Positions 1-64,000 of a DNA stretch of 64,000 nucleotides are shown here, one piece after another (within the stretch, counting starts at the first letter, position 1; every line of letters starts with the position of its first letter). Made by a program: the position numbers and the translations under genes. The notes under the pieces are model-generated. The model was not told where the DNA came from. It made no database searches and was given only the letters and a program-made list of their open reading frames with translations. The DNA comes from Trichosphaerium sp. ATCC 40318 (taxonomy: Eukaryota; Protista; Tubulinea), in NCBI GenBank assembly GCA_038496445.1, contig JALMLS010000204.1, positions 186,001-250,000 of the forward strand. The letters are read 5' to 3'.

Positions 1-569
1 TCCCAATGTTCCTACTTTGGTACTCTCTTGCGTTTCATTCTTTCTAACATTAGTTTTATTCAGGTAGCGAATGGTCGTACTACTACACATCTCGAATACA
101 TCCTGACGACTCCCGTTGGACAAAGCATAGATAAACAAGGAATAACACCAAGTTTTGTTGATTTGGTAAACACTTTAGAACAGTTACACACAAACGGATT
201 TGTTCACAGGTACCTGTTGGTTCTTTTTTCAACATACTTATTGGTATGTAAAGGGACATAAGTATTGATAATATTGTTGTACATAACAACAAATGTGTAT
301 TAATAGACTGGGGAACAGCAATAAAGACAAACTTAAGGACAGAGTTTGAAGGTAGTACATTCTTTGGTTGTAAGGAAGTACACTTCAACATTCACAAAAA
401 ATTTGTTTACTTGCCTTCCTACGATCTCATGTCTCTTGTCCGTGTATTTGCAATGACAGGACAGTACAAACACAAAATGTCAGAACTCAATTCATTTCAT
501 GCTGAAGTGGAATGGGATGAGGGACACCTGGCAAATCAACAAGCGTTCATAGATTTCACAAGACATTGA
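1..569 (+). pseudogene. 3' part of a Crinkler-type protein kinase gene (paralog of 1166-3225), truncated by a 14-nt deletion; 5' part lies outside the window
   Basis: Spliced reading (introns about 20-63 and 210-253) gives GFVHRDISIDNIVVHNNKCVLIDWGTAI, a kinase catalytic loop plus DWG motif. Relative to the minus-strand copy it lacks GGATACACTTCTTG, which creates TGA at 567-569. Homology continues out of frame to about 727. Confidence 0.7.
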
Positions 570-1858
570 TGCTAATTTTACTGATGCTTATAAACTAGCA
601 TCAGCGCTTGACTACCAAGGCTTGAGGCAGTTTTTTAGTCAAAGACAATGCCTAGCACTTGTGCCATTTAGGATCAATGCATAGATAGTGACATTACAAC
701 AATAAAAGTACGAAAAGTGTAATGCAATAAAAACAACCTTGTTTTGTGGTAAAAGTCTTGATATGTAATAAATGCCGTTGAACAGTTGAACACTTTCTCA
801 CTTAATTGTGCGTCTAAATAAGGAGAAGCGACAAACGGGATAGTTAACAGAATTGATGGGTTACTACATCATCATGAAACGTTGACGTGTGAAGGTTCAC
901 ATAGTGCTACTCTTTAGTAACTGAACGTCTTGTAGGTCTGATGAAACATGGAAGTTTTAGAATAGCCTGGCATCAGTACAACACTGTACACTTTCGCAGG
1001 TTAAATAAACAAAAAGAAATGTGAACACACCAGCAGTATTAGTAATTTCTTTCAACTTGATAAGTTTCAAGAACAGATTACATACATGTAAAATAGATAT
1101 TGTATCCAGTAGTCTTTTTTTACTTTACTATTCAGTGCATTACATGTTATTGTTGTCATGTACTATCATAGCTGCTTGAACGGAACCAGCGCTAGGCATT
1201 GGGTATGAGTAAAAAACTGCCTCAAGCCTTGGTAGTCAAGCGCTGATGCTAGTTTATAAGCATCAGTAAAATTAGCATCAAGAAGTGTATCCCAATGCCT
1301 TGTGAAATCTATGAACGCTTGTTGATTTGCCAAATGGGCAAATCTCCAATCCACTTCAGCATGAAATGAATTGAGTTCTGACATTTTGTGTTTGTACTGT
1401 CCTGTCATTGCAAATACACGGACAAGAGACATGAGATCGTAGGAAGGCAAGTAAACAAATTTTTTGTGAATGTTGAAGTGCACTTCCTTACAACCAAAGA
1501 ATGTACTACCTTCAAACTCTGTCCTTAAGTTTGTCTTTATCGCTGTTCCCCAGTCTATTAATACGCACTGTTTGTTGTGTACAACAATATTATCAATGCT
1601 TATGTCCCTATTACAATTGAGCCCGATATGTTATAACAAGACACGTGCCTGTGAACAAATCCGTTTGCATGTAACTGTTCTAAAGTGTCTACCAAACCAA
1701 CAAAACTTGGTGTTATTAGCTTTTTATCTAGTGTTTGTCCAGCAGGAGCTGTTACACTGTAGTGGAGCCCTTTGGTGGTTTTACCACTTGCAATCTGACC
1801 AAAAATATAGTAAGCATATTGAGTTAAAAGTAAAGGAGTACCAAAGTAGGGACATTGG
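1..1858. repeat. Inverted (tail-to-tail) duplication, arms about 1-727 and 1137-1858, spacer about 410 bp
   Basis: Bases 301-510 are almost identical to the reverse complement of about 1351-1560. Both arms share intron positions and similar 3' UTR sequence (gatagt..acaacaataa..tgtaatgca). Confidence 0.9.
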
Positions 1859-3225
1859 CTTCATTTATGGCTTTGAGCATATCTATCTCGTGTTTGACTA
1901 CATACTCAGCTAATTTGCTTTTGAAAACTTTGAGAGCCACACAAACACTGTCATTTTCATCAACAATGTATTTCGAGCTTGAGGTGAGCAATGTGTCAGG
2001 GATATCAATGGAGTACACGTTTGCTGTGCCACCCTTGCCAAGGAGTTTATGTGGTATCAAACTTATACCCTGGTGTTGTAAAACAACTGGACTCCAACCC
2101 AAGTTCTCAGGCGAAGAGCTAAGAAAGTGGTTCAACATTTGAGAACCTGATGCATCGTTTGTGGTGTAGTCATATACACTAGAAACACTATAATAGTGAG
2201 ATGCCTCAATGTCATTCCACATCGCTTTAATAAACATGATGTACTTATGGTTCGACAACACACCCCACATAAACTTGCGGTCTGGTAATGCTTTCATGTA
2301 CAATGAAAGAACGTGCCTACAATAATAGTGAGACAAAATATTGTTAGAAATTCGTACATGACTTGTCCTATTTCTTCAGATGTAAAGTACGTTCTATGGC
2401 CGGCTTTTACTTCCCATACAGCCACAGCTTGCATTTCAGACTTGCAATGAATGTTCTTTGCTGTCAATGTAATATCAGGCTTCTTTGAGTCGAGCATGCT
2501 AGGTTTATTTGCTCCCTTTGTACCATCCACATGCATATCATAGTACGACAAAAAAGGTATTTCCAAGCCTTTTAGTATACTCACTACCAACTCTTGTAGC
2601 TTGGACTTTGTGTCTTCAGTATTTATTACATCTTCTTGGTTTGGATCTATTAACACGTCGCTTTGAGGTTTTGTAATACCACAAAATTTAATGAGACAGT
2701 TATCTTCGTCTTTTATGTAAAAGTCTGGTATCTTCATTTTCTTCATGTTGAACTGCTTGTTGCATTTGTAAACACTTTCATAATCTGAATACAAATTAGA
2801 TTACTACACAGATATATTAAGAGAGTGTACCAAGACCCAGTAACTTTGAGAATGTTCTGACACTGCCAAAAAGCCTTTTCAATTCTCTAGCTTCCTCAAG
2901 TATAATGGTATGTTTTTCTTTGTACTTTGTTTCTAGTACTCGATACTGTTCTTTCTGTTTAGCAAGGTTCGTGTAATATTGTTCCTTTAACTCTTTATAT
3001 TTTAACCTGCTTTCTACTGCACTTCTTTTAATACTATCATTCATTGCTCGCAATAATTCCATCACCTCTGGGTCTATGGAGTTGGGCTTTGTAAATGGGT
3101 CTTCATTGTCTGTAGGCTGTTGGGGGTCTCTTCTTTTAACTAGTTTTTCAGGTGAAGAGTCAACAACCTCTGCAACTCTTTGTTAAAAGTAAAGTTAAGA
3201 GTTTCATTTTATGTACCTGACACAT
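1166..3225 (-). CDS. Crinkler/CR-type effector: coiled coil + PD-(D/E)xK restriction-endonuclease-like domain + protein kinase (start uncertain, at least 5 introns)
   Basis: Nuclease motif KKPDITL...VAVWEVK, followed by RKFMWGVLSN. Kinase motifs LLGKGGTANVY, VALK, HEIDML, HRDISIDNI and IDWG, joined across short introns. Stop TGA at 1166-1168. Confidence 0.75.
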
Positions 3226-3663
3226 ACTGTTTGCGTTTTTTTGAAACACGAGTACTCTTTGTTGTTTTGCGCTTGCGTTTCGTTTGTTTGGTTTGTTTTT
3301 TCACAACTTCCTGTTTTTTCTTTGGTGTAGAGTCTGAATACGCTGATTGAGTGGTAAACAAGGGCAACAATAAACAAAGAAAACAAATAGCTTGAACTTA
3401 CTCTCCGTGGCGCTTGTACGTTGATTGCGGGTCATACCTAGCGTTGCATGAATTGGTAGGTCTAAACGACTTTAACGCTGTTGTTCGTACTCCTTGTTAT
3501 TCGTTTACGTTCAGCCATAATTGATTGACGCTGCAGGTTATTTACAGATCCAAAGAAAGACTTTGGTAGGCTAATATTTTCCAGACTTACCTAAAATAGT
3601 AACTGAAATCATTCATTTTACTTGACTGGCACAATTATTGACTCGTACTTTGCCCTGCACAAA

Positions 3664-3948
3664 ATTATGTCTGATACGGGATAACAAGGGACATGCCTGG
3701 AACAAATCCACAATTTATTTAGGCCATTGCAGACACTTGACTGATTGCATAAAAGCGTTAGCAGGCGTTTGTTCTTAAAAGCACAAAAGTAGCATTCAAT
3801 CAATAAATGTCTGTCACCTTACTATTCCTCCCCTGTTCTTTCTGAACTGGGGAATCTCTGTAGCACAAAGGTGACAGACGAAGGTATCAGTGCTCTATGC
3901 TCTTCTCACTTGGTTAGCCAGACTCAAAGATTACAAACGATTTCATAA
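3664..3948 (+). pseudogene. Decayed leucine-rich-repeat gene relic
   Basis: Fragments LGHCRHLTDCIKALAGVCS* and LSELGNLCSTKVTDEGISAL resemble the LRRs of 46617-48269 (INLSCTRVTEKGISALSGVH). They are interrupted by stops and frameshifts. Confidence 0.55.
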
Positions 3949-4068
3949 ACTCAAAACCCTTACTAAATGTCATACGGTGGTATAGATGAACCAGAAGACA
4001 AGAGAGGTTAATAAACGGTCTTTATTTTTTTTTCGCTTTTTTTTTTCTTCAAAAAGCAACCAAGCGCT

Positions 4069-6582
4069 TTAATGACGGTGTTTCTTTGGTGCTGGTTTAG
4101 GGTTCAATTTAATCATATCATCAATTCTCAAAATTGTGATTGCAGCTTCAGTGGCAAATCGAATAGATTTTACCTTGCTGAGACCAGGCTCAACGATACC
4201 AGCCTATAAATAGCGTTAGAATATCAAGTATACAACTGGCTTAAACAAAGAAGAAAATAGACGTACCTTAACAGGATCGATGGCTTTTTGGTTTTTAAGG
4301 TCCAAACCATACATTTTAAACTGTTTCTTGTCATCAGACTTAAGTGCACTGGCGTGCAAAGTGCATAGTTTTGCTACGAGATCTGTGGAATCTACACCAG
4401 CATTGGTAGCAAGCGTCTTTGGGATAACAAGGAGAGCCTTGGCAAACTCTGAAATAGCGAGCTATAAAAAATAAAGTCAGTAAGCAAACAGAACAAGTTT
4501 TTATCGAATTTCTTTCCGTACCTGTTCGCGAGTGCCAATAGTCTTGGCAAATCCACCCAAGTACATTGCAAGAGCTGTTTCAACGGCACCTAAAGAAGAA
4601 TTGTAAGAATTTGAAGCACATACAAAGCAAAATCCAAAAAACAGAAACTTATGTACCTGCACCAGGAACAATAGATCTTGATTCTAGAACACGTTTTACA
4701 GCGCATAGAGAATCGTGTACGGATCGCTCCATTTCTTCAAGCATGTAAGTGTTGGCTCCTCTCAAGATTAGAGAAGAAGACAAGCTGTGCTTGGTGCCCT
4801 AAAAATAAGTGAGTCAATCAATTTATAGCTAACAATAACAATAGAGCTAGAAAAACGATAGGACAACGTACAGATAAAAGAATACATTCGTTATCTCCTA
4901 CGTGAATTTGCTCAACGAGATCAGCAGTACCCAAGCAATCAGCATTGAAAGTGGATCCTTCTTCGTCGTCATCGATCATTTCAAGTACAACACGTGCTAA
5001 AGAACGCTGTTAGATCGAGAGAAAACAATTGGAAAAAAACTTGTGAATGTTTTTTGAGTTCCGTTCCGGAAAGCGAATAAAAGGACCCAAACAGGTACGT
5101 ACCACCAGTACAATCAGCAATACGATTCAAATCTCTGAGTGTAACACGTCTGACGCCCATAGCCTTAGCTTGAACGAGGTATTTTGCGGACAAGTCATCA
5201 AGACCCTTAGATGTGAGGATAACATTAGCGCCTGCGTCGAGGATCTTCTTAATCTTCCTCTTAACCATATCTTGTTCTCTACAATCGATATTAAAAAAAG
5301 AACTTCAAAAAAAAAAGGTCTTTTGAGACGCACTCTTCTTGGATCTTCAACAAGTCTTTTGGTCCCTTCTTGATCTTTACACCGTGAGGTAGAGCAGCCT
5401 TTTTAAGACCGAAGTTGATACAAGCAATCTTTGCGCCTTTAATTTTTTTTGGCATACCTACAACGATGTTGTGAGCGTTTTGTTTTGAAATAACGCTATT
5501 TGTAAAAAAAATATTTACCTTGAGCAGCAACAGTACAGTTCAAAGCAAAGCCTTCTACAAAGATTGATTCCTTTGCGCTCTTTCCTGGAGCTTTAAGGAT
5601 GTGTACAGCGCTAACTGGGTAGGTTGTTCTTCTACCTAGAGGAGTTGTCGTTTAGAAAAATGACTTTTTGATTAAATCTCAAACAGCTATAGCGTACCAT
5701 CTGGTGTGGTCATACCAACACGTTTAATAGCCTTAACAACAAGATCAGAGAAAAATATCTTGTCTGGTCCGATCAATTTTGAGGACATTGAGGTTTGTGC
5801 TACTTGTAACAAGACATCATCGCCAAGACCTTCAACCTAGGTTCGCAGTAATGTTAGTAATGCGTTAAGAGTCATTTTAAGTGTCTTCACGTACAATGAC
5901 TCTCAAATTGTCTCTGATGTATTTGGTGGCTTCTCTCATGGCCATAAGGTACCCACTGATGACTGTTGTAGGGTGGATCTTGTTCTTTACGAGAATATTG
6001 GCGCGCTACGCTCTGTAAGGGAAAATTGGTTGTAAGCGCGGTTTACGTACTCTCAAAAGCTCAGCGGCTACTAAAACTACGCTGGTTGTACCTACGTCGG
6101 GCGTCAGAAAGAGTATCACAAAAAGTTGAAAAAAAAATTTTAAGCGTACCATCACCAACCTCATCGTCTTGGCGTTCGGCAAGTTGAACAAGAACTTTGG
6201 CTGCGGGATGTTCGACTAATAATGAATAAGGCGTTTGCCTGTACGATTTCTACTTTAACCAAGAAATAGGTAGTAACGTAGTGTCGTAGTGGATACGCTT
6301 ACGATTACGTAACAAACGATGTAAAACAAGAATGTACCTTCCAATTTTTTGAGGATGGTGGCGCCATCGTTTGAGATGGTTACATCACCGATTTGATCGA
6401 CAATCATCTTATCCAAGCCAATTGGACCAAGGGACGACTTTAGGATGTTTCCAAGGGACACACACGCGGTAACTAGGTAATTAGAAACAATATCTAGCGT
6501 TTTTGTAAAGCGAACCATTCTGTGTGCGAATGTCTTGGTCCTTTTGTCTCTCTCCGTCAATAATAGATAACAACGACGTCAT
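4069..6582 (-). CDS. TCP1: T-complex protein 1 subunit alpha (CCT1), multi-exon
   Basis: Spliced motifs [65 protein letters not shown] and [12 protein letters not shown]. Ends [15 protein letters not shown] (TAA 4069-4071). Confidence 0.95.
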
Positions 6583-6900
6583 TGGTAATGAAGATTAGTG
6601 CAGCTGTTGACTATGAAGTTACTTTACTCACAAAAAAAAAATTTGCCGGATATTAGGCTGAAATCTAGCTCTTTTTCAAAAGCAGTGAATGAACGCATCA
6701 ATATGTCAACTATGAAAACAGATGTGTAATGTAACAACACAAAAATGGTTTTAGAAACTGCAGTGAGCACTAAAACCTAAAAATGCGACAAATGTGCTGC
6801 TCTACGTTGGGGTGTCAAGTGTAATGACACTGATTTAGCTTGGCGTTTTGAAGGTCAAAGCCAGTAGTTATATTTACTAAACACAATACCGTAACCATCA

Positions 6901-8849
6901 ATGGACAAGATATGCAGACTCCCTAGACCTCCAACACAATTATTCGCAAAAAATAGAACACGACTGTTTGCTGCGCTTGAAAAAAGAGTTACAGGACCGT
7001 TTTTGGTCCATGTAGAAGGTGGTAAACAAAAGCTACGAAACGCTGATGTGGATCTTGTGTTTAGACAAGAGTCTGATTTTCTGTGCGTAGGAGAGTGTTT
7101 AAACGTCGCTAAATACAAAATAGGTGGCTGACAGGTTGCGACTATCCAGATTGCTCCATTGTGCTCGACAGCGTCGGAAAAAAGGTATTACAATGTTTAT
7201 AAACGGTTTGATCAGTAGCAGTTTTCACTTAACTTTCCGCCAAAAGGCTATTCTCTTTGTGCCAAAGCCAGATGAACGCTACGCTGTATGGCACGGTACT
7301 CCTGAAACACTTGAACAGATCAAAAGTAAATTTGGGATTGATGTGTACGCACACTGCGAATTTTTGTAAAAATAAGGCAAGCTAATAACGTCGCAGGCAA
7401 TACGATGAGGATAAGATGAAAATGTTTGGTATGCAAAATAAGATGAGACTCGTTTTAGAGCTATCTGCCAAAGAACCTGCAGGCGTAATGGGTCCAACAA
7501 GTGTCTTGAGAACGTACGTAACAATATTTAGAAGCGTTAAAAGTATTTTAAAGTTTGCATTTGCGCCTTTTTTCTGATTGTATCATCTTAGTGTTATTAA
7601 CGAACTGCGCTCAATAAAAACTGAAGAGGAGATTGCTCTCATGAAGGCCATCTCAAAAGTCAGCAGGTACAGTAAATAGTTTATTAAGGTATCGTAACTG
7701 ACACATGTCATTTAGCGATGCTCATGCTCACGTGATGAAAATTGTTACTCCTGGGTCTTATGAATTTCAATTGGTACATTTTCTTTTCTCACTTTTTTTT
7801 GTTCTGCTCTGGTTCTTCCTTCTTCTTTAACGTATATTAGGAGTCTGAATTTTATAACTATTGCGGTATACGGGGTATGCGCCATCAAGCGTATTTGCCA
7901 ATCGTTGGCGCAGGAAAGAATGGAGCTGTCTTGCATTACATGACGTACATTTATTTTAACGATTTTTTTTGCTTTTTTTTACCTTGTGTTCTTTCGGTTT
8001 AACTTATTTGATAGTAACACCGATGAAATTAAAGACGGCGATTTGGTTCTCATCGACGCAGGCGGTGAATTGAGTGGATATGCATCAGACATCACACGTA
8101 CCGTATTAATTTAGTAACTGTTAGCCTGACTTTTGTTGTAGGTACTTTCCCAGCCAACGGAAAGTTCACACCTCTACAAAAGGAAGTGTACGAAATTGTG
8201 TTGAATTGTCAAAAGAAGTGTATTGAGCGCATAAAGCCAGGACTAGACTTTAACTTGGAACTCAAAGTATTAGCTGAAGAATTCCTACTTGAAGGATTAC
8301 TCAAAGCAGAGTTCATCCAGGTAACAACATTATTTGTAATTATTTGATAGTACAAGTCAAGTTTAGAAGGTTTTCTTATACTGACCACTAGGGTCCAATG
8401 GTCATGCTGAAGAGGAATAAAATAGCTCGTGTATTCATGCCACATGGCTTAGGTCATTTATTGGGATTAGATGTACATGACACATCAATGTATCCTAAGG
8501 TATTGTAGATTGCTTTTTTTTTCATTTTCTAAAAAAATTTCAGGTACCTCTTGCAGAGGGCATGATTGTCACTATTGAGCCAGGTATATATTTTAATGGA
8601 TACTTAATCGATGAGGCTTTCAAGAACGAAGAGGTTGTCAAGTTCTTGAACACAAGTACGGAGCAATCTCACCAAACGCTTTTTCAAAAATAAGCTAACA
8701 AATATCTTTCAGAAAAAATTGAGAAATGCAGAAACTTTGGTGGCATCCGCATTGAAGATGATATTCTTGTAACAAAAGATGGGTATGAAAACCTTACTGT
8801 CATTGCAAAGGAGACATCAGAAATCGAGGCTATAATGGCAAGCACTTAG
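6901..8849 (+). CDS. PEPD: Xaa-Pro dipeptidase (prolidase, peptidase M24B), multi-exon; divergent from TCP1
   Basis: [58 protein letters not shown] and GGIRIEDD metal-site motifs. Stop TAG 8847-8849. Confidence 0.9.
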
Positions 8850-8987
8850 CTTGGCTGTACATCAAAATTGTAAAGTTCATAAAAGCTTTTCGTTTTTTTT
8901 TTTGGAAACTGGCAACGTTGACAGTTAAGCGGAATGGACTGCCGTTGATTTACATATGGCTGTTGTTTCCATGTATAAGGGAGCCTG

Positions 8988-10085
8988 ATGCGGTTATTTA
9001 TTGCCATTAAGACGTTATTTGTGGTGATTGCTGTTAGCAATGCTTTTATTTTCAGAGACGCGTTAGTACATAGACTAGATAGGTTATTAAATCATTTTAG
9101 AAGCGGTTTGAAGGATTGTGACTTGAGCCACACGTCAGACGCCAGAATAAGCGTAGCGTACGTTCTTTACGTTACCACAATGCTTATATCGCGTAGTCAT
9201 CGTATTACACCAATTTTAAACAAGTATGGCGTTGAAATGTCACAAGACTGCCCTTTTCACTCTTCACACGATGTCTTACTCAAAGTACGCCTTCGTAATT
9301 GATTTCTAGCATGTTCTTAAAGTTGATCAGCTGGAACAACTTAAAACTTTCAACAGAAACCGTAAGTTCTGGCGTTGTGATGATTGCAAGCGTGCTTTTA
9401 AAACAGAAGATTATATGAACCAACATTTATTTCGTAAGCACTTCACCTTGAACGCTAAAGTGCGTAATCACGTGTCATTCAATCGACACAAAGATCCTTC
9501 CATACTTCTTCTTTTGGGCGATTTACTTCTTATGTTTGCTATTAGGATCACGGTGCTTGTCTTAGTGACTTCTGTGTAATGCTAAGGTGTCAAACAAAGA
9601 TACCTAAATGGAGGTCCGAGCGTTGTGTTGTGTCAACAATGTCACAGCTAAAAACGCAATGCAATAAGATTGTAAAGAAATGCGTACCTGTCACTTCAAA
9701 AAATCATTTGTTGGCTGAGAGTACGTAATGATATCTGTTAGTAACTATTTAACGCCAGCTTTATAGTTGCTCTAAAGAAGGAGTTATGTGGTCCAATTCG
9801 TTGTGATAATGGCAAGTACCCTGCTATTTTCCTGAAGCCCAGACAAGACACTAGTTACCGACCTATTTATGTCCTTCTTATTACAATTGGCACTCTTTTA
9901 TGTGTGGCGTACTATGGCATCCTATTGTTCATTAGAAGGTAATAATTACATGCACGTCATTATATAGCGCATAGTGCTGACGTTCTTCTAGCGAGATGGC
10001 AACTGATACGTCGCAAATTAGAGGTAGAAAGAAACCATGGTATTCTTCTTTATGCCCACCAAAACACGCGAAAAAAAGGCTGTAA
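8988..10085 (+). CDS. Signal peptide + single C2H2-like finger + Cys-rich region + C-terminal TM protein (plant/protist C2H2-like membrane family)
   Basis: Hydrophobic N-terminus MRLFIAIKTLFVVIAVSNA. Motifs DCPF, WRCDDCKRAFKTEDYMNQHLFRKH and CLSDFCVMLRC. TM segment IYVLLITIGTLLCVAYYGILLFI. Stop TAA 10083-10085. Confidence 0.75.
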
Positions 10086-10587
10086 CGTTTGTTTATGGGC
10101 GCATGGTATCTGATTCAAAAATAATGTACAAATAACACCTTGTGTAGAAGGTATAAAAGCTAATAACGCAACTCAATAGTAGAAGTGATAACTTTTAATT
10201 GGTTGTGCTTTGTTATACGTACACAAAAAAGCACCCATTTATTTGTTGCTCATTAAAACAGGAAAGTGTTGTTTATTGTCTCGCAGCTAATGGTTCAATG
10301 CGTTTATAGTGTTTTGACATTGTATATGAATGTTCTTGCTACCGCCAATACGTTTCGCTTCTTTAGCTCCACTAGCCGCAGTGCGCATGGATACTTGAAT
10401 TTACGCCAAATTTCTTTCCGCTAGTTATTTTGTAAACTTTCGCAACCACAGGAAAGCACAGGCAAGTTTTCGTATTAAATTCCGAAATCCCGTTTAAACG
10501 CACGTGATATAAGCCGTGGGTGTTTTTTCTGGAGTTGTTTACAATTAGAGTTTCGTTTCCTCCAAAACGCTACCATAAATTGCTACC

Positions 10588-10597
10588 GTCACGTGAC
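10588..10597. promoter_or_regulatory. Perfect palindromic E-box GTCACGTGAC about 90 nt upstream of the 10688 start
   Basis: The sequence is seen directly and equals the CLEAR/bHLH-ZIP consensus. A second CACGTG lies at 10501. Function is inferred only. Confidence 0.35.
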
Positions 10598-10687
10598 TAC
10601 AAAATTAACTTCCGACTTTCTCCTATTTGTAAAAAATCATTTTGGACACAATTCTGTATTCACCCGTTTTAATTTACATTTAGTCAC

Positions 10688-13600
10688 ATGCACGCGACTT
10701 CCTACTGGTGTTTTGCCATTCTAGGCCTCGCCCTCTTTGTGTCATTGGCACTGTCGGCTTCAAACGCCAACCCAGTGACTGTATTCTCGTGTAACGCCAC
10801 CGCAACAAACTGGGGATGTGAAGAATCAGAGTACAGGCTGAAGACAGTGACGAGAAGTGGCCTGAAAGTCCAAGTGCCTAACAGGCTAAGATGTGAAACA
10901 GTCCCATCGCCACTTATGCCTTGGGCTTTAAGGACACAAAGAACGGATGATTATGTTATATTCGCTGGTGAAAGAGCTTCACCACAAACATCGTATGTCC
11001 CTGGTAGTATTGTAGATATTACACTTAGGGTAACGAAGTACAACGCAAAATACCGCGGGCTGATGATGTACGTATCGCAGCTTATTCTTTCAAATCGAAC
11101 CGATTGATTTTTTTTTTTGGTTTTCGTTCTCATTTTTTTTCGCGAACAGGTACGCTGAAGATGCTGATCAAAATCACGTTGGTGAGTGGAAGATTTCGGA
11201 CGAGTTTCCAGGTATGTACCTTTTGGAAGAAATTAAAACCACTTTTTTTTTTTGGCACGTGATAACCCCACGTTTATCTTGTTTCTGACTTTTTTGAATT
11301 TTAGCTTTTTTCAATACTCCTTGGTCTGCAAACCATAGTTGTAGACACACAGTAATGCACACAAGCGCAGTTCTAAAACCTCTACGAACAACATTCACTT
11401 TTGTCGCTCCTCCAAAAGGAACAGGCACAATATGGTTCAGAGCTCTTATCAAACGCGGTGATGCAAACACTGGAGACTTTTGGTGGCCAAACATTGACGA
11501 AGATTTCTCCATGACCGAATCTAGCGATCCTTCTCCTACAAACAACGGATGGTTCCAATCTGAGGTACGCAACATAAGCGAGTGCCTGTAACCATGTTAC
11601 TGACAATCCACAGCTTGGACAATCATGTACTGAAAGATGTGACGAAGAAGGCCTTCTTTGTGATATGGTATCAATGGAACGTGTCAATAGTATAAGTCGT
11701 ATAAATGAAGAACTAAGACAATCCGGATTCATATGCAGAAAGCCGTACTTGAGCGGATGCAGCTCCACAGGAACATCTCAAAGTATTGATGGCTTCTGTT
11801 ACTTTGATGATACACGTTGTGAAACCCAAAATAGAATTAACGACCGCGTATCTTGTGACACCAACAGCACAGATCCAGATGATGGGTACGTCTTTCATAG
11901 CAATACCCTATACATTCTAACACCTTGAAGCCTTCGTTTCTGTAAATGCCTTACATCTACACTTGCTCCTGTACAACCAGAAGAAACATTAGTCCCACCA
12001 ACGCCAGGACCAACACCGTTTATCCTACCACCTCTACCAGTGGAAGAGCAAACAGCAGCTTCATCTAGATCTTCCGCTTCTCTCCTTATCACGTGCTTAT
12101 CAATCCTCGGAGTTTCATTCTTTACCGGTCGTGGAAGCTCAAGCACTCAGTTCTTTCTCTTGGTTATCGTGATCGCCTTGGTAGCTATCCCAGCACCTAT
12201 TCAAGGCCACAACTGGATGTTCAGTACCAGTAGACGAACATACGCAAGTACAGAAACACCTTGCCCTCCAAAGATTCAAGACGCTCCTCACGTCCAAGTC
12301 GGTCCTGGTCAGTACTTTGAACTCGAATGGGCTTGCGGTCACAACGATTGGTCTTATTTCGTTGTTGTTCATGAAAAATACGAAGATAAGTTGAAGCTTC
12401 ATACAAAGAGTCTTATGCTTCAATACTTCGACGAAGCACCTGCCAATAAAGTAAGTTCAATACCAATATATCACAGGCAGTTCAGACAGAGGAATGATTT
12501 CCAGACAGCAGCTTATACAAAGTACTATGGAGCAGAAATAAAGGAAGATATGAACAACTTTATTCCTCGACCTGAAGCATTTGGTTCATGGAGAGACGAC
12601 GCTACATTACTACCTTACAAAGACGAATACCACAACGACAACTATGCAGAGTATGAGAACCCTGAAATGCCATGGATCGAGTCTATATTGAGAGCAGAGC
12701 ATCTAATCAGCAGACCTTCTGATGCTGATGTTGCTAAAATTAAAATACCAGGACGTGCTGGTACTGGTAGATACATTGTTCACTGGATATGGAGAGGATA
12801 CCGTGATTGTACTGATGTAGATTATGTAGCTAATCAAGTTGAACATATCTACGGTTTCAAAGAAGATTCGCCTTCATTCACGTGCGTACAAAGATATTTT
12901 CTCTTCTATTTTTTTTCACAACAGTTTTTTGAAAACACGTTTTGTCTGCTGTAGTTGTTTACTTGATACTTACGTTACATGTAGGCGTGTTGATCACTGT
13001 TACTTCCCAAATTACAATAGCGCCCGTACTTGCTCTAGAATCTACGATGACTTCGCTTACTGCGCAAGACATTGTCCTCCATCTTCTACTTCTTGCGCTG
13101 GTGTCGCAGTAATGCCTCTTACAGTAGCCCATAATCCTTACTTCCAAGAATCCGGAATTGTAGATCCTGGATGCTACAGCCACTTTAACTTCACGACTCT
13201 CACTGATCCAGCTGATCAAGTCTATGTCTGCTTCGCTGTAAACGGACGTATTCCTTCAGATACATTCGGCGTAAACGAAATAGTATACGAAGATGACCCG
13301 GCATACCATGCAACATGTTACATGAAGAACTCCGGAAGAACATTCCCAGGATACGTACCACCAAACGAGAAGAAAGTCAGCTGGAAACACGGAGAGAAAT
13401 GCATTGATTGCCATGCCGTTAACTTGAACAAGAATCTATCACGTGTTCCTATATGGCCATTATCAGAAGATTGTATCAACTGCGACAGAGAGCCAGTAAC
13501 AACAGAACCAGTACTAAAACCTGCGTTGGTTGACAAGGTTTTGAATCATTCATGTGACGGAGTTAGAGGATCATGGAAGAACCTTGGAGGAGGTCAGAGA

Positions 13601-13885
13601 CATCACGACTGTAATGGCACTACACACCAACAGTGTCATAAATTGCTTCATATGAACGGAAGGAAGGAGAACCAATTATTCGAAAACGAATGCGCTATTG
13701 TTGCTTCTAAGGATCCTGATTGTACTGATAAGATTACAACTGTTAGAGGTTATATTACATTTGGTACAAGAAGGACAGTTTATTGCTACTGTCAAACGAA
13801 GTTAGAGTGTTGTAATGGATGCTCTCTTGTTGATAAGAGGTCAACTTCTTGGAACGCATTCACTATTGAAACGCCAATAAATTAA
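10688..13885 (+). CDS. Secreted/membrane polyprotein: signal peptide - Reeler domain - Cys-rich module - Pro-rich stalk - TM - internal signal peptide - His-first LPMO/His-brace-like domain - Cys-rich C-terminal domains
   Basis: Introns at about 11069-11149, 11212-11305, 11565-11613, 11886-11930 and 12882-12984 join ORFs 10688, 11355, 11665, 12040 and 12839. Reeler-like SYVPGSIVDITL..YRGLMMYA..VGEW..FTFVAPPKGTGTIWFRALI. Second part begins IQG|HNWMFS and contains EWACGH and GRYIVHWIWRGYRDCTDVD. Confidence 0.8.
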
Positions 13886-14262
13886 ACACAGCACAGAAAA
13901 GACATCATTGCAAATCAAAATAAAAGCACTTTACACACAATAAGAGTTTTTTGTTAAATCAATCTTCTGTTCCCCAACCTCAGCGATACCAACTAACCTT
14001 TTTCGTCTTCACCGTTAACATATCCTTCTACAGATGACGTACGCCTAGGACTAAATCTATTTTGCTATTCCTAAGATTGTGAACAAATGCGTTCCTTGGC
14101 AAACGTACCAGCTGCATTAATTCAGCTTTTAGGAATCGTGTCAGACTTGTAATAGATGGTTCTTACTTTAAAGCAAAGAACCTGTTTGAATAGAGTGGAC
14201 CTGAGCGTCAAAGGCAGTTGAGAAAAGCGGTTAACCGTCTCCAAAGCGAGAAGCTTTAAACA

Positions 14263-16596
14263 ATGCGTATCATACTGATTCTATTAACGCTTGCGGTATT
14301 GTCAATTTATGCCCAAAAGCCTCCAAAACCGCACGTGGTCTTCCTTTTAATAGACGATTACGGTTGGGCAAATGTTGGTTACCACAGGTACGTATAAATA
14401 TTTTGTTAACGTTGTATCTTGCGTGGCTGGTGACCAAACGTTGTCAATATTTTTTAATTAATAATACAAGCAAAAACCTTTCTTGATCACCTTTTTTTCA
14501 AGGCTAAATACACTCAAACTAATAGGGACCCACCTACTGAAGAGGTTCAAACACCAAATATTGATGCATTAGTGGCTGAAGGCATAGAATTAGATAGACA
14601 CTACGTATTCAAGGCATGTTACTTTCACCCTACTTTTCCGATTTCTTTTTCGCACGTGATTGTCTTTATTATTTGCTTTTTTTAACCAACTGATATAGTA
14701 CTGCTCTCCAACTCGTTCTGCTATACAATCAGGAAGAAATCCTATCCACGTCAATGTGTTAAATATCCCACCAACCTACTACAATGCCAGCGATCCTGTT
14801 TCTGGTTTTCAAGGCATTCCAAGGAACATGACAGGTATTGCTGAAAAGATGAAGAGTGCTGGTTATGCTACTCATATGGCAGGCAAATGGTAAGGAACAA
14901 GTATATTAGTGTCATAATGATCGATCCTAGGGACGCCGGCATGGTACCGTTTTTAAAGAGGGTGAAGATTCTCGATTTAAGTTATTTTCATATAGGCGAC
15001 ACCTGACCATTCTCCTCTTGGGAGAGGATACCAAACAAGTCTTCATTACTTTCACCACGAAAACGACTACTGGACGTACGTTCACATAATTGAGCTAGCT
15101 AAAGAAACACCTACTTGATTTGATTTCTGGCTTGTTCCTTATGTTACTACAAGGTACTATGTTGCTCGGTGTTCACAAGAAAATATTGTAGATCTATGGC
15201 ATACTGATGAGCCAGCAAAGTCACTTACTAATCCAAAAACGTGCAGTCAGGAAAATCAAGCAAGTGACTGCGTTTATGAAGATGAGTTATTTGAACAATA
15301 TGTTTTTGATGTTTTGGATAACCATGATCCTTCGACCCCTCTCTTCCTCTTCTGGGCACCTCACTCTATTCATACTCCGCTAGAGGTACAATCACTATAA
15401 CATTGTTACTAACATATTTAAGGTACCTAAAGAGTATGTAGACAAGTTCTCATTTATTGACAACAAATCACGACGAATGTATCATGTAAGATCCTTTTTG
15501 TGTGAGACAGCTTTTTTTATGACTTTTAACTTAGGCTATGGTGAACTTTATTGATTCACGTATTGGCATGATTGTAAACAAGTTGAAGGAAAAAGGCATG
15601 TACGAAGATACATTGATTGTAATGTCAGCAGATAACGGAGGTCCAATTTATGGCAATGGTATTGTGGTTTACTTTTCAGACTGAGATGTTTGTTAACCTT
15701 ACAAGGTACTTCTGGAGGAAATAATTGGCCATTACGAGGTGGAAAGGTGAGTAACTTTGAAGGAGGCGTAAGAGTCAACGCTTTTGCTTCTGGAGGTCTA
15801 GTACGTAAACGAAAATGATGTAGTCTTCAGTTGTTTTTTTTTACATACCAAACTAGATTCCAAAAGAACGGCGAGGAACTAAGGAAGAAGGGTATATCTG
15901 TGGATGGGATTGGTATGCTACGTTCTGTGCTATAGCAGGTGTTGATCCAACTGATGAAAAAGCTGCTAAAGGTAATGCAATCATAAAAATTCACTTAAAG
16001 TCTTCTCTAAGGTTTCGCTAGCAAAATTACCTCCAATTGACTCTCTCAACATGTGGCCTCTTTTATCTGGACAGACGAAGACAAGTCCACGTAACATAAT
16101 TCCCCTGGGAAGTCCAGATCCTCCTGAAGAGAGAATGAGTGTCGTACCTACAATAGTGAATGGAATAATAGTAGGTGAATGGAAGGTAAACGCTACATGC
16201 AAAGTAAATGGACTAAACAATTAACAGCTCCTTGTTGGTAATATATCTCAAGATTCTTGGACCGGTCCACGGTACCCTAATGTTACTACAAATTGGGAAT
16301 CAACAGCTCATCATCTGTCTTGTGGAACAGGTGGTTGCCTATTCAACATTAAGAATGGTAAGAGAAGCTTGTCAAGGCCATGTGAAGTTGGTTGTCATTA
16401 ACTTTGTTTCTTATTAGATCCAACTGAACACGTGAATTTGGCAAGTCAGGAACCTACAATACTTGCTGAACTACACACTCATTTGAAAACAGCTCAAGCA
16501 TCAGTTTTTAGCCCTCATAGAGGAACTATATCACCAAAAGCATGTGAAGACGCTATCAACAAGTACAACGGATATTGGGGACCTTTTGTTGAATAA
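14263..16596 (+). CDS. Secreted arylsulfatase B-like (S1, formylglycine-dependent) sulfatase, multi-exon
   Basis: Signal peptide, then KPHVVFLLIDDYGW, TPNIDAL, YCSPTRSAIQSGR (CxPxR), GKWDAG, SADNGG, NNWPLRGGKVSNFEGGVRV and DPTEHVNLA. Stop TAA 16594-16596. Confidence 0.92.
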
Positions 16597-16743
16597 ACAG
16601 TTATTTCATAGTTTACTGCTATACAAACACATGATGTCAATATTCGGAGTCCTAGATGCAGTGGTTAGTATGTACACTGCTATTACATAGTATGCAGATT
16701 TCGCTTGAAAGCCACGCTGAAAAAAGGCAAAAACCGTGTTTAT

Positions 16744-17611
16744 TTAACCCCTTAGTGTTGTCATTTGTTCTCCGCCTGACCACGAATATTCACCTTTTCC
16801 ACTACATAAATTATTCTCAAATATTCCTATGTATCTTGAACCATTAGGCCATTTAATATCTCCAAACGTCATGTCATTATTCACAAAAGTACCAAAGAAA
16901 TTTTGTCCATCAGGCCACACCTTACACAAAATTAATTCACGTGATTACCATTATTTATGTCATGTTTACCTTTGTACCAATCCCACTTATTTTATCGTTT
17001 CTGAAGTATCCCGTATACCGACTTCCATCGGAGAGCTTAGCTGCTCCTAATCCGCTTATCTTACCATCAATGAATTGTCCTATAAACTCAGTTCCATCTG
17101 GCCACTTCTTACAGCCTTTACCATTCATACGGCCATTCTTAAACTCTCCGATATATTTCTCTCCACTAGGCCATGTATATTCACCTCTGTGACTCATCTT
17201 ACCATCCTCAAAGGATCCAACATACATGCCACCATTTGGAAACGTTTTAGTTCCAACAACAATTTTTCCATTCCGGAATTGACCACAACATTTTGTACCA
17301 TCTGCCCATTCTTTGCTTCCAAAACCTTCTACTTTGTCGTCTTTAAACTCTCCGGTATAACGAGAACCATTTAACCAAGTCCTTATTCCATTTCCATTAA
17401 ACTTATCGTTCTTAAAGCGCCCTTCATACGACTCCCCATTGGGCCATTTGTAAACACCATATCCATTAAATGCATCGTTTCTAAATTCTCCTTCGTAAGT
17501 CTCTCCGTTGCTCCATTTGAATAGTCCTCTTCCATGCATTTTACCATCTAAAAAGCCTCCGATGTAGCAATCATCAGCAAACCAAGTCTTCTCCGGAATG
17601 TCAGTGCTCAT
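16744..17611 (-). CDS. MORN-repeat protein (about 11 repeats), one intron 16921-16969
   Basis: Repeated YxGxFxNxKxxGxGxxxWxxG units. Splicing AAG|gtaaac...gtaag|GTG joins the two ORFs. Confidence 0.88.
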
Positions 17612-17912
17612 GTGGCTGTTTCGTTTGCGCTTAAAAATTATGATAACAAACTAGCTGCAGTATCCTATGTGTACTGGAATTGTTTAGCACGTGCACAAAA
17701 TTAGAAGTTGTAGACAAGATGTTAAAGCACTTTTTTTAGTGGCAGTCTGTTGAGTGTGGGAGAAACCAAACAAACAGCAAAACTCCGGTGCGAGTAAATA
17801 GATGCCAGAGTAGACGAAAGTTGACTGATTCCGTTTTCAGTTGGTTCTGCCTCAAACAGATGTGGTGTACGCAATACAACACAATGGGGAAAGCATTTGT
17901 TATCTCAACGGA

Positions 17913-19139
17913 ATGACAACAAACAATATTAGGACGCCAAAAAAACAACAAATACATTCTTCCAAGCAAATTTCAGTCAATGATCTACCTCCAGAGATGT
18001 TGACGCATGTTCTAAGCTATTTAAACAAAGAACAGCGTATAGAAGTGACTACAGTCTGTCACGAGTTTAATGAAGTCATTCGTCATAATATTGGATTTAA
18101 TACCATCACCATAAAAGAAAAATCAGATTGTCTTGTTCTAAAAGACAGTCCGTTGCTAAAAAACACCAAACTCATTGTCAATCATGGACAAATGTTTTAC
18201 TTGGAGGAACTCAAACTATCAGAGACTGAGATGGGTTATCTTCGTGGTGTTCATACCATAGATGTTTACAAGGCTGTAATAGACGATAAAGGTATTCTGG
18301 CACTCGTTGAAGGAGGACAACATATCCACAATATCACGTTAGGTGGAGGCACAACAGATATTTCATTGAAGGCTCTCAAGTCAGTACATACAATCGATAT
18401 TTGTGGTTGTAGGAATATTACTATTGAAGGGATAAAAGCACTTAAAGATGTACATGAGATAACACTCAGCAAACCAGAACCTGGATGGTTAGAACAACTT
18501 GGTAATGTGCACAAAGTTTGTTTATATCCAGGATCTGTTATTGGCGAAGATCAAGCCAAATCGTTAATCAAAACCAAACACTTGGCTTTACATTATACAA
18601 AGATAAAAGAAAACGTGTTTATACATTTAACCAATCTGGAGTGCATTGAAATCACATCTAGTATGACTTCAGACTCAGGGTTAAAGCATTTGGTGAATCT
18701 CACAAAACTCAAACTTAATGATTGCCTAGAGGTGACAGGTTCATGTTTTGAGCACTTGGTCAAACTTAAACATGTTACACTTAAATCATGTTGGAAGCTC
18801 GACAGCTGTAGTTTACAGCACTTGACAAATGTTGATCACCTCAACCTAATCATGTCCCCTGTTAAAGATATGGGCCTTCAGCACTTGGGTCATTTGAAGC
18901 GCCTCACACTCTCACGTTGTGGCTACATTAATGGACCAGGTTTACTGTATTTGGTTAACCTTGAGTACCTTAACCTTCGACATTGTGAAATGGTTTTACC
19001 TGGACATTTGAAGCACTTGACTTCTCTCCAGTACTTAGAGGTTAGCCAAAATGAAGCCAAAGTCTTTAAGAAGCAGGCTGAAGAACTGGGCGCTGTTTTA
19101 TTTGTAACATACAGTGACGATAACATATACTCTTTCTAA
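17913..19139 (+). CDS. Intronless F-box + leucine-rich-repeat protein
   Basis: F-box INDLPPEMLTHVLSYL-type motif (VNDLPPEMLTHVLSYL..VTTVCHEFNEV). LRRs such as GVHTIDV and LKHLVNLTKLKLNDCLEVT. First ATG at 17913. Confidence 0.88.
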   Translation: MTTNNIRTPKKQQIHSSKQISVNDLPPEMLTHVLSYLNKEQRIEVTTVCHEFNEVIRHNIGFNTITIKEKSDCLVLKDSPLLKNTKLIVNHGQMFYLEELKLSETEMGYLRGVHTIDVYKAVIDDKGILALVEGGQHIHNITLGGGTTDISLKALKSVHTIDICGCRNITIEGIKALKDVHEITLSKPEPGWLEQLGNVHKVCLYPGSVIGEDQAKSLIKTKHLALHYTKIKENVFIHLTNLECIEITSSMTSDSGLKHLVNLTKLKLNDCLEVTGSCFEHLVKLKHVTLKSCWKLDSCSLQHLTNVDHLNLIMSPVKDMGLQHLGHLKRLTLSRCGYINGPGLLYLVNLEYLNLRHCEMVLPGHLKHLTSLQYLEVSQNEAKVFKKQAEELGAVLFVTYSDDNIYSF

Positions 19140-19558
19140 TAAATCTATCAATAACTGCCTTCCAACCCTCTGATTGTTTGCACAACTATTCACCAAACTT
19201 TTTCTTAAACAGCAGGCCTAAGTCTAAAAAGATAAAAAAAATAGAAAACAGACTTTAGTGTAAGTTGTCGTTCAGTGCTTTTATCAAACATGTTACCATC
19301 CCCTCCGTTAGGCTATAGTACAGTGATATCTTTTCGCAGTTTACTGGTAACAAAATTAGGCTTCAATTGATTTGGACGCAGTTAACTATGGAGTCACGTG
19401 TAACTTTACCAAATGGTGCCATTGTTGATTAGACTCTATGCCCATTTGTGTCAAATTTGTACACAGTTCACTCAAGCTTTTAAGCAAACGTATAAAACAA
19501 AACAAGATAAAAACGTGATCAAACGTAGGTTTAACCATACACGTAAACAGTTATAAAT

Positions 19559-23983
<4,425 letters not shown>

Positions 23984-24220
23984 CCAGTCACATTTCATTC
24001 ATTTTAAACAAATATACTCAATCTACTTCGCAAGTTGTCTGCCAATATGAACACTAATATAGCAGCAGTAGTTGATGTTTGTGTGCAATAGTTTATTTAA
24101 CAAACACCCTTCACAACATTTATTAGTTTGCTTTGCCAAAGTTAAAAGGCGTGAATCCACAGTACCTATAGTTCTGTTTTAAAAACAACTCATGTAAAAA
24201 ACAGGATATAAAAAAGAGGG

Positions 24221-25862
24221 TCAGTACCAGTCAAATTCGTATATATGCTTCTTTTGTGTCCATTTTGCACGCCATCCTGTCAACAATTGTGGTGCTATTG
24301 ATAGAGGTTCTAACTCAAATGGAGGTCTACGGGTGCTTTCTTTTTTGTTGTTAATGGCGTCTATAAACTTCTTGTGGGGTACTTCATTGAAGCCAAGTTG
24401 ATTTGTAAGCATAGCGCTCCTTTGAACAAGTAAGAATAAAATAGGAAAAAACAGTTGCTGTAGCACGTACTTTAACGCTTCCCAGAAGAAGGGAATTAAA
24501 GGTATATTTTGAATACAGCGAACATTGGTATTAATTATTTCCCAAGTCTTTGAAGGAGAAATATCTTTGACGATGTCTGTTATTTGTGCAGAGAATTTTG
24601 CTACATCCTTTTTCCCTAATGATAATTCCAAAATGAAATCATATTTTAGTTTTGTCGCGAATTCCTTGTCAGCTACTGTATCTATGATGACTTTAAGATG
24701 GTGAAGAGAATAAACATGCTGTGAGAATAATCTTCCTATACATCTACCATCACCTGCTTGAGCATCGAGTTCTTTAAGGTCAGTTATTGTGAATTTACTC
24801 AATACTGGAAAAACAGATGCGATGATCTCTTTGTTTAGTTCAACAGATGTTCCTCCATGTGATAAATATCTCTTTAGGTATTCTTTAGCTACTATGATTC
24901 CTGAATGTTCATCAATGAGACTAAGTGTTCTGAACGCTTTTACATTTAATGTATAGCTATTATTTCTCAGTGTTTTGTCATTTGATACAGTTCCTCGAAT
25001 AATTATTATTCCATTGGAGTTAATGTCAAAGGCTTGTTCTGTTACTTTTCGATCTCCACGCTGAACTAGCCGTTTACCAACATTGCTCTTTTTTATTGTA
25101 CCAAACCACTCTTTGTTGCATTAGACAATAATTAACTCACATAGATAAAAACACGTACTTCCTGCGAAAGCATATTTTATTGCCTTTGAATCGAATTTAG
25201 CAGGCCAACAGTTATGTATCAAACTGTTATCAACACTACACCCCTCAAGCTGTAGCACGCGAGTTATATTTTTTATAAGAGGCAGACTTAAGTCTAGGTA
25301 ATCACAACAAGCCAAGGCTTCGTGTAGCTAAAAAAAACCAATTAACAAACAAAGCGCAATTACAATTAAAGCCAGACCAAACAAGAGGTATGTAACCCTC
25401 CTATGGTTGTACTACTATATTGAAACAAACTTACAAAGTAAATAGATAATGTTCACGTGATTAATATTGAGCGTTTTTAGTGTTAAAGAATGTTGAAAAA
25501 AAGACGAAATTTCCAAAAGAAATCTCAGCTTATTTTGAACAGTATTGCAAAACGGAAATCTTGGACCGTAAACCGCTCCTTAGTGTTGTTTCGCCACTAA
25601 ATTATCTACGCACAGTTCTTATGTACTTCTCACGTTGTTCCTGGGATAATTCGCAAAAGCTGTCATAAATTAGAGCTATTGGTTCCTCGTAGTTCCTTAC
25701 AAGCCATTTAAACCCGTCCGAGTGCATCAAAACTATTAAATTATCATCATTTGTTTCTCCACTATCGATTTGCTCCAGCTGAGCTGTCAGCACTGTGCTT
25801 AGAGAAACAAACTCGCGTGATACATTTATCTTGTCACTGCCACCTACAATCGCTTGCAACAT
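24221..25862 (-). CDS. Skp1/BTB-POZ-like N-terminus + unknown C-terminal region (about 3 exons)
   Basis: Exon 1 MLQAIVGGSDKINVSREFVSLSTVLTAQL..IVLMHSDGFKWLV. Intron ACT|gtgcgt...ttttag. Exon 2 LHEALACCDYLDL. After a second intron, a long open exon runs from about 25110 to TGA at 24221. Confidence 0.6.
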
Positions 25863-26406
25863 AGTTATTTTTTACCAGCAATGTACTAAATCAGTGAAAC
25901 GACAGCTTCTTAAGTGGTACTCAGTTCTTGGGAGTGTACGCATTTAAACCTTTACAACGTTCGCTAACACGCCAATACATCCATTTTCAGATAACCTTGC
26001 TCTTATACAAGGTTGCATAGACGATAATGATGAATGATCCAATACTTCGAAATGCTTAATTCGAACTTTTTTTGAATTCTACAAGTAGGTATTGACTTTG
26101 CAAACTCAAGTAGCTTTAAACGTCTTTTAATAGAACGTAAAGTACCACATGATACTGCACAAGGTGAATCAAAAAAAGTTGTAGTCAAAATTTAAAGTGA
26201 ATAGTTAAAGGTAAAGGCTGTTGAACTACAAGGACAAACGCTTAAAGTTCGGCTCATTGTAAAATGTGAGAATGCTGATGAAACTAAAGCAACGAAAACA
26301 GTATATGAGGGATAATATATTATTATTACGTAGAAGTACAATTAATTTTTCGGGTTTTTTTTTTCACAGGTTTATACATTTTCTTCTTTTTTTCTTCTTC
26401 TTCAAA

Positions 26407-27459
26407 TCAAAGTCGTTTGCGTTCATAAGGACAATGTCTTCTCCTTGTTTTTAAAGTACGTTGTGGCTTGTATGTTGAAAAATTAGATTTGGCAGCTTTG
26501 ATTCTTAGTCGTTCTTGAAGAGAGGCAAGAATGACTTTGTAAATAAATATAAATTGGCCAAGAGTTTGAACCATTGCCCAGCTTCTTTGTCTTCGTAGCA
26601 TCGTTATTATATCAGGAACATTAATAATACGATTAAGAGACTCTGTAAAGCAAGTAGCAAAGTCTTCACTTGAAGCTGTGTTCGAGAAATCCAAAGAATC
26701 AATTTTCTTCTCAAATCTGGCAATCTTCGCCATGGCGATCGCTGAGCTTATGAAAGTTCCAGCTCTGCCTACGCCAGCGGAGCAGTGTGTGATAACAGGT
26801 CCGTTGAGGTTAATTACCTTAGACTCTTCTCTGTATAGCTCTGTAAGGTTGTAGAGCGCTACAATTGATCTAGCGTCTGAAGGAGTTCCAAAGTCTGGCC
26901 ATCCCATGAACTGTAGTTGTGTTACACGTCTCGTTTCGCCGGTTGTATTGTGCGTAAGAGAAAACCTCCTTGTGATCGTTTCTTGATTTCCGGGCGTTTG
27001 GCTCACTAGGGTTATTGTTATGCCTCCCCATACGTTCGAGAGACCCATGCGATTAGGCCAATACATGTCACCCTTTTTGTAGCCGTTTTCAAATAGTTTT
27101 AAAAGAGTTACAATGACCCCTGATCTTTGTTCCCATACCATTTGCCAGAAATCGTCAAATGTAGATGGTAGAGGACACTGTGTTGCTATCCATCTATGCG
27201 CCTTTGTTCCTTCTTCTGTATCGCCGCAGTAGCTCGCGTTGATATAATTATTAGTCCTCGTGCGCCATGTTGGGTTGAGTATCACTCTGCCTTCTTCGTT
27301 TGGTAGTATATTTGAGTATCTGTTCTTGTCTTCATTCGCAGGAGAAGCTGCTGTAGGGCAAGTAATTTCTATTGCGCTGTATGTCTTTGGTTTATCTTTA
27401 ACGTCTTCTAGATCGTAGAATTGATCTTCTAACTCGTTTATATTGAGGTGCTTCGTCAT
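26407..27459 (-). CDS. Classical protein-tyrosine phosphatase, intronless
   Basis: KNRYSNI, YINAS, IATQCP, DFWQMVWEQ, WPDFG, HCSAGVGRAG and VQTLGQF motifs are all intact. First ATG at 27459. Confidence 0.92.
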   Translation of the reverse strand: MTKHLNINELEDQFYDLEDVKDKPKTYSAIEITCPTAASPANEDKNRYSNILPNEEGRVILNPTWRTRTNNYINASYCGDTEEGTKAHRWIATQCPLPSTFDDFWQMVWEQRSGVIVTLLKLFENGYKKGDMYWPNRMGLSNVWGGITITLVSQTPGNQETITRRFSLTHNTTGETRRVTQLQFMGWPDFGTPSDARSIVALYNLTELYREESKVINLNGPVITHCSAGVGRAGTFISSAIAMAKIARFEKKIDSLDFSNTASSEDFATCFTESLNRIINVPDIITMLRRQRSWAMVQTLGQFIFIYKVILASLQERLRIKAAKSNFSTYKPQRTLKTRRRHCPYERKRL

Positions 27460-29092
27460 TTGTATTGTATTTATGTTTTGAATCCTTCCATCACGTTTTC
27501 GTACACACGTTCGGCTAAATGTCGCCACATCGTCACCTAAAGGCACGTAACAGGTAAATAGGTGTGTAATAAAGAGATCTACGTGTTTCAGGAGACGTCT
27601 CGGTGCCTACTTCCGTTTTGCTGAACGTATCCTGAACCGGTGCTTTTATTTAGTTTATAATTTCTCACACTAATAATTCGCTTTGCCCAAAGTCAGTGCG
27701 TTTGTATCCTTGGGTAAGTGTGAGAGTATGCCTAAAAAACCCTGAAATTCACGTGTAGTTTTTGGGTAATGTCAATTCTTTTGTTTTTCACTTCCAGTTG
27801 TCGTCAACATAGAGTTAATTCCGATCAAGGGTTCATGTTAAAAACTTCAAGATATTCGCATTTTCAAAGGTTTTTCACGCAATTTCTTTTAAAACGTTAA
27901 AATCCACTACCCAAATACTGCAAGTGAGTACTGCAATATCTGATTATTCTTAGACCAAGTTTTTTTCTCTAAAGAAGTAAAGTAGAAACCCCGTGTTTCT
28001 CCAAGGAGATTTTCATTCAACTTCCCTTGAGATTTTTTTTTGTTTTCCTCAAGAAAAACTTTGTGCGTTTAGATAAAGACACGTAAATCATTCTCTGATA
28101 CTTAAGATAACTCCTATTCGCTGTACCGGATGGTTGCACGTTTTTTGAAGTGACACTTTTAGGATAATTTGTAGAAAGTCTGAATGGAAGTTTTTTCGCA
28201 GTTAAAGCCTTTCGGACGCTTGCAGCTATCTCTGACACTCAATTACTATTTTTGTAGACCGGTGCTTTGCGTCATATGGTAGCACAATCGGGAAAGCCAT
28301 AAAAACCGACTTAGGTTTTATGAATGACCAGCTAAAACTGCACGTGGGTAGTTTTATGCATAATATCTGCATCTAAAGCTAACTCCTTATGACGATACTT
28401 TAAAAAAGGATCGGGTTGTCCGTCAGAGCCGTACTGCGTTCTTGTGATCCTTTATATGTTGTCACGACAACATAGATACGATCAGATAAACTCCCTTCGC
28501 CTGTGAATAGACAACCTTTTCTACAAGCGGATCTTTTTACAACTTCGCAGACAATGTTGAGCATGACGGCAACACGACTTCGTTGCCACTGCTCGGACAG
28601 CCAACGAACGTCACGACAACAAACACTTCATGTTATTGTAGACACAAACTCCAGGGTGGCAGTGACGGCCTCCTGTACGGTTTACGCGTCAGATACTTGT
28701 TATAGCACACTTTATTAAATCTACGATCTTTTTTTTAACTACAATACTGTTTATTCAGCACCGTTTACAACGTGTTTGTACTATCACTACAGAAAGGTTA
28801 CAATTGTTTGACAACTTTTATAGTAAACACGCACGTGTGAGCAACACTTATAGTGGTCGTCCTTGATGAGTTGACACTCGCAACTAAATCAGATAGCCGA
28901 GTTTTATGTAGGAATATAGAGTTGACAGTAATAGCTTTAAACAAGTTAGAAAAGATTACCACGTGGAGTTTTTTAATTGCCGCACTGGATCCCAAGATAA
29001 TAAATACAGGTACTAGGAAGAACAGTGTAAATCTCTCAATCTCAGCAAGTGCAAGAGCCAAACAAAGCAGAGAGAAAAATACAACATTGTAA

Positions 29093-29233
29093 ACAGAAAA
29101 GAAAACAATCACATTAAGAGCAATACAAACAGCTGTTTGTCTTATACTGCCTGGCGAACTAGCAAAACATGCTATATCAGAAGGAACAGTGTCTGTTACA
29201 TGGGCTAGTCACGCAGTATTGGCAGATACCTAG
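29093..29233 (+). pseudogene. Histone H2B C-terminal fragment (helices alpha3 and alphaC)
   Basis: Reads [35 protein letters not shown] versus canonical [36 protein letters not shown]. It is preceded by an in-frame TAA (29090-29092), and no H2B N-terminal half is found upstream. Confidence 0.7.
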
Positions 29234-29565
29234 TTTGAATACGCTTGCAATAAACTTCGTTCGGTGTTCAAAATATGCAAGTTGGTTGAACATAATACGC
29301 TACAAAATCACACTCGTGTTCGGATTTGACTACGCTATTTTATTTTAAAGCTAAGCCTACTTTTAAAAGGCCACTCCGATTCGGTTTAGGTCAAATCCTT
29401 CACATTGACCTAAATTCTTTGCAGGCAACTTGCACGGGAACAACATAGATTTTTTGACTGAACTGACATTGATTAAAAAAAATGATATACAAATCAATAA
29501 GACAAAATAGGTTCGATTCATTCAATTTAATACAAAATGCTTTCTTGTTCGAAGGACTTGCGTAT

Positions 29566-30258
29566 CTATTCAATTTCACCATTTCTTGTCCACCTTTTGT
29601 TTGTTACAATATCACCTCTATCGTAGGTAATTTCTTGTTGTTTGTTACCATTTTCCCACCATGTAATAAACTCACCATCAAGTACACTGCTCTTATAATT
29701 CTTAAGTGACTTCATCTGACCATCTTCATACCACGTTGTCTCTGTACCTTCCTTTCTATTAAACTTGAAATTAACAGAAGAATACTTCTGTCCATTCTCA
29801 TAAAAACTCTCAGATAGACCACACTTAAACCCACCAGAATGTGTTGTAATCTCTAGTATTTTACCACTTTTAAACCATGTCTTCTCTTCACCTTTTATTT
29901 TACCATCAATATAAAGACACTCTGTGTATTTCTGACCATCCTCATAATAGGTAGTATGTCTTCCATCTTTTTTACCGTTTGAAAAAAAGCAAACAACTGT
30001 AAAATAACCATACTTAGTGTACCATCCGTAGTCAGGCCTGCGGAATTTCCCAATGAATTTGCCATCTTGTTGGAGTTTTTCGTTATATCGGGACTTAATA
30101 GCTGCTTCTTTGCACAAAAGTGGCCAAGTCAAGTACACGTGCTTGTCATAGTCCAGAATATCGTGTATGATCTCAGTAGGTAAATTTAGAATGTAAGCTG
30201 ACCGTTTATTGCTAGTGCTGTAGTCTTCAGCGTTGACAGCGAGTTGTGTTGGTTCCAT
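29566..30258 (-). CDS. Intronless F-box-like + MORN-variant (YwqK-like) repeat protein
   Basis: ILNLPTEIIHDIL followed by about 5 repeats such as GRHTTYYEDGQKYTECLYIDGKIKG and GTETTWYEDGQMKSLKNYK. Confidence 0.8.
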   Translation of the reverse strand: MEPTQLAVNAEDYSTSNKRSAYILNLPTEIIHDILDYDKHVYLTWPLLCKEAAIKSRYNEKLQQDGKFIGKFRRPDYGWYTKYGYFTVVCFFSNGKKDGRHTTYYEDGQKYTECLYIDGKIKGEEKTWFKSGKILEITTHSGGFKCGLSESFYENGQKYSSVNFKFNRKEGTETTWYEDGQMKSLKNYKSSVLDGEFITWWENGNKQQEITYDRGDIVTNKRWTRNGEIE

Positions 30259-30618
30259 GTTGAATTATGTGTTAAAATTGGAAACTACAACTTGTAAGCG
30301 TAACAAGGAGTGTGACGACGGTCTCTTGGTGCTTTTTGAGCGTACAGTATAGCTCCTGGGTGCCTCAGTACTGAAGTGCCTTTGTTACCAATAAACACAG
30401 TGTAATTACTGCGTAAGAATAGTATATGATTTTAAAACGCGCCAGGGCTAGTTAATACGCTTATAGATTTGTTATGACAGCGTTTCCGATTTTGAGCGAA
30501 AATAACACGCAGATTCGGGGCTTTAAATTAGTCTCCACAAACATAGTTTGTGCAGCTAAGAAGGTGTCAGCTTTTTGTTGGACTGTACAAAGAAGGTTGT
30601 AAAGCAATACAACCAAAG

Positions 30619-32105
30619 ATGAGTTTATCTGCAGCGTCACGCATGAAAAGCTTGTATATGCGTAGTATCCGCGTAGGGAAGACTTATGCAAAGCATCCAA
30701 TCTTACAAACTGTCACGCCAGTACTTTCGGATGCGCTACGTTTCATTGATAAAGACACATCTCTGGTAGTTAAGCGGCCTTTCAGCAACATGGCTGAGCG
30801 TACGTTAAATAAAATAATCGTAAATGCCACTAAAACCTCCAAGTAACATATAAAATCGTACATATGACAAGCGACAACAAAATTAAAGAGCTTTTGCCAA
30901 TTATTAGACAAGAGTTTCGTAAACCGCTTGCAGAACCTAAAAACGTACTAATATACGCTAAAATAACCTAATTGAATTAAATACAGGAAGAAGTGATGGA
31001 AGCACGTTTAGAACTAGCCGAACTGCTCGTAAAATATTTTGAATCAAACCACAAGGCATCCAAAACATTGGTAAGCATATAGATTAAACGGGAAAAGTTA
31101 TTTAACAGCTGAAAAAATTAGATTAATAATTTACACGATATAACGATTCCTCCTGTTAATAAAGATGCCTCATGGACCATACTAGATTATAACGGTATTA
31201 TAAGATAATAGTATGATGATTCTAAACGAGGTTTAGAGTTTGGTACAGGTGATTTTTTAGTGGCACATCCGTCAACTGGAGGTCCATTTATACGAACAAT
31301 AATTTATCTATATGATGTTCCAGAGAGTTGCAAATATGTTAAAGGTGTTGTTGTAAATAAGCATAATATAGAAGGAATTAATGAATCTGATAGCGGTACG
31401 CTCAACCCCGTTTCAGCGTCATTTTTGGTTTTGATGAATTTTTATTTATTTATTCGTGTTAGGGTTTTATGGAGGTCCTGTGCCAGGAACTTTGACGCTG
31501 ACATCAAAAGAGCTGTTTGAGAAGGCGAAACAAGAAAATACAAACGGGGCTGACTGGAAAAAAACTTTTGATGGCTTGTCTACATGGGGTACGCTGTAAG
31601 CCTCAAACCTTGCTTACAAAAAAAAATAGGTTATGGTCAACTACAGGATGAACTTGATAGCGGTACTTGGATGCTTGTTAGAGGATCAGCTGCTAGTGCA
31701 CACGAGGTTATATTTGGAGATGGTACAGAAAGATACTGTAGCTCGAAATAAATTAATGTGCTTTTATTACAGATACCGATTTTCAAAAATACAAAAATAT
31801 TACAGAAAATATTGGCGGTATAATTGGTGCTTGGGGACAACTACCAGAGACTTGTACGGGCTTAAAATTTATTACTCATGGACTGTACTAACTGTCTTTT
31901 ATAGTTAGCGATTTACCTACTGCTTTTAAACTCGATAATTTCCTTGAAACTTGCGATTCAAGCGCGTAAGTTCGGTCATCTTTTTTTCTTAGTTTTTTCT
32001 ACTCACGGCGTGTCATTTTAGGCAAGTTATAAAAAAGAGCTTGGAGCGTGGTAGACAGCGTGGTATACTATTCTATGAAAATTAGAGACTCATACGCAAT
32101 ACTGG
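30619..32105 (+). CDS. DUF179/AlgH (UPF0301)-like protein with N-terminal extension, multi-exon
   Basis: GDFLVAHPSTGGPFIRTIIYL..GVVVNK, then FYGGPV and WGYGQLQDELDSGTW after splicing. Stop TAG 32103-32105. Confidence 0.6.
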
Positions 32106-32348
32106 TGAGACCAGAAAATGTAATAACAAAAAAACACAATTTTTGTCCAGTACTGGATAGCAAATCTTTTGACACAGACTCTTGATAGTATAAATGTACA
32201 GTCCTTTGTATTTTGTCAGTAAATATTAGATTTCCATTTTCGAGAGTTTGTTTAGAAAGGTTAATGAACGACACCTTTACTTAACACTCGCAACGTACTA
32301 AATTAAGGTTTTGTGTAAAAACTCAAGTGTTTTTTGGCTGTAGGCGCA

Positions 32349-35341
32349 ATGGCGGATAAATCCAAGGTACTTGATGTTTGTGTAAAGGTTGTACAAATTT
32401 TAACAATTAAAAGTATGCTCAATACACTTGGAAACCGCCTTCAATGAGTATGGCATCACACAGCACAAATAAAATTGACGAAGAAGGCTACTTCATTAAT
32501 TTTCGAAGCCAACAGAGTTTATTTAACCTTGTAGCTGATTCTGAAGGTATGCAAAGTTGCGGTTAATGGTTTTAAATGGTTTAGGTTTCGATGAATCAAA
32601 AGGCGTTCTTACAGCCAAAGAAACCGGTCACTACCTCTCAAGTATCATTTTACGCTATCCAGATGATCAAAAAGAGCAACCAAATGCCACAGCCGAATTA
32701 ACCCATCCACTATGTGAAGACAGGTAAAAAAGGCTTATTACTTTACCTAAAACCACGCTAACATCCATGCCAGTAAAATGGAATGGCGAGTACCTCAACC
32801 AATTGATCTTAACCAGTTCGAAAAAAACCACAATGTGACGTTGACACCTGATAACTTTATCGATGAGATTGTTACAAATTCAGACACGAACACTACATCA
32901 GCTTTTAAGCATCAATCCATAGAACAGGAAAACCGTAAACGCACACGACTACGTTTAATATATGGTAAGTTTTACAAAAAAACCCATAACTGTTAGTTCT
33001 AATGCATCAATCTTCCAGGTGCTAAGGAGCGATGGGGCCATTTTCCAGTACAATCAGAGCTTGCAAACCGATACTATGAGCATATTCTAGCGCCTATAAT
33101 CCCTAAATCGTAAGTACAAGGCTACCTCTCCCTTGTAATTGACCTTTATAATCTTTATGCTAGAAATGTGCCATCACTCGATGATACACCTGCTGTTTTA
33201 TTTGCACGCGTATTCAAACTACAAGCTGGAACACAAATACGTATTAAATTGAATAATACATCAACGCAAAATGGGAATATCACGTGCTGGTTGAACTTTG
33301 CCTTAATACAACCTATAACGCCTACACTTGATGAAAAATTTAAAGTTGAAATGAACAAGAAATTCGCTTTGCTCGAAACAAAGCACAGGTTTTGCTCTTA
33401 TATCACTGGTAAACGGTTTCCATTTGGTGAGCAAGTTATACAACACTTTAAATCTAAGCGCAAGGCTCTTGATAATCAAGAAAATACTCAAATTATCACC
33501 GTGACATGGCCAAATAAGAAGGATATTGAAAAAGAACAATTTATTTGTAAACCATGTGGGTACGATCTATTTGCATTTTTGTTTTGATTGTGGCATTCTT
33601 TGTATTGATGGAAGGGTTTTTTATTTAGAAAAGCATTCTCTACAGAAGAGAGTATGATGCAACACGTGAGCAGAGTAAAACATGTAGAATGCTTTGTATG
33701 TAAGAAAAAATTCTTAACAAAGAAAGCAATGTTTCATCATAAGAAGTACGCTTTTTTCCAATATTCAAGGGTGATTTCGTTTGCAATGTTGATTGGTTTG
33801 TAGGGCAAAACATAAGGAAGAAGAAGAGTATAAATGTACATCAAAATTATAAATGTTTTCTCAAGTTTAACATTTTGTGTTAGCCATATCGTATCGTGTC
33901 CGTCCTGGCTCAAAGAGGTACTATCAACAAGTGCGTCTTAGAATGATATGTGATGTAAATGGTTGCGGAAGACCATTCAATCAGCCTCAGGACTTGAGAG
34001 ATCACCACAGAGGTTTGGGTTTTGTTAATTGAAGGATTTTCATCGTCTAATGTTGATTCTTTAGAGTTCCGTCACTATTCATGTGCCTACTGCTTAAAGC
34101 GCTTTATATCAAAAAAGAATCTCTTGCAACACGAGAAAGACGCTAAGCATGATCTTGTTGGTTATTACAGTAACCAAAAACAGGTAAAAACAAATCTACT
34201 CTTTTTTTTTTCTTTATTTTCATTAATTTCATATTAACTTTATTCCTTGTTAGTATTGGGAAAAGCAACTTGGATCTGCAGAAAATAAGCGTGTTCGTAA
34301 ACCCGAATCAAAAGCGGGAGAGAAAAAAACGTTAAAGATATCATTGGTTAAAGAGAAGCTTGACACTGCTACTAGAAAACACGTGCGGGTTATCATACTA
34401 AGACATTTAACCTAAATGGTTTTTATGATAGACGTTCTATAAACAAGAAATGATGAATGTAAAATTACAAGACATGGAATTGAGCCAAGATGGCCATTGT
34501 GGTATGATAGCAAATCTACTTTTTTGATAGCAATTGGTTTTTTGTTTTTGAGTAAAAATCGTTTTCTGCTGTTGTGCCCGTGTATTTCTTGTTAATGTTT
34601 ATTTATATAGAGCTTGGCGTTAGTATTCCGCAAGATATATGGAAGAAGATAACAGATATGATGGCTATAGGTAAAAAGAACTATGTCAACCATTCAAGAA
34701 GGACTTTTGCACGAGGAATAAATGCTCATATTACCTTGATATCTCCATTCATAAACGCCACATATGGTGACCGAGTGGCTACTGTTTTAAGAGAAGTAAT
34801 ACCAAGCTTTTTGACAAGTATAACGTTGGATCTGCTTCCACCGCAAGGAGAGCAAGTATCAGAAAAGTACGAACTTTTTTTTCTTTATTTCTATTAGTAC
34901 TTTCTTTCTTCTCACTTGGCCTTTAGGGAATTCATTATTTACTGTCCTATATCGACTGAAAACGCTGAAAAACTTAAAGAAATCGTTCATAAGGTTACTG
35001 AAGCATTTCCAGTTTGTAAAACGGCGCACCGTGAGATGGTATGTACAGTTTTGCCCGTGAAATTTTATGTACTTGTTTTTTTAACGTTATCAACTAATCT
35101 TCTCTGTTAAGAATCCACGTCTTATTATTGGCCGTCATATACATGAAAAAGAATACGAAAGCGAGTTGATACCCTTACAAGATAAGTGGCCTGGGAAGAT
35201 GGCCGCCCTTTGTAGTCTAGAGATTCTTACAAGGTATATATTGTTTTGGTTTTTTGTTTTGGTTTTCAATCGACTTCTGACATATTGATTAGGACTGTTG
35301 ATGCTACAATCACTTCTTACACATTACTACATAACATTTAA
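32349..35341 (+). CDS. Multidomain protein: C1q/TNF-like beta strands + about 5 C2H2 zinc fingers + C-terminal 2H-phosphoesterase-like domain
   Basis: GFDESKGVLTAKETGHYL and VFKLQAGTQIRIKL (jelly-roll-like). Fingers include CKPCG..AFSTEESMMQH, CFVCKKKF, CDVNGCGRPF and CAYCLKRF. 2H motif AHITLISPF, second site NPRLIIG. Stop TAA 35339-35341. Confidence 0.65.
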
Positions 35342-36388
35342 ACATAAAGGAGTTGTACGGAATCTAGAGAATCGTTTTTAAACTTCAGAACATAAAAAAA
35401 CTTTTTTCTGAAAAAAGGCGTTATTTCATTAACCAGTCTTGTTTTGTTTATGGTTCTTTGGCTCTATAAACAGTCATACGTAACCATGATTTTGATTTCC
35501 ACGCAATTCCCTTACTTTCACCTTGTTTTGAAAAAGGAAAAAAGAGACTATTTTAATCGACTAAAAACACATGTGACATTTCAAAAACACAAGTACAGAA
35601 AAACAACAATTTTATAAATTCGTTTACAATCATTCGTTGATACTTCTTGCGTTGGAAAGTTGAGTGAAGCGTTTACGCTAGCGAATACGATGTTTTTCAA
35701 AAAACGCGGAGGTAGTTTAAATTCTAGCGTGTTGATTGCCTTCGTTGTCGTATAATACGTGTGGTTGTTTGTGTTTCTTTTTGGGAACAAAAGTTAGCTT
35801 TTTTTAAACTGTGCTTTAAATACTACAAATACGAATTGTACAACGTAATTGGTAGCTGTTGAGGGATCGTACAAAGTGATCTACTTGCTGAGTTGAGATT
35901 TGAAAACAACTTGTGTAACAAGCGCTAGTTTCGCTATAGATTGAACGCTAGTATTAAAAAATAGCGTCTAGAGTGCTTCGGAACTTATTCTGTTCGATAA
36001 ATGTCAAAATCCTTTAGTAAAACGTCAAATCAATAAAAATTGTCCTTCAAAACACCTCACATAGACCTCTAAGCGATTTTTAATCAAGCTCGTAAAAATG
36101 CTCGAGTTCTGATTTTTTGGAAGGCGCTCGACACCTTTACTGCTCTTTTAAGCGCCATGACGTTTTAGTATACTGTATGAATAAGGTCAAGGTGACATGT
36201 ATGACCAACTAGCGCTTTCCGGGATTAAAAAGAAAGCAACTTCCAAAAACAATCGTTTTCATTAACATAAATTTTTGTCACCCACTGCACAAAAGCACCT
36301 CCCCAATCACACCCTACACCCCTTCAAGTGCTTTTTAAACAAACACACGTATCTTATATCACTCACACGCTACTCCCCACTGAAAACG

Positions 36389-39300
36389 ATGAGATACACG
36401 ACACTCACACTACTAGCTGTATTGCTAGTAGCTCTCCTTGCTACTGCTTCGGCTACCAAGGAAGAAACGCAAGTTCAAGAAACTGCTGAAACTTCCGAAT
36501 CGACGCAAGCTCTAGAAGTTGTAGAATTGAAGGAAACCAAAGAATCTACAGCAGAAAAGAGATCAACGGAAGGAACTGAATCATCAGAAGCAGAACAAGC
36601 TGGTGAATCTGTTGAAAACTTAGAAGGATCTGAAGTATCAGAGGAGTCTGAAAAAGACGAATCTGATGAAGCCCATCCCCACAAGAAGGGTTACCAAAAG
36701 AAGTACCAAGGTAAAAAAAACAAGTACAAAAAGTCCGGTAAGAGCTACAAAAAGAACGACAAGAACAAGTACAAAAAGAATGACAAGAAAAAGTACACCA
36801 AGAACGACAAGAAAAAGTACAACAAGAACAAGTACACCAAGAACGACAAGAAAAAGTACAACAAGAACGACAAGAGCAAGTACAACAAGAACGATAAGAA
36901 CAAGTACAACAAGAAGAAGTACAATGATAACAAGAAGAAGTACACTAATACCAAGAAAAAGTACAATGATAACAAGAAGAAGTACACTAATACCAAGAAA
37001 AAGTACAGTGGCAAAAAGAAAAAATATGTTGTCCGTTACCCAGTACGTTTGAATGGCTTTTTTTTTTGTTTCAGTGTTATTGTCTTTTTGTTGTTTACAG
37101 CGTTTTTATAGATCCCTGGAAACAACAACTGTTATGCTCAATGCTTCCGTAAACTCAGTAGTAACTGGTATCTTCGTGATAAATGTTGTGATGAATGTAA
37201 CAGAAGACCAACACCAACACCAACGCCACCACTTGTACGAAATTTAAAAGTTTTTTTCATAAGCGTTGACGTTACTAACCTGTTTTTTCAACGTAGCCTA
37301 CAAACCCATGTGATCGTAAATGTTTCTTGAATTATCCCAAAGATTTGGTGGGACGCCGTGAATGTCTTAGATTATGTGCAACCCCTCCACCAACTCCAAA
37401 GCCACAACTTGTATGTTCAATTAATTTTTTTGTTAATTCGTAACAATTGTTTGCTAACTTTGAGGTTTTTTTCAGCCTCCAGGTAGATGTGAGCGCGAAT
37501 GCTTCTTGTACCATTCTAATCCTGGTCCTGATCGGGATACTTGTGTAAGAAAGTGTCCGCCACCAACGGCTGCTCCGACAGAATCACCAACAAAGGTTCC
37601 TCTTGTACGTTTATTTTTCGGTTTTCTGTGCTTTTCTCTGATTATTCTGTTTTTAGCCACTAGGTAGATGTGAACGTGAATGCTTCTTGTACCATACAAA
37701 ATCTGGTCCAGAACGTGATTTATGTATTAGAAAATGTCCTCCACCAACACTTGCTCCAGTAGCACCAAAGCCACGTCTTGTACGATATTTATTTTTTGTA
37801 TTCCAATCTCCTAACTGTTATTCTTTAGCCACCAGGCAGTTGTGCACGTGATTGCTACTTGTACCACTCCGAGTCAGTTGTTGAACGTAATAAATGCGTA
37901 AGGAAATGTCCTCCAACCTCACCTCCTCCTGTACGTCCATTTTGCATTTCTTATAACCTTTTCTAATTGTTTTTAACAGAAGAAACCAAAGTGCACACGT
38001 CAATGTTACTTGTACTACAAAACCCCAAGTGTTGATCGTGATTTGTGCGTACAAATGTGCGGCCAACAAACAGATGCTCCAACAGCAGCTCCAGATACTC
38101 CAGATTTCGTACGTGTTTTTTTTAGTCTTGGTTCCGGAAAGTTTTCGCTCTTACACATCTACTTTTAGCCTGAAGGTGGATGCGAACGTCAGTGTTTCTT
38201 GTACCACTCTAACTCTCCTAATGAACGTGATTCATGTGTAAGAAAATGTCCACCAAATCAAGAACCTATTGTACGTACTATTTTTGTGCTAAGTTTCTCT
38301 TCTGACTTTGTTTTCACAGCCTAAGCCAAAGTGTATACGTCAATGTTACATGTACTACAAAAATCCTGGTGCAGAACGTGATTTGTGTGCACTAAAATGT
38401 ACTACGGCAACCCCTGCTCCAGTGGCACCAAAGCCACCTCTTGTACGATAGTTTTACATTGTGTCTTTTATATCACGTTCTTACTCTTTCGTTTAGCCTG
38501 AAGGCGGTTGTGAACGTGACTGCTACTTGTATCACTCTTCATCCCCTACTGAACGCAGACAATGCGTAAGGAAGTGCCCTCCAACACCAGAATTTGTCGT
38601 AAGTGTAGTTTTTATTTATTTGCCGTATGCAATGGTACTGACAATTCTTTTTCAGCCTGAACACAAGTGTAAACGTCAATGCTTCATTTACTTTAAAGAA
38701 CCAAGTGCAGAACGTGACTTGTGTAATTTTATGTGTACTAAAACGACAATGGCTCCAACCAAAGCGACAATGAAGGACCCTCTTGTACGTTTTCTTTATG
38801 ACAAGATGTGTTTTTTTTTGTATTCTTACTTTTTTATGTTTAGCCAGAAGGTGGTTGTGAACGTGACTGCTACTTGTATCACTCTTCATCGCCTACTGAA
38901 CGCAAACAATGCGTAAGGAAGTGCCCACCAACACCAGAATATGTCGTACGTGTATTTATGTGAAATGTGATAGAGAGTCTTCTAACCAGTTTTTTCAGCC
39001 TGAACATAAGTGTAAACGTCAATGTTACATGTATTACAAGATGCCTGGTGCTGAACGTGATTTATGTGCTCTTATGTGTACTAAAAAAACCATGGCTCCA
39101 ACAGAAGCTCCAACACCAAAAGCACCTCTTGTATGTCAAACGTTTTTTTCTATGTACATTTTTTCTGACTTGTTTTGTAGCCTAAAGGTAGATGCAGACG
39201 TCAATGTTACCTATACCACGCTAAGCCTGGTGCCGAACGTGATTTATGTGTACTAAGATGTCCTAAACCAACTGCTCGTCCAACAATGAGACCAACACAA

Positions 39301-40659
39301 AAACCAACTCTCGTAAGTACTTTTGTAATCTTTCACATTTACTAACATTTTTTTTAGCCTAGCGACAAATGTTACCGTGAATGTTACTTGTACCATGACC
39401 AACCTGGTGCTGAACGTGACATGTGTATTGTTAACTGCCACATCTCACGTGGTGAAGTACGTTAGACAAACTACGAGCGAAATACTTATTATCATGTAGG
39501 ACCATGATCCTAAATGCTTAGCACAATGTAACAAGCGCTTCCCTGACGGTAAAGACAGAGAAATATGTTGTAAACAATGCAGCCATCCTAGAGGGCATCC
39601 AATGCCAACACCAAAACCAACACCAGTCCCTGACGTAAGTTAAATTACACCAACAAAAGAAAGCAAATGGCTTATTTAATATTTAGAATCATGATCCTGT
39701 GTGCTTAGCAAGATGTACCAGAAGATTCCCTGCTGGTTTAAACAGAGAATTATGTTGCTCTAAATGTCCTGACCGCACAATATACCCAACTCCAACACCA
39801 GCTCCTGAAGTAAGTTCAACATAACTCTACCAACATTGTATTAATTAATTCTTAGAATCACGATCCTGTTTGCTTAGCAAAGTGTATCAGACAATTCCCT
39901 GCTGGTATTGATAGAGAAGTATGTTGCTCAGCTTGCAGCGAACATGTTGAAACAACTGTTCCTCCAACTCCACCTCCAGCCCCACATGTACGATAGCAAT
40001 TACAGTTCTCAGAGTTTTGCCCTTTTTTTCGTTGTTTATCTTCTTCGTTCGCATTCATTTTGCTTACGTTCGCTTAGACTGATCATGGTCCGGAGTGTTT
40101 AGCTCAGTGTATCACAATGTATCCAAGTGGTATAGACAGAGAACTATGTTGCTCCAAATGCCACGATGAACCTCCACCAGTGTACACAGAACCTCCACAA
40201 ATAAGGTGTTTGAGAACGTGCTTGAACAAGTTCACATCTGGTAAAGATAGAGCCCACTGTTGCACTATTTGTGATACCTACAAAACAAGAGCACCAACAG
40301 TAGCTCCAACAAATGCTCCAACACCAGCCCCAACGGCTGCTCCAACGGCTGCTCCAACGGCTGCGCCAACAAATGCTCCAACTGCTGCTCCGACGGCAGC
40401 TCCTACACCTGCTCCAACAGCTGCTCCGACAAATGCTCCAACTTCAGCTCCTACACCAGCCCCAACGGCTGCTCCAACGGCTGCTCCAACAAATGCTCCA
40501 ACAGCTGCTCCAACTGAAGCGCCAACACCTCCTACGGTTAGACCAACAGGAGATTCTTCAGAAATGCCACCATGTATTCGCAGGTGTTTTGCAATGTACT
40601 CTACAGACACAGAACAAGAAGAGTGTGTTTCTAAGACATGCCAAGACCCATATATGTAA
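36389..40659 (+). CDS. Large secreted modular protein: signal peptide, acidic block, Lys/Tyr/Asn block, 20 CX3C...CX3C modules, PTAA mucin-like repeat; 19 exons
   Basis: Signal MRYTTLTLLAVLLVALLATASA. First intron 37043-37111. Phase-0 exons each encode a unit such as PPGRCERECFLYHSNPGPDRDTCVRKCPP. Stop TAA 40657-40659. Confidence 0.85.
36682..37030 (+). repeat. Low-complexity coding repeat (KKNDKKKY / KKKYNDNKKKYTNT units)
   Basis: Repeated aagaacgacaagaaaaagtac units and a near-perfect duplicated KKKYNDNKKKYTNT block. Confidence 0.9.
40291..40533 (+). repeat. 12-nt coding tandem repeat (APTN/APTA/APTP)
   Basis: About 20 units of gctccaacnnnn. Confidence 0.9.
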
Positions 40660-41372
40660 AAAACAATTTAAGGATAATTTGTTTTCGTCCCACGTTGCAT
40701 TTGGGCAAATAGTGCAAAACTGTCCAATTAAAAATAAAAAGAATTGCATAACAGTTTGCTTATGTTCTAAAATTTTTATGCACTCCACTTCTGTCATTAA
40801 AGGTGACGCGGTATATTATGTTTTGTAGCTTGTCAAACATTTACTTGCGATATGGTTGCACAGTGTTGAAGAGAATTGACTTTGCAGTTAGTACGCTCCT
40901 GCCGTACAATACTTGATGTATGTGTATATGAAACTTTGCACTAATTGTAGATGTTGCAGTTAATTCAGTTGCCGTTTCTCCTTGAACTTTGCGATTCACA
41001 AGAACTGATCAACGTTCGAAGAGCATATCATAGCAGTGAAGCCTATCTATTGTTACGCTTATTTGTACCTATTGGTTTGAAAAATACGTGCTAGTAATCC
41101 CTAGTCCATCACGTGATCACGTTTCTGTTGGCGAAGTAGTAACAGAATAGCATATAACAAGCAATTCAATAATAGAGTTGTATTGTAAGTAACTTGATAT
41201 GATTTCTCTTTGACTTGTTTAAGACTTGCACGCTATCTTTTAGTATCTGTATCGTCTTTTGGTTTTCTACTACACTCATATCTGTAGCATCTGATACAAC
41301 TCAAATTCATTTCTTTCTAGAAGGAAAAAAGTTAACAATGAACCAAGTCTTTTAGTACTAGAAGACGTTTAT

Positions 41373-44300
41373 TTATTGTTGTCTTTGAACATTCTTGTTA
41401 ATTACTTCAAGCCTCATTTTAAGATCTTCATTCTCTTTCTCTAAATCTTGTACAAGTATTATTAAATCTTCTTTTGACATATCATCTAATGGTATCTTTG
41501 TTTCTTGAGTAGGTTCCTTGGTTTCAGTAGGAGTAGATGTATTCTTTGAAGGTGAAGAGCTTCCAATCGTTATTCTCGTTGGAGCAAATCCTTTCACCTT
41601 CCACACAAAAACGCACATATCCAAACCCCCTGTTGATATCACGTGGGTGTCATTATCAACAAAGCAAACATTTGTAACATGTGACGAATGACCAAGCGCA
41701 GTACGGTACTTGTGCTACACCAAATTAATGAAAAAGAGGAAAGAAATTTAAAAAGAAAAATCTGCTTTCTCTTTCCAGTCACGTGCTTAAACTTTGTTTT
41801 TTCGAAAAAAGTGTGCAGTTCGTAGTATTGTTATTATGTGCTTTACGCCCAAAAACCATAACTCTGAGCAGGGGAAACAAAGAAATTGCGAACGCACCTT
41901 TTGGTCGTAACAAGGGTATTTAAACAGTTTGACTTTTCCAAAGTCATCTGCCGTTACAAGCAGTGACGCATTACCTGATATACCCACAGCATTGACGTCA
42001 GTTCCATCGACGCCTGATGGCCATATTCCTTTAACTGGAAATCCAAGAACACAGCTCCAACTTGCCCAATCAACATTTCGAACAGAAGATGTTTTTGTAA
42101 CTTGCGCCAAGTCTTCCATATCCCAGTAAAGGTGTTCGTAAGCGGATGAGTCGCTTTGAAGCAAGTCAGAATCTTTTGTAAAATCCATATGTGTAACACC
42201 AGCAGAGTGTCCTCTGAGGATGCCTAACAGTTACGTCAACAAAGCAACCAAAATGCATGACCGTGGAGTTACCGATTTTTTTGTATTCCTCTGTCACGTG
42301 GTATACAATAATAGCTCCTTCTGATCCACCTACTGCTAATAACACTCCAGATGGAGAATATTTGATACTCATCACTTTTGTTTTACGGTGTCTCCATCTC
42401 TTGACGACGGTGTTCTTTGTCAGATCTACTATTGCAACCTGTTGGGTTTTGATACTGTTAGAAAACAAAAAAACATCGTATAGTGTCTCCGTACTGCGCC
42501 ATTATTCATGCCTACGGCCGCAAAATTGTCATCTGGTGATGTAGTTGTACAAGTTATAGGAACTTTAAGATTTAAAGAATGTGTCATTCTGAGACCATCA
42601 ACCTATGCAAGTCAATCCATAGTTATAAGGAAAAAAAAAAAAAAAGAAACCGCAAAAAATTAGTAGTTCTGCGTACCTCCCAAGTTTTAAGTTTGCAATC
42701 AAATCCACCAGTAACATATGTATTACTTGTGGTGTTACAAGAAAGTCCCCAAAGTTCACCTGCATGTGACTACAGGATAAGAATTAGCAAAAAAGACATG
42801 AGTAAAAAAAAAAGAAAAACCCGCACCTGAATAACATGTTGGATATCGCTTGCTTGGGCATTTGTACTTTCGAGAACTTCTATAGCTTTTGGTATTACAA
42901 ATATCTCGTTTTCTTTAGTTCCGATAGCAAGCTCGTTTTTATCACTAAGAGCTAATGTCTTGATACTACCAACACCTAGATCTCTCAAGGATATCGACAG
43001 TTTGTTTGAAAATTTAGTTTCTCCCTTGGCCACTGTCCATAGCTTTACAGCGCCATCGTACCCACCAGAAACTAAGCCCATAGGTGTGCGTAACAATCCA
43101 TAAACAGGACCCTACATAGAATGTGAGGACAACTGATGAATGAAGTTTGAAATAAAAGGTTGTTTTTCAGAAGCTCTTTTTTTAGTACCTCATGGGCTTT
43201 TTTAAGCCTTTCAATGACAGTACGATCTTTCCAAATATAAATATCACCTCCATACCTATAAAAAATAATATGAGAAGTCAAAGGTGGCCAAGCAAAGAAA
43301 GAAAAAAAGAAGACAAAACGCGGATATTTGATTTTTTTCTAATTTTGTTTGATCGTACGTTCCCGTTGCTAGTTTTTCTTTACTCAACCAAGCAGCGCTT
43401 GTAATAGTTTGAGAAGGTGCTACAGATCCAAAAACACCTCTTTTTGAAGATGCTAATTGTCCTCCTTTTGTTGTTTCCCAAAAAGTTATACTTTTTACAC
43501 CAATTGTAACAAACTGTTGCTCGTTCCATGGATTATACTGTATACCTAATATCTTACTCTTACCACCTTTTTTAGAAGATATAACCTTATTCTTATCGAC
43601 ATCATAGATAGCAATCATGTGATCAGAGTCACTACCAATAGCAGCGATAAATTTTCCAGAAGGTGAGAATTTTAACGATAAAATGGCGTGTTGATGAAAG
43701 TCTTGAAGAGATGATACTTTCTTTTTATCGTCTGATTTCCATAAAAGAATATGTGGTTTCTTATCTCCTGCAAGTGTAACGACTTGTCCTGTAGCTACAA
43801 GATTTGATTTTACATGCATATCGAGACACGTGATATCGTCGTTATGACCACGGAAAAACTCTTGTGATCTATTTTCCCAGTCCATAACAATACCAACACT
43901 AGCAGCGTGATATACCAATTTTCCTTTTGAAGAAAAGAACATATTTTGGCGCGCCTGTAACAGATTTCTCAGAAAGTCCATAAAAAAGGAGAAGAAAAAA
44001 CTTGATTCCTTCCGTCTCCCACGTGTTTGGATTATCACATGGATGGACAGTGAAAGCGTATCATTTTCTATAGCTAGTAAACAAAAACGTGCGTACGTCT
44101 TTTCCTCTGTACCCATGTACAAAGCTAAGTTGAAGTCTTTCTAGAGGTAATTTACGCATTTCTGGTTTGTGTTTAAAATCAGAAGGTGGGAAAACTGATC
44201 CTTTTAGTGGCCAGTATCGAATGCCTGTTTCTTTTTTACGTTTCAACTCCTTGTCATCATCCTATAGGTACAATTGTAAGCGATGAGGTATTGATCTTTT

Positions 44301-44800
44301 TTGTTTTTAGTGCCCACGTGCCGTCACAACCACTTATCGCTATTTCTTCGCCTTCTTTAAGCGGTCGTTGTTTTAGAACAACGCTCACCTTTCCATGTGG
44401 TACTTTCGATAGTTTAGCGTTAATAACCTTTCCTCCATGTTCATTGAGTATCTTTTCTACGTTTAGGTCTACTCTGCCTAAGCTATCGTCTTCAGAGTAT
44501 GTATCAAAGTCAAAAACTTCTATCGACAATTTTGTGTCTTTCGATATCACGTGATCGTCTTGTAGGAAGCGAAAGATAGTGTCGAAAGTAGGATTAAGCG
44601 TTTCATCTTTAACCTTGCTTCTGTGTCTTTGATTTGCGAGAGTTACCACTACATAAGGGTTGCTCTTGCCTGAAAAGAGTTAACAGATCGTTTTTGCCTT
44701 GTGACGGGTAATAATGTTTAAGAAATGTCGGACCTGTACGATCTCCCGCAATAAGATTCTCTGCTTTAATTACCGTAACCTCTAATACGTTTGAAGTCAT
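41373..44800 (-). CDS. C2 domain + HELP/WD40 (EML-like) protein with C-terminal coiled coil; a further 3' exon to about 41170 is possible
   Basis: C2: LEVTVIKAENLIAGD, ETLNPTFD, EVFDFDTYSEDDSLG. HELP: LQLSFVHGYRGKD..RQNMFF. EML WD motifs GHNDDITCL, WASWSCVLGFPVKGIW, DDFGKVKLFKYP and GHSSHVTNVCF. Confidence 0.85.
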
Positions 44801-45107
44801 CTAAAAGATCTGGTATCGAAACAAGCAAAAAAAACAGCTAACAAACTTAAACAGTTAAGTTCACCCTCACAAAAGACTGGCGCTATCGACCATAAAAATG
44901 AGCAGTACATACAAGCCAGTAAAAAAGCCAAAGGTTGTAAGAACCGACGTTAACTTTGTGAATTACAGATAGAAAAAACAAGTCTTTAGTTTAATTTTTC
45001 TTTTATTATTTTTATTTCTAACAAATGGAGTACTCTTGTTACTCATTCTGAAGCATCATAGCAAAATCGTCTTGTGAAAGCTGTCTGTATCTATGTCCTT
45101 TTTAAGA

Positions 45108-46103
45108 TCACTGAGGTTTAGAAGCACCACCCGGTATGAAGAATCCAGGTAATGGTGAAGCACCTTGCTTTGTTGTAAAATCAAGAATTTTGTAGTTGTT
45201 TTTTGAAGAGTTATTTACAGGTGTTCCAAGACCGTTAGGATTAGACCAAGAATCCATATCAATATAAGCAGCCACAATAGGATGCCTGCAACCACGTCTT
45301 TGAATCCAAAAGAGAAAAGGAGTGTTGATAATGTAAGGCATAAGTCTTTCCGCAGGAGCTTTACCATATAAACACATGAGGACTTCACTCTGTACACGGA
45401 CTCCTCTTTCATTAAGTTTAATCCTTGTTTGTTGCATCCCTTGCTGTATCTGCAAGTGCCCGTTTCCATTCATTGCTGGAATGCCAAGACCGGAAATAAA
45501 ACCTAGATTGTCCAGCCTATCGTAATTGATCATCGGGAAACTACATGAGCTGTAGCAAAGTCTATTGTTTTCTTTCATTGAATCAGCCGATTTCTTTACC
45601 ATTTCTGTAAGAGGGAAGTTGCCTTCGATCGCTTTCGTTGGAGGAGTGTCAATGCGTGTTATGAATACTCTATCGGAGGTCTGGGCGGCAATCTCAAGGA
45701 TTGGGTGCTGGTGCAAGGCAGAAGAAAACACTTTAAAATAGTCCTTTTCAACCCTTACGCCATCGAAAGTGCTGGTACTAGTGGATATTGTAGTCTTTTC
45801 CGCTTTTTGCCAATTCAACAAAATATCGAGTGCGCTAACAAGGAGGAGGTTACCAGTAGCAATATCAGGTACTGGGATACTGCTGCCTCTCTTAGCAAGA
45901 AATCTACGAATGTGCGCTGGGTTTGATGAAGCAATGCTCTCGATTTCATTAATTTGGCCTGCATCCGCTCGATCACGCTCAGTTATATAGTTTCTAAGGA
46001 AGTTAGCTTGGTTTGGCGTGATTGCCTTGAATGGTATGTGATAAGGTGTTCCAGTTGCTTGTAGCGCAGAAATAATTGGATAAAGGCAATCGGCGTGAGA
46101 CAT
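45108..46103 (-). CDS. Intronless, N-terminally reduced serpin-like protein
   Basis: The C-terminal half resembles serpins: FPMI, IQQGMQQTRIKLNERGVRVQSEV (s5A/hinge) and YIINTPFLFWIQ..PIVAAYI..NP. There is no signal peptide. Confidence 0.6.
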   Translation of the reverse strand: MSHADCLYPIISALQATGTPYHIPFKAITPNQANFLRNYITERDRADAGQINEIESIASSNPAHIRRFLAKRGSSIPVPDIATGNLLLVSALDILLNWQKAEKTTISTSTSTFDGVRVEKDYFKVFSSALHQHPILEIAAQTSDRVFITRIDTPPTKAIEGNFPLTEMVKKSADSMKENNRLCYSSCSFPMINYDRLDNLGFISGLGIPAMNGNGHLQIQQGMQQTRIKLNERGVRVQSEVLMCLYGKAPAERLMPYIINTPFLFWIQRRGCRHPIVAAYIDMDSWSNPNGLGTPVNNSSKNNYKILDFTTKQGASPLPGFFIPGGASKPQ

Positions 46104-46616
46104 GTGGTTGTTTGCTGTGTTGTGGTAATATAATAATGATTTGTGCCAGATTTCTTGCCTTGGTCAGTTTCTCTGAACTGAACACTTGAAAACTTGAGAA
46201 CGTGCAACACAAATCAAACATTCACGGAACATCGTTTGGTTACCATTGACACCGTGGTATTAGTAGGTCCGTAGAATACACAGACTATATGTTGGCATGG
46301 CGCTAGACGCTAGTTGCGGCCAAGGCAAAGCAAATTTCAGAACAATTGAGGTGTTAATACTTGTCCTTGTACGAAGGGCATTAACACTAACAGTACGCTA
46401 GATCAGCACCGTAGATTGTAATAAAACAGAGTTAGAATACGTTGATTGGTAGGTGAAACTATGATGGTAAATTTCTCTTGAAGAAAACAAGTCTATGTCG
46501 TGTCAGGCAAGTTTTACATTTTAGTTCTTGAGTTGTTAGTGACGAACAAATACACAGTAAAAGATGGTATCATTGATATTCTTTTTTATTACACCTCAAA
46601 CAACCTTAAGTCACCT

Positions 46617-48269
46617 TTACTCTCTTGAAATGCACTTGTTCTTGCTCCTCACAAAACAATTTCCAAATACAACATCACGTGATGATAAATACTCTTCCAA
46701 TTGATAAACGTCACCTGCGTATTGATAAACCCTTTTCTTCCCTGAGTCAACATCCGTTCTGTTTTTCTTGCTTCTCTCCTTTTTTTTATACCTAATAATG
46801 ACAACAGGATTGTACGCTGATTGTAGTATTTGTATCTTCTGAATGTCATCAACTCTTTCCTTAATTTTGTGAAACAATATAAACTCAAGCTTAATCACAT
46901 TGCGCCCAAAGTTTCCGTTCAGTTTTGTCAGTGATTTGCATATACTGTCAACCTTATACATCTCCGAAACTTTTAATACGTGAAGCCTATACGCCATCTT
47001 TTTAATGTCCTTGTTTGAAAGGCTGTTACTACGATAAATCCCAAGAATCTTCAAGCTATCACCAAGCGCTAATAGTCCTTTCAATGTTACCAATGTACTG
47101 AAGATATGAAGCTCATGGATACCCTGTAACCATTCCAACCCTTTGTCGGTAATCAAACGTCCACTTAAATGAGCAGTATGGACGCCTGCAAGATAGCGCA
47201 TACCGGCATCTGAGATATTTGTGTTCTTCAAGTTTATTGTATGAACACCTTGAAGGTATCGCAACCCTCTATCAGTAACCATAGTGTTCGAAAGATCGAT
47301 TTTATGGACACCTGAAAGCACGCAAAGACTCCAATCAGTAAGCATAGTGCCTGAAGCGTTCAGGTTATGAACACCAGCCAAATGTCTTATACCATGATCA
47401 CCAATGTTACTGCCAGCTATATCTATCGTGTGAACACCAGTTAATTGCTCCAAGCTATCATCTGTAACACGTGTTAGATACATATTGATAGTATGGACGC
47501 CAGACAATGCACTAATCCCTTTTTCGGTTACACGTGTGCAAGATAGGTTAATGGTATGTATGCCCGATAATTGAACAATAGCATTGTCTGTAACTTGCCG
47601 GTTATGAGATATATTCAAAGTGTGAACGCCTTTAAGAGCGATAATAGGCTTATCACCCACTTGTAAATGACCAATATTAAGTGTATGTATACCAGCTAGT
47701 TTGCTGATAACATTGTCAATGAATTCAGAGCTAAACGTTTTCCACATTCTTCCTTGAAATGAAGCATGTTCCTTGTAAAAACGAGGTAAAATATTAGCAA
47801 CTATTCCCATACCGTTGACAGAAGCAAACGGCACAGAGCAAGTCTCTAAATACTCACAATCTGATTTAGCTATACTAATACAATCGTAGTCTCTTTTTCG
47901 ATTTCTATTATCGCCACCCTGCCAAGTATAATGACCACATTGGGTCCACTCGACAAGCTCAATATGTTTCGCGCCAGCAAGTCGTTTCAAAACAATTTGT
48001 TTATCAAAAGGAACGTAAATCTTTGCTTTCGATAATAGTCTAGGGTATCTACTTAATTCTATGGCTGCTTCTTCGCTAGTAATGTAGTATGGAGCGAGAT
48101 TGAACCCAACATATCTAACCAAGTCTGTAAAGTAAACGTTGCAACATGATACGTTGTATCTAGATGTGTTGTCTAGAAACCTTAATATCATTGCATGTAT
48201 TTCTGGTGGTGCTGAAAACAAGCCAACATCGCTTATAGTGTCCTCCCTATTACTCCAGAACGTTTCCAT
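46617..48269 (-). CDS. Intronless F-box + LRR protein (GVHT-type 21-aa repeats)
   Basis: F-box LFSAPPEIHAMILRFL..VSCCNVYF. About 10 repeats of the form LxGVHTINLxxTxVTDxGL. Confidence 0.88.
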   Translation of the reverse strand: METFWSNREDTISDVGLFSAPPEIHAMILRFLDNTSRYNVSCCNVYFTDLVRYVGFNLAPYYITSEEAAIELSRYPRLLSKAKIYVPFDKQIVLKRLAGAKHIELVEWTQCGHYTWQGGDNRNRKRDYDCISIAKSDCEYLETCSVPFASVNGMGIVANILPRFYKEHASFQGRMWKTFSSEFIDNVISKLAGIHTLNIGHLQVGDKPIIALKGVHTLNISHNRQVTDNAIVQLSGIHTINLSCTRVTEKGISALSGVHTINMYLTRVTDDSLEQLTGVHTIDIAGSNIGDHGIRHLAGVHNLNASGTMLTDWSLCVLSGVHKIDLSNTMVTDRGLRYLQGVHTINLKNTNISDAGMRYLAGVHTAHLSGRLITDKGLEWLQGIHELHIFSTLVTLKGLLALGDSLKILGIYRSNSLSNKDIKKMAYRLHVLKVSEMYKVDSICKSLTKLNGNFGRNVIKLEFILFHKIKERVDDIQKIQILQSAYNPVVIIRYKKKERSKKNRTDVDSGKKRVYQYAGDVYQLEEYLSSRDVVFGNCFVRSKNKCISRE

Positions 48270-48968
48270 AGGTGTTTGCTTCTCGAATAATACAATTGTG
48301 CAACGAACCGTTAATTTCTTTTTTAGGCTAGCTTTAAACTATACTTGGCTAAGAACAAGCCAGAGGGTGTGCACCTAAAACTTAACGTATCACTGACAAA
48401 TTTCAAAAACTGGCGGTCTTTGTCAAGTCTTGGACTTTTTAACTTTTTATTTTATGTCACAAAAAACTCACAGTTATTCGTTTTCTCAACTTTTTGTTAA
48501 ATGGTTGACAATAGACTCAACAATATACACCACTATTAAACGCACTTATCTGCCATTACTAGAAGCATTCGTGTTATTCAATTCAGTTCGGTTTTGTCTT
48601 TAACAACACGTGTTTTACACCCTTGCCATTTTTGTGCACAACAACATATGTCGCTTCACTATGCCGGCACGAGAGCTCTCCACACTCTGAACAGAGTTCG
48701 TTTTTATGTTTCACATCACAGTGGTTCGACATAACGACAGATCACCTCAGAAGCGTTGCAACCAACTTAACTGCAGCGGAACATTCGGTGGGTGTTTTCC
48801 CGTGGAACAAATAGTGTTCCCAAACCATTTCGAATGATGAGCACTCGAGGCATCACCAGCACTTTTGGCGAAAATTGTCGCTAGTCGTTAAGTTCGTAAA
48901 TGATTCCACTGATTTCTCCACTTGGTACTGTAATAGCTAATTTTCAAACACACAACAGCTATAACAAC

Positions 48969-50008
48969 ATGTCTCTACAACTATACTCAGCAGCAACACC
49001 AAACGGACACAAGATCCATATTTTGCTTGAAGAACTAGGCGTTAAATACACACCAAATACAATAAACATACGCGTAGGCGGTACGCATGCTACCAATGAA
49101 ACTATGAATAATACTAATTAATCCGTATTAGAACAGTTGTCACCTGATTTCATCCGCATTAACCCTAACAACCGTATTCCAGCGCTTGTAGATGAAGAAG
49201 GTAAGTGTCATAAAAAAACCACTCACGAAGCTTAACGTCTCGTTAACGATTCGCCTCTTTAGTCAAAGGAAAAGACGGTAAACCACTAAGATTGTTCGAA
49301 AGCGGTTCAATCATGGTCTACCTTGCAGACAAATACGGAAAATTCTTGCCACCAACAACAGACCCTGTAGCTCGCGCTGAAACACTCAACTGTACGCCCT
49401 TGTGGTTCTACCGTACTTGAAGATGAACAACGCAGCTTATCTAATGACTAGGGGTCATGTGGCAAATGGGTGGTTTAGGACCAATGTTCGGACAACTCGG
49501 TCATTTCTCAAATGACAAGAGAAAGGCTGATAATCCTTACTCCTTCAATCGCTATAAGAATGAATCTCTTCGTCTCTTAAATATCTTAGAGTTTCATCTT
49601 GAGAAGCGTGAGTATCTAGCTGCTGGAACTTATACCATTGCTGATATGGCAGTGTACGTGACATTGATTTTTCTTTGTACAAGTCAAGTTATTGACTTTG
49701 TTCGTTTTTTTTGCTTATCAGCTTCTTACTCTTTTCTCTTTCTTAGTTATCCTTGGGTTCGTATTTTCATTAAGAGACTTGGAGATGAAGTAGACTTGAA
49801 AAATGTTAAGGCTTGGGTTGCTCGTATTGATGCACGTCCAGCTTCAACGAAGGGAATCGATACTGTTTGTAAGATAGATAATTTACCTGACGCCAAAAAA
49901 TTTGGTACATTTAAACAACCTGAAGGATGGTCTGAAGTTGATATTTACGATGTTCCTACACAACAAGGAATACTACGTGATGCATACACAAAGATCAACA
50001 AAGACTAG
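48969..50008 (+). CDS. Glutathione S-transferase, YfcG/YghU (Nu/Ure2p-like) type, multi-exon
   Basis: LYSAATPNGHKI (TPN motif), INPNNRIPALVD, LFESGSIMVYLADK, WVMWQMGGLGPMFGQ, YTIADMA and ARPA. Confidence 0.9.
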
Positions 50009-50507
50009 AAATGTAAAAAAAACCCACACTTTCAATAAAAGTTTCACACTCTCACTCAACTTGAGGCTCTTTCTAAATATAACTTAGCCTTCGCTTAGTG
50101 TTATTGATTATTGTCCTAAGGAACACTGATATTTCGAGCATTCTTTTGTACTACGTCTTGAAGGTTGTAGTGTTTCTTTTTTGGGCCATTTTGGTATTAC
50201 CATTCCGCGCCAACAACATAGTCCGAGCAACATTGGTTAACTGGCGTTTCCGGGACGAATTTGCTTAAATTTACACAGACTTTTCAACATCTTCAAGTTC
50301 ACTTCAAACCCAAACAACAAACCTCAGTTAAAACTACGTGTTTTCATTTACGGAATTAACAAGTGACAAAATAAATGCTCAATCTCATAAGAGCACTTCC
50401 GCTTGACTTAAACAAACCATCAATTCATTCTGCTCATACAAGTAACACACTTCCATAAATCTCTTCGTGTTGGTTACTGGTTGCTTCGCCTAAAATAAAA
50501 CCCCTCA

Positions 50508-53483
50508 ATGGCTACAAAGATATTAAAGCAGCTACGGCGGAGTAACAGCAAGCATAGGCGATGTTCAAAGTGTATGCATAAAAATCCTTCAGGGTACACG
50601 ACGCTAATTTTATACAACATTTCATCGTAAATTTACACTTCCACGCTAAAAACAGCGTGTTTGAATCAAACGAACAAACTAACAAACTTGAACAAAAAAA
50701 AAAACCAAACAAAAATCACGTGATTTTTTTCTTTGTATGATACACGTGTTTGTTATCTCTTGTAGAAGAGTAATGTATTTTCGAAATTTCGTCAACAACA
50801 AATGAATTGTTCGCGTCTACATAAAAACGATTAAATTTTTTTTTTGTTTACTCGCGAATCAACTACACGAAGCTAACTACGCGTCTACGCGAGTAGATGG
50901 AAATATTGCTCAACATGTGGCCTTAAAAACCCAACAAACGCACAACATCTATTCAGACTCGCTATAATGGGTAGCGCAGGTACCAAAGAGACAATGTAGA
51001 TTCAATTTGGCTTATTTTCCCGATTATAGGAACAGGAAAAAGTTGTTTGGTTCTGCGTTACATTGGAGGACACTTCTACTCAAAGGTAGAGCCAACAATA
51101 GAAGACACATACAGCAAGCAAACAGAACACAGAGGTATACAAGTTATGGTAGAGATAATAGACACAGCAGGCCCGGTAAGTATAACAGATTATCATTATT
51201 ACGTCACGTCTCAATATTAAAGGAGACTTTCAGTGCAATGCGCGAGTTATACATGAAGTTCGGGCAGGGATTTATATTGGTCTTCTCTGTAACCTCTCGT
51301 CAGAGTTTAGAAGACTTGGAGCAAATTCAACGAGATATAAAGAAGAGGAAACCAAAAGACCAACAAAGCGCAGTATGTAGAAGAAAAACTTTCATCAAGT
51401 TATTCTAACAACTTCTCAGGTTCCTATGGTGTTAGTAGGCGCCAAATGCGACCTTGACAAGTCTCGTGAGGTTAGTTTCAGAGAAGGCCTTACACAAGCA
51501 TTGGAATGGGGTTGTCCTTATCTAGAGGTACGTGATTAACACTGTAGTGATAGTGGTTGTCTTATTTCTTGATGTAGATATCTGCTAAGCTGGATCTAAA
51601 CATAAATTCTGTGTTCCAAAGCTGTTTAGATCAGCTTTTCGCAAAGAACAAGATTAGGATGTCTAAAGATGAGAGCAGTTTTTATATTTACAAAAAACCG
51701 TGTTACTTAGAAATACCCGGTAAGTAAGAACCAAAAAACGTCAAAACGACAAAATGTCAATCTGTTTTGTGATTTTTTTTTTTGGTCTTCAAAATGCGAA
51801 GTTTGACATTCCTATCTAGGTCCACCACACCCTCCTAAGTTCAAATCTAAGTCGTCTCTACTCATAAAAGATGTAAATAAGGTCATACAACACTTAGAAG
51901 ACTTTCGTGTAAGCACTCTATTTTTAACAAAACTTTTCGCTAACCACGTGCTATCAACAGGTTTTTTCAGATTTCACGCTTGAAACAAAAGATTGCTCTC
52001 TTCCTCTACATAAAATTTTCTTGGCTAGAAGTAATCACTTATCAGAGTATGCTCAAAAACATGACTCAAAGGTACAAAACAAACATCACATTCAAATTGA
52101 CCTGTTTTGTTTTTTTTTTCGATTGAAAACTCACGACTTTGTTTAGAAAGTACAAGGACCTCATGACCTTGTTTTTGATTTAATGTCTTTCATTTACACT
52201 TCAATTTTACCTATAAATCCTGGCTCTGGTCATTCACTTAATCAAGGTTTGTTGCAGTAAAGGGCGTTTTGGAACTTTTCTTTAACAATTTTTTTTGTAG
52301 TGTTTAACGTAGCTGTGAGTCTGGGTATTGGAAATCTTGTACGAGCAGAGCTTGGGGCTGGATGTACTGGACGTTTAGACCCAATTCATAGAGTTCAAAT
52401 GTCATCACACTTTGAGCTTTATTTCAACTCCAAGACATTTAGTGACGTCAAATTCTATGTTGGTTCATCCAAGAAGCCTCTTTACGCCCACAGGTACACA
52501 TGCGGATCTATCAAACGAACAACAAAATAAGTTCAAGTCTGTTCTTAATTTAACAAGTTTGACTAAATATTTTTTCGAATAGGGTAATCCTGGCTTCTCG
52601 GTGTAATTACTTCAAAGCCATGTTCTCTCAGCCACTCAAAGAATCTCATTCATTTGATGTACATATTGGCGCTACAACACGCATTGTATTCTATCACCTA
52701 ATACGGTATCTCTACACTGATAAAATAGAATTTACAAAAAGCTTGGATAAGTTCGATCATCTTCAAGGATTACTTATGCTTGCTGGTCAGTACGGTATCC
52801 GAAGGCTTCAAAAAAGATGCGAGCAACGTATTACGAAGTATGTTAAGGTTGATAACGCCATAGAGCTACTATCCGTACGTCAAGAACGAAGAAAAAGATT
52901 AAAAGAACACAGGTCGCTTTAGTACCGCACCAACTTTTTCCCTTCTTCTGTTGCGCTTTGACAGGTCACTTATTTAATTTATTAGCTTGGCGAAGCAACT
53001 GTTAGTAAGTACCTTGTCTCTTACTGTACTTGGGTTCTTCAAAAAGAATTTTTGATACTCTCAAAGAGCTGTGATCTGTTAACATTATCACCTCGTCTGC
53101 GGAATAAAGCATTGGTATATTCCAAGTACCACGTGGCTGAAAAGCATCAGAGCAAGTGGGTACGTATAATTCATACGTTTCTAGTAAACTGTTGTTGTTT
53201 TCTTCAAAACACGAGACATCACGTGATATTTGACGCTAACTTGAATAGGCTTTGCTGAAACCAGAAATTTTGGGATCGATTTTTAGACATTTACCATTCT
53301 ACGCTTTAAAGAACGCTAGAAGTGTTTGCTCGTACTGGCATTACGCGTCTTATACAGTACGTTGTATGGTAATAAAGGCGTTGTAACTAATGACAACTAT
53401 AGCACATGCCAAAAATGACAAGACTAAGACAGTTGTCGCTCGGTTGTAAAAACACTTACAGCAAAAGGTTCGAAAAACGATAA
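50508..53483 (+). CDS. Zinc ribbon + Ras/Rap-like GTPase + two BTB domains + C-terminal F-box
   Basis: CSKC..NPSG|WKYCSTCG across intron 50594-50896. GTPase motifs GSAGTGKS, PTIEDTY, DTAGPETF, GAKCD and EISAK. BTB motifs FSDFTL..LHKIFLAR and FSDVKF..YAHRVILASRCNYFKAMF. Then WALLKPEILGSIFRHL..RSVCSYW. Stop TAA 53481-53483. Confidence 0.8.
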
Positions 53484-53817
53484 AAAAATTTGATATCTTA
53501 TTCATCATTGCTGTTGTATTAATATAGTTCAATAGAATCGACAGAAGGCAAATGTTATCTCAAAGCCTAGCTTAATAAAAAAAAAGAAATATCAGCATGT
53601 ATACTACCAGACCAACCATAAACACGCTTGTAACATAAAAAGAAATGTACAAAGTATAAAAAAAAAAAAAATCCAAACAAAATCAACTGTAAACTGTTTT
53701 CTCGATATATGATGATTTCTAGCTTTATATTTTTATATATTACATTTGACTTTTGTACATTTTGCTAAATGATTTTGATTACAGTTGTATTTTTTTCTAT
53801 GGAGGGGGAGTTGTAGT

Positions 53818-54998
53818 TTACATTGTTTTCGTTGATTTTGTAATTTTCCTTTTTTTCTGTTTTTGTTTTGTTGTATCTTTAACACTTCGTCGTCTTTTAC
53901 CGGTGCTTTTATTACCTCTGTAGAAGTGGTATAACCTCCATTGTTTACCAGGCTCTGAAGATTGCCATTGCTTTACTTTACATATCATAGGGTCCATTCT
54001 ATTCACAGAAGTGTAATGCGAATCAGAATAAGATCGGAATTGAAAACCGACCTGTGGTGGTCTTTTTGTACTTTTATTTACAAGGAGGAAGTACATCATA
54101 CCAGCTAAAATACAAGTAAGTAAACGATACATTAAAATAAGACTGATATTTTGGTGTTTTCAAAGAAAAAAAAAAACGTACCAAGATCGCCTAGGTTTTT
54201 AGGACTTGGGTGCGTACGCTTCAGGTACATGCCCCTGAATTCAGGGTGTCCGCATACTGTATTAAATAGTAATTCGTATGTGCTAGGCTTGAGTTTTTTT
54301 GATTTTCTTCCAGAAAGAAGGTCAGGCGCTATGTATTTGTTGTGGTTTTTAACGTTCTGTTTTAGCTTTTCTATCTTATCGCGGATTTTATCCAAACCGC
54401 TTAGTATCTGTTGTTCTTTTTGCTCGCACTCTTCCATTGAAACGCATTGCGTTGGATCAAAACTGCTTAAAACAGCTGGTTCTAGGTCGCTAGAAGAGCG
54501 CAATAGTTTTGGTTTTGGTTTTGGTTTTGAATGCGATGAGCGAGTGTCTATTGTTATCATTGGCTGTACGGACTTCACTGGCTTGCCGTTGAAAGTATGG
54601 CCAATGGTCAAAGGCGGTTGGGACGAATTTACGGCGGAGGAGTTTAAACGGACGCCAAAAGAAAAGCCAGCATCTTGTCTGCCATCACATGAGCGTGTGA
54701 GTGTAAAATCGGGTGTTGTAATTGATGTGTCTTCTATTGGAGAAAATAAAGCTGGGCGGCTTAGTAGCTTGGTATGTGGTTGTATTAGCTTTGAACGCGA
54801 GTTTGAGTTCGTTTGTACTCGTTTGCGTTGTGTATTATTAGTTGTTCGCATTGGCGTTATAGGAGGGCACATTTGATCTGGTGAACGCCATAGAGCCGCT
54901 TTTAGAGGTTGAACGCCAAAAAATGGGTCGTTTGTCTTTTCCATGCACTTTATCTTTACGACAGTACCAGTATGTAGGTTTGGAAACTGTTGCAACAT
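53818..54998 (-). CDS. Hypothetical protein, basic/disordered with a short coiled coil, 2 exons
   Basis: The 288-aa ORF joins the 104-aa ORF through CTTG|gtacg...ttttag|CTGG. No family recognised. Confidence 0.6.
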
Positions 54999-55663
54999 TT
55001 ATTATGAGTTTTTAGTGGTGTTGCTGTACACCACGACTATATTGATGAGAATGCGTTGTTGTACTTGAAAAAACGTGAGATTCGCTTCACTGAACGTTTT
55101 GCAGGGTTGTCATTTTCGCACTGGCTATTCAGTGCTTCAGTACCAGCCGCCAACAACGCAACCCGCGCACAATTAGCGTAGTATCAATGTAACTAGAGGG
55201 TCTGCAGGCCATTGTAGGAAATCTGTAGTATTTGCGTTCCACTGCTATAACTGAATGCTGTACTTCCTAATTCCACTTTTGTTCGAACTACTACGCACAT
55301 ACAATACGTTATAGGTCACTTGTAGCCTTCCTATTCTTTTTTTAGCTTTTTTCGATAAAAAACTCAATAAGATAACCGAAAACCAACTGTCACTGCACTA
55401 CAATCACGTAAAGTGGCGTGTTATTGATAACAGGACATGGTGCGATCATTCTGAGTAAAATCAGAGTTTTATTTGTAGAATGATGACGTACGCGATCGTT
55501 GAAAGTTTCACCACGTGTTTGTGTATCATGACCATGCTGCCGTTGTCGACCAACCTTTTTGGGCTATATTACCAAGACTTTTGAATGGTCGTCACCTTTT
55601 TCACGATGAGTTTAAGGCGCCTTACTAGCATTGTACGGCTGCAAGTGCTACTTGGTTCTGCGC

Positions 55664-58600
55664 ATGGCAGAGCCTACAGAAGAGTTAAACTACGGGTTAC
55701 GTGATAAATGGTTATCTCTTATTGGAAACGACTTTACAAGAGTACCTGTACTTGTAGACCTTATTAATGTAAACCCAAATACAATTGAAGGGTTAACAAT
55801 CAGTTATTCTCAAATAACGTGCGTAGAAATAAAAAAAACGTGACAACAGTTCAAATTTACCAACAAGTGATAGTCGCTTAGAAAACTTGGAACCATTTTC
55901 ATGTCTGAAATACTTAACGCTTGATAACAACAAACTGAAAGCAGAAGTTAACTTCCCTTTTATGCCTTCTCTTGTAACTCTTTGGGTAAACAATAATGAG
56001 GTACTTATAATGAAAAAAACATCACGTGGAGTTGTACATTTCAAGTTGTTGAAACGGTTTTTTAAAGATTTACGATGTGGACAACTTCTTGAAGCAAGTG
56101 GTGAAAGCATTCCCTAATATGACTCACTTGAGTCTACTCGGTAATCCTTGCCGTCCAATAGCATCAACCAACATGAAGCAATACAAGTACAAATCTCTAA
56201 AACGTATGTACAGATGTAACAAATGTGCCTAGAACAAAAGTGATTAAAGCTATTCCAAAACTGGAGTACTTGGATGGCTTAAAAGTCACAAGTGATGAGA
56301 GAACAGAAGCGCTAAAGCCACCTTTAAAAAGGTCTGTTAGCGTAAACACAGCTATAATTAAGCCACCAATTGTGAACAAATACAGCTACTATGGCAAAAA
56401 TTCTGAAGGCAATAGATTTCTTCCAAATGTCGGTCTCGGTATGTGTGAGCACTTGTATTATATTAACTAATAAGTACTAAGGTGAGATTGGTGGTGAGTT
56501 TGAAAGAAAAAGATATACACCAGGACTTTGCGGAGAAGTACAAAACAAAATACACTTTGTGCAATTTTTTTTTTTTTGTTCAAAAACGTTGTAGGACGGG
56601 AAGCAAATACCAGTGGTTGGCATGGATGTAGATTCTCAAATAACTGATCTAGTTAGTAAAGTACTTGTTACACAGTATTATGTCAACACAAGCGACACAG
56701 CAACTGAACTCAGGTATGCTTTTTCTAGCAGCTTTTTAGGAAAATGTCCAAACTAGTTATTAAGGTTTGCTTTTCCTCTTTCTGAATGCGCTGCTGTGAA
56801 TGGTTTCACAGCAGAAATCAATGACAAAAGGGTGGTTGGAGTTGTGAAATCAAAAGAAGAAGCAGAAGAGGAATATGATGATTCAATAGCCGAGGGAAAA
56901 GGAGCTGTACTTCTAGAAGAGACAGGTATTTTTTATTACAAAAAAAAAGACATGCTCAGTATGCAGTAACATGACCTCATTTAGAACAACAAGACGTTTT
57001 TATGACATCTCTTGGGAATATACCGCCAAATGCCACAGTTACGATAAGTCTATCATACGTGACAGAGATGGAAATGTCGGGTACTTTTTTCCTCCGCCTC
57101 AAAGTAATCCGAACTCTTTGTTTAAGTCAAAGCTAAGATCCTCTTAAGGTAATGACTTGCGATTTGTTCTACCCACACAACTAACAAGCCAAAAGAGTAC
57201 ACTAGTTACAAATGAAGTAAAAGCGGGCAATGTAATAACACCGCAATTACATACATTTGTGTTCAACATTCATACTTTTTGTGATATTGTTGCTGTAAAC
57301 TCTCCAACTTATAACCTTGATGTGAACCTTTCACAAGATTTTGCTGTAGCAAAGATGACAAGTAAAGACCAACGTAACATTGAATCATTAAAGAAGGGAA
57401 TTGAATTCGTTCTACTGATTTCTCTAAGCACTCCACACAAGGTATGTTGTTGTACTGATCAGTATTAGTATAGTACTAAAACTAGTTTAACTTTTTGTCT
57501 GTTAAAGCCACGTGTTTGGTTTGAAGATGATGAATCACATAAAACAACAGCTGCTATGGTTTCTTTCTATCCAAAATTTGATACAAGAACTGTGGTACGT
57601 ATAGCATTCAACATAGTAAAAAACTAAACAACAAATCGCTATTCTCTTTTTTTTGTCAGTGGTTTATATAAATATTGTTAATTGACATAGGTTAATGAAC
57701 TTATCTTCGTTGTTGACTGTAGTGCATCTATGGGAGGTGACAGAATAAAACATGCTATAGATACACTACTGACGCTTCTAAAAAAAGTGGTAAGACAAGC
57801 ATACTACAAAATTAACAATACCATGTAACTCCTCTTCTCCAGCCAAGCACGTGCATGCTCAATATATGCGCTTTTGGATCGTAAGTTTACTACAATGCAT
57901 TCCTTAACTTGTTTTGTGGGTACTAACAATCTGTTAAGAGCGTACAAGTTGATGTTCGATACCAGTCGTACTTTTTCTTACAGTACAAAGAAAAAGGCAA
58001 TAAAATATGCTCGTGGTTTGAAAGCAGATATGGGTGGCACTGAGATTTTAGTTCCTTTATATGATATATTAAATAGAAAAGGACGCCCAGATATACCATG
58101 TCAGTTATTTATTCTTACAGACGGTGAAGTATCAAACACTAAAAAAGTAATTCAATGCATCAGGAAACACAAAGGTAGCAAGTTTTTTTTCCTTTTTCCT
58201 CACCATGGTTTAAAAGGTTCAACACGTGTTTTCACGTTTGGTATTGGTTCCAGTTGTTCTAGAGAACTAGTACGCGGTATGGCAAGAGCGGCAGGTGGTA
58301 AAGCAGAGTTTATTTCTAACACTCGAAACCTTAAAGAAAAAGTTGTTGCACATTTAGAGGTTAGTTTTTTTGGGATTCTTACTTACTTTTCCTTGTGGCT
58401 TGCTTTACTTTACTAAATATTAATTACTTTTTAGGCCGCGCTATCTCCAGCAATGATAAACGTAAGTATTTACATCCACTTCTTAAAGAGCTTACCCCGC
58501 TACTGGTTAGATAAACGTGGATTGGGGTGAGCTTTCGATTACACAACAAGCGCCTATGGTTATCTCGTCTTTATACAGTAATTCTCGTCTATTAGTATAT

Positions 58601-59060
58601 GCATTACTTCCAATGGCATCAACTGAAGACCTAAATACTATTATAACTCTTAATGGAAGTACAGTTGATGAGAAAAAAACAAGAACTGTAACATTTAAAA
58701 TACCAGTAACGAATACGCCTCATTTGAAAGGAAATCTTATTCACACACTGGCTGCAAAGTCATTGATAACTGAACTGCTTGAAGGTACCTCAACAACAAA
58801 CCACGAAAAACGACCCCTTTGCTAACACACGTGACTCAGCAGATGATTCTGGTGAGAATGATACATTAGCTTTAAATGATTTCCGATCTAGAGAAGAGTT
58901 CATTAAGAAGAGTGTAACTAATTTAGCACTCAAGTATAGCCTTATATCAAAGTTTACTAGTTTTGTGGCTAGTGGTATAGATCTACCAAAAGGAAAACAA
59001 AGGACAATGAGAAGAGCTAGAAAGAAGCGTGTGTATTCTGGCATGGACTACGAACTATAA
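55664..59060 (+). CDS. LRMDA-like LRR domain fused to VIT + vWA (vWA5A-like) domains, multi-exon
   Basis: LRR: LKYLTLDNN, LVTLWVNNN, LSLLGNP, PKLEYLDG, YYGKNSEGNRF. VIT: TQYYVN..FAFPL..GFTAEI..GVVKSKEEA..SLGNIPP. vWA MIDAS: FVVDCSASM, DMGGTE, ILTDGEV, RVFTFGIG. Confidence 0.85.
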
Positions 59061-59355
59061 AGTAACGAGGCTAGATAGACGGTTCTTGCCTAAGTTCAAA
59101 ATCTCAAAAAAAAGTTTAGTTCTTGTCAGCTAGTGTTTACCAAATCCTTGTCACGTGGACAAGCTGATTGTGATAACACCACATAAAAGGTAGTGACTAA
59201 AAAGTACTAGTTTGTAATCATGAGCCCACTATGGCAACTAGCTATTCCATGTAGGAAATTGATAAACAATAATATTGTAGAAAGAACAGCAGTTTTATTT
59301 TTTCATAATTTGAACATTGGCAATGTTTACTTGGTTCGTTTTTTTTTTGTTTAAT

Positions 59356-61734
59356 TTATTGTACGTAGTTGGCAGTGCCAGCAGCCTTTTTAATCTTAGC
59401 CATGATGAGTTCTTCCATCATTTCATCTTGAACTTCAGGGTTCAAGTCAATGTGGAATGGCTAAAAAAGAACATCAGAAATAAAAGAAAAAAAAAATCAA
59501 ACTACGATGCTAACAAAACAAAAAAGAATACTACGTACAGCAAATAGGTCATGAACAGCGCCTTTGTGAGTGGACAACTTAGCTCTTTGCATTCTGTGGA
59601 TTTTGGAACCAACCCAGTTGACAAAAACAAATTTGATAGTTGTGGATTGATCTAGAACAGAAATAAGCTTTAAGTTCGCCAAAAAAAAAAAAGAAAAGAA
59701 TGATTTTGTCACATACCAACTTGTTCTGTCATACGAAGCAAGCAATAGCATACTTGGTCATCTTGTAATGCAGCTTTGAGACCTGCAAATCCATCCTCTA
59801 GTACATGGTATAAGCAACAAATATCATGACGTGATATGATCCAAACATACCTCCAGTAGCTCCAAGAACAAGTGTCTTCGATTTAGGAGCATCATAGGTA
59901 ACCAAACACCTGTATAAGTCAGTATATAGTCCAAGTCAATGTTGATAGTAAACATACCAGTCTGTGGCATCACCGTCATTACGTACTGCCTGTATGGCAG
60001 CTCTAATACCTTCTTCGTCTGGTAGAACAACTTCGACGTTTTCACGGTTGACAGCAGGCGCAACGAAACGCTTTTTCGGTTTGCTAGCTGGTTTTGGTGC
60101 TTCTGCTTGTTCTTGTGGTTCTTCACCTTCTTGTGGTTCCTCAGAAGCCTCTGTTTGTTGTACTTCAGCCTTTGGAGTCTTTGAAATACGTTCACTTGGG
60201 ATCTTATCGCAAAGTTAGGAACTAAAGACTTGAGTGATTGAAAATCACTTACTGTTGTTTCCAATACGTTACACTTTTGTCCTGATGCAAAACCAATTAG
60301 GTTCTCAAGGATCTCATCAGAAACTTCCTCAAGGTGCTCTGCAGAGAGATCGACGTGGAACGGGTGGAATGTTTTCTTTACTCCACCACTATGTGTACCT
60401 AACGACGAATAAGCAAAAGAAAGCAGGAATAGCGAAGAAATGGACAAAAAAAAAGAATGACGGAAAACTCATTCTACAAAAACAAATAAAATGCTACTGT
60501 ACCTAGTCTAGCACGCTTCATTACTGCTACTTTACCAGGAACCCATCTTATAAAGCAAAATTTTTTGGTAACAGACATGTCAATCTGTTCAGTCTTTGAA
60601 ACAAAACCATAACCAACACGGTCCTCTTGAAGCATACCCTTTAATTCTTCAACACCACCTGAGCCAGAACCAGCAAGTACAACATGATTAGACTTTGAGT
60701 CCTCATAAGTGGCAAGACACCTTGTAAAAGAGACATTAGTAAAACAACTAGCGCTAAACCACAAAAAAAAAAGAAGAAAAAAATGTCAGTACCAGTTTGT
60801 CTCGTCGTTTGATCGTACAGAGGCGATGGCTTCTTTAATTGCATCCTCATCAAATGTAAGCTCACCTTGAGCCTTACCACGGCCTGTTTTACCGCGTGTG
60901 GCTTGAGAAAGGAAGTTAGAAAATTGATATTTACTCACAATGTATTGATTTTTTTGATAACGATTTTGCGGTTTGAGTCTATAAAACGCCTTCTTGCGCA
61001 TGATAAATAGCGTTGCGAAGGTTTTGTAGTTTAGATTTTGCAAAAATAAAAATAACGATCAAGTGATAAGTGTTCATCACGTACAAACGCCACCAGCAAC
61101 CCTGTTTGATGCTTGTGAAGATAAGTTTTTAACCTGCAAGAGAAATAAGTCCACACAAATTGTGACACAACGCCGTTCAACATACACCACCTGCGTCTAG
61201 AACGCGAGATCCTGAGCCACTGGTATCCATAACTTTGGTTGTAATGACTTCTTGCGTTAGCTCATCATCAGTATTCGCTGTAAGCTCAACATGGGTTTGC
61301 TTGGTAGTGTTTTAGAAGCGAAATGATGTCATTATTGTGAATACGTACGCCGATAAACTTTTTGATACCACCAAGGTGCACGCTGATACGAGCCTTCTGC
61401 ATAAATCGTACTTTCGTACCAACCCAGTTTATGAAAACAAACTTCACAGTGACGCTGTTGTCAATTGTATCATTTTGACGCAAGAGAGCGAACCCAACAA
61501 CCTCATCAGTTAACGACTCCTTCAACTCCGCCAAACCGCCTTCTCCTTGGCCCAAAAGTTTGAATTTCTGAGCGTCTTTTCCAGAAGGTGCAGCGTAAGT
61601 GATACAAGCCCTGTTACAGTGAGAAAAAGCAGTCTGCAACTTTTTTTGTACCAATCAACATCGTTGGAGTCGTTACGAACGGCAGCGAGCGCTTGTTGAC
61701 AATCTTCCTCGTCTATCCATTTTAGTTCTGCCAT
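59356..61734 (-). CDS. Coactosin-like protein with three tandem ADF-H domains
   Basis: Three copies of A(L/I)xxVRxDxxxxxW...G.GG..EL...KF(V/C)F(I/V).WV...RA(R/K)...H.G. Start MAELKWIDEE at 61734. Stop TAA 59356-59358. Confidence 0.88.
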
Positions 61735-62180
61735 GTTGTACAAAGTACTGAAAACTGCGTTGTTTGACGAAACAAGACTTTGTTGAAGTACTGTACTGTA
61801 ATTCTAGGGTATAGACTTGCCGTGCAGGATGAATTACCATTTGTAGTTGATGTTCTTTCTTTGGCAGTTTTCAGTTTCCTGTGAGGTTTAATGTAATCAC
61901 TGCGTTAAATAGTTGGTGATAGTCAGTGCTGTTAGAGGTTTGTACATAGCAAGTATAAAAAAACAATTACAAAAGGCTTGCCAGCTTGTTCTTTTGATCT
62001 TGTGCATCTACAACGACGAACTACTCAGAGTGATACTGGCAGTTAAATCAAAGCAATATTAATGCTGTTATTGTAACAGAAAGCTCGTAATTAATATCAC
62101 GTAGAGCGAGCGATTTTACACAAGAAGAAGGTCCTTTTATTGTCTTTTTGGGATCTCATAAATTTCTTACAAGCCTCGCC

Positions 62181-64000
62181 TTAATCAAAGTTTTTTTTTA
62201 TATTAGGAAACTTATCCTTGTTTGCTTTATAATCATCATCTTCACGTACTCTATCACTTATATCTCTTCTTAATTGCTGAAGATATAATGGTGCAATAGC
62301 AGAAATATTTTGTGTAATCAGCGTTGAATCAACTTGTGAAACATTCGCACTTGTCATTGCTTTTTTCATTTGTTGCTCTAAATGTTTTTTTCCTCTTTCT
62401 TTAATTGGAATAGGATTAGCACTACGCTTACGTCTCTTACTTGGATTTCCTTGATTATAAGCATCAGAGAAAGGTCTCTGTTTCTTAGCATTTCTTTGTC
62501 TCTTCAAGTCGCGTTCAATAGAAGGACGCCAAGCATCTGGAAACCCAGCAGTTTGGTCAGTAAGAGGAACAGATTCAACAGGTTCTGTTTGTTGTTGTTG
62601 CTGCGTTATTGGCTGGGGTTGTGGTGTAGGTACTGTAGGACTTTGTTGTGGTTGTGTAGGCGGTTGTGTAGGTGATTGTTGCGTTGCAGGTGGTTGTGTA
62701 GGTGATTGTTGTGTTGTAGGCAATTGGAAACGCGCAATTGGTGATGCCTGCGAAATATTTTGACGTAATATATAAGCAATAATCTTATTTGCAAATAGAG
62801 CTGAATAATCAGGTCCTAGAGTGTTCGAAAAAAGCTAAAAAAACAAAATACAGTTAGTTCATAAACACATGCTACTTGACTAAGATACACATAACGCGAA
62901 TATCTGCACAAATACAGCAGCAAGTGTATACCACTAAGTGCTCACAATGAAAGGTTTTTGCAGAAAAATATGAAAGAAAAAAAAAATCAAAATCTGAACT
63001 GAACTTTGGGCGTACCTGTAGTAGTATACTCTTTAGGATTAATGAACATTCTGGAGTACCACCTAAAGTAACACCATCAATATGAACCATTACCCTTTTT
63101 GCAAACACATCTGTCATCATTTGAAGACCAGTAACAAAAGGCAAATGAGTTCCTGGAATCTTATTTGCAAAAAGTATAGCCAAAACACCTTCAAAGTACT
63201 CTCGAAGTGCAGGCTCTATAGCATCCAATACAGACGCCCCAGGCTTGATCTTTGCTATTACTTCCTTTGGTAGTGAATCTATATCAATAGCAGCAAATAG
63301 CTGATTAATAAGTGAGCCAGCATAACTCTTTAATGTAGTTGGACTTATATCTCCCCGCAAGTTTGTTGAAATATGTTTTCGTAGTTTAGGTAGTATTCTG
63401 TTTAATGGAGTCAATATACCAGTTGTCATTATACCAACAAGTTCAGCAAGAGTCAAGCGAGATAAAACAATTTGTACAATACCTAAATACAACTTAGTTC
63501 AAGGCTTGAAAAAAGGGTTGTAAACAGTGCCCTTCAAATTAAAAGAAATTGAAAAGAACTTACCTTCTGTTTCATTAGGACCAACCTGCGGCTGCTCGTG
63601 ATGATGGTGTACTACGTTACTAACTGTTGTCTCATCAAGGGAGTCTTGTAATACACTCATTAGAGACGACAAATGAGGGGTAGGCCCTGATCCAGTATGT
63701 GCTCTACGAGCATTTTGATGAGGCTGAGGAGTTCTCTGAGGAGTTCTTTGAGGGTTTTGTGTATTTCCAGTTGTACCACCTTGCTGTGTATTCACGCCTT
63801 GCATGAATTGTGATGCAAGGGAGTTTAGAACTTGTCCAAGATTTCCAGTTTGTCCCAAAGGAACATTTTGAGTTTGTTGTGTTGTTTGTCCATTTTGTAA
63901 CTGCGTCGTAAGTGTTGAAGTGATTTGAGTGATGGTATTCATCAAATTGTTTGTTCTTTGCTGATTTGTCTGTGCCCCACCTTGTGCTGTGTTTTGAGCT
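62181..64000 (-). CDS. BAG6: BAG6/Scythe-like protein, 3' portion (gene continues beyond the window)
   Basis: C-terminal hallmarks FPDAWRPSIERDLKRQ..QRPFSDAYNQGNPSKRRK (NLS) and YLQQLRRDISDRVREDDDY..KFPN, after a Q/P/T-rich region. Confidence 0.85.

Follow-up and report, generated by a model that had tools for sequence, protein, structure and literature searches.

We found that a single spliced gene in the analyzed window, a stretch of 64,000 nucleotides from the Trichosphaerium sp. ATCC 40318 contig JALMLS010000204.1, encodes a precursor in which a Reeler-type half is fused to a domain beginning His-Asn-Trp (hereafter HNW), in the order N-terminal signal peptide, Reeler-type module, Cys-rich module, Pro-rich stalk, hydrophobic segment 1 (TM1), loop, a second hydrophobic core, PAPIQG and HNW. 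This junction design, with a His directly after it, is conserved throughout a large protist family. Taken as a whole, it is on balance best explained as a secretory cellular polyprotein that would be cut by signal peptidase to release a copper-brace HNW product. The features that bear on this reading (window coordinates) are:

10435–10462, +, 5′ UTR exon; joint uncertain by up to 2 nt either way
10463–10683, +, 5′ UTR intron with GC..AG ends; skipped in X9 and X1
10688–11067, 11150–11211, 11305–11564, 11614–11885, 11931–12881 and 12985–13885, +, coding exons (ORF model and RNA contigs)
10688–10759, +, start codon and N-terminal signal peptide of ~24 aa, ending LALSA; read by eye from the translation
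10985–11432, +, Reeler-type domain (about protein residues 100–190, across exons 1–3), by homology to relatives
11614–11885, +, exon 4, Cys-rich module of the N-terminal product, with conserved Cys columns
11931–12075, +, RFCKC motif and Pro-rich stalk at the start of exon 5; both kept in paralogs
12076–12123, +, TM1 (ASLLITCLSILGVSFF), 16 aa; predicted stop-transfer anchor of the Reeler product
12124–12150, +, polar loop TGRGSSSTQ, 9 aa with one Arg; predicted cytosolic
12151–12207, +, predicted Met-less internal signal peptide; h-region of 13 residues, then c-region PAPIQG
12208–12879, +, HNW domain, 224 aa; LPMO-like beta-sandwich by model
12208–12210 (His1), 12340–12342 (His45) and 12799–12801 (Tyr198), +, putative brace residues, by conservation and motif pairing
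12882–12984, +, intron 5, 103 nt, GT..AG; absent from X1, X2, X3 and X9 contigs
12985–13513, +, Cys-rich domain directly after the HNW domain; conserved and homologous in relatives
13514–13885, +, PAN/apple domain and stop codon, by structural matches to the predicted model

Transcript and Internal Junction

The spliced open reading frame (ORF) comprises 941 aa in six exons over 10688–13885 (+), with one terminal stop. RNA-derived contigs splice out exactly the five modelled GT..AG introns, and both halves are found on single contigs crossing the junction in three studies (X9 record 7, 10682–13938; X2 record 3, 10500–13897; X1 record 2, 10937–13940), which bears out the preliminary description of one ORF and transcript across 11886–11930. 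Both halves are also in one frame in full-length transcriptome ORFs of Flabellula and Rhizamoeba and in two MMETSP assemblies. We regard it as virtually certain that the two halves are carried by a single mRNA. Ahead of the coding region, the loose ends of the X9 and X1 contigs before 10682 (26 and 11 letters, respectively) equal window sequence at ~10435–10460; X2 record 3 is colinear from 10500, the 5′ UTR intron being either retained or bypassed via a downstream start. Coding differences between strains are synonymous in 13 of 14 cases and scattered across both halves, and the variant at 12207 (C>A) leaves the Gly at −1 unchanged.

On re-check, the coordinates given earlier for TM1, the loop, the second hydrophobic helix, the His codon and the splice acceptor were all exact. 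As had also been claimed, there is no in-frame ATG between the acceptor (AG at 11929–11930) and His418, i.e., in 11931–12207; the sole ATG triplet within 11931–12210 lies at position 11946 and is out of frame. The junction fits a eukaryotic signal peptide, in which the loop would be an n-region with an Arg, followed by an h-region of 13 residues and a c-region with Pro at −4 and −6, Ile at −3 and Gly at −1. Judged by the −3/−1 rule, the site before His418, the first HNW residue (codon 12208–12210), is a textbook signal-peptidase site with the predicted cut between 12207 and 12208, and we consider cleavage there very likely. The signal peptidase complex prefers short h-regions (PMC13578380).

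The genome itself contains at least 45 paralogs, nearly all aligned from query residue 1, and HNW relatives form 416 clusters at E ≤ 0.001 in a representative library of 1.84 billion proteins (one protein per 50%-identity cluster of ~15 billion proteins). The earlier expectation that His should be conserved after the hydrophobic segment holds in 43/43 paralogs and in 128/128 relatives aligned from position 1, where it is the first aligned residue. Scored as A, G, S or C at −1 and A, V, S, T, C, G, I or L at −3, the −3/−1 rule is obeyed directly before this invariant His in 43/43 paralog junctions and in 86/86 internal-type relatives (129/129), while position −2 is free (at least eight residue types) and Pro is common at −4 to −6. 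Because it recurs in both of these sets, the pattern is far beyond chance, and the proposed search for the same junction in other proteins has returned it. A further 33 relatives display the HNW domain and its His directly after an ordinary N-terminal Met signal peptide, with the −3 rule obeyed in 33/33 and the −1 rule in 30/33. The first hydrophobic segment is found in 42/43 paralogs and 75/86 relatives (median length 14–15 aa), and the family loop has a median length of 6–7 aa, features K or R in 42/42 and 74/75 cases, respectively, and is net negative once. In the 43 paralogs, the fusion of both halves lies within one exon. The search of the same genome gave no clear paralog with a simple Met-signal-His start. 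One paralog (L039), open for only 29 codons upstream, may either be of the Met-signal-His type or have an extra intron.

The HNW Domain and Its Flanking Modules

The AlphaFold2 model of the HNW domain (pLDDT 93.5) has an Ig-like beta-sandwich fold, at middling Z. When it was searched with VIA-align, 15 of the top 44 matches were LPMO or LPMO-like chains, e.g., AA15 5msz (Z 7.5, rmsd 2.7, 118 aligned), AA13 (6.4) and AA10 (6.0), with AA11, AA16 and AA9 also listed, and the X325 chain LaX325 (6ibh) matched at Z 7.5 with 126 of 150 residues aligned from residue 1. The LPMO chains aligned from model residue 1 and most of them from their own mature first residue; a Z of 7.5 falls in the tool's “common arrangement” range, and many non-LPMO Ig-like sandwiches score 5–6.9. 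The ESM Atlas placed the model at TM 0.50 to a cluster with LPMO_10 members, and protein-language-model features linked it to an LPMO_10-bearing cluster (0.90, 193 shared), with BIM1-like clusters among the neighbors at a score of only 0.78. Across 77 sequences with a mean column identity of 27%, H1, H45 and Y73 are invariant and Y198 is near-invariant. Histidine-brace proteins employ an N-terminal His (PMC7924993), and a histidine-brace copper site is predicted in the HNW domain, which we hold to be probable.

Sequence-level comparisons gave less. The HNW domain of this gene has no Pfam match at E ≤ 1 (including LPMO_10 PF03067, AA9 PF03443 and PF20238), and among 77 family members none is significant (0/77), with one isolated AA9 match at E 0.0057. 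Foldseek against the PDB returned nothing at E < 0.02 for the HNW or exon-6 model; a profile search of PDB sequences with the HNW family found no LPMO and only a chance match to HopA1; and a homolog search with the domain profile retrieved four proteins, none Pfam-annotated, giving no link to LPMO_10. Aligned by hhalign to a single canonical LPMO, the family produced low-probability local alignments only. Against a nine-member family of the canonical LPMO from the same genome, two colinear alignments were obtained (E 0.028 and 0.0024; probability 2% and 12%), in which H1 falls weakly opposite H1, WatGH opposite the second His and YxDCxDV opposite YxQCvDV, the motif of the axial Tyr; we treat these pairings as leads at the motif level that fall short of proving homology. 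Canonical LPMOs carry a second-sphere Glu/Gln two positions ahead of the axial Tyr, for which the HNW family shows no equivalent. The characterization of this domain as LPMO-like accordingly survives at the level of a middling fold match, model features and weak motif pairing, and fails at that of Pfam family membership; by fold, features and weak motifs, it most likely belongs to the LPMO/X325 superfamily as a very divergent member.

The Cys-rich domain that follows is also present in short relatives with an N-terminal signal (e.g., P0014); its model (pLDDT 85.6) found no fold match, the structural matches reaching only Z ~2. For residues 177–298 of the exon-6 model, the top 12 VIA-align rows are all PAN/apple or PAN/apple-type MANEC domains, such as the HGF N domain (Z 6.6, 81/91 aligned), leech antiplatelet protein (6.5) and the kallikrein apple domain (6.3), with the SML-2 and TgMIC4 lectins as further matches. 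Protein-language-model features of the C-terminal part likewise point to PAN families, and Pfam gives no match to this domain on exon 6. No C-terminal hydrophobic tail was found.

On the N-terminal side, a Pfam search of the single exons of this gene yielded no Reeler match and nothing above noise, and the domain of this copy is not directly scorable because two introns split it over three exons. Residues 70–321 of the window protein align over the Reeler region to the relatives P0006 and P0017 (E 4e-42 and 6e-39, respectively), which exceed the Pfam Reeler (PF02014) threshold of 21 bits at residues 65–158 (34.9 bits) and 60–149 (37.3 bits), respectively. The Reeler assignment made earlier is thus upheld for this protein through such relatives and finds no direct Pfam match in this copy: its identity rests on transitive homology. 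Pfam Reeler is matched by 18/36 family N-modules at E ≤ 0.1 (best E 1.1e-10), at the Cys-rich module the final 85 positions of Pfam Glyco_transf_18 are matched, repeatedly but below threshold, in 9/36 relatives (best E 3.7e-5), and the N-module is common to 76/86 internal-type relatives. A predicted complex between the N-module and the HNW domain of the relative P0010 gave a median score of 0.41 (runs 0.41, 0.00 and 0.51; best control 0.03), which is weak on a calibration where passes at ≤0.60 comprise 5/78 solved complexes and all 4 passing mismatches; partner pLDDT was ~50, contacts agreed in at least 48%, and we draw no claim of binding from it. A search of the literature found no link between Reeler domains and an LPMO-like partner, the one paper in which both words occur being a barnacle adhesive proteome.

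Proposed Processing and Alternative Readings

We propose that the N-terminal signal peptide would direct the precursor to the ER, where the Reeler-type and Cys-rich modules would pass into the lumen until segment 1 halts transfer, leaving the short basic loop in the cytosol. Segment 2 would then re-insert like a signal peptide, in an N-in/C-out orientation, and signal peptidase would cut after PAPIQG to make His418 a free N-terminus. The released soluble protein would consist of the HNW, Cys-rich and PAN/apple domains, and the Reeler product would be held in the membrane by segment 1, with loop and spent signal still attached if they are not trimmed by signal peptide peptidase. In the released protein, the copper histidine brace would be formed by His1, through both its free amino group and its side chain, with His45 and Tyr198.

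The junction could instead remain uncut, yielding a two-pass membrane protein with a permanent hairpin that carries Reeler and HNW on the same chain outside the cell, with a His that is not free. The topology of lumenal domain, TM, basic loop, TM and lumenal domain is typical of hairpin proteins, and the cut at His418 is predicted rather than observed; moreover, cleavage by the yeast signal peptidase complex, which is poorer on internal signals with long preceding regions, drops as that region lengthens (PMC13578380), so that internal signals after a membrane anchor can remain uncut. However, a permanent anchor has no need of small residues at −1 and −3, which all 129 internal junctions nevertheless keep while −2 varies, the 13-residue h-region with its Pro-containing c-region is short for a stable anchor, and the identical His directly follows an ordinary N-terminal signal peptide in 33 relatives; we consider an uncleaved hairpin quite unlikely. 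The preliminary description had left open whether the Reeler product is held by a TM or a GPI anchor. X325/Bim1 proteins are GPI-anchored, segment 1 is short (16 aa against a family median of 14–15), and the small residues AASSRSSAS that precede it in this copy offer a possible omega site, in which case the Reeler product would be GPI-anchored and the TM1-loop-signal piece discarded. GPI signals normally end the protein, whereas 28 further residues including the basic cytosolic loop follow here, and in many paralogs segment 1 is preceded by SPSSRP or SPA[ST]K[ST], a poor omega/omega+2 fit. Membrane retention through a TM is, therefore, the part of that claim which we keep, the GPI reading being distinctly improbable. 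As for the two halves being separate proteins made via an internal promoter, an alternative first exon or non-AUG initiation, the only sign in its favor is a low-coverage contig (X3 record 5) starting at 12112; it starts with Illumina adapter sequence and therefore marks a fragment end, not a transcript start. The separate transcript or alternative first exon that had been named as a counter-prediction was seen in none of the RNA contigs of the three studies, whose only joints are the five introns; no in-frame ATG precedes His418, and a single exon holds the fusion in 43 paralogs, as does a single ORF in foreign transcriptomes, leaving this possibility a negligible probability.

A further alternative accepts the cut and denies the copper, so that HNW would be a binding module of beta-sandwich type, its conserved N-terminal His having some other use. 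It gains from the lack of Pfam LPMO membership, from a Z of only 7.5 in a range where many non-LPMO Ig-like sandwiches reach 5–6.9, and from the low hhalign probabilities. It has to contend with H1 and H45 being invariant and Y198 near-invariant over 77 sequences of such low mean column identity, with all three landing on LPMO brace motifs in the colinear alignments, with the enrichment of LPMO chains atop the structural list, aligned from residue 1, and with language-model features pointing to LPMO_10 and BIM1-like clusters; we deem it unlikely.

Returning to the signal-peptidase-cut polyprotein with a copper-brace product, its substrate role could lie in the oxidation of prey or matrix glycans or in copper handling. 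The ~45 diversified paralogs and the lectin-type PAN/apple domain lead us to favor a role directed at glycans or surfaces rather than simple copper uptake, and a sensor-plus-effector role of the two products is speculation. We offer as a tentative and rather doubtful extension that this is a protist-wide polyprotein class with signal peptidase as its maturation enzyme, in which one cut would both part a membrane Reeler receptor from its partner and make the copper N-terminus of an as yet unclassified, new enzyme of the LPMO superfamily. On the surface of the cell or phagosome, the two products would stay together in a 1:1 complex for recognition plus oxidation.

Comparison with Known Systems

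Histidine-brace copper proteins are considered to depend on a free N-terminal His and, to our knowledge, in every described case this His is the product of ordinary N-terminal signal-peptide removal. LPMO mining typically looks for proteins that begin with a signal peptide and continue with His; if the cut occurs, such domains can hide in the middle of precursors and be missed by it. In that case, a large non-Pfam family (416 clusters) would also join the LPMO superfamily, and there would be a conserved cellular case of the signal-peptidase polyprotein strategy, otherwise mainly known from enveloped viruses. We found no description of this design in the literature on internal signal peptides combined with LPMOs or the histidine brace, on Reeler domains with LPMOs, on cellular signal-peptidase polyproteins and on amoebozoan LPMOs. 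With this design, a Reeler surface protein and its putative oxidative or copper-binding partner would be produced in a fixed 1:1 ratio, giving a direct way into the function of Reeler domains, which is poorly understood.

Like HNW as predicted here, LPMOs (AA10, AA15, AA9, AA11 and AA13) are secreted beta-sandwich proteins with His first after signal-peptide removal; another His follows the next pair of strands, and toward the C-terminus a Tyr sits in a motif of the Y-x-x-C-x-D-V type. Residue 3 is aromatic both in HNW and in AA10, whose mature N-terminus is HGY or HGW. Unlike them, HNW shows no Pfam or sequence-level membership, has a partly helical insertion of ~90 residues between the second His and the C-terminal strands, does without a Glu/Gln two residues ahead of the Tyr and would have its His1 freed by a signal peptide sited 400 residues inside the precursor; its appended modules are Cys-rich and PAN/apple domains, whereas those of LPMOs are usually CBMs. 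Fungal X325/Bim1 (LaX325, 6ibh) is the equal best structural match (Z 7.5), and its members bind copper through a histidine brace, have no detected polysaccharide-degrading activity and serve copper uptake (PMC7924993). X325 shares no sequence similarity with HNW, and its signal peptide is an ordinary N-terminal one; ~45 diversified copies in one genome, as seen for HNW, are not expected of a copper-uptake helper of this kind. Among cellular precedents for the cut, yeast signal peptidase acts on Rrt6, Ecm38 and Kar2, in which the hydrophobic core lies some way in from the extreme N-terminus (PMC13578380). In these yeast proteins 10–33 cytosolic residues precede the signal, in contrast to ~400 here that include folded lumenal domains and a membrane segment.

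Close parallels in layout are viral envelope polyproteins, which share the membrane anchor, the short cytosolic loop and the internal signal with a −3/−1 site; from this arrangement, two lumenal proteins would therefore arise 1:1 from one translation product, with the spent signal on the upstream one. Flavivirus prM-E and the pestivirus and HCV polyproteins are cut by host signal peptidase. The same enzyme cuts the bunyavirus Gn-Gc envelope polyprotein (PMC7926653). A 1:1 Reeler/HNW surface complex, as proposed above, would be the cellular counterpart of viral glycoprotein heterodimers. Unlike the viral polyproteins, the present one belongs to a cellular, intron-containing gene family spread across free-living protists, and the cut would not just separate subunits but create a catalytic or metal-binding N-terminus.

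Gene structure and transcripts across the junction

The gene lies in eukaryotic DNA with 38% G+C and short introns bearing GT..AG ends, and its six coding exons join into one 941-aa frame with a single terminal stop. The coordinates of the preliminary description for the two hydrophobic segments, the intervening loop and the following His were all exact on recheck. Likewise, no in-frame Met occurs between the acceptor and the His, as it had stated, and the sole ATG triplet there (11946) is out of frame.

Features of the gene and its surroundings (window positions)
10688-11067, 11150-11211, 11305-11564, 11614-11885, 11931-12881 and 12985-13885, forward strand: coding exons
within 10435-10683, forward strand: leader exon and GC..AG intron of ~221 nt, from X9 and X1 contig ends
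12076-12123, forward strand: hydrophobic segment 1
12124-12150, forward strand: loop of 9 aa
12151-12207, forward strand: hydrophobic segment 2, ending in PAPIQG
12208-12210, forward strand: His codon (His418)
10682-13938: contig X9 record 7 (2911 nt), crossing the junction unbroken
10500-13897: contig X2 record 3, crossing the junction unbroken
10937-13940: contig X1 record 2, crossing the junction unbroken
10501, 10589/10590 and 11256: CACGTGA copies near the gene, two within 200 bp upstream of the ATG
16958-17611, reverse strand: intron-less ORF for a MORN-repeat protein (E 2e-45)
17841-19136, forward strand: intron-less ORF for an F-box-like and leucine-rich-repeat protein, adjoining the MORN-repeat ORF

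Contigs from public RNA runs over 10500-14100 lack exactly the five predicted introns and are therefore derived from processed RNA; no other joints were reported in them. The proposal that a single transcript covers both halves is borne out by the spliced contigs of X9, X2 and X1, run sets from three different studies, which pass unbroken through the junction. A contig of a further run set, X3, that starts at 12112 was rejected as a separate second-half transcript, since it begins with Illumina adapter letters and thus marks a fragment end, not a transcript start. The loose 5′ ends of the X9 and X1 contigs match window sequence near 10435-10460, which gives the mRNA a short leader exon, spliced on just ahead of the ATG; in the X2 contig (one strain), the GC..AG leader intron stretch is unspliced or the contig starts inside it. 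Between the runs and the window there are 14 coding differences (13 synonymous, one Asp to Glu); purifying selection is therefore acting on both halves as one gene, and a strain variant at 12207 keeps the Gly at -1.

The window has 43 copies of CACGTGA, often as TCACGTGA, a palindrome, where 6.2 are expected (0/100 shuffles reach 43); the motif may be a promoter element in wide use in this genome. The next downstream gene starts (14263-14397) with a signal peptide and then VVFLLIDDYGWANVGYH, which resembles a sulfatase N-terminus; this 44-aa exon has no Pfam match at E<=0.01.

Family-wide conservation of the junction and the predicted cleavage site

A 224-aa query beginning at the His (the HNW domain) gave 54 six-frame matches in the 70-Mb assembly, at ~50 distinct loci, with almost every alignment starting at query residue 1. 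Reading the upstream frame at 49 fetched loci yielded 43 distinct junctions, all keeping one order inside a single exon: the motif R-[FMLI]-C-K/R-C, a stalk rich in Pro, segment 1, a loop of 4-14 aa carrying K or R, segment 2, a Pro-containing c-region and H-N-W. Most of these paralogs display an S-P-[AS]-[ST]-[KR]-[PST] motif directly before segment 1, which could serve in juxtamembrane glycosylation or shedding or act as an omega-like site. One own-genome locus, L039 (G000:C24:238358-240220, minus strand), has only 29 open codons before HNW, Met residues among them (…RMCSFGMPIVAL…), and may either have an N-terminal signal peptide of its own or contain an extra intron.

Searched exhaustively with HMMER, 1.84 billion representative proteins yielded 416 clusters that match the HNW domain at E<=0.001. 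Among the best 150 of these 416, 128 align from query residue 1; in 86 the domain is internal, 90-920 residues into the protein, 33 have it 7-45 residues from a Met, immediately after a conventional N-terminal signal peptide, and 9 are fragments or unclear. Of the Reeler-TM-signal-His junction expected in other protist proteins, the internal signal site with its His is seen in all 86 internal-type relatives and a homologous N-terminal module in 76/86; His is the residue at this position in 128/128 relatives and 43/43 paralogs. The amoebae Flabellula baltica and Rhizamoeba saxonica, an acantharian and MMETSP transcriptomes contribute the named members, and several of these are complete transcriptome ORFs with both halves.

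Taking the family as a natural mutagenesis series, we judged the site by the classical -3/-1 rules.

Residues preceding the predicted cut at internal junctions
86 internal relatives; -1: A 71, G 9, S 6; -3: A 38, V 22, S 9, T 8, C 7, G 2
43 paralogs; -1: A 27, G 15, C 1; -3: T 14, A 13, I 8, V 6, S 2

Charged or large polar residues at -1 or -3 are found in 0/129 internal junctions, and the signal-peptidase cut proposed before the His is predicted by these rules in 129/129. Position -2 is open to eight or more residue types (D, E, H, Q and R among them), positions -4 to -6 are dominated by Pro, and the 33 N-terminal signal peptides of the family match this pattern. The loop is basic in 42/42 paralogs and 74/75 relatives, being net negative just once, as expected if the loop is cytosolic and the second segment N-in/C-out. 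A permanent membrane hairpin, left uncut at the junction, would need none of the -3/-1 constraints; what speaks for it is that cutting of internal signals by the yeast signal peptidase complex drops as the preceding region lengthens (PMC13578380). The complex also requires a short h-region, which the 13-residue h-region of the window gene's second segment fits (PMC13578380). The interpretation of this segment as an internal signal, with a predicted cut before the putative copper-site His, is supported as far as sequence, RNA and comparative evidence reach.

The HNW domain and its flanking modules

The HNW domain has no match in Pfam, and LPMO models reached 0/77 of its aligned members at significance. 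An AlphaFold2 model from the 77-member alignment (pLDDT 93.5, pTM 0.91) gave nothing significant in Foldseek; a Foldseek-independent aligner placed AA15 (5msz) and the copper protein LaX325 (6ibh) on top, both at Z 7.5, where by its own calibration values below 8 can reflect no more than a widespread arrangement; scores of 5-7 occur for other Ig-like sandwiches. AA13, several AA10s, AA11, AA16 and AA9 come next; in all these LPMO-type matches the alignment starts at model residue 1, and in most it also starts at the first residue of the mature chain. The ESM Atlas gave TM 0.50 to a haptophyte cluster annotated as chitin-binding type-4 (LPMO_10 in 22% of members), and language-model features pointed to an LPMO_10-bearing cluster (0.90, 193 shared), with BIM1-like clusters further down.

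A canonical LPMO was found at only one locus of the same genome (contig C163, L051:928-1968, minus strand), vs ~45 HNW paralogs; it encodes a signal peptide and then HGRL, and its Pfam matches (AA9, 44 bits; LPMO_10, 25 bits) are followed by a long linker rich in Pro and a C-terminal domain that contains Cys. Comparing the profile of the family built around it (A5) with that of the HNW family, we obtained two colinear local alignments. One (E 0.028) pairs H1 with H1, P-C with V-C, and HNW G-Q-x-F-x-v-E-W-a-t-G-H with LPMO A-G-x6-W-x3-A-a-H, containing the second brace His. In the second alignment (E 0.0024), the pairing is of HNW I-P-x3-G-x-G-x-Y-I-V-h-W-x-W-x-G...Y-x-D-C-x-D-V with LPMO I-P-x-w-x-P-s...L-R-W-E-W-Y-A-L...F-Y-x-Q-C-v-D-V. 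AA9 enzymes bind copper axially through the Tyr of their Y-x-x-C motif. Across the HNW family, domain residues H1 and H45 do not vary and Y198 hardly does, pointing to His418, His462 and Tyr615 of the precursor as the likely copper brace. Canonical LPMOs lack the ~90-residue insertion of the HNW domain and have a Glu/Gln before the Tyr, which the HNW domain lacks. The best reading is that HNW is a divergent LPMO-superfamily domain, each line of evidence being weak or moderate alone and the basis being all of them together.

The N-terminal 270 residues are homologous to N-terminal parts of 76/86 internal-type relatives (E down to 1e-79). Pfam Reeler is reached by 18/36 of the modules upstream of the junction (best E 1.1e-10), above gathering score in the relatives P0006 and P0017, in the region aligning to window-protein residues ~100-190; the Reeler domain proposed for the first half is thereby predicted by homology. 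Between it and the stalk lies a Cys-rich module (window 11614-11885; e.g., residues 213-298 of the relative P0010) with a recurrent sub-threshold match to the final 85 positions of the Glyco_transf_18 (GnT-V) model in Pfam in 9/36 relatives (best E 3.7e-5), which may reflect a shared C-terminal domain. The HNW domain is followed by a conserved Cys-rich domain of ~170 aa, also present in the short N-terminal-signal relatives, and a C-terminal PAN/apple domain (model pLDDT 85.6), whose top twelve structural matches are all PAN/apple or PAN/apple-type MANEC (Z <=6.6), in agreement with language-model features. A hydrophobic tail is absent from the C-terminus, and the second product would therefore be soluble. 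A predicted complex of the upstream module and HNW domain of P0010 scored a median of 0.41 (runs 0.41, 0.00, 0.51; best control 0.03), in a range (<=0.60) that held only 5/78 solved complexes and all 4 mismatches that passed. Partner pLDDT was ~50, and the runs agreed in at least 48% of contacts. The result on this relative is rated as weak support, and the two products might bind each other.

Relation to known systems

A full-text literature search found no description of an internal signal freeing a brace His; the one paper in it with both 'Reeler' and 'LPMO' is a barnacle adhesive proteome. His-brace proteins mature through signal-peptide removal (PMC7924993), and in viral glycoprotein precursors the host signal peptidase cuts internal signal sequences (PMC7926653). 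The mechanism that we propose would combine the two, with the maturation step of the former effected by the internal-signal cut of the latter.

Follow-up and report, generated by a model that had tools for sequence, protein, structure and literature searches.

A predicted copper-binding module of an unclassified LPMO-like family inside a putative two-product secretory precursor of Trichosphaerium sp. ATCC 40318

The question raised by this locus is whether a histidine encoded in the interior of a secretory precursor could become the amino terminus of a copper-binding protein and, if so, to which family that protein would belong. LPMOs have reshaped views of how biomass is broken down, how chitin is turned over and how copper is taken up, and new substrates have come with every family added. 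Within the 64-kb stretch of Trichosphaerium sp. ATCC 40318 DNA analysed here (the window), a sequence-only reading had singled out positions 12208–12830 as a candidate histidine-brace domain, belonging either to an unclassified LPMO family or to copper binders of the X325/Bim1 kind. Our follow-up leads us to consider it probable that 12208–12881, which we named the HNW domain, encodes a predicted copper-binding module of an unclassified LPMO-like family within a secretory precursor of two products.

The gene was reconstructed as a hand-read splice model, with all features on the forward strand. The precursor has about 941 residues. It opens with a signal peptide and a Reeler-like domain, continues through a Cys-rich linker and a two-segment membrane hairpin to the HNW domain (residues 418–642), and closes with two PAN/apple-like modules. 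Exon 1 (10688–11067), an open reading frame bounded by the donor GTACGT at 11068, carries the ATG, the N-terminal signal peptide and the start of the Reeler-like domain; it is collinear with the N-termini of relatives P0001, P0003 and P0007, the last of which matches Pfam Reeler over its residues 65–158 (E 2.6e-8). The middle of the Reeler-like domain lies in exon 2 (11150–11211), placed by homologue alignment between the acceptor AG at 11148–49 and the donor GTATGT at 11212, and its C-terminal part (FRALIKRGDANTGDFWWPN) in exon 3 (11305–11564), for which frame and splice sites were read by hand and identity to homologues is 45–62%. Exon 4 (11614–11885), defined by splice reading and homologue alignment, encodes the Cys-rich linker module. 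It is followed by a 45-nt in-frame intron (11886–11930; GTACGT donor, AG acceptor) that contains TGA 11926, the sole stop on the way from the Reeler part to the HNW domain, and the resulting junction, DDG/LRFCKC, agrees with ADGHRFCYC of P0001.

Exon 5 begins, by translation, with a Pro/Thr/Ser-rich spacer (11931–12072). A hydropathy scan then identified hydrophobic segment 1 (12073–12123, SASLLITCLSILGVSFF), which may be a stop-transfer anchor or a GPI-signal-like tail, and the next stretch (12124–12207) is a putative internal signal peptide with a basic loop (TGRGSSS), an h-region and a PIQG cleavage site, as judged from translation, hydropathy and the -1/-3 residues of relatives. The frame from 11929 to 12881 translates as VAIPAPIQG/HNWMFSTSRR where the HNW domain starts. 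This predicted LPMO-like histidine-brace domain of 225 residues (12208–12881), delimited by profile search, alignment, AF2 model and structure comparison, has His1 at 12208–10, Cys19 at 12262–64, His28 at 12289–91, His45 at 12340–42, Tyr198 at 12799–801, inside WRGYRDCTDVD, and Cys201 at 12808–10. Translation confirmed the positions that the sequence-only reading had given for H1 (12208), H45 (12340) and the Tyr (12799–12801). Its start of the domain held as well; its end at 12830 fell slightly short, with exon and domain continuing to 12881 and the donor GTGCGT at 12882.

Downstream, a 103-nt intron (12882–12984, GTGCGT to AG) gives the junction SPSFT/RVDHC, in agreement with the family-conserved RIDHC. 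Exon 6 (12985–13354) encodes the first PAN/apple-like module (residues 1–123 of the C-terminal region), assigned from AF2 and VIA. Next come a Cys-rich middle segment with conserved CxxC pairs (13355–13498), delimited by alignment, AF2 and VIA and for which VIA found no fold match, and a second PAN/apple-, MANEC- or WSC-like module (13499–13885), assigned from VIA and sequence, with the stop TAA at 13883–85. The protein ends in IETPIN and has no hydrophobic tail. The whole gene is collinear with full-length relatives, and the identical module order is found in uninterrupted open reading frames of transcript contigs L001 and L002, of EukProt transcripts and of the 20-kb genomic contig L003. Two alternative gene models were rejected. 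A micro-intron at GTAAGT 12451, considered either as an out-of-frame candidate of 26 nt or as one of 30 nt, was dismissed because the residues that it would remove align with a His column conserved across the family. The idea that the HNW protein has a start codon of its own was also dismissed: there is no in-frame ATG between TGA 11926 and His1, and the mRNAs of relatives are continuous. The 64-kb window holds no paralogue of the HNW domain.

An exhaustive HMMER search recovered 416 homologous clusters with E<=1e-3, of which 207 reach <=1e-10 and 14 reach <=1e-30; together with the conservation of H1, H45 and Y198, this places the HNW domain far beyond chance. The domain represents a new uncharacterised family of more than 400 sequence clusters, hosted by Amoebozoa, Rhizaria and uncultured marine and soil protists; none of its members bears a functional name, and no relatives were found in viral contigs. 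The three residues that the earlier reading had considered key stood out when 69 domains were aligned: H1 and H45 never vary, the latter within a T-G-H motif, and position 198 is Tyr in 67 and Phe in two. Also as that reading had it, Y198 lies three residues before a Cys (C201) of the terminal strand, and the short H1–H2 spacing and short loop before the Tyr, a turn of two residues, proved to be family-wide. Conservation is at least 90% at N2, W3, R9, H28, Q30, Q35, D200 and D203, and D144, D174, D200 and D203 are nearly invariant. C19 and C201 occur together in 57 of these domains and are jointly missing from 12, and neither is found alone, a covariation that points to the N-terminal segment packing on the last strand. 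The position two residues before Tyr198 is variable and offers no second-sphere Glu/Gln, unlike in AA9 and many AA10.

Could such a family be a very divergent branch of AA15 or AA10 (Pfam LPMO_10), and not new at all? We regard this as improbable. Counted in its favour are the N-terminal H-x5-P-S-R and the C-terminal G-x-Y-I-V-H-W…Y-x-D-C-x-D-V, which we take to resemble AA10/AA15 motifs. Leads from language-model and fold comparison, which we count for the LPMO-like reading, ended in eukaryotic clusters that partly carry PF03067; that 13–23% of the members of nearby ESM-Atlas clusters carry it also speaks for a divergent AA15 or AA10 branch. AA15, like HNW, occurs in protists, with reports from haptophytes, diatoms and others (PMC5823890). 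The sequence searches argue against it. With exons searched one by one, the HNW domain of the window had no Pfam match at E<=1, PF03067 LPMO_10 included, and 0 of 69 family members reached E<=0.1 against PF03067 or any other LPMO model in Pfam. Searching Pfam with the four exon pieces separately and with 69 + 17 relatives assigned no LPMO or other family to HNW, and NCBIfam gave no match. A word-index search was empty with the sequence and yielded only four short relatives in its profile version. Among PDB sequences, single-sequence phmmer found nothing significant (best E 0.49, to unrelated proteins), and a profile of 69 sequences had no match at E<=10 even though AA9–11 and AA13–18 have solved members. 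At the sequence level HNW thus appears dissimilar to the solved members of AA9, AA11, AA13, AA14, AA16, AA17 and AA18, the last being the bacterial CelOCE family; LPMO14 (Voshol 2017) is a family of fungi and oomycetes.

The AF2 model of the HNW domain (pLDDT 93.4, pTM 0.91) predicts, with high confidence, an LPMO-type beta-sandwich with a helical insertion of about 80 residues, this helical excursion coming after His2 and not before it. Foldseek against the PDB gave no match at E<=1e-3. In the wide VIA comparison, LPMO or LPMO-like chains aligned from the first mature residue filled 12 of the first 20 places and 15 of the first 50, the twelve at Z 5.9–8.1, where values of 6–8 lie in a range common among beta-sandwiches. 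The best neighbours were LaX325 (6ibh; Z 8.1, 122 residues aligned, rmsd 3.1) and TdAA15A (5msz; Z 7.7, 118 residues aligned, rmsd 2.6), and AA13, AA10, AA11, AA9 and AA16 LPMOs also aligned from the N-terminal His. The fold part of the AlphaFold and Foldseek check suggested by the sequence-only reading therefore came out as a confident predicted beta-sandwich, with neighbours supplied by VIA; this model and the missing sequence match to classified families lend support to its proposal of either an LPMO family outside the present classification or a copper binder of the X325/Bim1 type.

The copper site of TdAA15A comprises His1, His91 and the axial Tyr184 (PMC5823890). Residues 1–209 of our model align to residues 1–195 of 5msz, so that Y198, counting from the end, lands at Tyr184, and we infer that the two correspond. 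AA15 and HNW also share the Tyr placed three residues before the Cys of a YxxCxD(V/I)-type last strand, which in AA15 is the axial Tyr. They differ in that HNW has a two-residue turn before the Tyr, no PF03067 match and, in most members, a domain internal to the precursor; further points against a divergent AA15 or AA10 member are His2 at 45 and not at 91 as in TdAA15A, the helices after His2, and structural Z values of 6–8. The AA10 chains 5fjq, 5wsz, 4oy7, 3uam and 6ndq aligned from their N-terminal His at Z 6.0–6.2 with 14–23% structural-alignment identity, but in AA10 a long L2 region precedes His2, the axial residue is usually Phe, and there is no HMM-level similarity to HNW.

The rank of LaX325 in this comparison bears on another explanation, namely that HNW is a non-catalytic copper binder or handler of the X325/Bim1 kind, whose brace would serve to take up, store or deliver Cu(II) and would cleave no polysaccharide. 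We think this rather unlikely, although several features fit it. LaX325 is the best structural neighbour, matched from residue 1 to residue 1, yet its Z lead over AA15 is below 1 and effectively a tie. In both proteins a signal-peptidase site precedes the N-terminal His, and the sandwich is compact and lacks the long L2 loop; in HNW the short H1–H2 spacing leaves no room for such a loop before His2. One of D144, D174, D200 and D203 could be a fourth equatorial ligand, as an Asp is in X325 (PMC7529816), and a histidine brace is not predictive of LPMO activity (PMC13353379). On the other hand, the X325 model DUF6595 was matched by none of the 69 members in Pfam, and the 225-residue HNW domain with its insertion has no sequence match to X325 either. 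X325 is without binding modules and is GPI-anchored at its own C-terminus, whereas the HNW protein carries two PAN/apple-like modules in place of such an anchor. H28, Q30 and Q35 may resemble second-sphere residues of catalytic families. The reading that we prefer is that HNW constitutes an unclassified LPMO-like histidine-brace family, which may be catalytic or only copper-binding.

How, then, would His418 of the precursor become His1? The first domain residue is His in 128 of 129 relatives aligned from this position, each time directly behind a hydrophobic stretch that ends in a signal-peptidase site, and about 70% of the 129 would mature by the internal signal-peptide route. Residues at -1 in the 91 internal relatives are all Ala, Gly or Ser (A75/G9/S7), and those at -3 are always one of six (A39/V24/S9/T8/C7/G4). 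Small residues at both positions thus occur in all 91 and in almost every one of the 37 N-terminal cases, in which hydrophobicity is the same and the -1 exceptions are two Pro and one Thr. Two hydrophobic segments are present in 74 of 87 internal-type relatives, separated by a loop of median 5.5 residues that is mostly net positive.

If the internal site were left uncut, the hairpin would be two membrane spans, His418 would never be N-terminal and the domain would be a copper-free binding or adhesion module. The gene of the window gives some room for this, as the PIQG/H of its putative cleavage site has Ile at -3, which signal peptidase allows but which none of the 91 internal relatives has there; a Met within the hairpin of 43 of these 91 could also permit, for example, internal initiation. 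We nevertheless judge an uncut site very improbable, given that all 91 internal relatives obey the (-3,-1) rule, that His directly follows the site in all but one of the 129, and that sister proteins, such as P0073 beside P0068, place the domain behind ordinary N-terminal signal peptides. A conserved cleavage motif would moreover have no obvious purpose unless it were cut.

Preferring cleavage, between G417 and H418, we propose, with somewhat less than even confidence, that a single precursor uses an internal signal peptide to create a copper-binding amino terminus and delivers two proteins 1:1, one Reeler-like and held at the membrane, the other a copper oxidase that is secreted with lectin-like modules attached. 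On the probable reading given at the outset, the N-terminal signal peptide would deliver the Reeler-like part to the ER lumen; hydrophobic segment 1 would then stop transfer and leave the short basic loop in the cytosol; and hydrophobic segment 2 would restart translocation, with signal peptidase cutting after PIQG. The products would be a membrane-held or GPI-anchored Reeler-like protein and a freed HNW domain with its N-terminal His and two PAN/apple-like modules. In the latter, the free amino group of His1 and His45 would hold one copper ion as a histidine brace, Tyr198 would sit below the metal, and a Cys19–Cys201 disulfide would tie the N-terminal segment to the last strand. The PAN/apple modules may then bind a glycan or glycoconjugate that the HNW domain attacks oxidatively.

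Glycoprotein precursors of flaviviruses, hepaciviruses and bunyaviruses yield two products per open reading frame by means of an internal signal, cut on the luminal side, that follows a stop-transfer segment and a short loop in the cytosol. The layout proposed for the HNW precursor would, by analogy, be the same, with the differences that HNW is a cellular gene family and that its cut would be needed chemically, because it makes the metal-binding amino terminus. If correct, this would be the first histidine-brace family matured by anything other than an N-terminal signal peptide, contrary to the stated rule by which every protein with a histidine brace depends on an N-terminal signal peptide, and the Reeler-like half could be a surface receptor, a substrate holder or an electron-transfer partner. 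Our literature search found no paper linking LPMOs to Reeler, haptophytes or an internal signal peptide. The mature HNW domain, which is small and modelled with confidence, lends itself easily to expression for tests of copper binding and activity.

Among the 91 relatives with an internal HNW domain, the Reeler-like part is present in 73 and the Cys-rich linker in 74; this conserved pairing invites an experiment on the joint production of two extracellular partners. The first PAN/apple-like module (AF2 pLDDT 72) matched the plasminogen PAN domain, TgMIC4 apple, SML-2 lectin, the HGF N domain and kallikrein apple at VIA Z 5.0–5.9, and the second matched leech antiplatelet protein, HAI-1 MANEC and Wsc1 at Z 4.4–5.7. 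In VIA these C-terminal modules also resemble lectin or binding modules on other copper oxidases, in particular the PAN/WSC modules of 6ryv and 9n3u, a weak match (Z 3.6–4.0) to enzymes whose catalytic domains are unrelated. A single origin of the internal layout was considered and found unsupported: in a quick tree the internal and N-terminal layouts are interleaved, and at least six changes between them are forced.

Translation of the open frame at 11929-12881 (+) of the window, which reads …VAIPAPIQG and then HNWMFSTSRR…, placed His1 (12208-10), His45 (12340-42) and Tyr198 (12799-801, within WRGYRDCTDVD) exactly where the sequence-only reading had located them. These residues belong to a 225-residue domain at 12208-12881 (+), named the HNW domain for its first residues and numbered here from its mature N-terminus. 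The window is eukaryotic, with ~38% G+C and short introns that have GTAYGT donors. From the stop at 11926 to His1 the frame contained no ATG. By hand and by homology we assembled a gene of six exons, each searched on its own and all on the + strand (10688-11067, 11150-11211, 11305-11564, 11614-11885, 11931-12881 and 12985-13885), which sum to 941 codons plus a stop and make His1 residue 418 of the precursor. A 45-nt intron excises the in-frame stop, and the resulting junction, DDG/LRFCKC, fits ADGHRFCYC of the relative P0001. The HNW exon ends at 12881 with a GTGCGT donor; after a 103-nt intron the gene resumes at 12985 with a 300-residue Cys-rich region terminated by TAA at 13883-85. The whole gene was collinear with full-length relatives, and the Pfam Reeler domain of the relative P0007 lay within the portion aligning to exons 1-3. 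Directly downstream, 14263-14390 (+) encodes a signal peptide and an N-terminal sulfatase-like motif (…VVFLLIDDYGWANVGYH…) followed by a GTACGT donor, and looks like the start of an arylsulfatase gene.

As the HNW domain had no match in Pfam, in the PDB by sequence or in a word-index search, an exhaustive HMMER search was used. At E<=1e-3 it identified 416 homologous cluster representatives, of which 207 reached <=1e-10 and 14 reached <=1e-30; identity to the closest was 44%. Their database names were only "hypothetical protein" or assembler ORF labels. Named sources included Amoebozoa (Flabellula baltica, Rhizamoeba saxonica) and Rhizaria (Aulacantha scolymantha, Phyllostaurus siculus), further members came from one MMETSP transcriptome and many metagenomes and metatranscriptomes, and no relatives were found in the viral contigs searched. 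The first domain residue was His in 128 of 129 relatives aligned from query residue 1, nearly always as HNW, and it always directly followed a hydrophobic stretch whose last residues were small. Across an alignment of 69 full domains, H1, H45 and Y73 were invariant, and N2, W3, R9, P18, H28, Q30, Q35, D144, Y149, D174, G187, Y189, W195, G197, Y198, D200, D203 and G216 were at least 90% conserved. Position 198 was Tyr in 67 sequences and Phe in two, residues that typically alternate at the axial position of LPMOs. Both Cys19 and Cys201 were present in 57 sequences, both were absent in 12, and neither was ever found singly; this joint presence or absence indicates a disulfide that links the N-terminal segment with the last strand, where Cys201 lies three residues past Tyr198.

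By sequence comparison, the HNW domain is placed outside every classified family compared (Pfam, NCBIfam and PDB sequences). None of the 69 members matched the LPMO models of Pfam at E<=0.1, NCBIfam gave no matches, and the family profile found no PDB sequence at E<=10, though AA9-11, AA13-18 (AA18 being the bacterial CelOCE family) and X325 have solved members. The novelty proposed from sequence, which a strong match to a classified AA family would have removed, stood in all three comparisons. The short spacing between the histidines and the very short loop before the Tyr, which the same reading had held to be unlike the known families, also appeared in the comparison with AA10 and AA15. The second His is early, at residue 45, whereas in AA10 and AA15 it lies at about 90-115; the long loop region follows this His instead of preceding it; and the loop ahead of the Tyr is shortened to two residues.

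The AlphaFold2 model computed from the alignment (pLDDT 93.4, pTM 0.91) was a beta-sandwich, the fold that the proposal called for. In the model His45 occupies the turn joining strands 37-43 and 47-55, a partly helical excursion of ~80 residues (56-132) follows these strands, and the last strand opens with Tyr198 behind a two-residue turn. Searching the PDB with Foldseek produced no match at E<=1e-3; a few LPMOs were dispersed among its hits. In an exhaustive VIA-align search the top match was LaX325, at Z 8.1 and rmsd 3.1 over 122 aligned residues. TdAA15A came next, with Z 7.7 and rmsd 2.6 over 118 residues, followed by AA13 (6.8), several AA10 chains (6.0-6.2), AA11 (6.1, 5.9), AA9 (6.0) and AA16 (5.9). 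Because VIA-align rates such Z values as common for sandwiches, the evidential weight lies in the enrichment of LPMO or LPMO-like chains (12 of the best 20 rows, 15 of the best 50) and in the N-terminus-to-N-terminus register, each of these chains being aligned from its first mature residue, which we take to be numbered His35, His37 or His19 in some entries and residue 1 in others. Residues 1..209 of the model aligned to 1..195 of 5msz. In the copper site of TdAA15A the axial Tyr184 lies beside His1 and His91 (PMC5823890); counting from the alignment end, and not from a residue-level alignment, we infer that Tyr198 would fall on this Tyr184. Feature and shape searches of the ESM-Atlas returned eukaryotic clusters with partial PF03067 annotation, and point the same way as the LPMO-like reading of the fold.

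Based on these data, the HNW domain is probably an unclassified LPMO-like histidine-brace copper module. X325-type copper handling, to which we assign a rather low probability, is a serious rival because no structural match ranked above X325 and because the family has several near-invariant Asp residues; the fourth ligand of X325 is an Asp on a Gly-rich loop (PMC7529816). We lean towards the HNW domain being a predicted enzyme that would oxidise a glycan or glycoconjugate, because of the conserved polar residues H28, Q30 and Q35 and the attached binding modules.

The C-terminal region accompanied the HNW domain in 108 of 129 relatives. Of the 15 positions that were invariant in its alignment 13 are Cys, and Pfam had no match for this region. 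A model of moderate quality (pLDDT 72) had almost only PAN/apple-type folds as structural matches: plasminogen PAN, TgMIC4 apple, SML-2 lectin, HGF N domain and kallikrein apple for residues 1-123 (Z 5.0-5.9), and leech antiplatelet protein, MANEC and the Wsc1 WSC domain for residues about 172-298 (Z 4.4-5.7). PAN/apple-type modules bind glycans or proteins, and fungal copper oxidases with similar attached modules appeared among the matches. Between the two modules, 13355-13498 (+) carries invariant CxxC pairs (KCIxC, CxNC), and no structural match covered this segment. The C-terminal region opens with R-I-D-H-C (12985-12997 (+)), in which the His is invariant and the Asp before it near-invariant.

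Among relatives whose HNW domain is internal, 73 of 91 had a Reeler-like part, against none of the 38 in which the domain is N-terminal. Continuous Reeler…HNW ORFs occurred in two transcript contigs (L001, L002) and in EukProt Trinity ORFs, as well as on L003, a compact, intron-poor eukaryotic genomic contig of 20 kb (JGI 3300009437) that encodes a 1245-residue precursor in an uninterrupted ORF at 10001-13738. The L003 ORF is genomic proof of the fusion, and together with the transcripts it shows that the fusion is no artefact of assembly or annotation. L003 probably derives from a marine picoeukaryote; its neighbouring genes are FKBP-, V-ATPase c subunit- and cytochrome-b5-reductase-like. In a quick tree of the relatives the internal and N-terminal forms were interleaved, with close sister pairs, so either the Reeler half was repeatedly gained or lost or contig truncation accounts for some of the short forms. 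Three pairs in the domain alignment (P0068/P0073, P0052/P0075 and P0109/P0086) differed only in layout: the HNW domain was internal and preceded by the Reeler part in one member, and in the other it followed an ordinary N-terminal signal peptide. This pattern points to recurrent gain or loss, to paralogues or to alternative transcripts.

The sequence ahead of the internal domain resembled a signal peptide. Position -1 was A in 75, G in 9 and S in 7 of the 91 internal cases, position -3 was A, V, S, T, C or G in all 91, and h-region hydrophobicity equalled that of 37 ordinary N-terminal cases. Two hydrophobic segments preceded the His in 74 of 87 internal-type relatives, separated by a loop (median 5.5 residues) whose net charge was positive in 54 cases and negative in one; in the window the order is SASLLITCLSILGVSFF, a TGRGSSS loop, TQFFLLVIVIALVAIPAPI and then QG/H. 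Viral glycoprotein polyproteins have the same topology, in which a cleavable signal restarts translocation after a stop-transfer segment, and by analogy this is the predicted nature of the hairpin. We speculate that the small residues ahead of the first segment could be where a GPI anchor is attached to the Reeler half. In 43 of the 91 internal-type relatives a Met is present 12-35 residues ahead of the His, and the window has none there. Those relatives could also make the short form by initiating internally at this Met.
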